Below are positions 1 to 64,000 of a DNA stretch of 64,000 bases, in pieces. The notes under the pieces were generated by a model. The model saw only the letters and a program-made list of their open reading frames with translations, had not been told where the DNA came from and made no database searches. Each line of letters begins with the position of its first letter. Position 1 is the stretch's first letter. Source of the DNA: Candidatus Uhrbacteria bacterium (GTDB lineage Bacteria; Patescibacteriota; Patescibacteriia; UBA9934; GWF2-40-263); NCBI GenBank assembly GCA_016188495.1, contig JACPHU010000006.1, forward strand, positions 1,857-65,856. Reading direction: 5' to 3'. Both the position numbers and the translations under genes were made by a program.

Positions 1-2040
1 TCCGCCATGGGTCCTGGAGGACTTTCGCGTGAACGTGCTGGATTTGAAGTGCGCGACGTGCACCCAACCCACTATGGCCGCATCTGTCCTATTGCGACTC
101 CTGAGGGACCAAACATCGGATTGATCGGTCACTTAGCTTCTTACGCGATCATCAATGATTACGGATTTATCGAAACGCCTTATCGCAAGGTGATCAAAGA
201 AGAAAAGAACGGCAAAATACGTTCACGAGTCACCAACGACGTTGAGTTTATTAATGCTTTTAAAGAAGAGCGTTCCGTGACGGTTCCAGCCACTATTCCT
301 TTGGATAAAAATGGCTATTTCGTTGAGGAATTCGTAGGCGGACGCAAATATGGAGAGCCAAAAGTGGTTGGTCAGGAAGAAGTGGATTTCATGGATGTAT
401 CTTCCAAGCAAATCGTCTCTATCGGAACAGCGCTTATTCCATTTTTGGAACATGACGACGCTACGCGTGCGTTGATGGGTACCAACATGCAACGTCAGGC
501 GGTTCCAACCATTAAACCGGATGCTCCTATTTGTGGTACAGGTTCTGAAAAACGCGCAGCTCGAGATTCCGGACACGTGGTTGTAGCAGAACAGTCTGGA
601 GAAATTACGGCTGTCGAAGGCCATCACGTTGAGATTACGGATAAAGATGGAAATAAAACAGATTACGAACTCAAGAAATTTTTACGTTCCAATAATTCCA
701 CCTGTATCAATCAACGACCGGTGGTTCAAAAAAATCAGAAAGTTATCAAAGGCGACGTGATTGCCGACTCTTCCGCTGTTGATCAGGGAGAACTTGCCTT
801 GGGACAAAATTGTCTGGTCGCCTTCATGGCGTGGGACGGATATAACTACGAAGACGCCGTCATTATTTCTGAACGAATGGTTCAAGATGATCGTTTTACG
901 AGCGTTCATATTGAGCACTACACCATTGACGTGCGCGACACGAAATTGGGACCTGAGGTGGTGACTTCGGACATTCCAAACGTCTCTGAAGACAAGTTAA
1001 AAAACTTAGATGCCGAAGGTATTATTCGTGTCGGAGCTGAAGTGAAGTCCGGAGATATTCTCGTTGGAAAAATCACTCCAAAAGGTGAAACAGAACTTTC
1101 TGCAGAAGAAAAACTTCTTCGAGCCATTTTCGGTGAGAAAGCGCGTGATGTACGTGATTCTTCTTTATATCTTGAACACGGTGAACACGGTAAAGTCGTT
1201 GCTGTCACGATTTTTTCTCGAGAGGAAGGAGACAAGCTTTCCCCAGGAGTGATCAAATCTATTCAGGTCACCATTGCCGACTTACGCAAGGTTCAGGTAG
1301 GAGACAAAGTCGCCGGACGACACGGAAACAAGGGAGTTATTTCCCGCGTTGTGCCAGTTGCCGATATGCCGTTCATGTCCGATGGAACTCCCGTGGACGT
1401 AATTTTGACTCCGCTTGGAGTGGTGTCCCGTATGAACTTGGGACAGATTTTGGAAGTTCACTTGGGACTCGCGGCCAATGCCCTTGGATATAATGTGAAT
1501 ACTCCCGTGCTAAACGGAGTTCCTGAAGAATCGATTCATGACGAATTGGAACGAGCGGGATTTCCTCGCAGCGGACAACTCACATTGTTTGATGGTCGTT
1601 CCGGTGATGCGTTTGAAAATCCTGTAACGGTTGGATATATGTACATCTTGAAACTTTCTCACATGGTTGAGGACAAGATGCATCAACGTTCCATTGGTCC
1701 ATACTCTCTGATTACGCAACAGCCGTTGGGAGGAAAAGCCCAGTTCGGAGGTCAGCGATTCGGAGAAATGGAAGTGTGGGCACTGGAGGCGTATGGTGCA
1801 GCCCACATGCTTCAGGAAATTTTAACGATCAAGTCAGACGATGTTCCAGGTCGCTCAAAAGCGTATGAGGCGATTATCAAAGGCGAACCAATTAAAAAAG
1901 TAAACATTCCAGAATCCTTTAACGTGCTGGTCAGAGAATTGAAGGGATTGTGTATGGATGTAGAACTCTTAAAAGACGGGGAGAAAGTCGATCTTCCTGG
2001 AGAGAAAAAGACCGTGAGTAGCAAACCCGTTAAGTTATAA
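1..2040 (+). CDS. rpoB: DNA-directed RNA polymerase subunit beta, C-terminal part (gene starts before the window)
   Basis: Motifs [55 protein letters not shown]; directly followed by rpoC. Confidence 0.99.
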
Positions 2041-2077
2041 AAGAATGAGTTCTTTATAACTAAACGCATCATCAACT

Positions 2078-5000
2078 ATGTTTAAACAACAAGAATCTCT
2101 TAGATCTACTGACTTTGACTCCATCCGTCTTCGCCTTGCCAGTCCAGAGACCATCCGTTCTTGGTCTCATGGAGAAATCACCAAACCAGAGACCATCAAT
2201 TACCGAACACAGAAACCTGAAAAACAAGGGTTGTTTGCAGAAGAAATTTTCGGACCCTCCAAAGATTGGGAATGTTATTGTGGAAAGTATAAAAAGATCC
2301 GTTATAAAGGAATCGTTTGTGATAAGTGTGGCGTTGAAGTAACCCACTCGGTTGTTCGACGTGAGCGCATGGGGCATATCGAATTAGCCGCTCCTATTAC
2401 ACACATTTGGTTTTTGCGTGGTGTTCCTTCCAAAATCGGAACCATTCTTGATGTCTCTATTCAGAATTTGGAAAAGATCATTTACTTTGCCAGCTTTTTA
2501 GTCACAGACGTGAACGAAACAGCAAAAGAAGTCACGATTGAACAGGTAAAAACGGAACGAAAGAGCAAAGAGAAAATGATTGAAGGAGAATTCAAGCGCG
2601 ATATCGGACGTCTGGAGCAGAAGTTTGGAGCCGATACAGCTTCTATTAACAAAGAAACCAAGCGTCTTGAAGAAATTCGCGACACGAAGTTACAAGAGCT
2701 TGAAGAGGATTTCGAGGCGGTGATGCAAGACCTCAAAGAAATGAAGGTCATGTCTATTATTTCAGAACAGACCTATCATGAGTGGTCTCTCAAATATGGA
2801 CATATTTTTGAAGCAAACATCGGAGCAGAAGCCGTGAAGGACATGCTTACCCGCATCAATGTCGGAGAGACGATGAATCTTCTTGAAGAAGAACTCAAAA
2901 CAGCAACGAAAACCAAACGCAATCGTCTCTTGCGCCGAATCAAGTTGTTAAAATCTTTTTACATCAACACACTCAAGCCTGAATGGATGGTCTTAAACGT
3001 CTTGCCAGTGATTCCTCCAGATTTGCGCCCAATGGTTCCGCTTGATGGCGGACGTTTTGCGACCTCTGACCTTAACGATCTCTATCGTCGGGTCATCAAC
3101 CGCAACAATCGTTTGAAACGTTTGTACGATCTTCACGCTCCTGAAGTTATTTCTCGAAATGAGAAACGCATGTTGCAGGAGGCGGTGGACGCGCTTATTG
3201 ATAACTCCGCCAGACACAGTAAAACCGTGATCGCCGCCACAGGAAAGAAACGCCAACTGAAGTCCCTTGCTGACCAGTTGAAAGGAAAACAAGGACGATT
3301 CCGCCAAAACCTTTTGGGTAAACGTATCGATTATTCAGGACGATCCGTTATTGTAGTGGGACCAAACTTACGATTGGACCAATGTGGTATTCCAAAAAAG
3401 ATGGCATTGGAATTGTTCAAGCCATTCGTGATTTCTAAGCTTATTGAACGCGAATACGTTCATAACATTCGGTCCGCCAATCGTTTTATCGAAAGCGATC
3501 GTCCAGAAACCTGGGATATTTTGGAGGAAGTCACCAGCGATGCGTTTGTTCTCCTCAACCGTGCTCCAACGCTTCACCGATTGGGTATTCAGGCTTTTCG
3601 CCCTACCTTGATCGAAGGAAAAGCGATTAAGATTCATCCGTTGGTGTGTGACGCTTATAACGCGGACTTCGACGGAGACCAGATGGCCGTGCACGTTCCT
3701 CTCACAGAAGAAGCTCGGGCTGAGGCGCGTGAAATCATGCTTTCAACCAAAAACCTTTTGAAGCCAGCTTTCGGTGGACCAGTGGCTACGCCGGGAAAAG
3801 ATATCGCCTGGGGTATTTTCTTCTTGACCATGGAAGTGACAGACATGCCAGAAACAAAAGAAGGGCTCCTTGCGTTTTCTGATGAAACAGATGCCTTGTA
3901 TGCCGCTCAGGTTGGGAAGATCGGTTTGCGCGATTGGATTTTGGTACGACTTTCCACAAAAGAGATGATCATTACCACTCCGGGACGCATTTTGGTCAAT
4001 CAACAGTTCCCAGAGGAAATTCCTTTTAAGAACCAGGTGATGGGAAAGAAAGAGTTGGCAACGATCGTAAAGTACTATCTTGAGCTTCACGGATCTGAAA
4101 TGACAGCTTCCTTCCTTGATCGATTAAAAGAGATCGGATTCAAGTACTCCACGCGAGCAGGGTATTCATGGGGTATGGCAAACTTGCCAGACGTCAAAGA
4201 AAAAGCGGCTCTTATTACAGAAGGAGATACTCGTGTACGTGAAATCGAAGATTATTTTGCTCAAGGATTGTTGACAGCTTCCGAACGCCATTCGTCGATC
4301 GTGAAGACATGGAATGAAATTAAAGATCGCATTGCGGCCGAAGCAAAGAAAGCGCTTCCAAAAAATAACCCTGCCTATACGATGATTGAGTCCGGAGCCC
4401 GTGGATCTTGGGGACAGATGACGCAGATGGTGGGTATGAAAGGACTCGTGGCCAACCCTTCCGGAGAAATTATCGAATTGCCTGTGAAATCTTCCTTCAA
4501 AGAAGGATACGACGTGTTGGAATTCTTTATTTCTTCTCACGGTGTGCGTAAAGGATTGACCGATACGGCTTTGCGTACGGCAAACGCTGGATATCTCACT
4601 CGACGTCTCGTGGACGTGGCTCAAGACGTGATCGTGCGCCAAGAAGACTGTGGCGACGATGTAGGAGTGGTATTGACCCATGAAGAGTCAGAAGAAATTG
4701 GAGAACCATTGATCGTGCGTATTCTGGGACGTGTTGCCCTTTCAGAAATCAAAAAACCAGGAGGACGCAAAGCGATCGTGGAGCCTGGACAATTGATTAC
4801 GGAATCTCACGTGCGTGAAATTGAAGCGACAGGAAAAGAGTTATCCCAAGCGCATGTCCGTTCTGTGATGACGTGCAAGCTCCGTCGAGGCGTGTGTCAG
4901 AAATGTTATGGATACGATCTTGCCTATAACAAAATCGTGAAAATGGGAACGAGCGTGGGAATCATGGCTGCCCAATCCATCGGTGAACCTGGTACCCAGC

Positions 5001-6100
5001 TCACCATGCGTACCTTCCATACGGGAGGTGTGGCAGGAAAAGATATCACCCAAGGTCTTCCTCGTGTGGAAGAATTGTTCGAAGCTCGAAATCCAAAACA
5101 GAAAGCGATCATGTCAGAAGTTTCAGGAAAAGCGTCCCTTGAGTCTGCCCAGCGCGAGATTGTCCAAGCAGGAACAGGCAAGCAAATTCTGGATATGCGT
5201 CCTGGACAAAAAACCGTCAAGATTACCTATCAGGGAATTGAAGAAGATACGCAACTGTATGGCAAATCAGGCGAGTTGCTTGTTAAAGAAGGAGATAAAG
5301 TCAAAGAAGGACAAGTGATTGCGCGTAAATCCACAGGAAAAGAAATTTTGGCTCCGGGAACAGGAATTGTGGCAATCAAAAAGGAATCAACGGTCACGGT
5401 ATTGTACGAAGCGACGAAAATTCGCGAATACATTATTCCACCTGGATTCACTCTGTATGTAAAAGAGGGGGATGAAGTTCAGGCGGGTGATGCTCTTACG
5501 GACGGCCACCTTGATCTGCAAGTCCTCTTTAAGTACAAGGGACAGGATGCGGTTCAAAAGTATCTCTCAAAAGAAATTCAGTTTATTTATTCCAGCCAAG
5601 GACAGAAACTCAACAATAAACATATCGAGATTATCATCCGCCAGATGTTCTCTCGTATTCGTGTCGTGGATCCGGGAGATACAGATCTCTTGCCGGGCGA
5701 GATTATTGAGAAAGCGACGTTTGAAGATGCAAATGATTTTGTTGAAAAAGCACAGAAGTCAGCAACCTCTAAATCCTTGTTCTTAGGAATCACAAAAATT
5801 TCTCTTTCTACCGATTCTTGGCTTTCAAGCGCTTCCTTCCAAGAGACAGCCCGTGTACTGATCAATGCCGCTGTCACAGGAAAGGTGGATCGTCTTGAGG
5901 GGCTCAAGGAGAACGTCATCATCGGACGTCTCATTCCAGCGGGAACCGGTTTTGAGGATATGCAATATGAACTTATTGGAGACGTTGGAGAACACCGTTC
6001 AACGCGTGCCATACCCAAGGAGATTGCACAGGAAATTGATGAAACTTTTGTGAATAACAGAGCCGTTTCCGAAGGATTCGAATCTGAACGCGAACTGTAA
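2078..6100 (+). CDS. rpoC: DNA-directed RNA polymerase subunit beta'
   Basis: N-terminal Zn finger CYCGKYK...CDKCGVE, catalytic [26 protein letters not shown]. Confidence 0.99.
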
Positions 6101-6123
6101 ATAACCGAAACGGATTAAAAAGA

Positions 6124-6180
6124 AAACCACCCTACGTTTGTCTGCGCTGAGCAGATCGAACCGTCCAAGGGTGGTTTTTT
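6124..6180 (+). terminator. Intrinsic terminator after rpoC, probably bidirectional
   Basis: AAAACCACCCT...AGGGTGGTTTTTT stem, with a smaller hairpin in the loop, between convergent genes. Confidence 0.7.
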
Positions 6181-6186
6181 GTTGGA

Positions 6187-6936
6187 TTACAAGGGTTTAG
6201 AAATTTCCCAAGCCATTTGAAATAATGAAGCCATGGATTCTTTCATGTGACGATGGTTGATTCTCACAGCAAACGTATGAGTTCCAGAGAATAGTACAAG
6301 TGAATTTTTAAACATCCAAAAAGAGGATTCGACAAGTATTCCTGGTGGAAGTGTTCGGACTTGAATGTTGTATTCAAGAACATTTGGTCGAATAAATGAT
6401 TCTTGACCTGCAGGGATAAGTGATTTGGTATAAATTCCTTTACGTACTTTTTGTTTTGATAAGACGTTAAATAGTTCTTCTGTAATAATCGCTTGATAAT
6501 GTTGGGCACTAGGAGATTCAAACGTGAAAAGTTGATCTCCTTTTTCAAGTTCTTCAATAACTTTTACCATTAAATGTTCGAGTGTTTCATGCGTATCGTA
6601 GATTTCTGCGGTTGGTTTTTTATCTGCTTGATGGTATTCACTATGGAGTCTTCCGACAAGCTGTTCTATGACTTCTAGTTGAGCTTTACTCTGTTCAACC
6701 AGAACATGAGGGTCTTCAATCCAAAAGATTTTTTTGCCTTTACTTATGTGAGAGGTGACAAGGCCTTTGATTTTTAGACGATCTAAAATACTTGCAACCG
6801 TTGTGCGCGATGCTTTCGTTATATGAGCTATTTCCGCTACGCTGGCTTCTCCTAACCGAATCGAAGCAAGATAGACTCGTGTTTCAATCTCAGAAAGGCC
6901 AATGTGTTTTAAGAGAATTTTTAGAGGAGCTGGCAT
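6187..6936 (-). CDS. TrmB-family transcriptional regulator
   Basis: N-terminal IGLSEIETRVYLA...EIAH...SRTTV...L..KGLV winged-HTH pattern with C-terminal effector-like domain. Confidence 0.85.
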   Translation of the reverse strand: MPAPLKILLKHIGLSEIETRVYLASIRLGEASVAEIAHITKASRTTVASILDRLKIKGLVTSHISKGKKIFWIEDPHVLVEQSKAQLEVIEQLVGRLHSEYHQADKKPTAEIYDTHETLEHLMVKVIEELEKGDQLFTFESPSAQHYQAIITEELFNVLSKQKVRKGIYTKSLIPAGQESFIRPNVLEYNIQVRTLPPGILVESSFWMFKNSLVLFSGTHTFAVRINHRHMKESMASLFQMAWEISKPL

Positions 6937-6952
6937 AGGGTGATTGATATGA

Positions 6953-6970
6953 TGACGAATAATTTCGTCA
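6953..6970. promoter_or_regulatory. Putative operator (inverted repeat) upstream of the TrmB-like gene
   Basis: TGACGAA-taat-TTCGTCA; the same ACGA-N6-TCGT core lies upstream of the second TrmB gene (45324-45339). Confidence 0.5.
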
Positions 6971-7141
6971 CGTCTCTCTTAGAGAGAACCAAAATTTGTC
7001 TCTCAATTAAGAACAGAATACCATTTTTTATCCCATTCTCCCATTAAGAATAATGATTTTTCACACGGATCATTCTTTTTTCGGTAGTATGATTTTAGTT
7101 CTTTACAGATCAACGCTTATCCTTTTTTGGGAGAATAGGTT

Positions 7142-7762
7142 ATGGATCTTTTTATCTTATGGCGACACATGATGAAGATGTTGAATTGTTCTCAACATCA
7201 AGATCTATTTAGTGAACTCATGTTGCGTTATCAAGAATCTCAACGCCACTATCACACGATCACGCATTTGATGAGCTGCTTTTCTTACTGGCAGGAATGT
7301 GAACAGAGGTTCCAAGATTCATTCGCTGTTGCGTTAGCTCTTTTTTATCATGATGCGATTTATGACGTTTATCGATCAGATAACGAAGAGTTGAGCGCAA
7401 ATTTATGGCGTTCTCATGGGAGGAAGATGGGTTTATCAACGCTGTTTATTGAAAAAGTTGCGGGAATGGTTCTTGCGACGAAACTTCATAAGACGGAAGA
7501 TGCAGATACACAGATTTTTTTAGATATTGATTTATCGATTCTAGGGGAACAAGAGGAAGCATTTGATCAGTTTGAATGTGCCATTCGTTCTGAATATCAG
7601 TGGGTTCCAGAAGACATGTTTCGAAATCGGCGTGAACAGATTCTTCGAGAATTTCTTGAACGCGATCAGATTTTTTACACCCCTTCTTTTCATTCATTCG
7701 AACGACAAGCGCGTAAGAATCTATCGCGTCGCATTGTTGAGCTGGAGAGAACACCAGCATAA
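7142..7762 (+). CDS. HD-superfamily metal-dependent phosphohydrolase
   Basis: RHYHTITHL, FYHDAIYD, DNEELSA, FLDIDLSILG, IRSEY motifs. Confidence 0.85.
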   Translation: MDLFILWRHMMKMLNCSQHQDLFSELMLRYQESQRHYHTITHLMSCFSYWQECEQRFQDSFAVALALFYHDAIYDVYRSDNEELSANLWRSHGRKMGLSTLFIEKVAGMVLATKLHKTEDADTQIFLDIDLSILGEQEEAFDQFECAIRSEYQWVPEDMFRNRREQILREFLERDQIFYTPSFHSFERQARKNLSRRIVELERTPA

Positions 7763-7859
7763 CGACAAAAACCGTTGACAAAATCGTTAAAATAGTCCAT
7801 TATTTAATGTTTTGTCGTTCTTTACATCGGTTGAAAAACTTTGCAATGAGAGGTGTTCC

Positions 7860-9011
7860 ATGTCTGACGAATTGTTTGATCGCGGCCTTGTGCCCATTTC
7901 GGGCGATCCGGTCACCAATGGCCATGTTGATTTGATCGCTCGGGCTTCCAGAAAATGCAAAACATTGCTTGTCTTGGTTGCCAACAATAAGACAAAGACT
8001 GATAAATATCTCTTTTCACTTGAAGAGCGTCTGGAGATCGCTCGACGAGCTCTTTCGCATCTGCCAAATGTAGAGGTGGTTGCCAGTAGCGGGCTTCTTG
8101 TGGATGTTTTTATGGAGCAGGGATGCGACCGGGTGTTCCGAGGGATCAGGAACGAGGAAGATCGCGCGTATGAACTTCATCTTGCTTCTCTTAACAACAC
8201 CCTGTTTCCTGGGTTAGGGGAGAAGTTTGAGTTTTTGTTGGCGCCTCCGGAACTGACACATGTTTCGAGTTCCTTGGTAAAAGAACTCGTCCTTCAGAGG
8301 GTCGATGTTTCTCGCTTCGTTCCTATCTTCATTAAAGCTCTGCTTGAGGTGAGGTTGCGAGGACAGACGATGATCGGGATTACTGGTGGAATTGCCAGCG
8401 GTAAGACGTGGGTTGGAAAACAGCTTGCTTATAGGCTCGGAGGAACTTACCTCAATTTTGATGATTTGATCAGGGAGCTCTATGAGGAATCCTCTCGTGG
8501 GGCTCAAATGGTTCGCAATGAATTGGCAAAACTCTTCGGATCAGATGTGTTGAGTGGTGACGGAATTCACGTTGATCGAGACGTTCTCAAGAGACGTATT
8601 TTCACTCATTCGTCTTCCGACGAAATGATGAAAAAGGTTGTTGAACTGACGTCTCCGCATGTGATGCGGCTCTACCGACAAAAACTGACCCAAGCAAAAG
8701 GGTTTGTGATCGTCGAGTGGGCGCAGATGGCGCAGATGGAAATGAGTTATCTCGTTAACCATCAAGTCATCGTCGTTGAGGCCGCTGATCGAGAAGTGTT
8801 TCTTCAGAAACGCGGTATCGATCAGGAAGCGTTTACTCGCGTTTCTTCTCATCAATGGGGTGCTCAACGACAGGTAGAAGCACTTCAAACAGTGATTGAT
8901 CGTGACGGGTATGGCAAGGTTTTGTCATATGAAAACCACTATGATCCCGTTCAATCAGATGAGGGTTTGGCAGGACTAGTAGATGCGATTAGAGGTCTTG
9001 TTGTTTTCTAA
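7860..9011 (+). CDS. Fused pantetheine-phosphate adenylyltransferase / dephospho-CoA kinase (CoaD-CoaE)
   Basis: N-terminal GDPVTNGH, LFSLEERL, RGIRNEED, VSSSLVKE (CoaD); C-terminal IGITGGIASGKT and DRDVLKRRIF (CoaE). Confidence 0.85.
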   Translation: MSDELFDRGLVPISGDPVTNGHVDLIARASRKCKTLLVLVANNKTKTDKYLFSLEERLEIARRALSHLPNVEVVASSGLLVDVFMEQGCDRVFRGIRNEEDRAYELHLASLNNTLFPGLGEKFEFLLAPPELTHVSSSLVKELVLQRVDVSRFVPIFIKALLEVRLRGQTMIGITGGIASGKTWVGKQLAYRLGGTYLNFDDLIRELYEESSRGAQMVRNELAKLFGSDVLSGDGIHVDRDVLKRRIFTHSSSDEMMKKVVELTSPHVMRLYRQKLTQAKGFVIVEWAQMAQMEMSYLVNHQVIVVEAADREVFLQKRGIDQEAFTRVSSHQWGAQRQVEALQTVIDRDGYGKVLSYENHYDPVQSDEGLAGLVDAIRGLVVF

Positions 9012-9051
9012 TTTTTTCTCCCCGATGAAACGCATCGGGGATTTTGTTTTG

Positions 9052-9084
9052 AAAAATACTGCCGGATTGATCCGGCAGTATTTT
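9052..9084. terminator. Bidirectional intrinsic terminator
   Basis: AAAAATACTGCCGGA-ttga-TCCGGCAGTATTTTT between convergent genes; a second hairpin lies at about 9019-9041. Confidence 0.7.
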
Positions 9085-9758
9085 TATCCTACCTCCCTTT
9101 GTTCTTCTTGTGTTAAGTCATTCATTCGTTGTCTGAGGTTAATCAAACCCTGGTGGGTTTCTATTTGGTTCTCTAACGTTCGAATGTTTTTTCTTAAGCT
9201 TTTCTCCAAAAAAGATTCTTTTTCTTTTTTGGCTTGCTTTAAAGCATCTTTTGCTTCCTGGAGTTCTTGTTTTTCCCGTTGAATTTGTTTCTTATAAATA
9301 TCGAACGCTCTTTCTGACAAAGCAGACATTTCCGCTTCACGTTTAGGATTTTGTTCTCTCAAAGCTTCCGGTGTCCATTCACTTTCATATTTGGTTCTTA
9401 CCAAACGAAGCGCTGTGCCGCGTTCTTTATTTTCACTCTGTATTTGTTTGGCCCGCTCCAGTTTTGCTTGCGCAAGTCTTAATTTTGTTGTGTTTATTTC
9501 GGGTTCTTTTTTCAAAGCTTCTATCTCTTGTTCTATTTTTTGAATCAGTGCGTCTACATCAGGGTTTGCTTCTAATTGGGCTCGTACAATTTCTGCAGCT
9601 CCTATTTTAATTTTAGAATCTCTGACTCTGTTATCAAATTCTTTTGCTTTTTGAGGATAGATTCTATCGCTTTTGCCTTTTCCTCGGCTATATTCTGTCT
9701 CAGAACCCCCACTCTTTTCAGGATGAGAGGGTATTTCCGTATGTAAATTCATACACAT
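9084..9758 (-). CDS. Hypothetical charged coiled-coil protein
   Basis: 224-aa E/K/Q/R-rich ORF filling the intergenic space. Confidence 0.65.
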   Translation of the reverse strand: MCMNLHTEIPSHPEKSGGSETEYSRGKGKSDRIYPQKAKEFDNRVRDSKIKIGAAEIVRAQLEANPDVDALIQKIEQEIEALKKEPEINTTKLRLAQAKLERAKQIQSENKERGTALRLVRTKYESEWTPEALREQNPKREAEMSALSERAFDIYKKQIQREKQELQEAKDALKQAKKEKESFLEKSLRKNIRTLENQIETHQGLINLRQRMNDLTQEEQREVG

Positions 9759-9860
9759 TAGTGGATATGTTTAGATAACATTAGTATAAGCCATTTTTCT
9801 CTCGAGTAAAAATATTTAGACGTTTGATGAAAGAGTCTTGTTTTGTTACGCTTTCTTCAT

Positions 9861-10586
9861 ATGGCTCGACATTCACATTGGCACAATATTCAATTGACCA
9901 AGGGAAAAGCGGATGCCAAACGCGCACAATCCTTTGCGAAATTAGCAAAGTCTCTTACCGCTGCCGCAAAAGAAGGAGGAAGCGATCCTGCATTTAATGT
10001 GTCTTTACGGATGGCCATGGATGCCGCGCGTGCGGCGAACATGCCTAAGGACAATATTGATCGTGCGATTGCTTGCGCAACAGGGGAGGGTGCGGAAGGG
10101 GTTTCCATTGAAGAGATTTTGTATGAAGGATTTGGACCGGGCGGATCGGCCCTTCTGATACAATGTCTGACAGATAATCGAAATCGATCCGTCACAGAGG
10201 TCCGCACTATCATGAATAAAAATGGAGGAACGATGGCAAGTCCCGGGTCTGTGAAATGGCTTTTTGAGAAAAAGGGAGTGGTGATTATTCAAGATATTTT
10301 TTTGATTCCAGATCGTGAAGCATTTGAACTGGCTCTTATTGAGGCAGGAGCAGAAGATTTTATTCAAGTCAATTTCGGATTAGAGATAAGAACTCCTCTG
10401 ACTGATTTTAAATCCGTTCTTGATACCCTCGAGACATTTGGTATTTATCCCGGAGTCGCCGCTATCGAGCATCTTGCCAAAGATCCTGTCGAATTAGCCA
10501 AAGGCGATCGAGAGCTCCTTCATCGTCTGGTTGATAAGTTAGAAGAATTAGATGATGTAGAGACTGTTTTTACCAATGAAGAATAA
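9861..10586 (+). CDS. yebC: YebC/PmpR family protein
   Basis: MARHSHWHNI, NMPKDNIDRAI, YEGFGPGG, TDNRNRS motifs; upstream of ruvC. Confidence 0.95.
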   Translation: MARHSHWHNIQLTKGKADAKRAQSFAKLAKSLTAAAKEGGSDPAFNVSLRMAMDAARAANMPKDNIDRAIACATGEGAEGVSIEEILYEGFGPGGSALLIQCLTDNRNRSVTEVRTIMNKNGGTMASPGSVKWLFEKKGVVIIQDIFLIPDREAFELALIEAGAEDFIQVNFGLEIRTPLTDFKSVLDTLETFGIYPGVAAIEHLAKDPVELAKGDRELLHRLVDKLEELDDVETVFTNEE

Positions 10587-10751
10587 GAGACATCTCCAAA
10601 ACTCGCGATCTTGCCTTTCACGGGCGCCCGCCCGCCCGACTGAACGACGATCAATCCTGTTCAGTCGTTTGGGCGGGCAGCCTCCGCCAGAGGCGGATCT
10701 GCCTTCGGCATGACGTTCAAGGCAATCTCATCGAGTTTTGGAGATGTCTCT
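10586..10751. repeat. Nested palindromic element: family A copy carrying a family B copy and a small CCGCC-N-GGCGG palindrome
   Basis: Outer arms GAGACATCTCCAAAACTCG (10587-10605) / CGAGTTTTGGAGATGTCTC (10732-10750); family A cores GCGATCTTGCCTTTCACGGGC and GTTCAAGGCAATCTCATCG; family B at 10631-10677. Confidence 0.85.
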
Positions 10752-10784
10752 CAAGATAATTTTCTGTGAAGAACGATTAACACT

Positions 10785-11264
10785 ATGGAAGGACATCTTA
10801 TTTTAGGGCTTGATCCGGGATATGGACGTATGGGGTTTGGGGTCATTCATGTACAAGGAACGATGATTCAGCTCATTGATTACGGTGTGGCGACAACGAC
10901 CTCTGGTGATCGTTTTGAGAATAGATTGTTAAGTTTGGCAAACGACTTACAAGATTTATTCGTTCATCATCAGCCTCATGTGGTAGCGATTGAAAAACTT
11001 TTTTTTGGAAAAAGTTCTACTACAGCGATGAACGTGGCCCATGCTCGGGGAGTGGCTTTACTTATGGCCGCCCAAGCAGGAGTTCCTGTGTTTGAATTTA
11101 CCCCTGCACAAGTGAAGAAAGCGTTGACTGGAGATGGGAAAGCAGGGAAAGCGGCTATGCAGCAGATGATCAAGAAACTCTTGGATTTGTCCAATATTCC
11201 AAAACCTGACGATGCAGCAGATGCCCTAGCTATTGCGATTACCGCCAGTACAAAAAAATGGTAG
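10785..11264 (+). CDS. ruvC: Holliday junction resolvase RuvC
   Basis: ILGLDPG, AIEKLFF, HARGV, KPDDAADALAIA. Confidence 0.97.
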   Translation: MEGHLILGLDPGYGRMGFGVIHVQGTMIQLIDYGVATTTSGDRFENRLLSLANDLQDLFVHHQPHVVAIEKLFFGKSSTTAMNVAHARGVALLMAAQAGVPVFEFTPAQVKKALTGDGKAGKAAMQQMIKKLLDLSNIPKPDDAADALAIAITASTKKW

Positions 11265-11285
11265 GAATTCTCTTGATCGGAGCTA

Positions 11286-11314
11286 TTGCACCAAAAGAGG
11301 AAATACGTTAGTAT
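11286..11314 (+). promoter_or_regulatory. Sigma70-like promoter for leader hairpin plus tRNA-Gly
   Basis: TTGCAC-17bp-TAGTAT. Confidence 0.5.
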
Positions 11315-11324
11315 TTTGAGGCAA

Positions 11325-11454
11325 ATTAGGACTGCTCCCGAATGAGATTGCAACGTTCGGACTGGCAGCCTCTGAAAACGACCTGAGTCGGTCGTTGAAG
11401 AGGTGTCAGGGTGCCTGAACGTTGCAAGATCGCTCATTAGTGAACAGTCCTGAT
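11325..11454 (+). ncRNA. ~130-nt rod-like hairpin (family A) forming the 5' leader of tRNA-Gly
   Basis: Nested pairings AGGACTG/CAGTCCT, AATGAG/CTCATT, TTGCAACGTTC/GAACGTTGCAA, AACGACC/GGTCGTT; homologous to 14489-14619. Confidence 0.6.
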
Positions 11455-11456
11455 CC

Positions 11457-11532
11457 GCGGGTGTCGTATAGTGGCTCATTATGTCAGCCTTCCAAGCTGA
11501 AGAGGAGGGTTCGATTCCCTTCACCCGCTCCA
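11457..11532 (+). tRNA. tRNA-Gly(TCC)
   Basis: GCGGGTG/CACCCGC acceptor stem, anticodon arm TCAGC-CT-TCC-AA-GCTGA, GGTTCGA T-loop, encoded CCA. Confidence 0.97.
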
Positions 11533-11570
11533 ACAAAAAACTGATGAAATTCATCAGTTTTTTGTTGGAG
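11528..11570. terminator. Perfect palindrome / bidirectional terminator overlapping the tRNA-Gly 3' end
   Basis: CTCCAACAAAAAACTGATGAA-A-TTCATCAGTTTTTTGTTGGAG. Confidence 0.7.
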
Positions 11571-11575
11571 TATTT

Positions 11576-13849
11576 TTATGAGATCAATTTTTGTGTGCCT
11601 ATTTTCGCCGCCATGCCTTCAGACGGGATACTGACGACAAACGTGGATCCTTCTCCTATTTTGGAGTTGAAGCGAATAGTGCCTCCGGTATGGTTTAAGA
11701 TGGATTTGACGAGATAGAGTCCAAGGCCTGTACCATCCACATCTATTTCTTTGGCATTATCCGCTCGGAAGAGTTTTTTAAAAATATGTTCCTGTTGCAT
11801 TTTGGGAATCCCTATTCCCGTATCTGTGACGCGAATAAAAAAGTCTTTTTCGTCTTTTCGAATTTCACATTCTATTTTTCCATCGTGAGGGGTATATTTT
11901 ACAGCATTCGAGAGGAGGTTTTGGAAGATGATCATCGTGAGTTTCGGATCAACAGAGACCAAAGGGATGGTTTCATCAAACATGGTTTGTATGACCAGAT
12001 GCTTTTCTTTGATGATTGGATCGAGTTCTTGAAGAATGGTCTGTGCTATGGAATTAAGATTCGTTGGCTGCGGTTCAACCGTAAAGGTTCCTAATTCAAT
12101 TTTTGATACGTCCAGAAGAGCATTGATGAGCAAGGTCATTCGTTGGGTGCTCGCGTAGATTTCTTGGATGGTTGTTTTTTGTTCTTCTCCCAAATTTCCT
12201 TTATCACCTGCAAGAAGCATTTCCGCATTCCATTTGATAGAAGTAAGAGGTGTGCGCATTTGATGGCTGGCTAAAGAGACAAATTGCGATTTTGCGCGAT
12301 CTATCTCATCTTCCTTTGTGATATCCATACATATTCCAAACATTTTTAGAGCCTCCCTTTGTTCGTTGCGTTGAATATGTCCTATGGCCCGTATCGTGAC
12401 CGTTTCTTGGTTTCGAAGGATTCTAAATTTTATATCCATTTTTTTTTGCGGTTGTTCTATCGCGTCTTGGACTTGATGCACCAGACGATCGCGATCATCC
12501 GGATGCAGGATAGAGATCCAAGTTTGAAAAACCCCTTTCTCTCCCTTTTTTAAGTCTATGCCAAAAAGTTCTTCCAATAAATTGTCGTTTAAGAGAGTGT
12601 CTGTCAGCACATTCCATTCCCATGTCGCGATATTGGCTGACGTTGTCGCTAAAATAAAATGCTCATTGAGCTCTTCAAATTTGTTCTGCTGGTATTTGAT
12701 TTCCGTTATATCTTCTTCTGAAGCAATAAACCCGATCATATTTTGGTTTTCGTCAAAGATCGGACTATTGTGCACGATCGCGTAATAGATTTCACCGTTT
12801 TTTTTTCGATTGGTGATTTCTGTCGTGCTTGGGATGCCGCCGGTTTTCATGCGCCAAAAATTTTCATAGAATTCAACAGGCATGAGTCCGCCCCAGAGCC
12901 TGGGTGTATTGCCGATCATTTCATCTAACGTAAATCCTGTAATCTTTTCGGCCGCCTTATTGGCATAGTAGATCGTTCCATGTATGTCCGTGATCATGGT
13001 ATGGCTGCTTGAACTATCCAACGCTGTTCGAAAAATATCATTTTCTGTCATGGGCAGCGTCTTTTTTTGCGCGTCGTCGTTTTTAGTGAGAGCTTTAAAA
13101 AAATCCGCATTTTTTATGGAAGGATAATGTTCTTCAAAAACGCATTGCGAAGGATTGATGTGATGTTGCATCAGTATGCGATAGGCGTGGTCGATGAATT
13201 TTTGCGGTCCGCTTATGAGAAAGAGGGAATGGGCAAGATTATGTATCTGTGAAAGATCTGAGAATTGGAATAAACTAGTAGAGACTGATGCGGTATTTCC
13301 TTTTTGATTGAAAAGTTCTATTTCTTCTTCGTAAGGGGTCCGGTTTTTATTACGGTCGTAATGATAGAAATGGATCGGTTCAGCATAGGTTGAAAGGGCG
13401 CGCGTGCGCATGATGCATAGGAAAGGCGCCATCGCCACGCCTCCGGAAAGAAGGACGAGAGGATATTGGAATTCTTTTTTAAGTTGGAAGGAAATTCCAA
13501 ATGGACCGATAATCGTGACAGGGCTTTCTGGAGCAAGAGCAAGAAGCGTCTGTTTAAATCCACTCTCGCTTTTTCGGAAAAGAATTTGAATCGTTGTTTG
13601 TCCGATTTTAGGAGGATTGATGATAGAAAAAGCGCGACGGGATCCTTTTGGATCGGGAGCTATCAAACGAGGAAGATCCAACCACACGTATTGTCCAGCC
13701 AGATAGCTTATCGGATGTTCTAATTTGAACGTCGCTTCAAACGTATCCTCGGCCACTTCGATGCATTTTTTGAATCGGGCCGCAACATGTCTGTTGTCGT
13801 GCGTAAGCGTTATCATAAAAAGAAAATAAAAATCCATTATTGTATCCAC
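11576..13849 (-). CDS. Sensor histidine kinase with N-terminal FAD/NAD(P)-binding ferredoxin-reductase-like domain and two PAS domains
   Basis: YLAGQYV, RRAFSI, IIGPFG, LSGGVAMAPF, ISGPQKFI..FEE (FNR fold); PAS motifs YANKAAEKITGF and LHPDDRDR; H-box SHQMRTPLT, NLLSNAVKY, DTGIGI, GTGLGL. Confidence 0.9.
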   Translation of the reverse strand: MDTIMDFYFLFMITLTHDNRHVAARFKKCIEVAEDTFEATFKLEHPISYLAGQYVWLDLPRLIAPDPKGSRRAFSIINPPKIGQTTIQILFRKSESGFKQTLLALAPESPVTIIGPFGISFQLKKEFQYPLVLLSGGVAMAPFLCIMRTRALSTYAEPIHFYHYDRNKNRTPYEEEIELFNQKGNTASVSTSLFQFSDLSQIHNLAHSLFLISGPQKFIDHAYRILMQHHINPSQCVFEEHYPSIKNADFFKALTKNDDAQKKTLPMTENDIFRTALDSSSSHTMITDIHGTIYYANKAAEKITGFTLDEMIGNTPRLWGGLMPVEFYENFWRMKTGGIPSTTEITNRKKNGEIYYAIVHNSPIFDENQNMIGFIASEEDITEIKYQQNKFEELNEHFILATTSANIATWEWNVLTDTLLNDNLLEELFGIDLKKGEKGVFQTWISILHPDDRDRLVHQVQDAIEQPQKKMDIKFRILRNQETVTIRAIGHIQRNEQREALKMFGICMDITKEDEIDRAKSQFVSLASHQMRTPLTSIKWNAEMLLAGDKGNLGEEQKTTIQEIYASTQRMTLLINALLDVSKIELGTFTVEPQPTNLNSIAQTILQELDPIIKEKHLVIQTMFDETIPLVSVDPKLTMIIFQNLLSNAVKYTPHDGKIECEIRKDEKDFFIRVTDTGIGIPKMQQEHIFKKLFRADNAKEIDVDGTGLGLYLVKSILNHTGGTIRFNSKIGEGSTFVVSIPSEGMAAKIGTQKLIS

Positions 13850-13882
13850 TATAGCATTTTTATTTTTAACTCATCAGTTTTT

Positions 13883-14263
13883 ATGTCTCAACATTCGCTG
13901 CTGCTCCTTATTGAAGATGATTCTTTTATTCTTCAAATTTATAAAACGAAATTAGCCAAAGAGTCGTTTCAGGTATTGGTGGCCAAAGACGGGAAGGAAG
14001 CAATGACTATTCTTAAGGATCAAACGCCTTCTTTGGTGTTGCTTGATCTTATTATGCCGAACATGGACGGATTTGAAGTGCTGCAGAGAATGAAGCAAGA
14101 TGATCGGCTCAAGCATATTCCCGTCATCGTGTTATCTAATCTTAGTCAGGAGTCTGATAAGAAACGCGTTATGGATTTAGGGGCAAAAGCATTTCTTGTG
14201 AAATCGGACACAACGCTCGCTTCCATTGTCGATTTGATTAATGAATTCACGAAACCCACCTAG
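13883..14263 (+). CDS. Single-domain response regulator (receiver only)
   Basis: LIEDD, VLLDLIMPNMDG, VLSNL, FLVK. Confidence 0.92.
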   Translation: MSQHSLLLLIEDDSFILQIYKTKLAKESFQVLVAKDGKEAMTILKDQTPSLVLLDLIMPNMDGFEVLQRMKQDDRLKHIPVIVLSNLSQESDKKRVMDLGAKAFLVKSDTTLASIVDLINEFTKPT

Positions 14264-14291
14264 TTTTTTTGAAGTTTTTTGATTTTGGTCC

Positions 14292-14329
14292 CAAAAAAAC
14301 TGATGGAATGTATTCCATCAGTTTTTTTG
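14292..14329. terminator. Bidirectional terminator palindrome related to 11534-11564
   Basis: CAAAAAAACTGATGGAAT-GT-ATTCCATCAGTTTTTTTG. Confidence 0.7.
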
Positions 14330-14350
14330 TTTGTCTATTTTTTGAGAATA

Positions 14351-14390
14351 CTAGGTTCTAGAATCTAGAGTCTAGTAACTAGATTCTAGT
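14351..14390. repeat. Short imperfect tandem repeat with 7-bp period (CTAGNNN)
   Basis: CTAGGTT CTAGAAT CTAGAGT CTAGTAA CTAGATT CTAGT. Confidence 0.7.
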
Positions 14391-14406
14391 CCCGCCTTTG
14401 GCGGGC

Positions 14407-14484
14407 TGGTCGGGATGACAGGGCTCGAACCTGCGGCCTCTTGGTCCCAAACCAAGCGCTCTAAGCCTACTGAGCTACATCCCG
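14407..14484 (-). tRNA. tRNA-Pro(TGG)
   Basis: Reverse complement CGGGATG...CTTGG-TT-TGG-GA-CCAAG...GGTTCGA...CATCCCG-ACCA. Confidence 0.97.
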
Positions 14485-14488
14485 ATTC

Positions 14489-14619
14489 GTGGCTATCCTC
14501 AAATTCGCGATCTTGCCTTTCACGGGCGCCCAGGCACCCCGGAAGTCGTACGTTTGGGTACGTCTTCCGGGGCTGCCAGCCCGTTCAAGGCAATCTCATC
14601 GAATTGGAGAATAGCCCAC
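14489..14619 (-). ncRNA. ~130-nt rod-like hairpin (family A) forming the 5' leader of tRNA-Pro
   Basis: Pairings GGCTAT/ATAGCC, TTGCCTT/AAGGCAA, CCCCGGAAG/CTTCCGGGG; shares GCGATCTTGC and GCAATCTCAT with the 10586 and 11325 copies. Confidence 0.6.
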
Positions 14620-14629
14620 ATGCGGGACG

Positions 14630-14658
14630 ACTATAACAAGATTTTCTTTTTTGAGCAA
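14630..14658 (-). promoter_or_regulatory. Sigma70-like promoter for leader hairpin plus tRNA-Pro
   Basis: Minus strand TTGCTC-17bp-TATAGT with extended TG. Confidence 0.55.
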
Positions 14659-14711
14659 GCCCAAGCGTCATTTTTGGGGGATTCTGGAAAGAGAGTATAA
14701 TTGATTCCAAT

Positions 14712-16544
14712 ATGGCAAGTCGGAGGATTCGATTTAAATTGATCGCGACATTCTTTTTTATTTCTCTTTTCTCTGTTTCCATTATTGGTATTTTAGTTTT
14801 TTTTGCCGATCGATCCAGTTTGTTATCCGAAACAGAAGTCTCTTTGCAGGTTATTGCCAATACCCAATCTCAGGACATTCAACATTTTTTTTCTCAGCTT
14901 GAAACACGGGCGATCGATTTTTCTTCGGATGGATTTATCCGAGAGTCGACAAAGACTCTGACTCAGGAATCAAATGAAAAGGTAAAGGAAGAATTGGTCC
15001 AACATTTACGCAATAATAAGTTGCCTCTGGATGCTTCTCTTTTTGTTATCGAAGTGTTTGATTTAAAAGGTTCTTTGCTTGCGACGACCGGATCTTATCA
15101 GGCAGCTTCTTTTGATGTTTCCAAACAGATACTTGAAAATCTTTCTCCGGACACGGCTGTTCTTTCCCCTTATCTTACACACGAATCTCCTCGGGGTCTC
15201 CAGAAGGTTCTTGTCGCTCTGGCGCCTATTGTCGATAAAGAAACAAATCAACGATTGGGGTATATTGCCAATCATTATTTTTTAGATTCCCTTACAGACA
15301 TTTTAAGGATGAAAAAAACGAATCCTTCCTTCGATCAATTACTTGGTTGGAAAACATTGGAATCCAATCTCGTGTCTTCAGGGGATGTGTTGATTGCCGT
15401 TTCCGATCCTGAAGACGAAAATTTTTTAAACAAAACAACAGACTTGCACGTCTTCGGAACGGTCTGCGGCAACACTGCCTCAGTACGCCAGTATATCAGT
15501 CATAATGGAAAGGAAGCGACCGGTATTGCCCATTGCGTAAATGCGAAAAACTACCTCATTGTCGAAGTTGAATCTCAAGAAATTTTTACGCGTTTGTTCG
15601 AGACGGTCAGAAACATGGTTGCCGTAGCCATAGTAACCGTTGTTCTTATGACGGTTCTGTCACTTTTTCCTGTTCGTAAGATCATCTATCCGTTGGAAGA
15701 ACTCCGCGGAGCCGTAAGGTATTTCGGGGAAGGGAAGGGATTGAGGAGTTTCGTTTATGATAAAAAAGATGAAATTGGAGAATTGTTCCAATCATTCAAA
15801 CAGATGACAGAGAATATTCAGATGGTTGAACAGCGACGTCGGGATTTTATTTCCATTGTTTCGCATCAGATGCGCACGCCATTGACGAGTATTCGTCTGT
15901 ATATGGAATTGTTGAGGAATTCTTTGAAACGGCCAAAGGTCGTCCAGAAAGAATTTATGGATAGTATCGACATTTCGGTCGATCAGATGACGCATCTGAT
16001 TAGTGATTTATTAAACGTATCGCGTATTGAAGCTGGAAAACTCCGTATCCATCCAGTTCTCGTAGACCTCTCCGAGATCATTGGACAGGTTCTTGAGGAG
16101 ATCTCTCCGTTGGCGCAACAAAGTCGCTGTACGATACATGTTACTTCAAAAAATCCTCTTGCTTCTGTGGTTCTTGATCGAGATTTTTTTCATCAAATTT
16201 TGCGTAATTTAATCGTTAACGCCATCAAATATAGTCGTGAAGATGTCTGTGAAGTTTCACTATTTGTCGATGAAATAAAAGAAAATAAACGTTCTTTCTT
16301 AAGGATTCGAGTTCAAGATGCAGGAATCGGCATTAAGCGCGAAGATCAAGCTCATATTTTTGAAAAATTTTTTCGTTCGGAAACGGCGAGGAAACGGAAC
16401 ACGGAAGGAACGGGTTTGGGGTTGTATGTGGCGAAAATGATCCTGGATCAGACAGGAGGTTTCATTTCATTTAAATCGGAGGAGGGAATCGGAACGGTGT
16501 TTACAGTCCTGATTCCAAAGACCGGCATGTCTTCTCAAAAATAG
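14712..16544 (+). CDS. Membrane-bound sensor histidine kinase (extracellular Cache-like sensor, HAMP, HisKA, HATPase)
   Basis: Two TM segments, KKDEIGELFQSFKQM HAMP, SHQMRTPLT, NLIVNAIKY, DAGIGI, GTGLGL. Confidence 0.93.
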   Translation: MASRRIRFKLIATFFFISLFSVSIIGILVFFADRSSLLSETEVSLQVIANTQSQDIQHFFSQLETRAIDFSSDGFIRESTKTLTQESNEKVKEELVQHLRNNKLPLDASLFVIEVFDLKGSLLATTGSYQAASFDVSKQILENLSPDTAVLSPYLTHESPRGLQKVLVALAPIVDKETNQRLGYIANHYFLDSLTDILRMKKTNPSFDQLLGWKTLESNLVSSGDVLIAVSDPEDENFLNKTTDLHVFGTVCGNTASVRQYISHNGKEATGIAHCVNAKNYLIVEVESQEIFTRLFETVRNMVAVAIVTVVLMTVLSLFPVRKIIYPLEELRGAVRYFGEGKGLRSFVYDKKDEIGELFQSFKQMTENIQMVEQRRRDFISIVSHQMRTPLTSIRLYMELLRNSLKRPKVVQKEFMDSIDISVDQMTHLISDLLNVSRIEAGKLRIHPVLVDLSEIIGQVLEEISPLAQQSRCTIHVTSKNPLASVVLDRDFFHQILRNLIVNAIKYSREDVCEVSLFVDEIKENKRSFLRIRVQDAGIGIKREDQAHIFEKFFRSETARKRNTEGTGLGLYVAKMILDQTGGFISFKSEEGIGTVFTVLIPKTGMSSQK

Positions 16545-16623
16545 GACTTTCTCACTTGGTGCATAGCTTTGCCTGCCTACCGGCAGGTAGGCAGGCGCTC
16601 TGCATCCAATTGAGAAAGTCCTA
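16542..16623. repeat. Nested palindrome
   Basis: Outer TAGGACTTTCTCA/TGAGAAAGTCCTA; inner GCCTGCCTACC-GGCA-GGTAGGCAGGC (16571-16596). Confidence 0.8.
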
Positions 16624-16640
16624 AAGAATAAAATTTTTTT

Positions 16641-17036
16641 ATGAAACAGCAACGTCTTTTACTCGTGGAAGATGAAAAGTTGATCGCTCGCGCGTATCAG
16701 CTCGCTTTGGAAAAAGAAGGATACCTCGTAGATCTTGTCTATGACGGCCAACAGGCTCTTTCGGCCATGGATACATGCACCTATGATCTGATTCTTTTGG
16801 ATCTCATTCTTCCTCACATCGACGGATTCGAGCTGATGCAGCGAAAGAATACGCAAGGAGCCTGTAAGAACACACCAATCATCGTTCTTTCAAATCTCGG
16901 ACAAGAAACGGATATTGCCAAAGCGAAAGAGCTTGGTGCTGTTAATTATTTGGTAAAAGCAGATCATTCATTGAATGATGTTCTTCGGATCGTGAAGCGT
17001 ACGCTAGAAAAACATCAAGACCGTGGAAACGAATGA
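16641..17036 (+). CDS. Single-domain response regulator
   Basis: LLVEDE, ILLDLILPHIDG, VLSNL, YLVK; overlaps the pilB start. Confidence 0.92.
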   Translation: MKQQRLLLVEDEKLIARAYQLALEKEGYLVDLVYDGQQALSAMDTCTYDLILLDLILPHIDGFELMQRKNTQGACKNTPIIVLSNLGQETDIAKAKELGAVNYLVKADHSLNDVLRIVKRTLEKHQDRGNE

Positions 17037-18742
17037 ATGCATCTATGACACTCACTTACCAAGCATTACAAGAGATTTTTGTGGATTCAGGAGCTGTTTC
17101 CCAAGAACAGTTCAATACATTACAAGCCACGAAAGAGGCGAAGGAATTGGGTTTAGAGAGAGTTCTTGTTTCTCGCGGATTTTTATCAGAAAAGGAAGTG
17201 GGACAGCTGATGAGTTTTTGGTATCGCGTGCCCTTTGTCGAACTTTCGAAAAAAGACATTCGTCCTCAAGACGTTGTGCTTTTGCCTGAAGCGTTTGCTC
17301 GCGCGCATCATGTGCTGGTGATCAGCCAGCAACCGGAACGAGTGATCGTGGCAAGTTCCACGCCGAAAGATACCGTATTACGCTCATCCTTAGAGAAATA
17401 TTTTCGTACAGAGGTTCAATTCCAGTATGCGACAGAACACGATCTGCGCCAGCATTTTTTCTTGTACCAAGAAGATCCCGATATCCGTATCCAATCCATT
17501 TTAAAAAGAAGTCCTGTCCCCCAAGAGCAGACGGATACGCGGGTGATCGATCTGATCGATGCGATTATCGATATGGGTTATCAACGCGGCGTTTCAGATA
17601 TCCATCTGGAACCAGAAGAAGCTTATCTGGTCATTCGGTATCGTCAGGACGGACTTCTTCATGATGTTGCCCGCATTCCAGAAGCCTTTCACGAGCGGAT
17701 CATGGCTCGATTAAAAGTCCTTTCGCGCTTGGCAACCGATGAGCATCGCAAAGCGCAGGACGGAAAGATTTCCCATAAAACCCCTTGGGGAAGCGATGTG
17801 GAAATTCGCTTGTCTATTCTTCCTACTACACAAAAGGAGAAGGCCGTTATGCGTCTGCTCTCTGAGCAGGCACAGGCGTATTCGCTGGTTGAGCTAGGTT
17901 TGCAAACGGGTGATTATCAGAAAATAGCAGATGCAATGGAGAAACCATGGGGAATGATTCTGGCAACCGGTCCCACGGGATGCGGAAAGACCACCACGCT
18001 TTATGCCATGCTTCAGGTGCTCAATCGACGGGAAGTCAATATCACCACCATCGAAGATCCGGTGGAGGTCGATCTGGAGGGAATCAATCAGATTCAAGTG
18101 GATGAAAAGACCGGACTCACCTTTGCAAAAGGATTGCGTTCTATCGTGCGGCAGGATCCGGATATCATCATGGTGGGAGAGATCCGGGACAGCGAAACGG
18201 CTAGTATCGCGATCAACGCGGCGATGACAGGACATCTGGTTCTTTCGACCCTCCATACCAATGACGCGGCAACGGCGTTCGTACGACTATTAGACATGGG
18301 AATCGAACCGTTCCTTCTCTCTTCGACCGTCAATGTTGTGGTCGCTCAGCGTTTGGTACGCAAAGTCTGTATGAATTGCATCGAATCCGTGACGTTTAAT
18401 GGGACCCAGAAAAAACTATTAGAAAAGACTCCCCAAATCCAGCCTCTGCTTCTTCGGCTTGCCCAGAAGGCAACCGTACGCGGGTTGAGGGTGTTTCACG
18501 GAAAAGGATGTAAGGTATGCCACGGGAGCGGATATAAGGGACGCATAGGGGTTTTTGAAACATTGGTTGTGACAGATGAAATCCGTGAAGCGGTGATGAC
18601 GAAAAAACACGCAGACGAAATTGAGCAAATAGCCATCAGAGAAGGGATGGATTCCATGCTTACGGATGGTTTGCGCAAAGCCTTATTAGGACAAACAACG
18701 CTTGAGGAGGTTTTACGTGTGGTTTATGAAGAAGTTTTATGA
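17033..18742 (+). CDS. pilB: Type IV pilus / T2SS assembly ATPase (PilB/GspE)
   Basis: SDIHLEP, GPTGCGKTTT, TIEDPVE, RQDPDIIMVGEIRD, GHLVLSTLHTND, tetracysteine motif. Confidence 0.93.
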   Translation: MNASMTLTYQALQEIFVDSGAVSQEQFNTLQATKEAKELGLERVLVSRGFLSEKEVGQLMSFWYRVPFVELSKKDIRPQDVVLLPEAFARAHHVLVISQQPERVIVASSTPKDTVLRSSLEKYFRTEVQFQYATEHDLRQHFFLYQEDPDIRIQSILKRSPVPQEQTDTRVIDLIDAIIDMGYQRGVSDIHLEPEEAYLVIRYRQDGLLHDVARIPEAFHERIMARLKVLSRLATDEHRKAQDGKISHKTPWGSDVEIRLSILPTTQKEKAVMRLLSEQAQAYSLVELGLQTGDYQKIADAMEKPWGMILATGPTGCGKTTTLYAMLQVLNRREVNITTIEDPVEVDLEGINQIQVDEKTGLTFAKGLRSIVRQDPDIIMVGEIRDSETASIAINAAMTGHLVLSTLHTNDAATAFVRLLDMGIEPFLLSSTVNVVVAQRLVRKVCMNCIESVTFNGTQKKLLEKTPQIQPLLLRLAQKATVRGLRVFHGKGCKVCHGSGYKGRIGVFETLVVTDEIREAVMTKKHADEIEQIAIREGMDSMLTDGLRKALLGQTTLEEVLRVVYEEVL

Positions 18743-19825
18743 AAAAACATGATCAACCTTGGTATAAACGCCAGATCGATTTGTTTCCGGTGCCGCAGAC
18801 GCAGATCGTTTCCTTGGTAAAAAATTTTTCTATTATGCTCGAGGCGGGAATTGCTGTGCCGGAAGCGATTGAGGTTCTCGTTGACCAGTCGTCTGGTACG
18901 CTCAAGAGCGTCATGAAAACGGTTTCTGTGCGGCTTTCGTCAGGAGAGCGTCTTTGGGAGGCATTTTCTCATGCGCAACGAGTTTTTTCTCCGATTTTTT
19001 TAAGCGCGGTACAGGCAGGAGAGGCTTCTGGAACGCTCGCGGGAAATCTGTCTCATGTTGCCGCGCAGATGGAACAAGACTCGTCTCTTAGGCGTTCTAT
19101 TGAAGGGGCTCTTTTGTATCCCGGCGTCGTGGTGTCCGCCACGCTTATTCTCGGATTATTATTGGCAACATTCGTTTTGCCCGAACTCGCTTCCGTTTTC
19201 GCTTCGTTGAATATGCCCCTTCCTTGGAGCACAAAAACGCTTCTGTGGCTTGCCGGCATGTTTGCCCAAGACGGCTATTGGCTGACTCCGCTGCTTATTT
19301 TTTCTCTCTTCGGTTTGGTTGTTTTATGGCGCCAGCGCTTTTTGTCGCCTGTTACAGATGTTATCATTTTGCGTTTACCGGGATTAGGTCTTTTTTTTTC
19401 ACAATATCGCTCGGGCGCATTTTTGCCGAGGCATGGGCACGTTGCTTGAATCCGGAATTCCACTACAAGAAGCATTGCAGATTCAGGTCCAATCGATAGA
19501 GAATCATGCCTATCAACGGTCAGTGCTATCGATGGTTGACCAGGTTGCCTCCGGAGAAGGATTCGCGCAAGCGCTCGCCCGATATCCCCGTCTTTTTCCT
19601 CTTTTGATCCAGCGGATGGTTTTTGTCGGAGAACATTCAGGCAGACTCGACCAGCTCTTCTTTTTTCTCGCCCGATTTTATGAAGAAGATGTATCGTTGC
19701 GGGCAAAAAATCTTTCTTCGGTTATTGAGCCTCTCTTGCTAATGGTGATCGGTCTTGGGGTCGCGTTTGTCGCTTTTTCTATTTTTACGCCTATTTATTC
19801 CATTACCAGCGGTCTGGGCTTATGA
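18739..19825 (+). pseudogene. pilC: Type IV pilus platform protein PilC/GspF, split by a +1 frameshift in a T9 run at 19391-19399 (real or sequencing error)
   Basis: Two overlapping ORFs carry the two T2SSF repeats (AGEASGTL, VGEHSGRL); removing one T gives continuous ...GLFFHNIARAHFCRGMGTLLESG... Confidence 0.85.
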
Positions 19826-20259
19826 GAGCTCAAGGAGGATTTACCATGATCGAACTTCTGATGAGTCTGGCGATCGCAGGCATTGTTTTGGCAGTTTCGC
19901 CTCTGACGTTTGGTTCTTTTCAGGAACAACACCAGATAGAGTTCGCTGTGCAGGCAAGCGCACAGGCATTGAGAAGAGCTCAGATACAGGCTCAAGCAGT
20001 GGCAAACGACCAAACATGGGGAGTCTTTTTTCAAAATGGAAGTGTGACGATTTTTCAGGGTTCAAGCTATGCAGCGCGCAACAGCGCTTTTGATGAGGAT
20101 CAACAGATTGCGCCGGAGGTGACCCTGGGAGGTGTTGCGGAGGTAGTCTACAGTAAACTGACCGGCGAACCTCAAACAACAGGAGTCATCACATTTGAAA
20201 CCCTGCATGAAACACGAACGTTGACGCTCCTTGAAAAAGGGGCTTTATCCTATGACTAA
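19822..20259 (+). CDS. Minor pilin / pseudopilin (FimT/GspH-like)
   Basis: Prepilin motif GFTMIELLM. Confidence 0.85.
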   Translation: MRAQGGFTMIELLMSLAIAGIVLAVSPLTFGSFQEQHQIEFAVQASAQALRRAQIQAQAVANDQTWGVFFQNGSVTIFQGSSYAARNSAFDEDQQIAPEVTLGGVAEVVYSKLTGEPQTTGVITFETLHETRTLTLLEKGALSYD

Positions 20260-21649
20260 TCAAGGATTTTCTCTTGTGGAGGTGATAGTGGCGATCGCCT
20301 TGCTAGGCATTGTTGCTCTTGGATTTGTCCGGTGGTTGGTTGTCGCCCAGGAGAACGTGGTTTTTTCCGGACAACGCACTCGCGCACTGTTTCTTGCAGA
20401 AGAAGGTTTAGAGGCCGTGCGGAATATGCGAGATGACGATTTTTCTTTGTTGACAAACGGAACTCACGGGTTGGCTGTAAGCGGTTGGCAATGGATTTTT
20501 TCCGGATCGTCCGATACAACAGATCTTTTTACGCGAGAAGTGACGGTTTTCCCTGTGGATGCGGATCGTAAAGAAGTGATGTCACAAATTACTTGGAATC
20601 AAACACCTTATCGTTTAGCTTCATTAGAACTCGTGACGTATCTCACCAACTGGCAGGCGGGCAATGCTCAGCCTATTCCGATTACGCCGGACGCAACGTT
20701 GAATCTTGCCGGCCCTGCGAATGGGACGGAAGTCGCTCTTTATACGGATGGAGGAACGACTTATATTTTGCTCGGACGCGTTTCTTCTAGCGAAAAGGAG
20801 TTTTATGTGATCAATGTGTCAGATCCTTCCAATCCGGTTGTTACAGCCGAACTTGAAATTGGAAGCGATGTGAATGGTGTGGCGGTTGTCGGGTCTTATG
20901 CGTTTCTTGCCACGTCAAGCAATACGGCTGAACTTCAGGTCGTCAATCTTACGAATCCTGCGAGCCCCACCTTTGCAGGAAGTTCGAATTTAGCTGGAAA
21001 CGCAGATGCAATCACTGTTGTCGGACAAGGATCAAATCTTTATGTAGGGCGCGCGTCCAATAGCAGCGGGCCAGAAATTTTTTCCCTTTCGATTGCCACA
21101 CCATCGTCTCCGAGCGTGCTTTCGAGTTTGGAAGTGGGGGATAGTGTTTGGAAAATGGTTTTGGATCAAAGCGCAAGTTTTGTGTACGCGGCAACAGGAA
21201 GCACGACAGCAGAATTACTTATTGTGAATACAACGACACCATCCTCGATTGTTCAAGAAGGTGCATTAAATATTTCTGGAACGACAGACGCAACCGCGAT
21301 CGCCGTTTTTTCAACATACACAGCACTTGGAATGGACGATGGAAATTTTTATGTGGTTGATACGTCCACACCCGCCTCTCCCTTCCTTGCAAGTAGCGCG
21401 CTTGATATTGGAATCAAAATAAACGATATGGCCATGGGGGTGGACGATGACTATCTTTTTGCTGGAAGCGGAACCGTTAATACGGAAGTGGCGGTCATCA
21501 ATGTCAGCGATCCCTCATCGCCGACCATCTATTTTTCTGTTGATCTTGCAGGTAATGAAGCGAAAGGATTGATTTGGGATCAGACATTGAATCGAGTTTT
21601 CGGAGGCGGAACGGGGAATACGGAAGAATTTTTCGTGCTTATTCCTTGA
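20252..21649 (+). CDS. Prepilin-type protein with C-terminal LVIVD-like repeat beta-propeller (candidate pilus adhesin)
   Basis: GFSLVEVIV; repeated E(F/L)x(V/I)(I/V)NxSxPSxP units. Confidence 0.8.
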   Translation: MTNQGFSLVEVIVAIALLGIVALGFVRWLVVAQENVVFSGQRTRALFLAEEGLEAVRNMRDDDFSLLTNGTHGLAVSGWQWIFSGSSDTTDLFTREVTVFPVDADRKEVMSQITWNQTPYRLASLELVTYLTNWQAGNAQPIPITPDATLNLAGPANGTEVALYTDGGTTYILLGRVSSSEKEFYVINVSDPSNPVVTAELEIGSDVNGVAVVGSYAFLATSSNTAELQVVNLTNPASPTFAGSSNLAGNADAITVVGQGSNLYVGRASNSSGPEIFSLSIATPSSPSVLSSLEVGDSVWKMVLDQSASFVYAATGSTTAELLIVNTTTPSSIVQEGALNISGTTDATAIAVFSTYTALGMDDGNFYVVDTSTPASPFLASSALDIGIKINDMAMGVDDDYLFAGSGTVNTEVAVINVSDPSSPTIYFSVDLAGNEAKGLIWDQTLNRVFGGGTGNTEEFFVLIP

Positions 21650-21650
21650 T

Positions 21651-22163
21651 ATGAGTATTTTTGAACATAACAAGGGATTTACTCTCGTGGAGCTTGTGGT
21701 GTATATCGGTTTGGCTTCGATCGTCTTTCTTGCCGTTATCGGCCAACAGATGACGTTTTTACAGATGAGAGTGAAGCATCAGACGATTGCCCAAGTGGAA
21801 CAGGAAGGACAGTTTGTGATGCAGCTCATCACGCAAACGCTCAGGAATGCGCAAGCGATCAATAGTCCGCCTGCTGGATCGAGTGCCAGCATCCTTTCCA
21901 TAGACGTGTTTGACGCAGTAGATGATCCTACGGTGTTTGATGTTTCCGGCGGACAGATTCGATTGACTCAAGGGAGTGCTGCAGCCGTTGAGATAACTTC
22001 CGGATTATTAAGCGTTGCGTCTTTTACTATTGAGAACGTATCCCGTCTTGATACTCCTGGGTCTGTACGAATCCAATTTACTCTTTCACGGATCAATGCC
22101 GGGGGGGTGATTCCGTATGCGTATGAAAAAACTTTTTATGGTACAGCGTCTTTACGGCCATAG
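21651..22163 (+). CDS. Minor pilin (PilW-like)
   Basis: GFTLVELVV prepilin motif. Confidence 0.85.
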   Translation: MSIFEHNKGFTLVELVVYIGLASIVFLAVIGQQMTFLQMRVKHQTIAQVEQEGQFVMQLITQTLRNAQAINSPPAGSSASILSIDVFDAVDDPTVFDVSGGQIRLTQGSAAAVEITSGLLSVASFTIENVSRLDTPGSVRIQFTLSRINAGGVIPYAYEKTFYGTASLRP

Positions 22164-22566
22164 AAGATGGAGAGGAACGAATCAGCAGGGATTCGTTGTA
22201 TTGTTGAGCATGCTTATGTTAACAGTTGTCGGGATGGCGCTATTGAGCTCTCTGCTGTTGTTTGGGATCATGGATGTGCAGTCAAGTTTTTCTCTTGAGC
22301 AATCAGGCCAGGCGCGCGCTCTTGCAAATGCCTGCGCAGAAGAAGCGTTGCAACAGATCAACGACGCCGTTTCTTTTTCAGGATCGAGCAGTCTTTCGTT
22401 AAGCACAGGAACCTGTAATTATACGGTTATCAGTTTATCCGGTTCTCAACGAGAGATTGAATCTGTAGGGACGGTAGGATCTAGCGTCCGCAAGGTATTG
22501 GTAACACTCGACCAGATTAACCCAAATATTCACGTTACCTCTTGGCAGGAAGTGAGCGATTTTTAA
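22138..22566 (+). CDS. PilX-like minor pilin (start uncertain)
   Basis: QGFVVLLSMLML without Glu5, ARALANACAEEAL, C-terminal SWQEV. Confidence 0.75.
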   Translation: MVQRLYGHRRWRGTNQQGFVVLLSMLMLTVVGMALLSSLLLFGIMDVQSSFSLEQSGQARALANACAEEALQQINDAVSFSGSSSLSLSTGTCNYTVISLSGSQREIESVGTVGSSVRKVLVTLDQINPNIHVTSWQEVSDF

Positions 22567-22573
22567 ATCAGAT

Positions 22574-23524
22574 ATGCCTATTTTTCCTATCGGAATCGGT
22601 ATCGATCTCTCGGACACGTATGTACATGTGGCCAAGGTGTCTTATTTTGGTCGGATCATAGAGGTACAGGAAAGAGAAATCCCTTCGGGATGGGTGGTCG
22701 ATGAGAAGGTGGTTGAATCTGAAAAACTCAAGTTTTTCTTACAAAAGAATTGTTTTTCACAAGAACAGATTCTCAGATCGCGCGTGGCAATCCTTATTCC
22801 TGAATCGAGAATGTTCCGGTGTTCACTTCGACTCCCTAAAGACAAGAAAAAGCCGCTGAGAAGTGCTGTTGTAGATTTAGCCCAAAGAGAGATTCCGTTC
22901 CCTTTGTCGTCAGCTGATGTTCTTATGAATTTTTCTCAACAGAAAAATGAGATGTTCGCTGACGTGGAGGCTGTTGAAGGCGAGGTGATCAAGAATCTCG
23001 TTGCCGCTGTTCCGCAGGAACATAACCACCTGAAGGTGGTGGAACCCCGTTCCCGGGCATTGTTGGATATGGCGAACATGCGCGGTTTATTACCTAGTGG
23101 TTTTGTTGGGTTTGTTGATGCCAATGAAAGATGGGTCACGATCACGATATTCAACAAAGGACAGGTCGTGTATTCCCGCGCGATCCGTCAGCCGATTTCT
23201 TTTGATCAAAACCAAAAAAAGGTCCCTTCCGTTTTCGTTGATTTTTTAAACGATCTCTTAGACGAAATCGTGTTATACTATCAAGAGGATCATAAGATGA
23301 TTGACCGTTTTATTCTTTCAGGTCTTTTTTTTACCGATCAGCGTTTCCGAGGACCATTCAAGACAAGTCATGGGGAGGTGAGAATAGAATTTATCGACGA
23401 TCTTTTTTCTCTGAAAGAGAAAAAAATACCACATCTTTTTTTTGGCATGGCGGCTATAGGAGCTGCATTTTCCGCTACGCGGTTCACAACGTTTTCTCGT
23501 CCATGTAATTTTTTTCGTCTATGA
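22574..23524 (+). CDS. PilM-like actin-fold pilus assembly protein (divergent)
   Basis: IGIDLSDTYVHVA, IPFP, ILSG motifs; pilus-cluster context. Confidence 0.7.
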   Translation: MPIFPIGIGIDLSDTYVHVAKVSYFGRIIEVQEREIPSGWVVDEKVVESEKLKFFLQKNCFSQEQILRSRVAILIPESRMFRCSLRLPKDKKKPLRSAVVDLAQREIPFPLSSADVLMNFSQQKNEMFADVEAVEGEVIKNLVAAVPQEHNHLKVVEPRSRALLDMANMRGLLPSGFVGFVDANERWVTITIFNKGQVVYSRAIRQPISFDQNQKKVPSVFVDFLNDLLDEIVLYYQEDHKMIDRFILSGLFFTDQRFRGPFKTSHGEVRIEFIDDLFSLKEKKIPHLFFGMAAIGAAFSATRFTTFSRPCNFFRL

Positions 23525-24060
23525 GTACGAACACTAATTTTAAGCAAGGTTTTACCCTTGTCGAGCTTCTTATCGTGATTGCGATCGTGGCTATTTTGGT
23601 CGCCGTGATCTTTGTGGCGTTGGATCCTGCCACGCGTTTTTCCCAAGCGCGCGATGCTGTCCGTCAAAATGACGTCGGTGAAATTCTTTCCGCAATCAAA
23701 CTTTACCAGGTCGATAACGGAGGCGATCATCTGGCCAGTATTGCTGCTCTGACGCCGGGAGACGTTTATATGGCAGTCAACGGTGCTGTTATGACAACAG
23801 GTTGCGATGATGGTAATCTCAGTTGTGATACAGATGTCACAACTGATACGGCTTGTGTGAATATTGCCGGTCTTGTGACAGGGGGGTATTTAGCATCCAT
23901 GCCTGTGAGTCCTTCGGGTGATGTCGCGTGGGATGATGGAAGCGGCGCTGCAGATGATGGAAGCGGATATACTCTTTCTATTGATGCCAATGGTATCGTA
24001 GCTGTTCGTGCGTGTGAGAGTGAATATGCAAATAATTCTGAAATTCAAATCTCACGATAA
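23521..24060 (+). CDS. Major pilin-like protein, copy 1
   Basis: GFTLVELLIVIAIVAIL, ARDAVRQNDV. Confidence 0.88.
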   Translation: MSTNTNFKQGFTLVELLIVIAIVAILVAVIFVALDPATRFSQARDAVRQNDVGEILSAIKLYQVDNGGDHLASIAALTPGDVYMAVNGAVMTTGCDDGNLSCDTDVTTDTACVNIAGLVTGGYLASMPVSPSGDVAWDDGSGAADDGSGYTLSIDANGIVAVRACESEYANNSEIQISR

Positions 24061-24066
24061 GTTCGT

Positions 24067-24597
24067 ATGCCTTACGTTAAGAAATTAGGTTTCACGCTTG
24101 TTGAATTGCTGATCGTGATTGCCATCATTGGCGTTCTGGTTGCTGTGATTTTTGTGGCGCTGGATCCTGCTACGCGCCTTGCGCAAGCACGTGACGCGGT
24201 GCGTCAAAACGATGTTGGAGAAATCCTTTCAGCGATCAAGTTGTATCAGGTAGATCATGGAGGACAGTCGTTAGATACGATCGCAAATCTTTCTCAGCTT
24301 GATGTCTATATGGCCGTCGATGGTGGCGGGATGAATGAAGGGTGTGATGACAATAATGTTTCTTGTACGACTCCTGTAACGCACGATACGCATTGCGTAA
24401 ATATTCATGAATTAATTCAAGAAGGATATTTGGCTGATATGCCCGTGAGTCCTTCCGGAGAGGTGATATGGGATGTTGGGGATAACACAGGTGATAACGG
24501 ATCAGGGTATACGATTTCTCTTGATACTGAGGGAATCGTGACCGTTCGTGCTTGTGAAAATGAGGCAACAAGTGTCGAAATTCAAGCTTCGAGATAA
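24067..24597 (+). CDS. Major pilin-like protein, copy 2 (tandem paralogue)
   Basis: GFTLVELLIVIAIIGVL; shares long identical stretches and Cys pattern with copy 1. Confidence 0.88.
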   Translation: MPYVKKLGFTLVELLIVIAIIGVLVAVIFVALDPATRLAQARDAVRQNDVGEILSAIKLYQVDHGGQSLDTIANLSQLDVYMAVDGGGMNEGCDDNNVSCTTPVTHDTHCVNIHELIQEGYLADMPVSPSGEVIWDVGDNTGDNGSGYTISLDTEGIVTVRACENEATSVEIQASR

Positions 24598-24640
24598 AAA
24601 AGAAGGGTTCCAACAGTCCTTCTTTTTTATCATCAAGTCC

Positions 24641-24669
24641 TTGACCTTGGAGCGGCTTTTCAGTAAACT
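24641..24669 (+). promoter_or_regulatory. Sigma70-like promoter for the tRNA cluster
   Basis: TTGACC-17bp-TAAACT. Confidence 0.55.
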
Positions 24670-24683
24670 ACTCCCGTATTTAT

Positions 24684-24758
24684 GGGCGTGTAGCTCAGGT
24701 GGTTACCCGCCCGACTGAACGACGAGGACTCCTATTCAGTCGTTCGGGCGGGGAGCGC
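24684..24758 (+). pseudogene. tRNA 5' fragment (identical to the first 28 nt of tRNA-Ile) interrupted by a 47-bp family B palindrome
   Basis: GGGCGTGTAGCTCAGGTGGTTA + [24706-24752] + GAGCGC, compared with the intact tRNA at 24805. Confidence 0.8.
24706..24752. mobile_element. 47-bp palindromic mini-element (family B)
   Basis: CCCGCCCGACTGAACGACGA...TTCAGTCGTTCGGGCGGG; other copies at 10631-10677 and 56189-56235. Confidence 0.7.
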
Positions 24759-24804
24759 TTTACAATACGGAAGAAAAAAGAAAAATAAACAAGATACTCA
24801 TTAA

Positions 24805-24881
24805 GGGCGTGTAGCTCAGGTGGTTAGAGCGCAACACTGATAATGTTGAGGTCGGAGGTTCGAGTCCTCCCACGCCCACCA
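24805..24881 (+). tRNA. tRNA-Ile(GAT)
   Basis: GGGCGTG/CACGCCC acceptor, CAACA-CT-GAT-AA-TGTTG, GGTTCGA, CCA. Confidence 0.97.
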
Positions 24882-25016
24882 CCCTACACTCTGGCTGTGT
24901 TCATCAGGGCCAGAGTGTAGGGTGGTCACCCATAGCCTCCCAGGCGACGGGTGACGTAAATCGTCGCCAGAGTTTCGGGTGGCCTTCGGCCAGATAGAAT
25001 AGGAAAGATACATCTT

Positions 25017-25091
<75 letters not shown>

Positions 25092-25124
25092 GAAACACAG
25101 TCACCTTTTTGGTGACTGTGTTTC
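25092..25124 (+). terminator. Terminator hairpin after tRNA-Phe
   Basis: GAAACACAGTCACC-TTTTT-GGTGACTGTGTTTC. Confidence 0.7.
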
Positions 25125-25209
25125 ATTTTGATCAGAAGACAGATGTTTCCAACAAAGTTGGAAACAAAAAAGAACCAGTGTTTGAATGGTTCTTTTTTGT
25201 TCACGCGAA

Positions 25210-27228
25210 TTAGTAGAGCTCATCAATGCTGTCGGTTGTCTTTTTTGCATTTTCTGATGAGTAGTCTGTACTGCTATGAATCGTACTACCGATTTCGTAG
25301 CTTCCGTAAAATACGTCGTTGACTCCATCGATGCTGTTTGTCCAGTCTGTTCCAAATAAGGTTTCAGCGATTTCGCCATTGGCAATGGCGCGTAGCACGC
25401 CACCATAGGAGACAGCGTAGACCGTATTTGAGAGGAATTGAACCAGTTTTACTCCAGGTCGATGAGTCACGTTGCTTCCCAAGGGAATTTCAGACATTGC
25501 CGTACTAGAGAGAATGACGAGATCGTCGAAATCTGAAAACCAGGTATAAAAAATAGATTCGGTAGGGAATGCATGGCGTTTTCCGTCGGCTCCGTAGTAG
25601 TAGACAGGGGTACAAGGGTCATTCACATAGACATCTCCCTCGCAACCTATTTTAATCAAATCACCTCGCGACGCATGGTTTGAACCTGAACTTACGGTTA
25701 CGATTGTATTTTTTCCTGTTGTTTTATTTCCGTCATCGTCGGTACAGCGAGCGTAGAGTTCTTTGGTTCCATTTGAAGTAAATGTATGAGTGAGAGAGGC
25801 GATGTCCAAGAGAATCGTCATAGTCCCAACGTTTTCATCATCGATATACAGATCACACGATTCTATTGACCCATCGTCACTAATTCTTACAGAGTATGTG
25901 ACGCTTTCATTTTTAAGCGCCGTGGTAGGTAAGATCGCTTTTACCACAGGGGCACTGCTTGAGGCTGAATCAGCGTCTACGGTAAAATTAATGCTTACAG
26001 ATGTGCTTATATTTCCAACAAGGTCAATCGCATAGAGGGAAGCCGTGTGACTTCCATTTGTTAGAGTTATCGTAGGAGTGTAGGCCGTTGTTTTTCCAAT
26101 GTTCGCATAAGAAGCAGAGTCTAGCTTAAATGCATAACTTGCTATCGAAGATTCGTTATCGACTGCTGCCGTCCATGTGAAAGTAGGGGTTGTGTCCGTT
26201 AATGCGCTTGAGTCTCCTGTTACACTGAATGAAGTTGGTTTTTCTGGAGAAGTCGCATCGTAGCGGAAGATATCTCCATTAATACCCACGCCCCAACGCA
26301 CATCTGAAGAAACATAAGAAAGATCGAAAAGGGCTGTTGATTGAGAGGAAGAAATACTGGTCCAGGTTGTTCCGCCATCGGATGTTTGGAGTAATGTCCC
26401 GTTTAGTCCCGCCAGAATTCCATTTGATTTATCTCGAAAAGCAATGTCATTAATCGTTTCATTTGTTTCAAGACCAGATACGCTACTTACGCTCCATGTG
26501 CTTCCGCCATTGGTTGTTTTTAAAAGTGTTCTATTTTCTCCACCAATCCATCCATTTGATGAATCGACAAAAGACATAGCATTCAAGAGTTGTGTGGTTC
26601 CCGATGTAGAGGTCGTCCATGTTGTCCCCGTATCTGAACTTGAATAGATGGCACCACCTTCTCCAGCAATAATAATTTTTGTAGAACTGATTGCTCGTGC
26701 CGTGTATAAATCTGTTGTTGAGAGTTCTGCGATGGAAATATTTATTTGATTCCAACTGACACCGCCATCTGTTGTTTTAAGGACGGTTCCACTTTGACCT
26801 ACAGCAAATCCAATAGAGGAACTGGCCATCGTAATCGTATAAAGACTGGGTGAGGAATTAGTATTTGATGAAAGTAAAGAAGGAGAGATACTTTTCCATG
26901 TTTTTCCTCCATCTGTTGTTCGTCTGATGGTAGCGGAGTTTCCTACGGCTACAGCCGTACTCTCACTTAAGGCGTACACATCATTTAATTCAAAAGACGT
27001 TCCGCTTGATCCTTGGGACCAGGTTTTTCCGCTATCGTTGCTATAAAGAATCGTTCCTTCAGTTCCTACGGCGAAGAGCGTGTTTCCCGATAAGCTAATT
27101 CCTATAAGGGTGCTATTTACCGAAGAGTTATTGAGAGCCCATCCAGAAGCCCAAGTGATAGAAGGAAAAAAAAGAATGGTTACAAAGAGTGATAAAATAA
27201 AAAGAAAAGAACGATGGTATTTTTTCAT
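25210..27228 (-). CDS. Secreted YCF48/BNR-repeat beta-propeller protein with Ig-like and C-terminal surface domain
   Basis: Signal peptide; repeated (S/T)xDGGxTW Asp-boxes; C-terminal VYYYGADGKRHAFP. Confidence 0.85.
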   Translation of the reverse strand: MKKYHRSFLFILSLFVTILFFPSITWASGWALNNSSVNSTLIGISLSGNTLFAVGTEGTILYSNDSGKTWSQGSSGTSFELNDVYALSESTAVAVGNSATIRRTTDGGKTWKSISPSLLSSNTNSSPSLYTITMASSSIGFAVGQSGTVLKTTDGGVSWNQINISIAELSTTDLYTARAISSTKIIIAGEGGAIYSSSDTGTTWTTSTSGTTQLLNAMSFVDSSNGWIGGENRTLLKTTNGGSTWSVSSVSGLETNETINDIAFRDKSNGILAGLNGTLLQTSDGGTTWTSISSSQSTALFDLSYVSSDVRWGVGINGDIFRYDATSPEKPTSFSVTGDSSALTDTTPTFTWTAAVDNESSIASYAFKLDSASYANIGKTTAYTPTITLTNGSHTASLYAIDLVGNISTSVSINFTVDADSASSSAPVVKAILPTTALKNESVTYSVRISDDGSIESCDLYIDDENVGTMTILLDIASLTHTFTSNGTKELYARCTDDDGNKTTGKNTIVTVSSGSNHASRGDLIKIGCEGDVYVNDPCTPVYYYGADGKRHAFPTESIFYTWFSDFDDLVILSSTAMSEIPLGSNVTHRPGVKLVQFLSNTVYAVSYGGVLRAIANGEIAETLFGTDWTNSIDGVNDVFYGSYEIGSTIHSSTDYSSENAKKTTDSIDELY

Positions 27229-27249
27229 AGAGTTTCTTTATTTTAACAT

Positions 27250-27282
27250 AAAAAAACACTCGCCTTGTGGCGAGTGTTTTTT
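27250..27282 (-). terminator. Terminator downstream of 16S rRNA
   Basis: AAAAAACACTCGCC-TTGT-GGCGAGTGTTTTTT. Confidence 0.75.
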
Positions 27283-27414
27283 GCTCTTACTTATCTCCTA
27301 TATGATTGCAATGTTTATACCAGTTGTTCGGCCTAAATGCCCGAACGATTGATCAATGCAAGATTGATCTCGACCTAGAATCAATGTTCCAGACTTGCTG
27401 GAAAAAGTCCCTAG

Positions 27415-28910
<1,496 letters not shown>

Positions 28911-29090
28911 ATACCGTTCTGCGTGCAAGCACGTCAGAAGGTTCTGATGTTTTGACACAACTTAAATGTGTCTGGAATAAACGTTGCAATCACATAGTAG
29001 ACAAGATCCAGTAACCTCTATCTGTGATAGAATGGTTACACATCTGATCTCCATGTGATTTGGAGATATTTATTTGTAATGAGCGGGGGC

Positions 29091-29119
29091 ATTGTATAAA
29101 AGGCCGTGGAACCTGTCAA
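29091..29119 (-). promoter_or_regulatory. 16S rRNA promoter
   Basis: Minus strand TTGACA-17bp-TACAAT followed by a GC-rich discriminator. Confidence 0.75.
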
Positions 29120-29188
29120 TAGCTCCTGGTAATGGATGGGGACAAATAAAAATCCGCACGTATGTTGTGCGGGAAGAGGAAGAATAAA

Positions 29189-30076
29189 TTAGCCTTTCTT
29201 GTCAGAATTGAGCAAGAATTTGAGCATGGCAGTAAAGTATCTGTATGAGATTTCGTAGTCCTCTTTGAATCGAGCCGTTTCTCTGAAGGGTTCCAGACAG
29301 GTGGTAAAGATTGGACAGCGCTTACAAGCATCATCGTTTTGTTCACTGCTACCCATATAAGCGCAAATGGGACACAGATCATAACGATAACTTACCCGAC
29401 CGCTTCTTCCATAATTATTGAGTTTTACGTTGAGTCCTTGAATGACCACTTCGAGATCTTTTCCAACAAGTCGTAACAGTTCTTTTTTGGTTTCATTTTT
29501 GAAATGAATACCGTCATCGATAATCGGAAGTTTAAACACTTTTAGACAACCGATGAATTCTGGATATAGGTCTTGATAGACCTCAATTGCCACTCTTTCC
29601 TCCTGGTCGATTTCATTTTTGTTATATGAATAGGCTTTAAACCCTTCATTCTTAAGAAATTTCCCAAAAGAGAACGCTTCTCCTTGCTGCTGTACATCAA
29701 GATAGACAGAACTTTTTAAGAACATCAACCTAATATCGGCTGGTTTTTGTCCAGTTGCCATCAGGTTTTTATGATGGTCGATACCGATGCGTGTTAGTTC
29801 ACTCATTAACATCCGCGAAACACCACAACCTCGAAAGTGAGGGTGAACGGCAAATCCACGAAATTTTAAGTAGTAAACCTGTTTTTGAAAAGACACCCAA
29901 CCAGCAACTCGACCATTTATTTCACAGATGAGCACCTCTTCATTTTCTGAGAGAAGAGAACTTTGTTCCCACACTCGTTTCCATTGTTGAGAAAAAACGT
30001 CCTGAAAGTGATGTCGTTTAAACTCAATCATTTCTTCTGGTAGATGTTCAGCGTTGGTAACTAGTCGTAGTTGCAT
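29189..30076 (-). CDS. GNAT-family N-acetyltransferase with Cys-rich C-terminal domain
   Basis: FAVHPHFRGCGVSRMLM acetyl-CoA motif A; CPIC...CKRCPIFTTC. Confidence 0.7.
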   Translation of the reverse strand: MQLRLVTNAEHLPEEMIEFKRHHFQDVFSQQWKRVWEQSSLLSENEEVLICEINGRVAGWVSFQKQVYYLKFRGFAVHPHFRGCGVSRMLMSELTRIGIDHHKNLMATGQKPADIRLMFLKSSVYLDVQQQGEAFSFGKFLKNEGFKAYSYNKNEIDQEERVAIEVYQDLYPEFIGCLKVFKLPIIDDGIHFKNETKKELLRLVGKDLEVVIQGLNVKLNNYGRSGRVSYRYDLCPICAYMGSSEQNDDACKRCPIFTTCLEPFRETARFKEDYEISYRYFTAMLKFLLNSDKKG

Positions 30077-30219
30077 TGCATACTCCTCTCAATGAGAAAA
30101 GAACGATAAAGGTTCTCCAAATGTGCGATAACAAGACCTTTCTTTAAGAAAAAATAACAGATGTGTTTTAAATATGGAACAGATGTTTATAAACGTCTAT
30201 GAACATCCGAATTTTATCG

Positions 30220-30248
30220 TTGACTTTTGAGTCGATTTGACCTATCAT
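30220..30248 (+). promoter_or_regulatory. Promoter of khpA
   Basis: TTGACT-17bp-TATCAT. Confidence 0.55.
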
Positions 30249-30349
30249 TTTAAGTGTTCTGAAGCCGTGTCTGAGCAGGCTCCATGCTGCCCTGGTCGAC
30301 AGGCAAGACGGTTTCAAAACACTTGCTCGATTTAAACGTTGTAACAGCT

Positions 30350-30700
30350 ATGGCTGACAAGTATTTCGATCAGGAGTTTGTTGAGTACATTATTCGCGGA
30401 ATTGTGAATAATCCAAATGACGTTCGAACAGAACGTATTGTGGATGAACGCGGAGTTCTCATTACTCTCCACATCAACCCAGAAGACATGGGTTATGTCA
30501 TTGGTCGACAGGGTCAGACAGCTCGTGCCGTTCGAACATTGCTCAAGATTGTTGGCGCCAAGGAAAATGCCCGCGTCAATCTCAAGATCTATGAGCCAGA
30601 AGGTTCTCGCCGTCCACGTCGCGAAGATCGCGATGCAGCACCAGCGGCAGACTTCAGTAGTTCCGATGACGATGCGTCTGTAGATGATCTTGGAATTTAA
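30350..30700 (+). CDS. khpA: KH-domain RNA-binding protein KhpA/YlqC
   Basis: DMGYVIGRQGQTARAVRTLL; near trmD and rpsP. Confidence 0.9.
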   Translation: MADKYFDQEFVEYIIRGIVNNPNDVRTERIVDERGVLITLHINPEDMGYVIGRQGQTARAVRTLLKIVGAKENARVNLKIYEPEGSRRPRREDRDAAPAADFSSSDDDASVDDLGI

Positions 30701-30761
30701 CTAGATCAAACAAAGAAAACCAGCTACTGTAAAGGTAGTTGGTTTTTTCTTTTTTCTCTAT

Positions 30762-31883
30762 ATGTTTGCAACGAAACTTCAGCGTTTGGGATACCGTCAT
30801 CTTTGTAAACCGTTCTTTTTTCATCGGGATCCTGAATGGACTCACGATACGGTTTGTACAGTGGGAGAATATCTTGGTCGTTATAAAACCACTCGTGCAT
30901 TTGCTCGTAAGATGTGCGCCTACGAACATTCTTGTTTACAGCAAACTCTTTTGGGAATTTTTTTCCCTAACCCGATAGGTCTCACAGAAGGATTTGATAA
31001 AAATGCACGTCTCACTCGTATTCTTCCAGATGTTGGTTTTGGCTATGAAATGATTGGGTCTGTAACAGCAGAACCTTGTGAGGGAAATGCAAAACCTCGC
31101 TTATGGCGTTTGCCCAAGTCTCGGGCGCTTGTCGTCTATTATGGTTTAAAGAACGATGGAGCCGACGAGATCCATCATCGTTTAGAAAAAGAGCGGTTTC
31201 ATATTCCTGTGGGGGTGAGTATTGCCAAAACAAACGGTCCTCAGACGGTTGAGATGTCCGCTGGTATTCAAGATTATAAAAAGGGATTTACGACCATGTT
31301 GGATATCGGTCATTTTTTTGTGATCAATATTAGCTGTCCAAATGCCTTTGGTGGAGAACCTTTCAGTGATCCTGTGCGCCTGGACGCACTTCTTACTGAG
31401 CTGGATACGGTAGAGACAAAGAAACCTCTTTTGTTAAAGATCGCCGCTGATCTTTCTTTTGAAGAGCTTGATAGGTTAATTGCTGTCATGGATAATCATC
31501 GGGTACATGGAATGATTTTGGCTAATTTGACAAAAAAATACGACCGTCCTGAAATTGTGCAAACAGAATTACAATCTTTTATGAAAGGAGGTATCAGTGG
31601 TCGTCCTACATCTGAGCTTTCCAATAGCCTCATTGCTCATGCTTATTTGGAGGTAGGCGATCGTTATCTGATTATTGGAGCAGGAGGAATTTTTACCGCA
31701 GAAGATGCTTACGAGAAGATCTGCCAGGGTGCCTCGTTGGTGCAGTTAGCTACAGGAATGATTTTTGAAGGTCCTCAATTGATTGGGGAGTTAAACAAAG
31801 GGTTGGCAGAGCTGATGCAACGCGATGGATTTAAACATATTCAAGAGGCTGTTGGGAGCGCTCATAAAAAACAGTATGCCTAA
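30762..31883 (+). CDS. pyrD: Dihydroorotate dehydrogenase, class 2 (quinone-dependent)
   Basis: DPEWTH, NPIGLTEGFDKN, GNAKPRLWRL, INISCPN, GGISGRP. Confidence 0.9.
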   Translation: MFATKLQRLGYRHLCKPFFFHRDPEWTHDTVCTVGEYLGRYKTTRAFARKMCAYEHSCLQQTLLGIFFPNPIGLTEGFDKNARLTRILPDVGFGYEMIGSVTAEPCEGNAKPRLWRLPKSRALVVYYGLKNDGADEIHHRLEKERFHIPVGVSIAKTNGPQTVEMSAGIQDYKKGFTTMLDIGHFFVINISCPNAFGGEPFSDPVRLDALLTELDTVETKKPLLLKIAADLSFEELDRLIAVMDNHRVHGMILANLTKKYDRPEIVQTELQSFMKGGISGRPTSELSNSLIAHAYLEVGDRYLIIGAGGIFTAEDAYEKICQGASLVQLATGMIFEGPQLIGELNKGLAELMQRDGFKHIQEAVGSAHKKQYA

Positions 31884-32532
31884 ACAGAAGAAAAAACAGT
31901 TCGATCTCATCACTATTTTCCCAGGCGTTGTGGAACCTTATGTCCATGCCTCCATTCTTGGGCGAGCTCAAAAAACAGGGTTGATTGAGGTACACGCTCA
32001 TGATTTGCGAGACTGGACGACAGATAAACATCATACCGTTGACGACACTCCTTACGGAGGTGGGGCCGGAATGGTGATGAAAGTCGAGCCTTTTGAAAAA
32101 GCTCTCAAAAAGATTAAACGCCGATTAAAAAAAACGCGAGTCATTATCACATCTGCTTCAGGAAAGACATTTACCCAAGCAGATGCACAACGGCTTTCTC
32201 AATACGATCAAGTTATTTTTCTGTGCGGACGTTATGAGGGGATTGATCATCGGGTAGAGGAACATCTTGCAGACGAATCTTTTTCTATTGGAAATTATGT
32301 TCTTACCGGAGGAGAGCTTCCAGCCTTGGTAATGACCGATGCGATTGCGCGTCTTATTCCGGGGGTCATAGAAGCTCAGTCATTGGAAACAGAATCCCAT
32401 AGTGAAGAAGGATATCTGGAATATCCTCAGTATACGAAACCTGAGGAGTACAAAGGATGGAAGGTTCCGGAGGTATTGCTTTCAGGTAATCATAAAAAAA
32501 TAGAAGAATGGCGAAAGCAGCAGGGCAAATAA
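31876..32532 (+). CDS. trmD: tRNA (guanine-N1)-methyltransferase
   Basis: VDDTPYGGGAGMVM, CGRYEGID, SIGNYVLTGGE, VPEVLLSGNH. Confidence 0.98.
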   Translation: MPKQKKKQFDLITIFPGVVEPYVHASILGRAQKTGLIEVHAHDLRDWTTDKHHTVDDTPYGGGAGMVMKVEPFEKALKKIKRRLKKTRVIITSASGKTFTQADAQRLSQYDQVIFLCGRYEGIDHRVEEHLADESFSIGNYVLTGGELPALVMTDAIARLIPGVIEAQSLETESHSEEGYLEYPQYTKPEEYKGWKVPEVLLSGNHKKIEEWRKQQGK

Positions 32533-32533
32533 A

Positions 32534-32561
32534 AAAACGTTGTCACATGTGACAACGTTTT
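32534..32561. terminator. Perfect palindrome between convergent genes
   Basis: AAAACGTTGTCACATGTGACAACGTTTT. Confidence 0.65.
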
Positions 32562-32581
32562 CGTTTTCGTCGGATACGAAA

Positions 32582-33112
32582 TTATCGAATGGGAATTCCG
32601 AAACTGATCGTTGGCTGCAGAACCACCCCTGCTTCAGGATGGCCAAAGATTCCAGAAGCTTGGATAGTTCCGCTCAATGTCATCCCATTGAAAAAAGCGA
32701 ACGTGGTACCTGGACCCACGGACCAGGAGACTGTCGTTGTTCCGTCGGACGCAGTGTCTTGACTGATGGACGGTACCAGATCAATCGCAAAAGGCCCCTT
32801 GGGCAGAAGCAATTCGAGCGTTCCTGTTGCGACAAAACCCCAGTTGCCAGCTCCGGGCGCTACTTCAAAGGTCACGCTCGGAATAAATGCCATATTCTCC
32901 CTGAGAGAAATATAGGCACTGGGTCCGGCATACACGTACTGTCCGATCCAGGAACCCTGTGCGATGAGACCTGTGAATCCTCCGTTCATCGAGAAGGTAA
33001 TCTGTGAATCCGTATCACTGGTCTCATGGGCAGAGACTGGGGTTGAAATCGTACTCAGACCGATCATCACAGCGAGCAAAAGAAATTTCATTCGCGTCGT
33101 CACTTCCATCAT
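32582..33112 (-). CDS. Secreted all-beta protein, beta-barrel-like (start 33112 or 33091)
   Basis: RBS AAAGGAG; signal peptide ending VSA; alternating hydrophobic strands; ends ISFGIPIR. Confidence 0.65.
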   Translation of the reverse strand: MMEVTTRMKFLLLAVMIGLSTISTPVSAHETSDTDSQITFSMNGGFTGLIAQGSWIGQYVYAGPSAYISLRENMAFIPSVTFEVAPGAGNWGFVATGTLELLLPKGPFAIDLVPSISQDTASDGTTTVSWSVGPGTTFAFFNGMTLSGTIQASGIFGHPEAGVVLQPTISFGIPIR

Positions 33113-33170
33113 TTCTTCATCACTCCTTTGTTGTTCATCTCCCTCTCCTTTATGATCAGGAGGTTCAGAT

Positions 33171-34214
33171 TTAAGCAACTTGATCTTTGTTCGTCAATAC
33201 AATCAACTGTCCGCAGGCGGCTGCGATGTCGTCTCCCATTGTGCGACGAGTCGTTACAATACATCCAGAACTGTGAAGAATACTCATGAAATATTCAATG
33301 GCAGATGGGGTGCTGCATTCAAATTCCATGCCTGTAAGGTTATAAGGAATAAGATTTATGCGGATGCGGCCGATTCTTCGCACAAATGTGGCGAGAGCTT
33401 TTGCATGCTCAGGGGTATCATTTACTCCTTTGAGCATAACGTATTCAAACGTAAGATGGTGTCTGCGATTTCCAAACACGGACAGATAATTTTTTGCCCA
33501 CACTTCCAGTTTTGGAAGAAACTCATCGTAAGAGGTTGGGACAATTTTTTTACGCGTTTCTGCTATGGCACTATGAAGTGAGACGGCAAGGCGTACATGT
33601 GGCCATTCTTTATCTGTGAGAATTTGTTCCAGTCGTGGAAGAACCCCTACGGTTGAAACCGTAATGCGGGTGCGGCCAATATCGGTGTAGGTTAGGATGG
33701 TATTAAGCGTCTTTTTTACTTCTTCGTAGTTAGCCAAAGGTTCACCCATCCCCATGAAAACGATATTGGAAATACGGCTTCCTAACGTTGGATTGTGTTG
33801 TAAATACTGTTGCCAAAATCGGTACTGATCGATGATTTCATCTGCTAAGAGGCTTCGGGTGAGTCCCATTTTTCCTGTAGCACAAAATCCACAGCGCATG
33901 GCGCATCCTACTTGAGAGGAAACACAGATTGTCCATGCATCACGGTTATTTTTCATGAGAACCGTTTCAATCTGTTTCCCGCCCTCAACATTCAAAAGAG
34001 CTTTGTGTGTATCGCCATTTTTACTCGTTTGAACCGTTTGAGGCACAACGGACATCCAAGGAATTTGGGTGAGACCCTCACGCATTATTTTTGAGAGGGA
34101 GGTTACTTCGCTCCAAGATTCGGCAGACGAAAAAAGACCTTGTTCGATTTGTTTCCATCGAAAGGCTGGTTCATGTGGAAAAAGCGCTTCAAATTGTTCT
34201 CGTCGAGATGTCAT
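33171..34214 (-). CDS. rlmN: Radical SAM RNA methyltransferase RlmN
   Basis: CVSSQVGCAMRCGFCATG, FMGMGEPL, DIAAACGQL. Confidence 0.96.
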   Translation of the reverse strand: MTSRREQFEALFPHEPAFRWKQIEQGLFSSAESWSEVTSLSKIMREGLTQIPWMSVVPQTVQTSKNGDTHKALLNVEGGKQIETVLMKNNRDAWTICVSSQVGCAMRCGFCATGKMGLTRSLLADEIIDQYRFWQQYLQHNPTLGSRISNIVFMGMGEPLANYEEVKKTLNTILTYTDIGRTRITVSTVGVLPRLEQILTDKEWPHVRLAVSLHSAIAETRKKIVPTSYDEFLPKLEVWAKNYLSVFGNRRHHLTFEYVMLKGVNDTPEHAKALATFVRRIGRIRINLIPYNLTGMEFECSTPSAIEYFMSILHSSGCIVTTRRTMGDDIAAACGQLIVLTNKDQVA

Positions 34215-34262
34215 AATATTCGTATTCTATCAAAAATGAGCCAATTGGCTCATTTTATTTTT

Positions 34263-34658
34263 TTACTCGGTTTTTTCTTCAGGAGTGGCTTTTGTTGCTT
34301 CTTCCGCTGCTTTGGCTTTGGCAGCGGCTTCTTCGGCTTTTGCCGTTGCTTCCTTTGCTTTTGTTTCTAGTTTACCTTGGCGTTTCTTTGAAAGATGAGT
34401 CGCACCGCGCTTTTTGCCTTCAACGATTTTTTCGTCGATAAGAAGGTTCCAGACGGTATTTGTGACTTCAGCCCCTTGTTCAATCCAATGTTTCAAGCGA
34501 TCTTTTTTGATAACAAGTTCGCGTGGATTTTGTCGTGGATTGTAATGCCCTAAGATTTCAGTGGTTTTAGCCCAAGGATCGCGGTGTTTTGGCATCACCA
34601 CAATACGATAGACCGGGGCGCGTTTTGTTCCGATACGGGAAAGTCGAATAGATTGCAT
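34263..34658 (-). CDS. rpsP: 30S ribosomal protein S16 with C-terminal K/E/A-rich extension
   Basis: IRLSRIGTKRAPVYRIVV, EILGHYNP, WIEQGA. Confidence 0.95.
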   Translation of the reverse strand: MQSIRLSRIGTKRAPVYRIVVMPKHRDPWAKTTEILGHYNPRQNPRELVIKKDRLKHWIEQGAEVTNTVWNLLIDEKIVEGKKRGATHLSKKRQGKLETKAKEATAKAEEAAAKAKAAEEATKATPEEKTE

Positions 34659-34796
34659 AATTTGATGAGTTTTGAAGGGATCTATTGTCTAAACATGAGC
34701 GTGTTTGACGGATGAACCGAAGAATAGAGGAATAAAGGGTATTGGTCAAGGTTTAGTCCTTATAATCTTCTATAGCTTGCCTCGTATCTATTACTG

Positions 34797-34912
34797 CCTG
34801 AGTCTGCTTGCCGTGAGCCTGTCGAACGGTCGAAGGCCGTATATACACCCTTCGACTCCGGTTCGTCGCAACGTTCCTCCGCTCAGGGAATATACAGTTG
34901 ATACCTCGTCAG
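34797..34912. repeat. REP-like palindrome cluster (family D)
   Basis: GCCGTGAGCCTGTCGAACGG nested in GCCTGAGTCT..GTCGAAGGC, then CCCTTCGACTCCG...CCGCTCAGGG; 34848-34912 closely matches 48758-48822. Confidence 0.75.
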
Positions 34913-35024
34913 CTCGCGTGTAAGTTTATTATTTTTTTGTCAAAATATATTATTAAAATTATCTTTTGTTCTATATTTTTACAATAAATTAAACTTAATT
35001 TAGCTAATTAGTTGTTTGTTACTC

Positions 35025-35053
35025 TTGACAAAGTTGTCAAAATCTGGTAAACT
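35025..35053 (+). promoter_or_regulatory. Strong sigma70 promoter with AT-rich upstream tract
   Basis: TTGACA-17bp-TAAACT with extended TG; AT-rich 34925-35020. Confidence 0.75.
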
Positions 35054-35094
35054 CGTTTTTGTAAATGATCAATTAAGGCATGCCCTTTATAGTC

Positions 35095-35330
35095 ATGTCA
35101 TCTCAGAAATCCGGAGGAATACTCTGTCCGTCGTGGTAGTCCCTGAGGGGAGCCTACCAAGGAGGAGAGAGACAACCTTTCCATCGAACTTCGCAAGGGG
35201 GACGAAGGGAGGGGAGATCAAGTGGTGTAACTGGGCCTTGGCTCACTTACTCCACACACCCGATCTCCACGATCTACATTCGGGCTTGCCCAAATCACTG
35301 GATCACACTTCTCCGGATTTCTGGGATGAA
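35095..35330 (+). ncRNA. Candidate structured RNA domain (multibranched, ~235 nt)
   Basis: Closing helix CAGAAATCCGGAG (35104-35116) / CTCCGGATTTCTG (35311-35323), extendable with G-U pairs; internal TGGTAG/CTACCA and GGAGATC/GATCTCC. Confidence 0.55.
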
Positions 35331-35359
35331 TAGAGAAACCAAAAAAGAAGGAACATAAA

Positions 35360-35581
35360 ATGAGAGTTGCTGCCGGTTTTGCTTTTATTGTGTGTATGGG
35401 CGTCATTTTTGTTGTCCTTACTTCACAAATTCGCCACGCCCAGGAGAGGGCGGCGGAATGGATATGTGATATGAAAACCTCCGACCTTTCCACTGTCGAT
35501 GTGCAGGTGAAAGGGAGGAGGTGGCAGGTTACCGCCATGAGAAGTGAAAACGGGGAATGTGTCCTTGAGGCGCGTCCCTAA
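35360..35581 (+). CDS. Small membrane-anchored hypothetical protein
   Basis: RBS GAAGGA, N-terminal hydrophobic helix, Cys pair. Confidence 0.55.
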   Translation: MRVAAGFAFIVCMGVIFVVLTSQIRHAQERAAEWICDMKTSDLSTVDVQVKGRRWQVTAMRSENGECVLEARP

Positions 35582-35608
35582 AAAAAGACGAAGGAGGCAA
35601 GAACATGA

Positions 35609-36550
35609 AGCCTTTTTACTAAGGCTCGGTCTACTCTACGCCTTCCCTGTCGGCTTGACAGGGCGGTCTGGTCACCCAGATTGACGTATAGTTTTCCAAA
35701 CCCGAGGTGGCGCGGGGGACATGGAGGGTTCATGTATCCATAATAGGAAGTCTCTGGGGGACGTAAGTCCAAGTCATCGACCAGAGATGGATTCATACAT
35801 TGATGACCCGGCGTATCATGCGTGGGTTCCAAAGCGGAGCGTGGGGAAAGCGGACTATAGGGACTGACAGAGGTTCTACCCTATGGAAAGCAAGTACGTA
35901 GCAATTCCCGTTTCAAGGAACTCTCTCGAGCAGCACACGAAAGTCTTGTTTGCTCGAGACGTCGGCGGGTGTGAAAAACACGCCTGAAGGGTCGCGCCAA
36001 AGCATGGGAGCTCTAACAGGGACCTGAGAGCTCAGAGGCCTGGCAAGCCATCAGTATCCCAACAGGCTTTCTCTTATTTGAGCCTGCTCCGCTTTGATGG
36101 GTGGAGAAATCGAATCAGAAAAAACAGGTCTTAAGAGTTGGACCTCCTACCTTGGGTAGGTTAATCCGAATTCTACTACGGGTCGTGGGGTGGAAAAGCC
36201 ACCATGGGAACGACCATTTTAACCCACGTTTAAGAAAACGGGGCGGGTAGATATCAGACGTACTGATATCCTCTGTCCATTGAGATAAAATGGACAGCTT
36301 ATCACAAAAAGATGAGCAACAGGTCAGATGACTCCTGAATGGAAAAGTCATCATCATGAATACGGAGATTCATGAAAGACTATAAATCGTGGTTTGGGTA
36401 ACTCCAGGCCATACTCGCACGAGGCCCCTGGCCCGACCTTCAACGAAGGCATCCGGGGGCCCGTTGTACTTACCCCGGTTCGCCAATACGTTGTCGGCCC
36501 GGGGTCCTCAATTGAACGCTTAACTCAGACTTGAGAATTCGATTGAGGAA
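35609..36550 (+). ncRNA. Candidate large structured RNA (~940 nt)
   Basis: No + strand ORF of 60 aa or more lies within it; more than 20 consecutive hairpins plus long-range helices (see findings). Confidence 0.6.
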
Positions 36551-36566
36551 AACAACAGGAGGTCTT

Positions 36567-36833
36567 ATGTCTTATCCGACGGACTGGGGATTCATTGACG
36601 AGCTCGTCGATGAAAGGGACCTTTTGCGTCCCGAAGATTATGGATTGGATGAAGACGAGGATTCCACTGATGTTCAGTGGGGTCTCGGAGATTTCTCTGA
36701 TGTTGAATGGGATCGACATCAGGAAGAGACTCAGACGCGCCTGAAACAAAGGCGCGAATGGGAGGCGGGTTTGAAAAAACTCGCTCGAGACGAAGCCCGT
36801 GCTGAGGCTCGTCAGGCACGGGAAAATCGCTGA
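36567..36833 (+). CDS. Small hypothetical protein, acidic N-half and basic helical C-half
   Basis: Strong RBS AGGAGG 4 nt before ATG; 88 aa. Confidence 0.65.
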   Translation: MSYPTDWGFIDELVDERDLLRPEDYGLDEDEDSTDVQWGLGDFSDVEWDRHQEETQTRLKQRREWEAGLKKLARDEARAEARQARENR

Positions 36834-36878
36834 CCACCACGACCTCAAACGCGAGACGAGACTAAGGATCTCGTCTTC

Positions 36879-36916
36879 AAACAAAAACACACCTGGATTC
36901 AGGTGTGTTTTTGTTT
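36879..36916. repeat. Palindromic direct repeat / terminator, left of hicBA
   Basis: AAACAAAAACACACCTGGATTCAGGTGTGTTTTTGTTT; near-identical copy at 37412-37445. Confidence 0.85.
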
Positions 36917-36918
36917 TT

Positions 36919-37146
36919 TTAGAGTAGTTTTTTAAATTCTTCAGAAGTGATTCCGGCATCACGGATAAATCGGTACATCAATCCAACACCAATTTCTTTA
37001 TGTAATGGAATAGTGATTGGTCTACGGTTTGGATCGTCTTTGTGTTTAAGTCGTACATGACTTCCTTTTTGTCTTACGACTGTATAACCAATTTTTGTAA
37101 ATGCACGCACAACCTGTTTCCCTGAAATTCCTGCTAGATCAGTCAT
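36919..37146 (-). CDS. hicA: HicA-family mRNA interferase toxin
   Basis: GYTVVRQKGSHVRL, ITIPLHKEI. Confidence 0.9.
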   Translation of the reverse strand: MTDLAGISGKQVVRAFTKIGYTVVRQKGSHVRLKHKDDPNRRPITIPLHKEIGVGLMYRFIRDAGITSEEFKKLL

Positions 37147-37148
37147 AT

Positions 37149-37379
37149 CTATGCGCGGATAAAATGGAGACTAATGTTGTGTTTGGATTTTTGGTGTGCG
37201 CGTTTTGGGGTATCTTCTAAACAAAGTTGAATGGCTTCTTGAATATTTTCAAGGGCTTTATCCATCGTTTTTCCTTGGCTGTAACATCCTTCAAAAACAG
37301 GACATTCCACCCAATATCCAACAGAATCATCCTTATGAACTATAACAGGATAGTCGTTTACAATATGTTTGCTTAGCAT
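37149..37379 (-). CDS. hicB: HicB-family antitoxin (short form)
   Basis: YWVECPVFEGCYSQGKT..ALENIQEAI. Confidence 0.9.
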   Translation of the reverse strand: MLSKHIVNDYPVIVHKDDSVGYWVECPVFEGCYSQGKTMDKALENIQEAIQLCLEDTPKRAHQKSKHNISLHFIRA

Positions 37380-37411
37380 ATGCCTTAAAGATAACACACA
37401 ACGTTTATCAA

Positions 37412-37445
37412 AAACAAAAACACACCTGAATTCAGGTGTGTTTTT
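37412..37445. repeat. Palindromic direct repeat / terminator, right of hicBA
   Basis: AAACAAAAACACACCTGAATTCAGGTGTGTTTTT. Confidence 0.85.
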
Positions 37446-37446
37446 T

Positions 37447-37698
37447 TTAAAATTCCAGTGGAATGTTTGCGTGTCTGGCGAGTTGTTTTACAAACCCTTC
37501 GAGTCTATCGTACTTGGCTCGCAAGGCAACCAATTCTGTATCCAGTTTTTGATGCAATACAACAAAACCATCTACATGTGTCATGATTTCCGTTTTTGTT
37601 TCTAAAAGAGTTTGTTGAAATTCATCTCTGGTGACCATTCTCTCTTTGAGAAACTCAACAATGTTTAAGATGTCATTCATGGTTTGTTCTTGGTTCAT
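37447..37698 (-). CDS. Small coiled-coil hypothetical protein (start uncertain)
   Basis: Heptad-rich ORF between smc and hicB. Confidence 0.6.
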   Translation of the reverse strand: MNQEQTMNDILNIVEFLKERMVTRDEFQQTLLETKTEIMTHVDGFVVLHQKLDTELVALRAKYDRLEGFVKQLARHANIPLEF

Positions 37699-37770
37699 AC
37701 ATTCAAAGCTTAGCATGTTTCCAGTTATATTCAAAAACCAATTTTTCTACTACTTTATGACTCTATTTTT

Positions 37771-40044
37771 TTATCTTCTCGCCGTTGCTCCGCTTGTCAC
37801 GTCTTCCAAGTGAATAGACAGAAGGTTTGAGATCCCTTCTTCACCCATGGTCACTCCGTACAGAACATCGGCTTGTTCCATAGTCGCACGGTTGTGAGTA
37901 ATGATGATGAACTGGGAGTTCTTGGAGAGTTCTTGAAGGATCGAGGCAAAACGGATGGTGTTGGATTCGTCCAGTGCCGCGTCTACTTCATCCAAGAGTA
38001 CAAATGGAGAGGGATTTACGGCCATGATCGCGCTGATGAGGGCGATAGAGGTCAACGCACGTTCTCCTCCAGAGAGAAGATTGAGTGCTTTGAGTTTTTT
38101 GCCGGGAGGCGTGGCTTGAATTTCTACACCGATGATTGGATCTTGATGTTTTTCAAGTTTTTCTTCTATGAGTTCCTCTTTTCCTCGAGCTTCCTCACCC
38201 GTGTCTGAGAACGCACGCTCTGCGGAAACTTCCGTTTCTGGTTCAGGGAGAAGTTCTTCGCGCGTAAGTTTTACCAAAGCGCAAGATCCTCCTCCGAAAA
38301 GCATTTTGAAATACCGTTCGAATTCTTTGTTGATTTTTTGAAAGATCGTCTTAGATTGCTTATCGATTTGTTCGTCTAATTCTTCGATTACCTGTTCGGT
38401 CGCTTTGATTCCTTTTTTTAAATCGTCGATCTGTCCATCTAAGAATTCGTAGCGTTCACGGGTCTCTTCATATTCTTTCATGATTTCCGGATCGATTCCC
38501 CCGATGATTTCAAGTTTATAACGCAGTCGTTGGATTTCGCTGTAGACATCGGCGGGTTGGGGCGAAGCCTGTTCCTGGGTTGGACGGTTGGATCGAATCA
38601 CGACCGCGCGTTCTTTCAGAAATTCATTCATTTCTCGGATGAGTCCTTGCTGGCGTTCCTCAAATCGCGCTAGGTTGATCTGCATGTCATTACGGCGATT
38701 TTCAAATAAATGGATTTGTCGTTGTTTTTCGCGCAACGCCCGTTGGGTTTCAATGAATTCCGTGCGTTCGGTTTTTTCCTGCTTGGCGTAAGCGTCTATC
38801 TGTGTTTCCAAGACTTTTTGTTCCTGTTCAGCGACTCGTTCTTGTTCTTTGAGATCTTTCAATTTTTGTACAAGGATAGGATCCGGTTTGATGTCTTCTG
38901 GATTGGGACGTTGAAGATTTTTAGAAAGCTTACCGGAGCGTTCCAAGAGGGCGTCGATTTTTTCAAGAATTTCAGAGAGTTCTTTTTTGTCTTTAAGTTG
39001 GCGTAATTCTTCTACGAGCCAATCGACTTCTTGCACGATTTTTAACAGCGGCAATGGAGCCCAATTGGATTGCGCCCGCACACGTGCGAGTTCGATGTTT
39101 TTTTCGGTTTGGAATTGTTCATTGCGGAGGTTGCTGTGCTTTTGCTGCGCTGCGCGATAGGCTTGCTGCAGCTTGATCAACCCCTCGTCTGGCGCCTGAT
39201 CGACCTGTTCGAGCTTATCGACGGCAGCTTCCAGCTCCGTGAGTGCTTTTCTTTCCAGTTTGATCGCATCGTTGCTTTGTTCAAACTGATGTTTTGCCTG
39301 TTCTAATTGATCGATTAATGTCCACCATTGGTCTCCATAATAGAGAGTTTCCAGTGTATGAAGTTGTGTTTGTACTTCTTCCCGCTGCTCAAGCCGGCTT
39401 ACTTGTCTTTTGAGCGAACGCAATCGCGGTTCGATTTCGCGCAATAACATCTCGACGTCGATTAAGTTTTCATGCGTGCGTTTGAGTTTTAAAATCGCTT
39501 CATGCCGTTTGATCTGAAAGGGCTTAACGCCTGTGGCATCATCAAAAAAAGCTTTGCGTTCCTCAGGGGTGGAGACCAAAATGTGATCAATCATGCCTTG
39601 ACCTACGACCGAATACGAACGTTGACCGACATTGGCTTGAGCTAAAAGCAAATGGATATCCTGTAGACGCGCGTGCGTTTCGTTGAGAAGATATTCAGAC
39701 GTTCCATCTCGAAACAAGCGGCGAGTAATCGTGACATGGGGATATTCAATCGGCATGGACGAGTCTTCGTTATTGAGACAGATGCTGACTTCTGCAAAAC
39801 CGGCTCGTCCTTTTCCTTCAGAACCCGAAAAGATGACATCTTCAGAATTTTTTCCACGCAGCAATTTGAGACTCTGTTCCCCCAAAACCCACCGGATGGC
39901 ATCAGCAAGATTGGATTTTCCCGACCCGTTGGGTCCCACAATCGCGGTAATGGGTGTTCGATCCTCGGTGGGTGGCAGGAAAGAAAGAGCTGTTTTTTTT
40001 GCAAAGGTTTTAAACCCCTGGAGTTCGATTTTCGTCAGATGCAT
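37771..40044 (-). CDS. smc: SMC-family ATPase, shortened (no obvious hinge domain)
   Basis: GFKTF, Walker A GPNGSGKSN, signature LSGGE, Walker B LLDEVDAALD, ITHN; only 757 aa. Confidence 0.88.
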   Translation of the reverse strand: MHLTKIELQGFKTFAKKTALSFLPPTEDRTPITAIVGPNGSGKSNLADAIRWVLGEQSLKLLRGKNSEDVIFSGSEGKGRAGFAEVSICLNNEDSSMPIEYPHVTITRRLFRDGTSEYLLNETHARLQDIHLLLAQANVGQRSYSVVGQGMIDHILVSTPEERKAFFDDATGVKPFQIKRHEAILKLKRTHENLIDVEMLLREIEPRLRSLKRQVSRLEQREEVQTQLHTLETLYYGDQWWTLIDQLEQAKHQFEQSNDAIKLERKALTELEAAVDKLEQVDQAPDEGLIKLQQAYRAAQQKHSNLRNEQFQTEKNIELARVRAQSNWAPLPLLKIVQEVDWLVEELRQLKDKKELSEILEKIDALLERSGKLSKNLQRPNPEDIKPDPILVQKLKDLKEQERVAEQEQKVLETQIDAYAKQEKTERTEFIETQRALREKQRQIHLFENRRNDMQINLARFEERQQGLIREMNEFLKERAVVIRSNRPTQEQASPQPADVYSEIQRLRYKLEIIGGIDPEIMKEYEETRERYEFLDGQIDDLKKGIKATEQVIEELDEQIDKQSKTIFQKINKEFERYFKMLFGGGSCALVKLTREELLPEPETEVSAERAFSDTGEEARGKEELIEEKLEKHQDPIIGVEIQATPPGKKLKALNLLSGGERALTSIALISAIMAVNPSPFVLLDEVDAALDESNTIRFASILQELSKNSQFIIITHNRATMEQADVLYGVTMGEEGISNLLSIHLEDVTSGATARR

Positions 40045-40112
40045 ACGCGTTGATTATAGCATGGGCGTTGACCATTTTTTGAGGCTAGGGTAGCTTACGA
40101 TGTTTTCTTCTT

Positions 40113-41078
40113 ATGGAATCGTATCTTCACCATCAAATCCACAACCATCTGTTAAACGCACGGCATCCCGTGTTTATTTCCGATGAACGGATCGACGGAG
40201 ACAGTTTAGGATCCGCACTGGCTTTGGCCGATTATTTGGCTCAACAAGGCAAAATCGTTCCTGTGTATGTTGCCTCACCCATCCCAGAGCAATACCAGCG
40301 TCTTCCGCGTATCCATCAGTGCACGACAGATTTGTCGATTTTCGAACATCCGAATATTGATGTGGTCGTCGTCTTCGATTGTTCTGATGCGTCTTTTATT
40401 CAAAAGATTTTGGAACGGGTTTCCTCCGATCCGATCGTTATCAACATTGATCATCATAAGACCAATAGCCGCTACGGACAGGTGAACCAGGTCATTGTGG
40501 ATGCTCCGGCGACAGCTGCGGTGATCCATCAGTTTTTTGAAACCAATCATATTCTTCCGTCTCGGGACGCTGCGACGTGTTTACTGACAGGATTATGTTT
40601 TGATACAACGGCCTTTTCTAATTCTGCCACAAATGAACGCGCTTTGGATGCCGCTTCTAAGCTTTTGTTACAAGGAGCGCGTATTCAAGACGTAATCCAA
40701 GCCATGTTTCATAATCGTTCGATTTCCGCTTTGCGCGTCTGGGGTTTGGCATTGGAACGATTAGAAGAGGATTCTAAGCAAGGGATGATTACCACCTATT
40801 TAACGCGTAAAGATATTGAGCAGAATCATGTAAGCGATGATGAAATAGATGGGCTTTCTAATTTCTTAAATCTTGTGACAGACATGGATACTCTTCAGGT
40901 CTTGCGTGAAACACCCGAGGGTCACGTGAAAGTTTCTTTGCGCTCCCTTACGAAGGATGTTTCTAAGATCGCTCAGGCTTATGGGGGAGGCGGACATATG
41001 CGCGCGGCCGGTTATGTTATTTCCAACGCCCGTTTAGTCTGCGATGCTCATCAGTGTTGGAGGGTGGAACATCAATAA
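40113..41078 (+). CDS. DHH/DHHA1 phosphoesterase (NrnA-like)
   Basis: DGDSLGS, IDHH, DT, GGGGH. Confidence 0.9.
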
Positions 41079-41101
41079 AAAACCGTGTAGACTTGGATCG
41101 T

Positions 41102-41722
41102 ATGAATAACCTTGATATTCGTTCTCAATTTGAGGACCCCACCGATTCTATTCTTATTCCAACCGTGATCGAAAAGACCCATGCAGGAGAAAGAGCGTAT
41201 GATATTTATTCCCGTCTGCTTAAAGATCGCATTATTTTTCTTGGAACAGAGATTGACGACACGGTCGCCAATCTGATTATCGCTCAAATGCTTTTTTTGG
41301 AGAGCCAAGATAAGACAAAAGATATTAAGTTGTATATTAATTCTCCTGGTGGGTCCGTCACGTCCGGTTTGGCCATTTACGATGCGATGCAATACGTAAA
41401 GCCCGACGTCTCAACCATTTGTGTGGGTATGGCCGCCTCTATGGGAGCTGTCTTATTGGCCGCAGGAGCCAAAGGGAAGCGTTTTGTTCTCCCAAATTCA
41501 GAAGTGATGATTCATCAAGTCTTGGGAGGAGTTCAGGGCCAAGCCACGGATATTAAGATTCACGCTGAGCGTATTCTTAAGATGAAGGATCAACTTAATA
41601 GTATTTTGGCTAAACATACAGGAAAGAAAAAAGCCATTGTTGAACAAGATACAGAGCGCGATTATTTCTTAGACGCTGCCGAGGCTGTGAAGTACGGACT
41701 CGTTGATAAGTTGATTAAGTAA
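41102..41722 (+). CDS. clpP: ATP-dependent Clp protease proteolytic subunit
   Basis: [34 protein letters not shown]. Confidence 0.97.
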
Positions 41723-41887
41723 TTAAACGATAGATCACAAACCGTTTAAGAAAGGGTATATCGCGTGGATAAAAGGGGGACATGTAGCGTCAAAATAAAA
41801 AATGGGCTTTTTAGCCCATTTTTTTTGATATAAATTGAAACTTGTCACGCTATTTTGAATGCGGTATGATGACTCATGTCCAGATAC

Positions 41888-41916
41888 TTGACATTTTTTT
41901 CAGATCTGTGTAGTCT
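41888..41916 (+). promoter_or_regulatory. Sigma70 promoter with no downstream ORF
   Basis: TTGACA-17bp-TAGTCT. Confidence 0.6.
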
Positions 41917-41921
41917 TAACC

Positions 41922-42107
41922 GTTACCTGAGTTTTCTTTTCGCTCTCGGGTAAATATTGTATAGAGTGATCTGCGGGCACGACAAGCATGGGATTTCAAT
42001 GTGTGGATACATCAGGCTTTGCGCTCGATCTATCCTTACATGAAATTTCTTGCCTGCAGATCACTCTGTGGAATGAACAATGATTCGCCTTGTGCGGATC
42101 ATTTTTT
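41922..42107 (+). ncRNA. Candidate small RNA (rod-like, possibly 6S-like)
   Basis: Promoter, long helix AGAGTGATCTGC (41963-41974) / GCAGATCACTCT (42056-42067), terminator 42079-42107. Confidence 0.5.
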
Positions 42108-42206
42108 ATTTCTCAACATTCATCCAGTGAACATATCGATTTTACGACTGACGTGAGGCGAGTGCAAGCAAATTACTGTGGATAGATACAATCCATTCTC
42201 TCTTCT

Positions 42207-44111
42207 TTAAGATTCTTCTGGTTTTTTTTCCGTATCCGTTGGAACAGATGTTTCACTATTCTCTCCTGTTTCTTCTTCTACAACGGGTTCTACTCCAACC
42301 AGACAAATTTCTGGAAGAGGTCGATAGTGGGATTCAAATAGTGTCTCTTCTTTTTCTCCGTCGGGTCCAATGACGGTGTAGACAAACGATGTATCTGCTC
42401 CTATATGAGCGCTCTGACACTTTTGTTTTCCTGGTTCAAGATCTGTCGTTTCGATTCGTTTTGTTTCTCCTACCGGTATCCATCGTGAAACCACGGGAGG
42501 GGTGTAGGAACCCACACGTCCATCGGATGTTCCCCAGAGAGTGAATTCTAATTCTTGAGTATCGGTAAGGTTTTTTGCTTGAAAAAGAATATAGTGCCCT
42601 GTGTCGTTGGTAAATTTAAAATCTGGAGAAGGTTCGTAGATGGTTGCATCTGTTCCAGGATTTCCATTGCCGGGGTCATTGTAATAGGAGACAACTAAAG
42701 AATGGTTCCTGCGCTCTACCACAGGAAGTCCAGAGTTCATGACGGAGCGAAAGGTGGTGGTTCCAATTTGGCACAGACCGCCTCCCATTTCTGGTTCGAT
42801 TTTTTCTCCTTTAATGACCAGTTCTGGTAAGTAACCATTGGCTGAGGTAAACGGGGCGAGAGCCTTGATCAAGGAAAAAGTTTCTCCAGGAGCAATTAAA
42901 AGACCGTCAAGCAGACTGACTCCATTCTGGATATTTCCGCGTCGATTCACGGGGCTTCCTCGATAGCTTGAAGTTCCTGTTCCCAATATTTGTGTAATAC
43001 CCAGATTATTCACGTCTTGAGTTTTTACTTCTGGTTCTTCTATTTGAAGCGCGAGTTCTATGGGTTGTGAAGAGGCTGATTGAACCGCTTGCGTCAGGAG
43101 TTCTTTCATTATTGTTACATCCACTCTTTTCCCTTCTTTGCTTTCAACAAAATCAACAACACGTCCGTTTTCAATGTTCAGACGAGCGTTTTGTGCTGGA
43201 TGATCGGTTTGATCTGCGATTGGCTGGATCCAGGCCTCAAGCTGTTCTTCCGAAAGTTGAATCTGTTGTGCTCCTGGTTCAAGCATTTGCGAGAGTGTTT
43301 CGGCAGTGAGTTCCCATGTGGTTTCTTCTTGTGGCAAAACAACGGTATAAGGTGCGGTATTGAGTGCAGCAAGCGCTTCTGTTTTTTGACCGGAAGCTTT
43401 TCCTTTGGAAACCGTTGGCAACTGATTTTCCAAAGAGAGTTCGATCGTAGACGTGTCTAATAGAGAAAGATGTTGAGAGAGGGTTTCAAAAAACGCATTC
43501 CATTTAAAAACCCCTCCCGTTGTTCCTGCTTGAACCGTGACTTCCCATTGGTTATTTGGGCGGGTAAATAAAAATCCCGCGTTTTTCGCAAGGTGTTCAG
43601 CGTCAGGATAAAGAGAAGAAATATTTGTTTTGAGCCGGTCTTCTTGGAGAGAAAGAGGGATGGCTATCTCTGTTTTTTGAGTGAGCTGAATAAACATGTT
43701 CCAAGCATCTGCCAGGACGTTTCGTGCATGGGGACGCATGGCTGTTGAGAGTGCGGTATCTAAATCAAATATGACGTCTTCTCTGGCATCTGAAGAAGCA
43801 AGTGTTGCCAGATCAAGTGTTTTTTTATGATCCCGGAACGTCACTTGGATTCCTTGTGTCAATACCGTATCTATTTTTTCTTGAAGTTTTTGACGTACGT
43901 CTTCAGGATCCATACCACTGACATGCATTTGAGCAATGGATGTATTTGGAGGAATGCGCCCCTCAAATGATTGAGCCCACAGGTACAGACCCGTGGTAAA
44001 AAAAAGGATTCCGGATAAGACCGAAACCAACATGACTTTGGTGATAATCCAAAAAGTTCCCGAAAATGTATTCGAGGCGGCGTGTTTATCTTCAGGACGA
44101 TGTTCGTGCAT
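42207..44111 (-). CDS. VanW-domain protein with N-terminal TM anchor and peptidoglycan-binding-like region
   Basis: NRRGNI, GETFS, GGGLCQIGTT, ERRNHS, GTDATIY, DFKFTN. Confidence 0.88.
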   Translation of the reverse strand: MHEHRPEDKHAASNTFSGTFWIITKVMLVSVLSGILFFTTGLYLWAQSFEGRIPPNTSIAQMHVSGMDPEDVRQKLQEKIDTVLTQGIQVTFRDHKKTLDLATLASSDAREDVIFDLDTALSTAMRPHARNVLADAWNMFIQLTQKTEIAIPLSLQEDRLKTNISSLYPDAEHLAKNAGFLFTRPNNQWEVTVQAGTTGGVFKWNAFFETLSQHLSLLDTSTIELSLENQLPTVSKGKASGQKTEALAALNTAPYTVVLPQEETTWELTAETLSQMLEPGAQQIQLSEEQLEAWIQPIADQTDHPAQNARLNIENGRVVDFVESKEGKRVDVTIMKELLTQAVQSASSQPIELALQIEEPEVKTQDVNNLGITQILGTGTSSYRGSPVNRRGNIQNGVSLLDGLLIAPGETFSLIKALAPFTSANGYLPELVIKGEKIEPEMGGGLCQIGTTTFRSVMNSGLPVVERRNHSLVVSYYNDPGNGNPGTDATIYEPSPDFKFTNDTGHYILFQAKNLTDTQELEFTLWGTSDGRVGSYTPPVVSRWIPVGETKRIETTDLEPGKQKCQSAHIGADTSFVYTVIGPDGEKEETLFESHYRPLPEICLVGVEPVVEEETGENSETSVPTDTEKKPEES

Positions 44112-44133
44112 ATACTGAGGACGGAAGGGGATA

Positions 44134-44529
44134 TTAAAGATCTTCTATTTCTAAGACAGAAATTTTTTTGTCTTTTTCTTTCTTTTTCATTTTGATTGTC
44201 AGGATTCCTTGTTTGAGCGTTGCTTGCACGTTATCCGCATCTACTTGACTAGGAAGAATAATCGTACGGGAGAAAGATCCCCAGTGACATTCTTGCACAT
44301 GGATTTGGTCAGATGACCGTTGTTCATATTCATGACTGCGAATGCCACGAATCGTCAGTGTGTCGTCTAAAAGACTAATATCCAGATTTTGGGTTTTTAC
44401 GCCGGCAATGGCTGAGCGGACGATCAGTTCCTCTCGTGTTTCAATCACATCAACCGAAAGCTTGCCTTCTTGTGTAGAAAGCCAATCGCTCAAACCTAAA
44501 GAAAGATCCTTCTGAGACATAGATGGCAT
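44134..44529 (-). CDS. Hsp20/alpha-crystallin small heat-shock protein
   Basis: VDVIET, ECHWGSFSRTIILP, ATLKQGILTI. Confidence 0.92.
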   Translation of the reverse strand: MPSMSQKDLSLGLSDWLSTQEGKLSVDVIETREELIVRSAIAGVKTQNLDISLLDDTLTIRGIRSHEYEQRSSDQIHVQECHWGSFSRTIILPSQVDADNVQATLKQGILTIKMKKKEKDKKISVLEIEDL

Positions 44530-45320
44530 TATTGTACCTTATCAAGTTTAGATTCTACTAATGTTTCCATTGTCGCGGAGATACTCCAGAGCAATTCGAA
44601 GAGTTGTTGATAGGTTTCTCGTAAGGTTCGGCTTTCTACCGCCCAATGGATCCCTTCTCCTGTGGTGGTGAAAAAAGCGACGGTATCATCCCAAAAAGAG
44701 ATGCTTGTACGAAAGGTTAATTCAGGAGGAAGGAATCGTGCCTCACGAAGTTCTCGTCCATGAACCGCCCGATTATACTTTTTTATTTCATGTTCGCGTA
44801 TGCGTAAACTTTTGAGTTTTACACCAGCTTTCACCCTTCGACGGGAATAATGATATTTTTCCCCGATGATTTCTTGAAAATCTTTTGCGGAAACGATTTC
44901 ATAAACGATCTTATTTTTGCACGCAAGACTCATGTTGAAGAGTTCTGTTACTCGTTCTCGCTGAAAGACACGAAGCTTGGGTGTCAGAGGCGAATCGGTT
45001 TTAAGTTTTTCCAGCAATGGAAGGATTCCAGCTACTCCGTTGGCTTGCTCTTTTAAGATCATGCGAAACACATCAGGATCACTCGCTTCAAAAAGACTGC
45101 GAGTTTTTTGTTTTGTGACCTCAACGACTCCTCGTTCAACCAATCGATTCATGGACGATTGGACCGTGCTTACAGGTAACCGAAGTCTTCTTGAGAGTGG
45201 GGTCAGGCTTGTTTTGCCTTGTGCCAAGAGTCCCAAATAGACCTCCTGGTCCTTTGGATTAAAGCCAAAAGAGGTAAGAACCTCGGTGATTTCTTTTTGT
45301 TCTGTGAAGCTAAGATTCAT
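44529..45320 (-). CDS. TrmB-family transcriptional regulator
   Basis: FGFNPKDQEVYLGLL...STVQ...LVERGVV winged HTH. Confidence 0.85.
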   Translation of the reverse strand: MNLSFTEQKEITEVLTSFGFNPKDQEVYLGLLAQGKTSLTPLSRRLRLPVSTVQSSMNRLVERGVVEVTKQKTRSLFEASDPDVFRMILKEQANGVAGILPLLEKLKTDSPLTPKLRVFQRERVTELFNMSLACKNKIVYEIVSAKDFQEIIGEKYHYSRRRVKAGVKLKSLRIREHEIKKYNRAVHGRELREARFLPPELTFRTSISFWDDTVAFFTTTGEGIHWAVESRTLRETYQQLFELLWSISATMETLVESKLDKVQ

Positions 45321-45323
45321 ATC

Positions 45324-45339
45324 TACGAGATTTTTCGTA
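45324..45339. promoter_or_regulatory. Putative operator upstream of second TrmB-like gene
   Basis: TACGA-N6-TCGTA. Confidence 0.45.
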
Positions 45340-45507
45340 AATAAATTTAACGATCATTTTGCTAAATGATAACACTTTTTAATTTTCTGTCTACTTTATC
45401 ACGAATATTTATAGAGAAAAAAACAAGATATCGGCATGATGGTCTTGCAAGTGAGGAGATTGCAACAAACAGATTTCAAACGTTCATTCAAAAATAAGGA
45501 GACCATC

Positions 45508-45753
45508 ATGAAAGTGATTACTGAAGGTCGGGCACAGAAGGGTTGGGCTAAAGAGTTTGTCTGTACGGGCGAGGGCAATGGCGGCGGAGGATGCGCCGCC
45601 GTGCTCTTGGTCGAATTTAATGACCTCTATATTACCCATCGGTACTGTTACAACGAACACGATACATTCACCACATTTCGGTGTGTGGCGTGTGGAGTAG
45701 AAACAGATATTAAACACTATACAGGCCCCTCTGTTACGCGGGGTCGGTCATAA
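45508..45753 (+). CDS. Small Zn-ribbon hypothetical protein
   Basis: RBS AAGGAG; C-x9-C and CVAC. Confidence 0.75.
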   Translation: MKVITEGRAQKGWAKEFVCTGEGNGGGGCAAVLLVEFNDLYITHRYCYNEHDTFTTFRCVACGVETDIKHYTGPSVTRGRS

Positions 45754-45764
45754 AGGAGAATGAT

Positions 45765-46184
45765 ATGTCGAAGGTGATCGATACGGTTGACGGAGTGTTG
45801 GTGTGCGATGGCCGTGTGCTCTTGATCGAGCGAACAAAGCCTCCGTTTGAAGACAAGTATGTCTTCCCAGGAGGTCATGTGGAAGAAGGGGAATCGTTCA
45901 CAGAGGCGGCGGTACGAGAGCTTCAGGAAGAGGTCGGGGTGGAAGTCTCCGCATCTGACCTCAATTATCTGATGAAGCTTGATGCCCCAGGTCGCGATCC
46001 TCGGCCAGGCGAACGTGTCGCTCATGTGTTCTGGATGCGAGTTTGTGCGAGCGTATTTGAAACTGCCGCAGCCGGATCTGACGCACGGGCGATTCACATT
46101 CTTTCTTTGAGCGAGATCTCTGCTGAAATGATGGGGTTTGATCACTATCTGGCTATTGAACGATTGCGGGAGGTGCTACTGTGA
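45765..46184 (+). CDS. NUDIX hydrolase (ADP-ribose pyrophosphatase-like)
   Basis: PGGHVEEGESFTEAAVRELQEEVG, PGRDPR, AGSDA. Confidence 0.92.
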   Translation: MSKVIDTVDGVLVCDGRVLLIERTKPPFEDKYVFPGGHVEEGESFTEAAVRELQEEVGVEVSASDLNYLMKLDAPGRDPRPGERVAHVFWMRVCASVFETAAAGSDARAIHILSLSEISAEMMGFDHYLAIERLREVLL

Positions 46185-46420
46185 TGGTCCATAGCCGTCC
46201 TGAACTTCCTACGTGGAGTCTCACTCTGCACTGCACCAATCCGTGGTGTTGGATCCGAATGATTGTAGAACAGAAAGATGTTCGCTTTGGTTCTTACCCG
46301 GATGATAAACCTCTTAAAGGACAAGGCTTTTACTTTCACTGTCCTAACTGTAGGAAAGTGTTCGCTGTCCATGAAAGCATGCTCTTTACTCCTCATGTCG
46401 AGAAACTTCTGAGCGAATAA
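46181..46420 (+). CDS. Small Zn-ribbon hypothetical protein
   Basis: RBS GGAGG; CTNPWC and CPNC; overlaps the NUDIX stop; terminator at 46429-46456. Confidence 0.65.
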   Translation: MMVHSRPELPTWSLTLHCTNPWCWIRMIVEQKDVRFGSYPDDKPLKGQGFYFHCPNCRKVFAVHESMLFTPHVEKLLSE

Positions 46421-46457
46421 AAAACGCAAAACCCAGGAACGCATCCTGGGTTTTTTG

Positions 46458-47147
46458 TTATTTCAATTGATATCTTCTTAACCATTCGTAGAGCGGGCCG
46501 ATCGTAAATCCGACCACGGCTGCCCAGAGAATTTCTTCCAAGGGGATTCCGCCGATGACAAAAGAAGAGAGAATATCGAATTTCCAAAAAGATGCCGCCT
46601 CAAGAGGAAATAAACGTACAAAGAATAGTTGTTCAACGATAAATATCAGCGCCGCCATAAAGAATCCTGAGAGAAGGGCGTTCATCGTGAGGTCGTGACG
46701 ATCTGCAATGACATACATCCCCACAAGCAGACCGCCCACAATGACCGCTTGAATGCTGATGAGATGAAAAACAGAAATCATCAATAAAGACACGAAGATC
46801 CATAAACCCAATACGAGAATAAGGTGTCCAACCCAATGTCCAAGATGTTTGATCTCATAACGGCTTCCACGGAATTTGTGGACATGTTTTCCAATCAATA
46901 CCTGATAGATCACGGCGGAGATTCCAAAAAAAGAAAAGGTGAAGAGCAGATCCTCAATGCCGATTGCTGAGATCGTGTCTGAAATGATATTTCGAAAATC
47001 ATGGATCGCAATCAGGAGAATTCCCGGTGAAAGAATAAGTCCCACAATACTCATGATGAACTGTTCTTTGCGCGTTTCATTTGAAAACAGAAAAAACAAA
47101 AGCCACAGAACAAAAAAGATTAACGACACTAAAAGAAAAGGAGTCAT
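46458..47147 (-). CDS. Lycopene-cyclase-domain-like integral membrane protein
   Basis: Multi-TM with two repeats (IGIEDLLF, GIPLEEILW). Confidence 0.65.
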   Translation of the reverse strand: MTPFLLVSLIFFVLWLLFFLFSNETRKEQFIMSIVGLILSPGILLIAIHDFRNIISDTISAIGIEDLLFTFSFFGISAVIYQVLIGKHVHKFRGSRYEIKHLGHWVGHLILVLGLWIFVSLLMISVFHLISIQAVIVGGLLVGMYVIADRHDLTMNALLSGFFMAALIFIVEQLFFVRLFPLEAASFWKFDILSSFVIGGIPLEEILWAAVVGFTIGPLYEWLRRYQLK

Positions 47148-47286
47148 AGTGAGGGTATTGTACCTCAAAATGAAACGATTTTGGATAATCGACGATTGAC
47201 ATAGGCCTAGAATCTGGTAGAGTCTCGCGAGGGTTTTTATTCAGAACCCTCCACATTCTAACCTTCAGCTGTTTGAGGAGTTGTGT

Positions 47287-47529
47287 ATGACAGTGGGGTC
47301 CAAAAGCTCGCCAGAATGGATTAAGGAGGTGTTGGGGTGGATTGAGGAAGAGCTTATTTCTCCTTCTCCTCAGTCTCTTTCCTCTACCTCTTCTTGCCAG
47401 AGGAATGTACAGCGTATCCCTGTGGAAGAGCAGGGACGTTCTTCTGTGGAATCTGGACAGGTTTTTTCTGATGGATTCCAACAGCTTTCTGTTCAAAGGT
47501 CGAAAGTGGGTGCCATGAACACCTACTGA
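47287..47529 (+). CDS. Small Ser-rich hypothetical protein
   Basis: TTGACA at 47196, RBS GAGGAG, downstream GCCGCCAT/ATGGCGGT terminator. Confidence 0.45.
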   Translation: MTVGSKSSPEWIKEVLGWIEEELISPSPQSLSSTSSCQRNVQRIPVEEQGRSSVESGQVFSDGFQQLSVQRSKVGAMNTY

Positions 47530-47650
47530 CCTTGTTCGTTCTTGCCGCCATATCCGATTGCTTCGGAATGGCGGTTTTTTATATGAGTCCTATTTGAAAT
47601 AAAAAAACCTGCATCAGTATTGATACAGGATTTGTGTCTGGGTATCGTTT

Positions 47651-48043
47651 CTATTTTTTTACCATGCAGGAGGGTTCATCTGCTGCGCAGCTCCATCGGA
47701 ACTTCCAGCCAGGATTTTTTCTCCTTATTTCCTGAAACACGAACGCGTTATCGGTTTTGCTTTGAGTGCAGAGGAAACCATTGTCACTTTTCCATTCGTT
47801 TCCGTCCGGCAATCGAACGCGCTTGCCTTTCTCGCACCACACCTGAGAGGTCGTGGTGATAAGCGCCTGTATCCACACAGGCTTTGAGTCCTGTCCTCGC
47901 GGAACCGCTACGATGAGATCCGGAAGTTTTAGGGCGTCCTCATAGCTTCGCACGATCAACGTCTTATTTGCCGCGCAAGACGTCGCACAGATGAAGAAAG
48001 ACAGACACATGAGCTGGACCAAGCGACATTTGAGATCATTCAT
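47651..48043 (-). CDS. Hypothetical secreted protein or lipoprotein
   Basis: RBS GGAGGAG; hydrophobic signal ending in ATSC. Confidence 0.6.
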   Translation of the reverse strand: MNDLKCRLVQLMCLSFFICATSCAANKTLIVRSYEDALKLPDLIVAVPRGQDSKPVWIQALITTTSQVWCEKGKRVRLPDGNEWKSDNGFLCTQSKTDNAFVFQEIRRKNPGWKFRWSCAADEPSCMVKK

Positions 48044-48118
48044 CCGTTCACTCCTCCTATCCACAAAAGACAATCCAACGTAAGAGCTTTTAAGAAGCTA
48101 ACATAAAGGCTCAATAAA

Positions 48119-48607
48119 TCAAGACTCCCAGATACGTCCTATTCTTCGCTCCTTTTTTTTCTGTTGTTCTTTTTGTCGGTCTTGTTGTTCTCTTTTTTTC
48201 ATTCCTTTTGATTTTTTTGTTTCTACGCGTTCTTTTTCTGGCGTTAGGGCATCACGAACCAAATGGTTAAGCCGATCCATGGCTTCCTGTTTATTTTGGC
48301 GCTGTGATCGTTCGCTTTGGCACGTGAAAATGAGCTCGTCTGCACGCGTGAGCTGACTCGCTACTTTTTGTCGTAAGAGGTTTTTTTGCTCTTCAGAGAG
48401 CGTTTTGGATGTATCAATACACCATCGTATCTCCATGTTATTGGAAGTAGTGTTGATGGCCTGTCCGCCTGGTCCTCCTCCACGTATTGCTTTTACCTGG
48501 ATCTCTTCTGTTGGAATTTCTCCTTTTTCCCAATCAAATTCTTTTGTAGATCGTTTGCACTCCTGAGTTATTTCTGGAGGCGGACCTTCTCTAAATTCTT
48601 TTGACAT
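48119..48607 (-). CDS. arfB: Alternative ribosome rescue peptidyl-tRNA hydrolase ArfB
   Basis: GGGPGGQAIN, RSQRQNK, basic C-terminal tail. Confidence 0.88.
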   Translation of the reverse strand: MSKEFREGPPPEITQECKRSTKEFDWEKGEIPTEEIQVKAIRGGGPGGQAINTTSNNMEIRWCIDTSKTLSEEQKNLLRQKVASQLTRADELIFTCQSERSQRQNKQEAMDRLNHLVRDALTPEKERVETKKSKGMKKREQQDRQKEQQKKKERRIGRIWES

Positions 48608-48704
48608 AGTGCATTTATCATAACATAGGAAAAAATATTCTTGGCAATTCTCGCTATTTCCGGCAAGCTGGAAGGACTATCAACTCATAATGAGTTTTAT
48701 CCTC

Positions 48705-48822
48705 ATATTCCCTGAGCGAGGAGTCCTCGACGAGTCGAAGGGTGCAGACGTGTTTACCCCTTCGACTCCGGTTCGTCGAACGAACCTCCGCTCAGGGGGT
48801 ATACTTTTTGATACCTCCTCAG
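48705..48822. repeat. Inverted pair of REP-like family D palindromes
   Basis: ATATTCCCTGAGCGA...GAGTCGAAGGG then CCCTTCGACTCCG...CCGCTCAGGG. Confidence 0.8.
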
Positions 48823-48880
48823 TTTGTTGCGGGGAGTGTTGTTGCCAATTTAAAGATTACGTGCAGTCAAAATGAGATTT

Positions 48881-49507
48881 ATGTATACAGGCATTATCCA
48901 AGCATTGTGTCCGGTTCTCTCTCTTGTAAGCAAACCCGGCCTTACATCCTTTACTGTGGAGTTTCCACAGAACCTTCTGTTAGGACTCCAAACCGGCGCG
49001 AGCGTGGCCATTGACGGGGTTTGTTTTACCGCGACCCTGATCCAAGATGATCAAGTGAGCTTTGATGCCATGCAGGAGACGCTCCAAAAGACAACGATTG
49101 GAGTATTGAAGCAGGGGGATGTGGTGAATATCGAACGATCTGCAAAAATGGGAGACGAGATCGGTGGACATCCTATGAGCGGTCATGTTTCCACCATGGC
49201 AGAAATCATTGACGTACAGGTATCAGAGAATAATAAGATGATGACGTTTCAGGTTGATCCAGCTTGGATGAGATTTATTTTCTCCAAAGGATTTATCGGG
49301 CTCGACGGTGCAAGCCTTACGGTTGTCGATGCTGATAAAGAGAAAGGGACATTTAAGATTTGGTTTATTCCAGAGACTTTGCGTATGACGAGATTTGGAA
49401 ATAAACAGGTGAGGGATCAGGTGAACGTTGAAATAGATTCACAGACGCAGGTTATTGTAGAAACGGTAGAGAGGGTGATGGAGAATAAGTTAAAAAAAGA
49501 TTTATAG
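48881..49507 (+). CDS. ribE: Riboflavin synthase (alpha subunit)
   Basis: MYTGII, GASVAIDGVCFT, VNIERS, GGHPMSGHV, KGFIGLDGASLT. Confidence 0.95.
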   Translation: MYTGIIQALCPVLSLVSKPGLTSFTVEFPQNLLLGLQTGASVAIDGVCFTATLIQDDQVSFDAMQETLQKTTIGVLKQGDVVNIERSAKMGDEIGGHPMSGHVSTMAEIIDVQVSENNKMMTFQVDPAWMRFIFSKGFIGLDGASLTVVDADKEKGTFKIWFIPETLRMTRFGNKQVRDQVNVEIDSQTQVIVETVERVMENKLKKDL

Positions 49508-49514
49508 TATAGAT

Positions 49515-49916
49515 ATGTCTAAAAATATCGCCATCGTTTTAGGTTCCTTCCACAAACAAGAGGTTACTCAAATGCTTGAGTGTGCTCGCGTGACCGCTCG
49601 GGAACAGGGACTTACGATTGTTGAGGAGGTCTGGGTTCATGGGTCCATGGAGAAACCTCTCGCGTTGAAACGTCTGTTAATGCGAGATGATGTTGATGGC
49701 GCTGTTGCATTGGGAATTATTGAACGAGGACAAACCAAACACGGTCTTGTCATGGGTGAGGTTGTCTATGACGCCATCGTCCGTCTCCAGTTAGAATTCA
49801 TGAAACCGATCGGTCTGGGCATTTTAGGCCCGGAGATTCTTCCAGAACAAATTCCTCCGCGTTTAGATCCTTATGCAAGAGAGGCTGTGATCGCCACAGC
49901 CCAGATGCTTAAATAG
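49515..49916 (+). CDS. ribH: 6,7-dimethyl-8-ribityllumazine synthase
   Basis: VHGSMEKP, GAVALGII.RGQTKH, KPIGLGIL. Confidence 0.9.
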   Translation: MSKNIAIVLGSFHKQEVTQMLECARVTAREQGLTIVEEVWVHGSMEKPLALKRLLMRDDVDGAVALGIIERGQTKHGLVMGEVVYDAIVRLQLEFMKPIGLGILGPEILPEQIPPRLDPYAREAVIATAQMLK

Positions 49917-49930
49917 GATTCCTGATAATA

Positions 49931-49974
49931 ATATTCCCTGAGCGAAGCGACCCAAGGGAGCGGAGTCGAAGGGG
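49931..49974. repeat. REP-like family D palindrome
   Basis: ATATTCCCTGAGCGA...CGGAGTCGAAGGGG. Confidence 0.75.
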
Positions 49975-50054
49975 CATAAACGGAAGTTTTGCTTCCGTTT
50001 TTATAATCCACTTGTAACAAAAAATCCTCACGTCACACACATGAGGATGAAGAG

Positions 50055-51146
50055 TCAGTGGAGCCAGGTTTGAAGATCGTGATAGGTCACGAAGACCGTC
50101 ACAGCAAACAGGATCAACACACTCGCGATGACACAACCGTCCACTATCGCTTCCGGGAGGGCGTAGCGTCTACCAAACAGGGCAGGGATGGTCAAAAGGA
50201 TTCGTCCTCCGTCCAGCACCGGAATCGGCAACAAATTGAAGAAAATGAGGGAAAGAGACAGTCCCCATCCGTATAGAAGCAGATCCGCGATCCCTTTTTC
50301 CGCTTCCTTCATGCCGATGCGGACGATTTCCACAGGCCCTCCTACTGTATTTTTGGAATCTTTTCGGAACAGGTCCGAGATAATTTCTGGAAGCTGCTGC
50401 GTGACGATCACCATGGTGCCAAGTGTAAATAGGCTGGCGGCGGGGACCGTCCATACGCTCGTCACCTTCCACGCCTGATCTTGTTTCATCGCAAAAGCGA
50501 TGTTCGTACCCTTGGGCACACGAATGATGATCGGCTCCGGTTCGTTTTCTCTCCGGAACTGTATAGCGAGCTCGGCAGAAGACACCTGTTCCAGAAGACG
50601 GAGAGTTTCTTTGGAAGTTGTGCAGGAATGATCGTTTACATGTTCCAGAACGTCTCCTGGGCGGATTCCTTGTGTGTAAAGCCACGAAACTTCTTTCATT
50701 TCCGAGACAAATACTTTCGGATCTGTGACCTGCACCATGTTCCGAAGTTCCGGGTGCTGTTCCAGAACCGCCTCGGCGTCGTGACGACCTCCAAGGGAGA
50801 GAAAGATCGTCATGATCATAATGGCACCGACCAGATTTCCCACGACCCCGCTAATCAAAATAACGATCTGTTTGAAGGCGGATGCCTCGACAAAAGCACC
50901 TGTCGGGTCTTCTCCCTGTTCCAGTTCCATTCGGTGCATCCCTTTCAGCGTGACAAATCCTCCCAGCCAAAAGAGCCGCAGAACCCACCGAGTGTTTCGC
51001 CCTTGGTATGACCAAAGAGCGGGACCCATCCCAAGGGAAAATTCTTTGACCTGGACGCCGCAGATTCGTGCGGCAAGAAAATGTCCGAGTTCATGGATGA
51101 AAATCAGGCAGGCCAACAAGGCCAGAATCGCGATAAAATCGTTCAT
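50055..51146 (-). CDS. rseP: RseP-like M50 site-2 metalloprotease with PDZ domain
   Basis: HELGH, FSLGMGP, LGGFV, NLLPIPVLDGG. Confidence 0.9.
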   Translation of the reverse strand: MNDFIAILALLACLIFIHELGHFLAARICGVQVKEFSLGMGPALWSYQGRNTRWVLRLFWLGGFVTLKGMHRMELEQGEDPTGAFVEASAFKQIVILISGVVGNLVGAIMIMTIFLSLGGRHDAEAVLEQHPELRNMVQVTDPKVFVSEMKEVSWLYTQGIRPGDVLEHVNDHSCTTSKETLRLLEQVSSAELAIQFRRENEPEPIIIRVPKGTNIAFAMKQDQAWKVTSVWTVPAASLFTLGTMVIVTQQLPEIISDLFRKDSKNTVGGPVEIVRIGMKEAEKGIADLLLYGWGLSLSLIFFNLLPIPVLDGGRILLTIPALFGRRYALPEAIVDGCVIASVLILFAVTVFVTYHDLQTWLH

Positions 51147-51338
51147 TGTGAGCCACCTTTTTGTTTTGTAGGTGTATAAAGGACGAAGAAGAACCTTGGT
51201 GAGATTGTATGAAATTCGCTGTCCTGTCAATGGACTTGACAGAGGGTTAAGAGGAGAGTAACTTAGTGTGTGTAAGACACTATAAAGCGTTTTACCCCAT
51301 AAAATAAGGAGACTTTTGGGTAACTTTGACACGTTCTA

Positions 51339-51367
51339 TTGACAAAAACACTGAAATCGGGTATAGT
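51339..51367 (+). promoter_or_regulatory. Sigma70 promoter of the GC-rich island
   Basis: TTGACA-17bp-TATAGT. Confidence 0.7.
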
Positions 51368-51530
51368 GCTCTCTTCGTTCATTGGCAAAGTCTGGCTTGC
51401 CACGCCTTAAATACTCTTACATCAAAGTATTTAGAGCGCGGTAAGTCAGTAATAAAAAAAGTAGTTGATAGTCACCGGCATGGTTGTTGGTGGCTCAGAA
51501 ATCCAATCCCGAAAGGGAAGGAGAAAGCAA

Positions 51531-52613
51531 ATGTTGAATGAACAGTTCAAGGTCGCTCTGGTTGCCGAAGGTGTCAACGAGGAGAATCTCAAGCTCCTCG
51601 AGTCTCAGGAGCTGTGTGATGTCAGCGATTTCGCGACCCTGCAGCCTGCGGATCTGACTGTCGTCGGAATGAAGCTCGGTGGGATCAATAAGGTCTTCAG
51701 GGTTGTTCGAAGACTGGCGGCTCCCGTGGCCTCCACTCCGGCTCCGGAAGTTCAGATTCCCGTGACTCAGGTGACCCCGGTGTCCCTTCCTCCGGTCGTT
51801 CCGGTTCAGGTGGCTCCCGTGGCCCATGCTCCGGTTTCCTCCGGTGGGGGAGATCTGGGTACGCTGTTTTCGACGCTGATTCCGCCCCAGACCCCGCAGG
51901 AAGCGGCCGAAAGGCTCTGTCGTGCCCCGAGTGACGCAAAGAGCCAGGAGTACTGGAGGCAGTTCTTCGGTCAGGAGACCCTGATCGTCTCCTCGACTCC
52001 GGGCTCCATCGATCGCGACAAGACCATGGAAGCGGTCGAAATCTGGGTGACCTCCGGTGAGGCTCCTTCGGAGCTCGATGGAGTGCCTCTGCTGAGCATC
52101 AGCGAGTTCCTCCAGTCCACCTTCGGTGCGTGCCCCTTCACCGGGGACCGTATCATCCGAGGTGGGATGTCGCTGAAGACCAACGTTCACTACGGGTTCT
52201 TGCTCGGGAATGATGTTTCGCTCTCGGCGATCCAGAATAGCCCCGGAATGAACTTCGTGGCGTTCGCCGCCGAAACCGGCAAGATCACCCGCGACCTTCA
52301 GACCTGGAAGACGCGGATGCTCGAGCTTCGCAGCATGGTCCAGGGCAAGGATATCTCCAGCCCCACGGCCATCAAGGCGGCCGTCGCCGGATCCGCGTGG
52401 GATGAAGTCGCGACCGACTACATCCGTGACGCCAATTCCGGTGGTGTCGTCGCCATGCGCGCTCGGGCACGGCTGGTGACCCAGGCCAAGCGACGGACCG
52501 TTCGGGCCCGCAACGACCTGTCGGGAATCGGAGAGGCTCTGACCTCCGGTTTCGACAAGGTCACCCGCCAGGACGGCTCCGTCCCCCGTCGGGATTTCGA
52601 ATCCCGCGGCTGA
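51531..52613 (+). CDS. Hypothetical protein with N-terminal SAM-like domain and Pro/Val-rich linker
   Basis: RBS AAGGAG; LQPADLTVVGMKLGGINKV fits the SAM pattern L...DL..lGi.lG...K; GC-rich codon usage. Confidence 0.7.
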   Translation: MLNEQFKVALVAEGVNEENLKLLESQELCDVSDFATLQPADLTVVGMKLGGINKVFRVVRRLAAPVASTPAPEVQIPVTQVTPVSLPPVVPVQVAPVAHAPVSSGGGDLGTLFSTLIPPQTPQEAAERLCRAPSDAKSQEYWRQFFGQETLIVSSTPGSIDRDKTMEAVEIWVTSGEAPSELDGVPLLSISEFLQSTFGACPFTGDRIIRGGMSLKTNVHYGFLLGNDVSLSAIQNSPGMNFVAFAAETGKITRDLQTWKTRMLELRSMVQGKDISSPTAIKAAVAGSAWDEVATDYIRDANSGGVVAMRARARLVTQAKRRTVRARNDLSGIGEALTSGFDKVTRQDGSVPRRDFESRG

Positions 52614-52716
52614 TAGATCGATCAACTCCGTCGGTTCCGACCATGACGGCGCAAGGGTAGCACTCAGTGCCCGGTGTCTGGTTGGACCTTCGGCCATTAC
52701 TCTATTACCCCTACGA

Positions 52717-52742
52717 AGGGAGTCCCCTGGACTCCCTTTTTC
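52717..52742 (+). terminator. Intrinsic terminator
   Basis: AAGGGAGTCC-CCT-GGACTCCCTTTTT. Confidence 0.75.
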
Positions 52743-52856
52743 ACTAGGCGATTTATTTTCAAAATGAATCGTGTAGCGAAAGCATGTAGGCTTTCAATCA
52801 GTATTTTAGATCGGTCCTTTTGGATCGATTGTGTTCACAACAAAGGAGAGAATTCA

Positions 52857-54014
52857 ATGTCCAAACCCAATGAACTCAGACATGACAACCTAGTAATCGG
52901 GGTGAATTTTCCGGTCAAGTCGACTAACGCCGGGACAGGGTTGGTGGGTGGCTTCCCCTGGCCGGTACACAATGCGGCCGACTATAAGGACCGTGTTCCT
53001 GCCGCGTGGTTATCGGCCATGGGGCCTCGTCATGTGATCTTTTTCCTGGGTGCACCTGACCCGACCCGTCATTTTGATGAACAGGGTCTTGCCGAGCACG
53101 AGGTGGAACTGGATCAGAACGGCTGTCCCCGCGATCGTGAGATGTGGTTTGATTTTCAGGGGATGAATACCCTTGATCGTCACGTTGCTGTTGTGCTCGG
53201 TGTCCAGGGACTCAATGCTCTGACCGGACTTCCGACTTCTTCGGAACACAAGAGAGGACTGTACAACGGTCCCGGGTGTCCGAAACCCGAGCAGTATCCG
53301 GATGTTTGTCCGGTGCACGGTACCCCGTTCGAAGATCATCGGCGGATGTGTTCGGACTGTGGGTTCGAGTGGCCGTATCAGAATTACGTCACCAACTCCG
53401 TGACCGATCCAATGTTCCGCTTCTGGTGGGATGGGTGGCGCGGGGCGGACGGCAAGATCCAGCAATTCGCCATGCGTCCGGCTTCGGCTGGTGTCGGCGT
53501 GGCCCAGCAGGTGCTGGGCGAGGATCGTGCGCTGGGACTGAGTCTGGCTGTGTTTCTCAAGAAGCGACCCAAGCCGGCTCCGGTTTCCTCCTATCGTCAC
53601 TCCGATTTCCTCGAGTCTGACATCGTTTCCAAAGGGTTTTTGGGAGGTGGTGGAAAGAAGGTCTATTCTTTTGGAATGGGCGGAGAAGAGGAGGAAGAGG
53701 TGTATCGTTCGCCCACCCTCGGAACCACACGCGAGGCCACTCGTGGAGACACTACTCGAGGTGGTGTCCTGGGCGGCCGTCCTTCCGTTTCTCGGATCGG
53801 TGCTCCGTCTCGGATGGAGTTCGTCGCCGGTCGAACGGTCTTTCAGAAACTCTATTCCGATAATTCCACCCTGGACGAGTGGAGGGATGAACCCGAGGTG
53901 ACCTTCACCTTGATTCCCGTGGACATGGCGTGGGCGGCCGAGGTAACCAAGTACGGTCCCACCACGCGACAAGTTGCCACCGGACCGTTCGCGGGTCTCA
54001 AGAGCGTCGGCTGA
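52857..54014 (+). CDS. Conserved-looking hypothetical protein with inserted Zn ribbon
   Basis: RBS AAAGGAG; CPVH...CSDC; blocks EMWFDF, NALTG, QNYV, WWDG, IQQF. Confidence 0.7.
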   Translation: MSKPNELRHDNLVIGVNFPVKSTNAGTGLVGGFPWPVHNAADYKDRVPAAWLSAMGPRHVIFFLGAPDPTRHFDEQGLAEHEVELDQNGCPRDREMWFDFQGMNTLDRHVAVVLGVQGLNALTGLPTSSEHKRGLYNGPGCPKPEQYPDVCPVHGTPFEDHRRMCSDCGFEWPYQNYVTNSVTDPMFRFWWDGWRGADGKIQQFAMRPASAGVGVAQQVLGEDRALGLSLAVFLKKRPKPAPVSSYRHSDFLESDIVSKGFLGGGGKKVYSFGMGGEEEEEVYRSPTLGTTREATRGDTTRGGVLGGRPSVSRIGAPSRMEFVAGRTVFQKLYSDNSTLDEWRDEPEVTFTLIPVDMAWAAEVTKYGPTTRQVATGPFAGLKSVG

Positions 54015-54164
54015 TTTCCGACGTAACACGGTCAAGATCGATTCCCACGGAGTCGGCCCTTGACCCTTTTCTTGGGAAGAGAAGAGGAGTAATCCTTTGG
54101 CTCTTCTGAAGAGAAGAAATTTGCTTTCGACCTTTACAAATGAAGTTGAGATAAGGAGGTTTAG

Positions 54165-55004
54165 ATGAAAGGCAATAACACAGAGGCGACCTACTATCCT
54201 GGTAAGTCAGTGGCGAAAACCCCGCATTATGAGCTGTTTTACTGTGAGACCGAGAACGGTCGGCAGTGTCTCATGCAGATCGCTAAAGCACCGGAACACA
54301 ACGGGGTACTCGATCGGTTCGCATATGTGCTGCGCGAGCTCAAGCATAAGGCAGACGAGCTCGAAGAAGAACATGAAGAGAAGAAAAAGGATCCTGCTAA
54401 TGGGATTCCTGCTCACGTGTTCTTGAATTACGATCTTGGTTTCCCCCAGGTCGTCGACAGTTTCATCAGTTCCGAACAGGGTGGATGTCGAATCAATATC
54501 TTGGCCTTTAGGGAAGTTGAGCGCGTGTCTGACATGCACCCTCTGGCAAAGTATATTCGAGTGGCCAATGAGCGGTGCGATCTGCGAACCAGTATCTGGA
54601 TCATGGGCAGGACGCTCAAGTTGATCGATCTGGTGCATATGATGGGATTTTCTCTTCAGGAGATGAAGACAGGTAATATTCTCATTCAGCCTGAAGAACA
54701 TCACGTTGTGCTGTTTAATCCTGGCATTCAAATGTGTCCGGGAGAAGTTCCTTTGGAACAGCGGCGCAAGGAGATTGCTCAGGCGACCACGTCGGTTATT
54801 CAGTTGTTGGGCGGCAATATTCTTACACGAGAATTCCCCCAAGATCTCAAGTCGGAGATTGGGTGTAAGGAATATACGGATCATCTCCTCATGCTGGCCG
54901 CCGGAGGAGAATACGACGCCCATGCGGCGTATCGTCGTTTCTATCAGCTTATTGATCGGTTTTGGGAGCGGAAGTTTCATCGTGCTCAGTTTTTGGCACG
55001 CTGA
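54165..55004 (+). CDS. Protein-kinase-like fold protein with degenerate catalytic motifs (pseudokinase)
   Basis: RBS AAGGAGG; LIDLVHMMGFSLQEMKTGNILIQPEEHHVVLFN aligns to subdomains VIa-VII without the catalytic Asp or DFG. Confidence 0.65.
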   Translation: MKGNNTEATYYPGKSVAKTPHYELFYCETENGRQCLMQIAKAPEHNGVLDRFAYVLRELKHKADELEEEHEEKKKDPANGIPAHVFLNYDLGFPQVVDSFISSEQGGCRINILAFREVERVSDMHPLAKYIRVANERCDLRTSIWIMGRTLKLIDLVHMMGFSLQEMKTGNILIQPEEHHVVLFNPGIQMCPGEVPLEQRRKEIAQATTSVIQLLGGNILTREFPQDLKSEIGCKEYTDHLLMLAAGGEYDAHAAYRRFYQLIDRFWERKFHRAQFLAR

Positions 55005-55040
55005 AAATAGACGAAACATGAACGAAAAGGGAGAGAAAAA

Positions 55041-56180
55041 ATGGGAAATCGTACCCCGTCTCGTGATACGTATGAAGAGGCAAAATCGACATATGTTCCG
55101 GATTCTGGACCTGCTACAGCTCGCGCTGAACAACAAGCGCGAAGGACAGGAAAACTTCATCCGCTGGTTGATCCGGCGGAATTCGGAGTGATCCGCCCTT
55201 CGCATATGCGAATGAAACAGCTTCTAAACGGGCTTTGGTCTGTGAATGTAGGAACACCATTGCCACGTCAGCGGCGCGTAGATACGACGGCCAGTATGGG
55301 TAATAACGTCGATGTGGTTCTTGGTGTCTTGCAGGATGCGTACGAGCTGGCTATGCAGGTTCTGCCTGTTGGGTATGACCTGCAGGAAGCCAATGAGATC
55401 TTCGGAGATATACAAGATAGGTTTGTGCTTTGCCGTTCGCAGTTTGAGATGCTCTCTGAGCGGATCGTGGAGCAGCTGACCTTGATGGTTCCTGAGCGTG
55501 ATGGCGGAGATGTTCCAGAAGACCCTCACTACGGGTTGTTTGGAGCAGCCTACTTGACCGATGCCTATATTAATCGCATCGGTCTTAAGGGTTACGACTT
55601 CACCGTCTCTGATGCAGAGGCTCGATACGAGTTGGAGGCACGACATCTTCGTCGAATTTTCGGAGATCAGGTCTTCGATAAGACGAAGGAAAACGGTTAC
55701 GATATTGATCCTCGGCATCTTCCCAGCACCAAAGAGGTGGTTCGTGAGCTTGCCAAACGATCTCATTATTTCTTCCTTCAGATCAAGTCCTCTTCACAGG
55801 CGACTCGTTTCTGGACGGATGTGTTCGGTTCTGAACGGGTCGTGCTGGTACCAGATGCCAAATATGTCCCTCATATTGAAGCCGTGATCATGGGTCTGAC
55901 CGAAGGGACCCTGAGTCTGTCGGACGTCACTCCGTTTCTCATGAAGAATGGCGTCGATCGCAATGACGCTCAACGAATCGTCCGGGCTGTGGGACATATT
56001 CCGATCGGCGCGCAGGCTGCTTTGCCCAACGTTGCCCGGCGTCCCAAAGCAGGTGACCTGTTTCGAGAGAAGCCTGTCGGTACGCAGACCAGTCCTTGGC
56101 CGCTGACCCCCGAGGAAATCGCCGCGTTTAATCTCGACTCTTCGGCAGAGCAGGACGAAGGCGAGATCAGCTGGGTCTGA
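55041..56180 (+). CDS. vWA-like domain protein
   Basis: MIDAS-like DTTASMG, GDIQD, QFE, GGDVPED, KGYDFTVSD. Confidence 0.7.
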   Translation: MGNRTPSRDTYEEAKSTYVPDSGPATARAEQQARRTGKLHPLVDPAEFGVIRPSHMRMKQLLNGLWSVNVGTPLPRQRRVDTTASMGNNVDVVLGVLQDAYELAMQVLPVGYDLQEANEIFGDIQDRFVLCRSQFEMLSERIVEQLTLMVPERDGGDVPEDPHYGLFGAAYLTDAYINRIGLKGYDFTVSDAEARYELEARHLRRIFGDQVFDKTKENGYDIDPRHLPSTKEVVRELAKRSHYFFLQIKSSSQATRFWTDVFGSERVVLVPDAKYVPHIEAVIMGLTEGTLSLSDVTPFLMKNGVDRNDAQRIVRAVGHIPIGAQAALPNVARRPKAGDLFREKPVGTQTSPWPLTPEEIAAFNLDSSAEQDEGEISWV

Positions 56181-56188
56181 GGTAACAA

Positions 56189-56235
56189 CCCGCCCGACTG
56201 AACGACGAGGAGTTCTGTTCAGTCGTTCGGGCAAG
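56189..56235. mobile_element. Family B palindromic mini-element (right end degenerate)
   Basis: CCCGCCCGACTGAACGACGAGGAGTTCTGTTCAGTCGTTCGGGC. Confidence 0.7.
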
Positions 56236-56408
56236 CGCGGTCGAAGTGATTCCATAGGGAGTCATTTCGACCTTTTTTTGAAGAGAGAAAAGAATAGAGA
56301 ATAGTCTTTTTACTCTCTTGAAAAGAAGGAAGTGTTGAATCGATACGGCCTTCGATAGGCTCAGGCAATAATGAGGTTTTTCAACATTTTTCATTGAGGA
56401 GATGATCC

Positions 56409-57785
56409 ATGGTCAGTAATGTTATTGTCCCCACCGACCATGGTCCTGGGGACGGTGGCAAGGGCGGAGTCGTTCATCGACTTTGTTGCGATCGTCGAGT
56501 CCATACCGTTTTGAAAGAAGGGATGTTTTGCGGTAATCATGGGATCTGTACGGCTACAGGGCAGCGTTATGCCTTTAGTTTGTGGGGATGCGGAACGTTG
56601 GGAGGCGTGAGGACTCACTTTACTCAGCGATTTGTTGCCTCGGCCGTTGGGCTCCTTAATGAAGCGCGAGATTTGCGATATTTATTTGGAATTCATGATC
56701 CCTTTGAGTTGCTTACGATAGACGAACGCACCCTGTTTGCCACGTCTTATCACGGCTTCATGTCGCGTCTGAAGGAACTTGCTCTGGGGAAGAATCCGCG
56801 CGGGACCGTTGGCACAGGAGCAGGCGCTGGTTATCGCGATGCGCAGCGAGTTCCGGAACTGGCTCTTTATGCTCGAGATTTGTCACGACCGGATTTGAGA
56901 GATCGTCTCGCTGCTGTTCGTGAACAGGTTATTCGTGATCTGGAGCCGATCATTCAGAATGGGTTTCTTCCGGAGGATCAGGAAGCAGCCGATCAAGAGA
57001 TCAGTCATCTGTATGATGATGGATTTCTCGAGTATGTTGTGGATCAATTCCGGCAGGTAGCACGTCTGGTCAAAGTCGTGGGGCCTGAATATCTGGGTCA
57101 AGAGATTCTTTCCAAAGACGGCGTTGTCGTCGTGGAAAAGTCTCACGGCATTCTGACGGACCATTATCAGGGTTTCCATCCGCACACCAGTGCGATTCGG
57201 ACATTGCCGTCTTTCACGCGCTCAATGCTCGAAGAGGCTGAGTACCGCGGACGGATCACGGATATTGCGGTGCATCGGGCGTATCAAATCCGTCACGGTG
57301 CAGGACCCATGCCAACGCATGATCCTGCCATGGGCGAGCACTTGTTGCCTGGCAGCAACAAGGATGAAAATCGCTACCAGGGCAAGGTCCGCGTGGGACC
57401 GCTTGATCTGGTGATGCTACGCTACGCCCTTGCCTGTGCGGGCCCTATGAACGGCCTCGCCCTCACTTGGTTTGATCAGGTTCAGCTCAACGGCGAGTGG
57501 AACATTTGTCACCGTTACCGTGGGGCAGATGATCCACGATTCTTTACACCAGAGGGCGAGATCAAGGTTCGACAGGGGGATGACGAAGATCAGCTTGCTC
57601 ACCAAGAAGCTCTTGGCAAAGCGTTGCTGGAAGTCACTCCTGAGATCACGACCTACCCAATCTCCAAGAACGCTTCGCGCGAAGAGCTGTACAAACTGTG
57701 TACGGACATCCTTCAGGAACATCTTGGAATCCCCGTAAGAATGATTTCGTTTGGCCCTACCGAACGAGACAAACTTTGCAAATAA
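56409..57785 (+). CDS. Adenylosuccinate-synthetase-like ligase (divergent PurA homologue)
   Basis: GDGGKG P-loop, GTVGTGAG, RAYQIRHGAGPMPT, RVGPLDLVMLRYA, LALTWFD, SFGPT. Confidence 0.85.
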   Translation: MVSNVIVPTDHGPGDGGKGGVVHRLCCDRRVHTVLKEGMFCGNHGICTATGQRYAFSLWGCGTLGGVRTHFTQRFVASAVGLLNEARDLRYLFGIHDPFELLTIDERTLFATSYHGFMSRLKELALGKNPRGTVGTGAGAGYRDAQRVPELALYARDLSRPDLRDRLAAVREQVIRDLEPIIQNGFLPEDQEAADQEISHLYDDGFLEYVVDQFRQVARLVKVVGPEYLGQEILSKDGVVVVEKSHGILTDHYQGFHPHTSAIRTLPSFTRSMLEEAEYRGRITDIAVHRAYQIRHGAGPMPTHDPAMGEHLLPGSNKDENRYQGKVRVGPLDLVMLRYALACAGPMNGLALTWFDQVQLNGEWNICHRYRGADDPRFFTPEGEIKVRQGDDEDQLAHQEALGKALLEVTPEITTYPISKNASREELYKLCTDILQEHLGIPVRMISFGPTERDKLCK

Positions 57786-57859
57786 AAACGACCCGAGCAG
57801 TCACGACGACCGCTCGGGTTTTTCTTTTTTCTTCATCCCTTTACTACTCTACTACTTTG

Positions 57860-59743
57860 CTACTCACTACCTTTTTCTTTGGATACTTTCGGCAGAAAAA
57901 CATTTCTTACAAATAATTTCGTTGCTGTCTGTCGATATCCGGAATCCCAGAACATGCTTTGCCCATCAATCTGATCGGCATGGGGTGTTTGGATGCCTCC
58001 ATACGAAGGAAAAAAGCGTTCATATCCTTTGTGCATCAAACGGTATTGCAGGGTGTCGCGTTCTAATTCTTCCAAGTAGAGACCTCTGGCTTGGCGGCCA
58101 TGAATGGCGTTTGTCGGATCATCCGTCAAATAAGGCACCAGCAGTTTTTTACGCATGTCTTGTATGGCCCGCGTGTTACCTTCCCAAGCTGCTCCAAAAA
58201 GAACATGCGTCCAGGAACGTTCGCCCATGAACGGTTCAGATGTTTTTAGATCATTGCGAATCGTGAGCGTGTCTCCAGAGGTTTCAAGCCAAAATTGCAC
58301 AGCATCTCCTTCGATTCGTTCGTGAATAAATATGCGTTTCAGAAGATTTCGTATCTCTTCTTTTTGTTCCATCGGCGTTCCGGGTTTAACAAACACCGCG
58401 ACATCGATGTCGGAGTTTTGTGAACCGTATTTAAGCCTTGATCCAAATAAGAGAATAATAGGATAAACATATTTGGACAGTTCAGGATCTTTTTCTATGG
58501 CATGCGCGATATCGTTTATCTCGCGCAATTCTTTTTTCATCAGTTTGAGATTTTCAGAAAATGGTCCCTCGAGTGTGGGTAGAGAGATGTCTAACACACG
58601 AAGTTCTTTTTCATCCACCACATCTAGGCGATAGAGCCGGCGGAATGTTTTAGAAAGAGACTCTCGCAGATCAAAGGTTTCCTGTTCCTTCCAAAGATTT
58701 ATGAGGGTTCCATGGAACTGTTCGTACATTCTTTTTGCTTTTTCTGTATCCGTGTGCGCGATTTCTTCGATGGCTTTTCGGATTCCTTCAACGAGCGCTT
58801 TCTGGGTTTCAAGATGTACGTCTGGCGCAAGAAAGGCCTTTGCTGTTTCTTCACCAAACGTTTGGGTGACGACGACTGTTTTGATTCCCTCGCTCACTGC
58901 TTCGATAGATTTTCGTTTTTTTTCCTGTCTCATCCATGCCGTACGTTTTTTTGTTTCATATTCTTCTGTATCAATTTGCGCAAAGTCTCGTCCTAGACGC
59001 GCTTGGATTGATTCTAAGGTGATGGGTTTGATTTCCGGGATTTCTTTTTTTAGTGATTGAGTCTCTTGGGGAAAAAATCCTAGATCTGCCAACACAGGGA
59101 GTGTCTCTGTAATACTTTGTTTTAAGATGTTGTCTTCCGTCGTCTCTTTGAGGTCTGACACTTCCTGTGTTGTCATGAGACCTTTTTCAACAAGTTTTGG
59201 AATCAGGTGCGCCGCTTTCACGACCCGCGGAAGATCTCCGGTGCGCAGTTCTACTTCCATCACGTCACCATCCACAAAATTCGCACGAACATCCTGGATA
59301 CTCAACAATCGTTTCCACGTGTTCATGTAGACGTCTTTGAATCGTTCCATGGCGGGACGAAGAGTATCTGATGCAGGTTTCCAACTTGAATCAGGAAGAA
59401 ATTCAAAAGGGAGATACAAAAGGATTCGTCTATATTCAGGATAGGTTTCAAGAAGATCACTTACTGAAGTATAGAGATCCTCGATTTGGCCTTCTGTCAG
59501 GCAATGCTGTTCGACGGCTTCTTGAAGCGAAACATCGGGTCGTGGAAGACGATCTATCACAACCGTTAGCCGTTCATTGAGAACTCTGCGCGATTCTAAT
59601 TCCCCTAGAAATTCTTTGTTGTGTGAGAGCTCTTTAGCCCAGGTGTTTTCAAGCCCTGTTGGACGCAAAAAGGTCTCAATCGCCGGAGAAACCACAGGGA
59701 TTTTAGGTTCCATTTCAGCTCTTTGTTCTAAATTTTCTTTCAT
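57860..59743 (-). CDS. Large hypothetical protein with C-terminal Pol-beta-type nucleotidyltransferase domain
   Basis: LLFGSRLKYGSQNSDIDVAVFV (hG[S]x9-13DhD). Confidence 0.7.
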   Translation of the reverse strand: MKENLEQRAEMEPKIPVVSPAIETFLRPTGLENTWAKELSHNKEFLGELESRRVLNERLTVVIDRLPRPDVSLQEAVEQHCLTEGQIEDLYTSVSDLLETYPEYRRILLYLPFEFLPDSSWKPASDTLRPAMERFKDVYMNTWKRLLSIQDVRANFVDGDVMEVELRTGDLPRVVKAAHLIPKLVEKGLMTTQEVSDLKETTEDNILKQSITETLPVLADLGFFPQETQSLKKEIPEIKPITLESIQARLGRDFAQIDTEEYETKKRTAWMRQEKKRKSIEAVSEGIKTVVVTQTFGEETAKAFLAPDVHLETQKALVEGIRKAIEEIAHTDTEKAKRMYEQFHGTLINLWKEQETFDLRESLSKTFRRLYRLDVVDEKELRVLDISLPTLEGPFSENLKLMKKELREINDIAHAIEKDPELSKYVYPIILLFGSRLKYGSQNSDIDVAVFVKPGTPMEQKEEIRNLLKRIFIHERIEGDAVQFWLETSGDTLTIRNDLKTSEPFMGERSWTHVLFGAAWEGNTRAIQDMRKKLLVPYLTDDPTNAIHGRQARGLYLEELERDTLQYRLMHKGYERFFPSYGGIQTPHADQIDGQSMFWDSGYRQTATKLFVRNVFLPKVSKEKGSE

Positions 59744-59959
59744 AAGTACCTTAAAAATACTCTAAATACGGATCTTTTTCAATAAAAACACCCCGAAACA
59801 CGTCGGGGTTTTTCTATTGACAAAATGGCTATTTTATGGTACTTTATATCGTCTTTTGGGAGGTTTTTGGATCGATTGGTCCTTTAACTCTCTTTATGAC
59901 GCAATAAGTTTTTCGTTTTCGTTTCAGTTTTTTCAACGCACAATCTGGAGGAAGTACCC

Positions 59960-60890
59960 ATGGATCCACGAGAACTCACAGACAACGAACGCCGTCTCGC
60001 CGTACCCGAAGAGAAGCGAACCGGGATTATCCTGCTCATCAAGCAGGTATTGCTCCTGGATACTCTGGAGCAAGCAGCTTCTTTCTTCGTTGCTCTGCGC
60101 GGTCGCGCCGAAGGGCGAGTTGTGCTGACCTTCGGAGAACTTCGCACCTTGGCCAACACCGCCAAGATCGTTCAGGCGGGTGCGAAAGCGGGTATCGAGG
60201 ATGTGGAGAGCCAGGCAGTGGATTTTGCCGACGTCCTGGCCTCTATCGCTGATCCCAACATGCCCATCTGCGAGAAATGTCACCGCTATGCGGTTGACGT
60301 GGAAGGCAGTGTTGTCACCCTTATCAAGGGAGTTCGTTGCCCCCGGTCTTTACGAGATCAGTGACCTGGTTCGCGACGCTCTGGAACAGGAGGGACTCAA
60401 GACCGAGGAAGGGGAGATTAATGTGGCTCACTTCCTCATGTATCTGGCCCATGATCCTTCCGTCGCTTCCCGTTTCCGAGGCAAGGACGAGGTGCTCGTA
60501 TCATTGGGTAGGCCGAGTATGTTCGGAGCCTATGATCTGACCTCGGTTCGCGCCGAAGTGAGGAAGGGGTGGAAGCCCACCTTTGGCAACGAGACGCCGC
60601 CTCCCGTTCAGAAGAAGGCGAGTTCCGGTGCTCCTCTTTCTCTGACTCGGGAACAGATAAAGATTTTGAGGAAGATCCTCGGTGAGCTAATCTATGATCC
60701 CTCTGCCATCAGAATGGTCGTCGAAGACGCAGGTCTTATCGTATGGAGGATTGAGATAAGCGGAGTGCCAGAAATAATTTGGGAGAACATCATCAAGGAG
60801 GCAGACAAAGAGGTGCGTCTGCGTGCTTTGATCGAGACGCTCAGTGAGCGTTACCCCGCCAATCAGACGCTGAAGTCTTTTCTCAACTGA
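59960..60890 (+). pseudogene. Probable single gene split by a +1 frameshift in a C5 run (60340-60344); Cys/His motif plus C-terminal EAD1-like domain
   Basis: RBS GGAGG; removing one C gives CEKCH...GVRCPGLYEISDLVRDAL; C-terminus LTREQIKILRKIL...IWENIIKEA..EVRLRALIETLSERYPANQTL; TTGACA promoter at 59817. Confidence 0.6.
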
Positions 60891-60916
60891 GGGAGACTTC
60901 ACGATACGAGCAGGAT

Positions 60917-62011
60917 CTACGAAGATCCTGCTTTTTTATTCTCACATTTTTTTACGATTTTTCCTTTGGTCAAAATGCCTGATTTGTAGAGTTCAAGAAG
61001 TCCTAACAATGCGGCTAAAATGGTTGGGCCGGCGATGGAGCCGACGGCACCGAACGAGGCGAGGCCTCCCAGGACGCTCAAAAGGACCAGAAAGGAATTC
61101 ATGTGCGCTTTGCCGCCGATCAGGTGCGGACCCACGACGTTGTCGATGGTACTGACAAAGACAAGAGACCAAATCAAAAGACCAAGAGCGGCTCCTGTTG
61201 AACCGGTAAAAAAGAGATAGGCAATGGCGGGGATCAATACGATCGATGTTCCCAGAAGTGGGACAAGACCAACCAGTGCTGTGAGGGCTCCCCAAATAAG
61301 CGAACCGGGAACTCCGAAGATGGTCATTCCAAGTCCGGCGATGAATCCTTGGATGATCGCCACAAGCATGACGCCAAACACCACAGAGCGAATGGTGTTC
61401 ACGATACGTTTGAGGAGTTTTTCATCCGCTCCATCTTCTAACGGTGAGAGAGCGAGAACGTCTTTATAGAGTTTGTCTCGATTCACCAGAATGTAATAGA
61501 GCGATAAGAAGAAAATAAACGCGTGCAAAATGAGTTTGGTCGTGCTTGAAAAAAGATTACCGACATTTTCAAACGCCCAGGAGGCGATAGATTTCCCCAT
61601 CTGCGCTAGATCGATTTCCATCAGTTCTTTTTGTACAGGAGCAGGAAGGGCTTGAATCAACGGGGAAGTCGCGGGATTGAGTTTTTCAAGCCAGCTTGTG
61701 TCATCAAAAGATGTCTTAATCAGATCAGAGGCTTGTGTGACCATGAGAAAAAGGGTGATAAGCAATGGAATGAAGATTAAGAAAAATGTTCCAAGCACAA
61801 GCAGGATCGCTGAAAAACGAGGACGTTTCAGCCAGACTCGAAGTTTCCGGTCAATCGGTGACAAAATAACGGCTACCACTCCGGCAATCAGCAGAACTAA
61901 GATAAATGGCTGAATGACTCGCCAAAATAAATAAAGCACGACGGCGGTTACCAGAAGAAAAAACCATTTTTCAATCGTCATGTGCTCAGGAAGTTGTTTT
62001 GTCATAGTCAT
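60917..62011 (-). CDS. AI-2E family (PerM-like) transporter
   Basis: Multi-TM; VPLLGTSIV.IP, IDNVVGP, LGGLASFGAVG...GP. Confidence 0.9.
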   Translation of the reverse strand: MTMTKQLPEHMTIEKWFFLLVTAVVLYLFWRVIQPFILVLLIAGVVAVILSPIDRKLRVWLKRPRFSAILLVLGTFFLIFIPLLITLFLMVTQASDLIKTSFDDTSWLEKLNPATSPLIQALPAPVQKELMEIDLAQMGKSIASWAFENVGNLFSSTTKLILHAFIFFLSLYYILVNRDKLYKDVLALSPLEDGADEKLLKRIVNTIRSVVFGVMLVAIIQGFIAGLGMTIFGVPGSLIWGALTALVGLVPLLGTSIVLIPAIAYLFFTGSTGAALGLLIWSLVFVSTIDNVVGPHLIGGKAHMNSFLVLLSVLGGLASFGAVGSIAGPTILAALLGLLELYKSGILTKGKIVKKCENKKAGSS

Positions 62012-62075
62012 TCTAGTTTACCTTTTTTAAAGGAATCAAAAAACCCGTACGTGTGTACGGGTTTGCGTAGGAACT

Positions 62076-63758
62076 TTAAGGTTGTGTACTTGCACCCATA
62101 AGGTGTGATTGTGTGTTGGTACAGGAATTTTGCCAGAGCATCTGAATCTGCGCGCACATGTTTTCAATCTCGGTAGACGTAGTTTGGGTTGTCTGGATTT
62201 TTTCCCCTCGCAACCAAGCGAACGTCTGTTCTCGAGTTTCAAACGGTCCGTATACCTGATTGGTGCCAGAGTCGACGAACACCGTTGCCACCACCCTGGC
62301 ATAATCAGCTGGTGTGATGGAGAGCATCCAGAAGAGATGATCCTGACCGTCTGGGGTCACTGGACGCGGTTCAATAATGCGATAGGTTCCGCTGGAGTTT
62401 GCTCCTTCCCCTTCATGCCAGACGTAGTTGGGAAGAGCTTTCACGTACGAGATCACCTTTTTGGGTCCTTGCAGATTGCTCGGACGCCCTTCTTTGTCAT
62501 AGCGATAGACTTGTCGCTTGCCGGTTTTGCTGTTGATCAGATACACCCGCATGAGGGAGAACGCCTCCCCGTCGGGTTCTACGGTGGCAAGATAACTGTA
62601 ACTGCCATTTTCCATGGGAAGGAAGAACGGCATTTGCTCTTTTCCCGGAAGATCCGGAATTTCGATTTTCCCCGGACGTCGGATAAACCCGTACCACATT
62701 TGTTCCAAGAAGCTTTCGCCGACATCGTATCGTTCTGAGTAGATGTAGGTTTCCGCTAATTTTTCAGGGAACAGTCGTTGTGTACGAGACAGACGATCAT
62801 CGGATGCTGCTTTTGTGGGAGACAGATTTTCTACCGAGCCGTCTGCATGGAAGATCGCCACCCCGCCCCATTGCGGGATCATCAGACCCCACCAAAAACG
62901 ATAAGAGATATACGGAACCACACCAAGGATTTCCTGGACAGATCCATCTGTCTTATACACCGGGGCATAATAGATTTCAGGATAACTGTTGAGAAATCCA
63001 ACCTTTCGTATCAATTGGCGGTAGACGTCGTCTAGAACCTCCATTCCCTCGCCCCATTGGAACGGGGCGCTGGAGAGCGTCTTTACTCGTTGGGCAGCTT
63101 CGTCTGTCCCGCCATCATCGTAGTACATAAACCCTGTGTTGTGTTCAAACAGAGCATTGTACAAACCTTGGGGAACCAGAGGGGCGATATAGGCCACGCC
63201 CGTGCTGCTTCCAATAGGTCTGGTTTTTCCTGGGGTGAACTGGGAAGTTTGTGTGCGGCGCACGATTTCTTCTGCTGCCACTTGCGCAGGAGTGTAACGG
63301 ACAAGTGCATTTGAAACACGAGGAAGTGTATCGATTTCCTCAAATTGGGCATCTTTGTGGATCTGCACCCAACGCGCACCGCCTGAAAAGGCAATGACGA
63401 GAGCTGCGGCTAGCACAGAAGCCAATATCGAACTTCCGACGATAGGACTGAAGTAACCTCTCCACCCTTCTTCGGGAAAGATATATCTACGCAGAAAGCG
63501 GAAGGCCACATACAGCGTGAGCAACCCTGCAATCCACATCGGGGCTTTGAGAAAAGCGATTTCAAACACCCAGTGGTGCACCCATACCGGAGCTATTTGA
63601 TAGATCAGGAACAGACACACGCTCAACGGGATCATCATCCCTACATAATTAGCGAACAGAAATCGCATGAGACGATGAAACGTCGTTTTTTGCGTGTAGT
63701 GCTTCTCGACGTCTTTCTTGATACGTCTCATGATTTGCCACAGATCAAACGGACTCAT
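62076..63758 (-). CDS. Hypothetical membrane protein with large extracytoplasmic domain
   Basis: RBS GGAGGAG; three N-terminal TM helices; overlaps the upstream peptidase stop. Confidence 0.7.
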   Translation of the reverse strand: MSPFDLWQIMRRIKKDVEKHYTQKTTFHRLMRFLFANYVGMMIPLSVCLFLIYQIAPVWVHHWVFEIAFLKAPMWIAGLLTLYVAFRFLRRYIFPEEGWRGYFSPIVGSSILASVLAAALVIAFSGGARWVQIHKDAQFEEIDTLPRVSNALVRYTPAQVAAEEIVRRTQTSQFTPGKTRPIGSSTGVAYIAPLVPQGLYNALFEHNTGFMYYDDGGTDEAAQRVKTLSSAPFQWGEGMEVLDDVYRQLIRKVGFLNSYPEIYYAPVYKTDGSVQEILGVVPYISYRFWWGLMIPQWGGVAIFHADGSVENLSPTKAASDDRLSRTQRLFPEKLAETYIYSERYDVGESFLEQMWYGFIRRPGKIEIPDLPGKEQMPFFLPMENGSYSYLATVEPDGEAFSLMRVYLINSKTGKRQVYRYDKEGRPSNLQGPKKVISYVKALPNYVWHEGEGANSSGTYRIIEPRPVTPDGQDHLFWMLSITPADYARVVATVFVDSGTNQVYGPFETREQTFAWLRGEKIQTTQTTSTEIENMCAQIQMLWQNSCTNTQSHLMGASTQP

Positions 63759-64000
63759 GGTTCTCCTCCCTCAGTTGATTGAGCATGTTGATTCGTTTAG
63801 ACATGTCCGGATGACTCAAGAGAAGTTCATCCATTCTGTTTCTCTGCAGATGGTCCAAAAGGGTTTTCTTTCTTTTGGGTTCATTGGTTTCATGCCAAGT
63901 CCTCATTTTTTTGAAGGCACTAATCATCGGTTCAACATCTTCTGTGAGATACGCACTGTAGGCATCGGCGGCATATTCTCGCAGTTGGGTAATGCCTGCG
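63745..64000 (-). CDS. M48/HtpX-family metallopeptidase, C-terminal fragment (truncated by the window edge)
   Basis: REYAADAYSA and SHPDMSKRI in one frame. Confidence 0.75.
   Translation of the reverse strand, partial: AGITQLREYAADAYSAYLTEDVEPMISAFKKMRTWHETNEPKRKKTLLDHLQRNRMDELLLSHPDMSKRINMLNQLREENHESV

Follow-up and report, generated by a model that had tools for sequence, protein, structure and literature searches.

A predicted modular family of large structured RNAs in one class of Patescibacteria, with a mini-gene at a conserved distance from the core

Comparison with its homologues indicates that the interval at positions 35,609 to 36,550 of a 64,000-nt stretch of Candidatus Uhrbacteria DNA (hereafter the window; contig C19; genome size 1.19 Mb, completeness 96%) belongs to a family of modular RNAs within a single class of Patescibacteria, and that this family of large structured RNAs is genuine, not described before and tied to the ribosome in a precise and testable way. 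An earlier note on the window had proposed an undescribed large folded RNA read on the + strand, and this proposal is borne out by covariation among homologues and by the lack of an Rfam match. New here is that the stretch is not ORF-free and that a mini-gene lies at a conserved distance from the core of the RNA. In the reading that we favor (probability roughly 0.45), the locus would produce a stable RNA serving as a dock for a terminating ribosome. The parts of the locus are given in order in Table 1.

Table 1. Predicted features of the window in the region of the studied RNA.
Feature	Position	Strand	Basis or remark
Sigma-70-type promoter	35025..35053	+	10/12 consensus match, extended -10
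Element A, separate conserved structured RNA module, outside the core family	35098..35329	+	21/36 predicted pairs change on both sides, 14 copies
73-aa orphan ORF, hydrophobic N-terminus, no Pfam family, cargo	35360..35581	+	ORF list
Short ORF MKPFY	35605..35622	+	strong Shine-Dalgarno 35591-35597
5' domain: hairpins, optional module	35645..35716	+	alignment A9, 9 rows; pairs read by eye, no tool count
Mini-gene	35723..35743	+	Shine-Dalgarno 35723-35727, start 35732, Met-Tyr-Pro, stop end 35743
Core, first pseudoknot	35750..35807	+	H1 6/8 and PK1 4/6 pairs change on both sides
H1	35750-35757 with 35781-35788	+	GNRA hairpin within
PK1	35773-35778 with 35802-35807	+	core alignment
Core, second pseudoknot, with H3, H4, H5, H6	35808..36007	+	covariation
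H2	35808-35814 with 35959-35965	+	covariation
PK2	35816-35821 with 36002-36007	+	covariation
Conserved purine-rich internal loop	35841-35850 with 35891-35902	+	core alignment
Nearly invariant junction	35987-36004	+	core alignment
Middle domain: H7, H8, H9, more hairpins, insertion	36008..36370	+	3' half covaries, 35/58 pairs change on both sides
Short ORF MKDYKSWFG	36372..36401	+	weak 4-nt Shine-Dalgarno 36364-36367
3' domain, G+C-rich helices, loose conservation	36402..36504	+	relatives' alignments
Terminal hairpin	36505..36549	+	covariation; one copy in genome
88-aa orphan ORF, cargo	36567..36833	+	not a constant partner
17-bp inverted repeat, T-rich ends	36879..36916	+	not called by terminator scan

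Altogether 26 cores were found, 16 of them in long forms (650-950 nt) and ten in shorter, more distant versions. When 101 genomes were searched at the DNA level, pieces turned up in 18 of them (window genome included), and the interval fell into two elements, element A and the studied RNA, the latter being present in ten relatives; a pattern scan of metagenomes returned 88 loci, 11 of them true and four of these new; two core models added a fifth long form (G021) and the ten distant cores. As these models are blind to structure and score the sequence alone, they may have overlooked distant relatives. At the level of the order, 19 of 151 genomes matched, one of them falsely (18 true), with the family accounting for 15 of its 65 genomes; the class search yielded 4 of 151 and the phylum search 2 of 151, the second being false, whereas the orders of the distant genomes G227 and G192 contributed two of three and one of 26 genomes, respectively. 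Weak model matches in G046, G081 and G433 proved to be coding DNA and were dropped. The core is present once per genome except in G025, which has two, and within the family it mostly occupies one chromosomal place; homologues were found in the rpsP-smc interval, as had been guessed from the window. In locus L169 of G025, two different cores stand in tandem, 330 nt apart. No true match occurred among 78 viral loci from four pattern scans or in the phage and plasmid collections. Among nine named records with the motif, three are titled Ca. Uhrbacteria and three Patescibacteria or Parcubacteria; L034 and L039 carry the title "uncultured Gammaproteobacteria" and contain the RNA in the same rpsP-smc setting, so these titles look mistaken.

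According to the alignments, the constant core comprises about 190 nt (in the window 35750-36007, insertions included) and is followed by H7 and H8 up to 36049; taken together with these helices it measures about 190-300 nt (35750-36049) and contains two pseudoknots. H1 and PK1 form an H-type pseudoknot, and H2 closes the junction of H3, H4 and H5, while PK2 joins the linker 5' of H2 to the core's 3' end. In the alignment of 25 cores (G192, found later, is left out), both-sided changes occur at 14 of 29 pairs, and 97% of the cells are paired, compared with 24-44% in controls with slid partners. For the 16 long forms, both-sided changes were counted at 23/37 pairs and, in another count, at 16/22; the 3' half and the terminal hairpin covary as well. 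Unaided, RNAalifold recovered the helix of PK1 and H2-H7 (34/53). The outer pair of PK2 is paired in 25/25 rows with four pair types, and its four inner pairs, which show no compensatory change, prove nothing alone. Several core pairs change four to seven times on a tree of the cores (a partly circular count, the tree having been built from the cores themselves), and covariation of the core extends across four or more families. Because the structures were derived from the very sequences compared, and because kinship among rows may by itself outperform shuffling, the evidence rests mainly on the slid controls and on the variety of pair types. With its complex conserved secondary structure and covariation, the molecule is, as far as comparative analysis can tell, of the kind termed large ornate bacterial RNA.

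Outside this core the molecule is variable. The 5' domain probably contains a pseudoknot of its own (35671-35676 with 35706-35711), a small extra pseudoknot (PK3) occurs in 12 of 25 loci and was not detected in the window genome, and the purine-rich internal loop of the core is presumably loop-E-like. The MKPFY ORF is common only to the window genome and its closest relative, L040; these two are also the only ones to possess the middle-domain insertion, including a local hairpin that is kept by paired change (alignment A7).

The folding energy of the stretch (-370.6 kcal/mol) is better than that of 20 dinucleotide shuffles (z -5.8). The - strand, however, reaches z -4.9 and neighboring coding DNA -3.9 to -5.4 (200-nt windows), the most conserved part (35651-35850) having a z of just -0.9; the z-score alone is weak because the - strand and the neighboring genes score similarly, and homologues were therefore relied on, covariation being the real support. 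All 12 arm pairs named in the earlier note were located, the absence of a + strand ORF of at least 60 aa inside the stretch agrees with the ORF list, and the promoter-like site lies where it had been placed; the + strand, previously read from G-U pairs, is fixed by conserved G-U pairs in 25/25 and 23/25 cores at two positions. Other parts of the first description had to be given up. The three nested long-range helices are conserved in none of the ten relatives aligned in A1 (the closest relative, L040, not being counted): the 3' arms of two are gaps in 10/10, and the third, the 3' arm of which is coding sequence of a short ORF, keeps 0-5 of its 9 pairs, whereas the control helix H2 keeps 6-7 of 7. 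Instead of one uniform fold of about 940 nt, only the core is constant, the other modules being optional, shuffled or duplicated, and the label "non-coding" conflicts with the presence, within the stretch or at its border, of three short ORFs preceded by ribosome-binding sites. A leader of the gene at 36567 had also been considered; among five candidates its product matches only itself and a relative follows the core in only 2/25 loci, so that the RNA is no leader of that gene.

In 19 of the 26 cores, a mini-gene consisting of a Shine-Dalgarno sequence, a start codon, two to five codons and a stop codon ends just 5' of the core; by the same test, in which four matching bases were accepted as Shine-Dalgarno sequence, 302 of 15194 flanking positions (2%) scored as background. 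The gap between stop codon and H1 is 6 nt in ten, 5 nt in five and 1-4 nt in four cores, these values shifting by one if H1 is taken without its terminal G-U pair; in the window it is 6 nt, and a second in-frame stop codon comes next. The encoded peptides show no relationship to one another and each of the three stop codons occurs, hence the position rather than the product is kept. Fourteen of the 19 positives belong to the 16 long forms, which represent a single family, and do not count as independent; the remainder are found in five of the ten distant cores. Seven cores lack a full mini-gene (some have only a start or only a stop codon, and in four the frame enters the core), which means that not all copies require it. 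In G015 and G051 the leader is overlapped by ORFs of 95-100 aa that look spurious.

When the P site is occupied by the last sense codon, the start of H1 lies 11-12 nt beyond the first base of that codon, a spacing that would set the first helix at the mRNA entrance of the ribosome, the 16S rRNA of which retains its anti-Shine-Dalgarno tail in this genome. A similar structure at the mRNA entrance is the gammaretroviral readthrough pseudoknot. In the sections of PMC7282821 that were accessible, the bacterial mRNA channel is given as 11 nt and stem-loops 11-12 nt downstream are described to block A-site tRNA binding, in experiments that concern tRNA binding and not release factors; the dnaX and HIV stem-loops treated there likewise place a helix or pseudoknot 11-12 nt behind the P-site codon. 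Such frameshift and readthrough structures differ from the studied RNA, in which a stop codon would enter the A site after two to five codons, all frames downstream lack a long ORF and the fold is large and built of several domains. Readthrough into a protein was rejected as no long frame follows the mini-gene. Alternatively, the spacing may just reflect the nearest position at which a stop codon can stand without melting of H1, in which case docking would be unneeded.

In the favored reading of a docked terminating ribosome, the promoter at 35025 would give rise to a transcript of element A, a cargo gene, the RNA and a second cargo gene, and the repeated terminal hairpin could act as processing or trimming site (an RNase III is encoded in the genome). 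A ribosome would load on the mini-gene, translate it and halt on the stop codon with H1 at its mRNA entrance; as the stop codon would be reached without melting of H1, the ribosome would sit against the folded core, the nearly invariant junctions of which might contact the 30S subunit and slow termination. The role would then be the holding or storing of ribosomes, with the aromatic micropeptide encoded downstream as an optional second product. The patchy range (15/65 family genomes) is odd for such a basic function. A more far-reaching version, which we regard as doubtful, envisages an RNA-only ribosome trap whose core would grip the 70S ribosome and block release while the rest supplies the aromatic micropeptide, i.e. 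a hibernation or sequestration cassette spread among Patescibacteria.

Another possibility, on the whole rather unlikely, is a free, abundant, ornate RNA in the style of GOLLD, ROOL or raiA, the core of which would fold or assemble alone or bind a small molecule or protein, with the mini-gene shielding the 5' end or aiding folding. GOLLD and ROOL often lie near tRNAs, and upstream of the core in G227 (L148:1082-1170) and G159 (L149:1925-2016) a tRNA-like cloverleaf, which has one additional arm and whose T arm is canonical, was observed behind rnpA-yidD-like genes; it is not called by ARAGORN, and no tRNA genes were called in 23 loci. The cores without a full mini-gene (7/26) also speak for a free ornate RNA, and its size, two to four pseudoknots, GNRA loops, invariant junctions and lack of a partner protein fit the portions of PMC12286853 and PMC12968392 that could be consulted. 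Indeed, when a constant partner protein was sought after the core in 25 loci, none emerged besides the flanking Smc (12/25) and S16 (10/25); real cargo families reach at most 5/25 loci, larger clusters being shadow frames. A free ornate RNA would, however, leave the narrow stop-to-helix spacing unexplained, and absence from viral contigs sets the studied RNA apart from GOLLD and ROOL. RNase J is an exonuclease that is blocked by a parked ribosome; no RNase J was found above the cut-off in the genome, which counts against the 5'-shield form and led to rejection of protection against this enzyme, and RNase Y is present.

Rfam searches of the window and ten related loci, at gathering and E-value thresholds, returned chance-level matches only and none on the core; no match was obtained with the model of the conserved 3' domain of GOLLD (RF02032), with ROOL (RF03087) or with the raiA motif (RF03072; stems P1, P3-P6, PK1, PK2). 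Searches of the window genome for GOLLD, raiA and 6S were likewise negative, as was that for ROOL, which lacked a ringing control and adds little. OLE is adjoined by a constant membrane-protein gene, oapA; neither an Rfam match to OLE nor a constant neighbor gene was seen here. As described in the accessible text of PMC12286853, GOLLD and ROOL resemble the studied RNA in length (600-900 nt), several pseudoknots, the combination of conserved and variable domains, the lack of a partner protein and an unassigned function; they belong to phages and tRNA islands, whereas the studied RNA occupies a chromosomal hot spot of Patescibacteria, contains internal ribosome-binding sites and short ORFs and is constant over about 190-300 nt only. 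A phage or prophage setting near tRNA genes was not encountered apart from the tRNA-like fold in two loci. With raiA, as far as the consulted part of PMC12968392 goes, it shares a compact core of about 200 nt with two pseudoknots, optional peripheral stems, a loop-E-like motif and a single locus per genome, and differs by its helix order, the absence of a closing P1, the phylum and the mini-gene at the 5' edge.

To tmRNA (RF00023) the RNA presumably bears likeness in several pseudoknots, a short internal ORF and the ribosome action predicted here; the window copy is devoid of a tRNA-like domain and its ORFs have their own start sites. Neither tRNA-Ala-like ends nor a resume-codon ORF were found, and the true tmRNA is encoded on contig C23. 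Similarly, the order of helices H2, PK2, H3, H5 and H6 recalls, in our view, P2, P4, P5, P15 and P19 of RNase P RNA (RF00010), but the model gave no match, an A-rich catalytic junction could not be recognized, and the true RNase P RNA lies on contig C26 (162 bits); with true copies elsewhere in the genome, the earlier exclusion of both families stands. That the studied RNA works like any one named family is not certain. No description of it was found in the literature searched, in which subscription journals were thinly covered; an intergenic-cluster preprint (bioRxiv 10.64898/2026.10.21.760802) mentions Patescibacteriota once in the text seen, for a repeat array, and its supplementary cluster tables may hold the motif.

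The apparent RNase P-like order of helices, together with a core of ribozyme size (about 190 nt, two pseudoknots, invariant junctions), would also suit a ribozyme or selfish mobile module, the core of which might cleave, cap or splice the multi-gene transcript of a variable locus. A mobile module would explain the scattered, sometimes tandem occurrence (18/151 genomes in the order, 4/151 in the class, 1/26 in the order of G192; tandem cores in G025). This reading is nevertheless clearly improbable: the genome encodes no reverse transcriptase, Rfam gave no match to group I or group II introns, retrons, ribozymes or HEARO, no gene is interrupted, and the RNA is single-copy except in G025 and mostly confined to one chromosomal place in the family.

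Downstream of the core, a counterpart of the aromatic short ORF MKDYKSWFG is present in 14 of the 16 long forms and degenerate in the other two. Two peptide motifs, xPSWFG and YPLLFY (seven rows each), can be distinguished, and Pro, Ser, Gly and Leu codons vary synonymously; the rows having been picked by peptide motif, the count of 14/16 leans towards coding. Relatives of this ORF are also found in G080 and the distant G192. The placement of the core ahead of a synonymously varying ORF, in 14/16 long forms and in G192, and the burial of the ORF's binding site and start codon in a hairpin of the window copy (36354-36375) would be in line with a cis-acting sensor, i.e. a riboswitch or leader-peptide attenuator for the micropeptide or the cargo genes behind it. 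Such a sensor appears slightly less probable still than a ribozyme, given that no such ORF is listed downstream of the core in 7/9 distant loci, that in G080 (L170) the ORF, MYPSWFA, is located upstream of the core, that no terminator or anti-terminator adjoins the core, and that neither a constant downstream gene class nor an expression platform was found. The G080 arrangement indicates that modules are shuffled. Moreover, a terminator-like hairpin directly follows the unit in 7/16 long forms (judged by eye) and so leaves nothing else to control.

A promoter occurs just 5' of the RNA in G004 (11/12) and G192 (12/12), and between rpsP and smc in G015 and G051 there is hardly anything but promoter, RNA and terminator; hence the RNA can stand alone. 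The terminator scan did not call a hairpin after the unit in G004 or G192; in the window, the inverted repeat at 36879..36916 is probably the terminator of the unit. In many related loci the terminal hairpin, single in the window genome, recurs in two to five copies as a spacer between cargo genes. This recurrence could suggest that the palindromes act as DNA, for instance as attC-like recombination sites of a cassette array from which no functional RNA is made. We hold this to be very improbable, as it would apply to the last hairpin only, while in the core one strand retains G-U pairs, pseudoknots and GNRA loops, and promoters and ribosome-binding sites are present as well; in addition, the genome encodes one tyrosine recombinase, on another contig, and has the hairpin in a single copy.

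To our knowledge, few bacterial RNAs of such size and complexity are known. Among those with a known job, nearly all are catalysts or act on the ribosome. The core described here is compact, covarying and small enough for transcription and imaging, and its ribosome-loading site at a fixed distance is a built-in clue that is absent from GOLLD, ROOL and raiA in the descriptions available to us, by which the function becomes testable in ordinary E. coli extracts. The RNA bears on translation control in Patescibacteria, organisms with minimal genomes and long idle phases.

Element A appears to be a second undescribed structured RNA of about 170-230 nt without an Rfam match, and is predicted to share one transcript with the core RNA. 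Besides the window, copies were seen on contig C15 of G000 (76876-77012 and 77821-77988) and in L005, L006 and L012; the element recurs, often twice, before orphan genes beside a holB-like gene (named from reading the ORF). Four relatives likewise have matches to the promoter stretch at 35025. The -35 box of this promoter coincides with one half of a 16-bp palindrome (35025-35040) of a type present four times in the genome, two of these at promoter-like sites; the same palindrome overlaps the -35 box at both orphan-gene loci, i.e. here and near 78343 on contig C15, and is likely the operator of some repressor. A further palindromic intergenic element, REP- or MITE-like by eye, is repeated in the window (34790-34900), on contig C15 and in L102, and is inserted in element A of G004 and in the terminal hairpin of L102. 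On the - strand of the window, a 95-aa coiled-coil-like orphan (37447-37734) with relatives in 5/25 loci represents the commonest cargo gene, and a HicA-HicB toxin-antitoxin pair is encoded at 36919-37397; HicA- or HicB-like genes flank several related loci.

Follow-up and report, generated by a model that had tools for sequence, protein, structure and literature searches.

A PurA-fold enzyme linked to a vWA protein and a pseudokinase in ultrasmall bacteria and large phages

Organisation of the locus and conservation of the module

The locus lies within a 64,000-nucleotide stretch of DNA from Candidatus Uhrbacteria (the window) and contains three co-oriented genes that encode a pseudokinase, a vWA protein and a PurA-fold enzyme of 279, 379 and 458 residues, respectively, in the ORF list (Table 1). 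A purine-rich, RBS-like stretch lies 5' of each ATG, which together with the ORF coordinates bears out the three co-oriented genes, each with an RBS, of the initial annotation; the motifs quoted there (QEMKTGN, FNP, DTTAS, GDGGKG, EGMFCGNHG, EKSHG and RHGAGP) are all present. The boundaries drawn around this triad were, however, too narrow: the unit extends from an NrtR-type box through two accessory genes and the triad to a convergent nucleotidyltransferase gene. Long antisense and overlapping ORFs at the locus are taken as shadows.

The NrtR-type box is the top site genome-wide (19.6 bits) for a matrix built from module-upstream regions of other genomes, and its GT-N7-AC core is the NrtR box consensus given in the main text of PMC2330246. 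The box sits between divergent genes, and the M50 peptidase gene could also use it. The first ~90 residues of accessory gene 1, and only these, match the usual SAM-domain gene of the module (E = 6e-4); Pfam and PHROG gave no match for accessory gene 1, and the usual SAM gene itself was not found in the genome. An Atlas search with the C-terminal part of the SAM gene gave no usable match. Homologues of accessory gene 2 adjoin the module in three other loci (L012, L124 and L130); this gene has five database matches, itself included, and no usable match in an Atlas search.

Table 1. Features of the extended unit, in window coordinates
Feature	Position	Strand	Basis or remark
NrtR-type box, palindromic 21-bp GT-N7-AC, regulator link inferred	51263..51283	.	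Genome-wide matrix search
Sigma-70-like promoter, TTGACA-17-TATAGT	51339..51367	+	11/12 consensus matches, consensus match only
Accessory gene 1: SAM-like N-terminus, Pro/Val-rich linker, C-terminal domain without assignment	51531..52613	+	62% GC
Accessory gene 2: protein without assignment, conserved CPxH...CxxC motif, putative Zn site	52857..54014	+	58% GC
Double-hairpin intergenic element	54031..54115	+	Resembles 56239-56345 and one copy on contig C15
Pseudokinase, protein-kinase fold	54165..55004	+	Profile matches, residue comparison
vWA protein, MIDAS-type residues intact, conserved Met-Gly start	55041..56180	+	Fold, invariant residues, N-terminus survey
Terminator-like hairpin and T run in the vWA–PurA-like intergenic region	56239..56272	+	
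PurA-fold enzyme, D15/K18/H44 core intact, aspartate site replaced	56409..57785	+	PF00709, alignment, tree
Hairpin flanked by T runs where the convergent genes meet; terminator probably acting in both directions	57791..57819	.	
Putative Pol-beta-superfamily nucleotidyltransferase, large helical N-terminal part	57860..59743	-	73/80 loci, PDB match, AF2

The three-gene linkage is conserved elsewhere, as the initial annotation would have it. Of 144 genome matches, the best 80 were surveyed. The enzyme gene is accompanied by the vWA gene in 78 of these loci, by the kinase gene in 74, by the nucleotidyltransferase gene in 73 and by the SAM gene in 68, with most missing partners due to contig ends. 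The linkage holds likewise in distant viral and metagenome loci, where the vWA gene is present in 61/64, 62/63 and 15/16 of the loci that have 3 kb or more on either side. At least 556 viral loci carry the PurA-like branch, and 201 Mycobacterium phage records match the family. The triad is thus the conserved core of a module found in ultrasmall bacteria and large phages. Such a module had been considered unexpected in a reduced genome; it is indeed rare, yet it is a recurrent accessory of Patescibacteria. The actinobacterial kinase-vWA-PurA-like clusters beside NUDIX genes, which the initial annotation had mentioned, were also found. Absent from the earlier description were the connection to NrtR, the Met-Gly start of the vWA protein and the extensive phage branch, as well as the nucleotidyltransferase and SAM-domain genes.

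No published description of the module was found in the literature searched, which covered the main texts of PMC2330246, PMC9503650 and PMC12884076; Fig. S8 of the last of these contains a PurA tree. In a PADLOC 2.0 search, neither the vWA nor the PurA-like protein was matched, and the kinase and nucleotidyltransferase domains gave only weak, generic matches (E ≥ 0.004).

The PurA-fold enzyme

The enzyme matches PF00709 (E = 5e-28) and is homologous over its whole length to E. coli PurA (EC 6.3.4.4; PDB 1ade, E = 2e-11), although it scores 66 bits against the PurA equivalog model TIGR00184, for which the cut-off is 396. The P-loop Asp and Lys and the catalytic His of PurA (Asp13, Lys16 and His41 in E. 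coli; D15, K18 and H44 in the window enzyme) are all kept, as is the equivalent of Asp333, presumably a guanine-site residue. By contrast, the equivalents of Thr129 and Arg143, which we take to be 5'-phosphate ligands, are lost, and the positions of Val273, Thr300, Thr301 and Arg305, which we assume to form the aspartate site, are occupied by H296, Y323, Q324 and V327, respectively. Arg303, which is also assigned to the aspartate site of PurA (PMC8342488), aligns with a deletion/Lys.

Among 231 distant enzymes (E. coli numbering), D13, K16, H41 and Q224 are present in 226, 226, 231 and 230 sequences, respectively. V273 is replaced by His in 231/231, T300 by Trp, Phe or Tyr in 219/231 and T301 by Gln in 224/231; the R303 position is deleted, and R305 is mostly Phe, Leu, Ile or Val. 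The remodelled PurA motifs of the initial annotation do occur in the window enzyme, but EGMFCGNHG is unique to this copy, the family consensus being GGAQGSHG. The window enzyme deviates at 10 conserved positions, near-invariant Gln41 among them, compared with a family median of 3 (3/53 others deviate at as many as the window enzyme), and, judged from its sequence, this copy may be impaired or decaying.

In a tree from a quick search, with PurZ represented by two rows on long branches, the PurA-like enzymes group together across a branch that separates them from PurA and PurZ (SH-aLRT 100). The enzyme therefore falls outside the canonical PurA clade, a placement within which, joined to complementation of a purA mutant, had been named as evidence against a divergent function. 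PurZ/PurZ0, the enzyme of phage 2-aminoadenine synthesis, is a PurA paralogue repurposed in conflict, as the present enzyme may be, and PHROG 1211 merges PurZ with the PurA-like enzymes. PurZ differs, however, in using aspartate and host PurB and in having DatZ, MazZ and DpoZ as neighbours, whereas those of the PurA-like branch are other genes. In addition, Asp13 is kept in the PurA-like enzyme, whereas PurZ has Ser at this position (PMC12884076, section 24).

The absence of purB, originally recorded for the window, extends to the whole genome (96% complete), where no purB-family gene was found and the enzyme gene is the sole PF00709 match. A PurB-family lyase is encoded in 2/25 module genomes versus 21/25 genomes with ordinary PurA; the PurA-fold enzyme is independent of PurB and, unlike PurA, has a near-obligate vWA neighbour. 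The tree, the residues and the missing PurB support the earlier proposal of a non-housekeeping enzyme. Automatic annotation labels call the gene adenylosuccinate synthetase or PurZ-like; rather, the enzyme belongs to a third large branch of the PurA family that is mislabelled as one or the other.

Partner proteins and the NAD connection

The vWA sequence has no match in Pfam, PHROGs or the PDB. Its AF2 model (mean pLDDT 94.5) finds 170 Foldseek matches at E ≤ 0.001 and best resembles an integrin beta-I domain (Z 14.6, rmsd 3.3, 194 residues aligned), and the Rossmann-like fold predicted by this model places the protein in the vWA superfamily, as first proposed. The MIDAS-type residues D81, T83, S85, E160 and D191 are invariant in 69/69 vWAs, so that the MIDAS is intact as residues and constitutes a putative metal site.

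The vWA protein begins with Met-Gly in 218/227 cases where its gene lies beside that of the enzyme; by the same rule, the enzyme itself does so in 18/284. Where the enzyme and a pyruvate-kinase-like gene occur together, Met-Gly is found in 4/4 vWAs, whereas it occurs in 0/9 related vWAs without an adjacent PurA-like gene, most of which share 46–55% identity with one query and represent perhaps two or three independent lineages. Several of the ten enzyme-adjacent vWAs without Gly2 begin Met-Ala/Ser-Lys, which would still yield a free amine. A test for joint loss of Gly2 and the activity residues of the enzyme was negative: the core is kept in 9/10 partner enzymes of these vWAs, and the pocket is intact in 8/10, versus 282/303. 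A vWA–U-box fusion also occurs within the family.

The kinase family profile matches CK2 kinases (best E 1e-6) and also retrieves DnaJ-kinase relatives, in agreement with the kinase fold originally noted. In the window copy, the beta3 Lys is replaced by Gln38, the conserved catalytic Asp is absent and the DFG Asp is replaced by Asn185; by residue comparison, the protein thus lacks the beta3 Lys, catalytic-loop Asp and DFG Asp expected of an active Ser/Thr protein kinase. Distant relatives carry the catalytic Asp in 4/101 cases and the HPD motif of an N-terminal J-domain in 70/101, and in 53/80 phage loci of one branch a Met-rich partner takes the place of the kinase. The Bxz1-type mycobacteriophage cluster annotated as PurA-like adenylosuccinate synthetase (for example Pleione gp265-266-268) belongs to the same family and has the same kinase-vWA-enzyme order, but its kinase bears a J-domain and the nucleotidyltransferase and SAM genes are absent; literature searches found no characterisation of this cluster. 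Compared by description, Ter-type systems also place a vWA protein next to a protein-kinase fold, but their triad combines TerY with a phosphatase and an active kinase, whereas here a pseudokinase is joined by a PurA-fold enzyme as the third gene.

The nucleotidyltransferase is the fifth gene conserved in the Patescibacteria module and is present in 0/239 distant loci. G434, S435 and D445 of its GS and DxD motifs are invariant (61/61) and D447 is found in 60/61; Glu occupies the position of the candidate third acid in 39/61, and the window copy has Gln483 there. Its profile matches HI0073 in the PDB (E = 1e-4), while matches to TAL effectors were rejected as repeat noise. With the full-length AF2 model (pLDDT 92.7), Foldseek gave nothing at E ≤ 0.001, and the best structural matches (Z 9.6) were generic helical repeats.

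NrtR is a sensor of ADP-ribose. Its domain is encoded in 18/25 module genomes versus 14/301 sampled genomes, and the NrtR-type box lies upstream of the kinase gene in 26/77 loci versus 0/79 control stretches; the module is thus associated with NrtR and its box. Viral loci are not enriched for the box (4/74 and 0/71, with 1 and 3 in the controls), and no match to the NrtR domain (PF21906) was found in the 96% complete, 29-contig assembly of the genome itself. Neighbours in Patescibacteria include NadE, PncA, PncB, NadD and ADP-ribosylglycohydrolase, those in distant loci NAMPT (13/239) and Thg1 (12/239), and pyruvate-kinase-like barrels also neighbour the kinase-vWA pair. A 21-bp GT-N7-AC box, NrtR and ADP-ribosylglycohydrolase neighbours and a vWA component are what the module has in common with NrtR regulons (PMC2330246) and the ARG-centred anti-ADP-ribosylation systems with vWA chaperones (PMC9503650). 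The main texts of these two papers do not mention adenylosuccinate synthetase; NrtR regulons also include the nrtX-nrtY genes.

Proposed activity and alternatives

Our leading proposal, in which we place somewhat less than even confidence, is that the PurA-fold enzyme joins a GTP-activated 6-oxopurine nucleotide to the N-terminal Gly of the vWA protein, probably within an ADP-ribose response. Removal of the initiator Met would expose the Gly alpha-amine, and the purine O6 would be phosphorylated by GTP as in PurA, although the loss of the 5'-phosphate ligands may point to a substrate other than free IMP. The Gly amine would then substitute for that of aspartate, an acceptor step predicted from sequence. 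If a peptide bond stood where aspartate has its alpha-carboxylate, the loss of Arg303 and Arg305 would be explained, and the missing side chain of Gly would account for a pocket that His, Trp/Tyr and Gln have filled. The vWA protein would end up carrying an N6-linked purine nucleotide, with no need for PurB. The modification would probably be triggered by NAD breakdown. More speculatively, the pseudokinase could provide a scaffold for the tagged vWA protein, which would work as a switch or carrier; in Patescibacteria, reading or extension of the tag may fall to the nucleotidyltransferase and the SAM-domain protein, and phages might deploy the core against NAD-based host defences. Held still more tentatively is the scheme as a whole, an ADP-ribose-induced, GTP-driven N6-purinylation that serves as a phage-borne countermeasure in NAD-based conflict and whose nucleotide the nucleotidyltransferase may extend. 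The conserved Gly might just as well serve as a structural plug or as an activator.

A one-step amination of a free 6-oxopurine nucleotide (IMP, dIMP/dITP, ITP, IDP-ribose or deamino-NAD) by ammonia or a small uncharged amine, for repair of deaminated nucleotides or synthesis of a signal, is the best of the alternatives and only slightly less probable than our leading proposal; the vWA N-terminus would then merely complete or gate the active site. An ammonium ion could fit the His/aromatic/Gln/Asn pocket, PurB would be unnecessary, and enzymes of NAD salvage and nucleotide metabolism as well as pyruvate-kinase-like barrels are neighbours. Taken by itself, however, amination leaves the near-obligate vWA protein, the J-domain pseudokinase and the exact Gly2 unaccounted for, and glutamine amidotransferase is absent among the recurrent neighbour families identified.

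Considerably less probable is a chaperone-like clamp, in which the vWA protein and pseudokinase offer the lysine or N-terminus of another client to the enzyme, for example the SAM-domain or Met-rich partner or ADP-ribosylated proteins. The intact MIDAS, the J-domains, the U-box fusion and the replacement of the kinase by a Met-rich partner would fit such a role, as would the vWA chaperones proposed for NrtR/ARG systems (PMC9503650, section 3.8), but no one client is common to all branches and the enzyme-linked Gly2 is left without explanation. Ranked below the clamp, and likewise improbable, is a switch, working as a GTPase or by phosphotransfer, that would sense a purine nucleotide and pass the signal on through the vWA protein with no amine ligation. 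vWA proteins frequently partner NTPases, the first-step residues are retained while the aspartate site is gone, and the kinase-vWA pair is also found with the pyruvate-kinase-like barrel; yet the strong conservation of the replaced pocket suggests a specific second ligand. That the gene is an ordinary adenylosuccinate synthetase or PurZ-like Z-base enzyme, as the PF00709 match, the automatic labels and its being the only PurA homologue of the genome would have it, is very improbable and is contradicted by the replaced aspartate loop, the separate branch, the missing lyase and the retained Asp13.

Mislabelling of this branch leads to overcounted purine pathways in reduced genomes and to an excess of Z-base calls in phages. 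The module core is already carried by cultured phages that have a laboratory host. If Gly is the acceptor as we propose, PurA chemistry would modify a protein, a new kind of protein modification for which we know of no precedent, and hundreds of large phages might carry a purinylation countermeasure.

Gene content and distribution of the module

The initial annotation described co-oriented pseudokinase, vWA and PurA-like genes, and all three open reading frames are real, with every motif that it quoted found in the sequence. Their linkage recurs elsewhere: among the best 80 of 144 genome matches, vWA is present at 78 loci, the kinase at 74, a convergent Pol-beta-type nucleotidyltransferase (NTase) at 73 and a SAM-domain gene at 68, with contig ends accounting for all vWA and kinase misses and six of the seven NTase misses. 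The unit extends beyond three genes, and its distribution is patchy. Close homologues that carry names are almost all from Patescibacteria; a strong match occurs in one of eight other genomes of the genus, and the vWA family gives two long and two short matches among 300 further genomes from the phylum. The PF00709 profile matches 55 of 300, nearly all scoring as ordinary PurA.

The kinase-vWA-enzyme order is also found in Bxz1-type mycobacteriophages, in Rhodococcus, Tsukamurella, Variovorax and Allorhizobium plasmids, and on many viral and metagenome contigs. Three viral/metagenome sets comprised at least 556, 90 and 478 confirmed stretches, 80 each being kept, and 239 distant loci were compared. 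With at least 3 kb of flank on either side, vWA is present at 61/64, 62/63 and 15/16 loci and the kinase at 10/64, 52/63 and 15/16, while the NTase is found at none of the 239; one phage branch has a Met-rich protein in the kinase's place (53/80 loci). Because vWA is near-constant while the kinase varies and the NTase is absent from distant loci, enzyme and vWA form the invariant core. We note that three contigs classed as viral (L099, L100, L101) bear the Patescibacteria-type module, which on two of these includes the NTase and SAM genes, and that a divergent NUDIX gene lies upstream of the Allorhizobium triad.

In the window the usual SAM gene is absent, accessory gene 1 matching it at the SAM-like N-terminus only (E 6e-4). 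Accessory gene 2 is counted as part of the module because its homologues adjoin it elsewhere. GC drops from 62% to 44% across the window's six genes, versus 44% for the genome, and relatives of the same family (L121, L124, L130) carry differing module subtypes at one riboflavin-gene site; both observations suggest a variable, mosaic locus. Since terminator-like hairpins occur within the gene run, a single transcript is not certain. A GATTCC...GGAGTC core, accompanied by a T run, is common to the related double-hairpin elements, which are possibly a small repeat or attenuator. The ORF pair beside the NTase has no homologue among 101 other loci compared.

Features of the window (nucleotide positions) and of comparison loci
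Feature	Position	Remark
Best NrtR-type box of the genome	51263-51283	
Strong hairpin	51392-51449	24-nt arms; between promoter-like site and accessory gene 1
Accessory gene 1	51531-52613	SAM-like N-terminus only
Accessory gene 2	52857-54014	homologues adjoin module in L012, L124, L130
Double-hairpin elements	54031-54115; 56239-56345; near 179016 on contig C15 of the same genome	intergenic
Pseudokinase	54165-55004 (+)	279 aa
vWA protein	55041-56180 (+)	379 aa
PurA-fold enzyme	56409-57785 (+)	458 aa
NTase, Pol-beta type	57860-59743	convergent with triad
Overlapping ORF pair	59960-60890	ends in EAD1 domain, E 4e-11
Long pseudokinases	L124:6109-7779; L128:5913-7640; L130:5751-7406	550-575 aa; N-terminal double CxxC region
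Kinase substitutes, phage branch	L102:5753-6544; L103:6039-6752; L106:6480-7088	upstream of vWA; Met/Gly-rich tail, no known family
Allorhizobium locus	L004:11386-20960	after triad: AAA ATPase, DUF5682, DUF4132, second vWA, SWIM protein
Sister triads	L079:8426-11457; L376-L381; L389:3019-5927	J-domain kinase, vWA not starting Met-Gly, pyruvate-kinase-like barrel in the enzyme's place
NAD/ADP-ribose island, contig C8 of the same genome	L119:1396-11929	NadD-like/NAD-kinase fusion, ADP-ribosylglycohydrolase, PncB, two inosine-uridine nucleoside hydrolase-like, radical SAM, NadE

The enzyme compared with PurA and PurZ

The enzyme can be aligned along E. coli PurA and scores far under the PurA equivalog cut-off. 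A phylogeny including PurZ, as the initial annotation had proposed, sets it apart: in a 46-row maximum-likelihood tree built by quick search, a branch with SH-aLRT 100 separates all 31 vWA-linked enzymes from 13 canonical and two PurZ rows, the PurZ branches being long and the root placed only at the midpoint. Judged by sequence, the enzyme is distinct from both PurA and PurZ. The lack of purB noted for the window extends to the whole genome (1.19 Mb, 44% GC, 96% complete), where no gene of the fumarase/lyase family, which includes PurB, was detected and the enzyme is the sole PF00709 match. A control at the level of genomes found a gene of the lyase family in 21/25 top-scoring canonical-PurA genomes versus 2/25 module genomes, the PF10397 profile matching in 1/25 and 0/5.

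Residues other than Asp13 and Arg303 are assigned their generally known roles in PurA. Across 231 distant enzymes, Asp13, Lys16, His41, Gln224 and Thr239 are retained, whereas the aspartate site is remodelled: Val273 becomes His in all 231, Thr300 aromatic in 219 and Thr301 Gln in 224; a one-residue deletion falls at Arg303, and a hydrophobic residue replaces Arg305. Asn38 is replaced by Gln, and Thr129 by Cys, or by Ile/Val in the Patescibacteria branch; the scan patterns held the RHG and GSCG motifs, so that His273 and Cys129 were partly selected for, and His273 is invariant also in sets not chosen on it. PMC12884076 describes Asp13 as essential in PurA and replaced by Ser in PurZ, whereas the module enzyme keeps it; Arg303 of PurA touches the IMP O2' and aspartate, according to PMC8342488.

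The pseudokinase, the vWA protein and its Met-Gly start

The family profile of the kinase-fold protein matches CK2 (E 1e-6) and DnaJ-kinase relatives. The protein is a pseudokinase: in the window's copy Gln replaces the beta3 Lys, Asn replaces the DFG Asp and the catalytic Asp is missing. Of 101 distant relatives, 83 show Ala at the catalytic position and four show Asp, while a J-domain HPD motif occurs in 70. The vWA protein has no sequence match in Pfam, PHROG or PDB. Its structural model (pLDDT 94.5) matches vWA domains, foremost an integrin beta-I domain (Z 14.6, rmsd 3.3, 194 aligned), and D81, T83, S85, E160 and D191 are invariant across 69 aligned sequences. One vWA-family protein (P0373) carries a fused U-box domain.

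Non-identical vWAs with the enzyme at most 1.5 kb downstream begin Met-Gly in 218 of 227 cases, counting starts 40-100 residues ahead of the MIDAS and excluding 30 ORFs that lack the MIDAS pattern as well as six truncated ones; the fixed pattern is M-G-x-x-x-aromatic-S/T-x-x-x-Y/F. The same rule finds Met-Gly in 18/284 enzymes. Of 12 vWAs lying farther off, at loci themselves retrieved via the enzyme, 11 likewise begin Met-Gly. A related triad, in which a pyruvate-kinase-like barrel replaces the enzyme, served as control; its kinase retains the catalytic Asp in L079, the sole one inspected. Met-Gly occurs in 0/9 vWAs without an adjacent PurA-like gene (L079 second copy, L376-L382, L389), a set drawn mostly from one clade, and in 4/4 with both barrel and enzyme (L129, L373, L383, L387). 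The seven genomes that yielded L376-L382 either lack the enzyme or have it on a different contig or more than 200 kb away. Genome G675 carries both vWA types on a single contig, differing in their start accordingly; in G720 the enzyme-linked vWA begins Met-Ala-Lys. Given that a single clade supplies most of the PurA-less set and that ten vWAs beside largely intact enzymes lack Met-Gly, this clue is a lead, not proof.

The initiator Met is normally cleaved before Gly. Its removal would expose a Gly alpha-amine mimicking the aspartate nucleophile, neither carboxylate being present, and such an amine would fit the pocket because the carboxylate-binding arginines are lost and the side-chain space is filled. 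Because the remodelled pocket predicts an amine without carboxylates, our tentatively preferred reading is that a GTP-activated 6-oxopurine nucleotide is ligated onto the vWA N-terminus. Nucleotide repair or signalling with a small amine is somewhat less likely; modification of another client appears improbable, and a ligation-free switch marginally more so. Housekeeping or Z-base synthesis, for an enzyme alignable with PurA yet lying outside both PurA and PurZ, is very improbable.

NrtR-type boxes and the state of the window's copy

At 26/77 loci the 300 nt preceding the kinase gene contain a 21-bp palindrome, TTAGTGT-N7-ACACTAA, versus 0/79 within-gene stretches, with a matrix trained on those same upstream regions; an untrained palindrome count gives 28/77 against a shuffle mean of 9.3 (maximum 18). 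Viral loci lack the enrichment. The NrtR core is GT-N7-AC, and ADP-ribose releases NrtR from DNA, as stated in PMC2330246, whose nrtX-nrtY genes might belong to the module. NrtR domains occur in 18 of 25 module genomes, hand-picked and including nine with a NUDIX neighbour (nine of the other 16 have NrtR), versus 14/301 sampled genomes; the window's own genome gives no match. NrtR/ARG/vWA systems have been proposed to counter viral ADP-ribosylation, PurA being unmentioned in the main text of PMC9503650.

Measured against positions that at least 90% of 53 relatives share, the window's enzyme shows 10 departures (median 3), of which four fall in the MFCGN loop noted by the initial annotation. 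The window's kinase shows four (median 1), whereas its vWA and NTase look typical. Given these departures, the replaced SAM gene and the undetected NrtR, this copy may be drifting.

No description of the module was found in the literature searched, including passages of PMC7824862 and bioRxiv 10.1101/2025.10.22.683976. Of 767 homologues in PMC12884076, 251 were assigned to PurA and 151 to PurZ, the remainder being undiscussed in the section giving these counts. The module is real and apparently undescribed, a variant system that builds on the chemistry of PurA.
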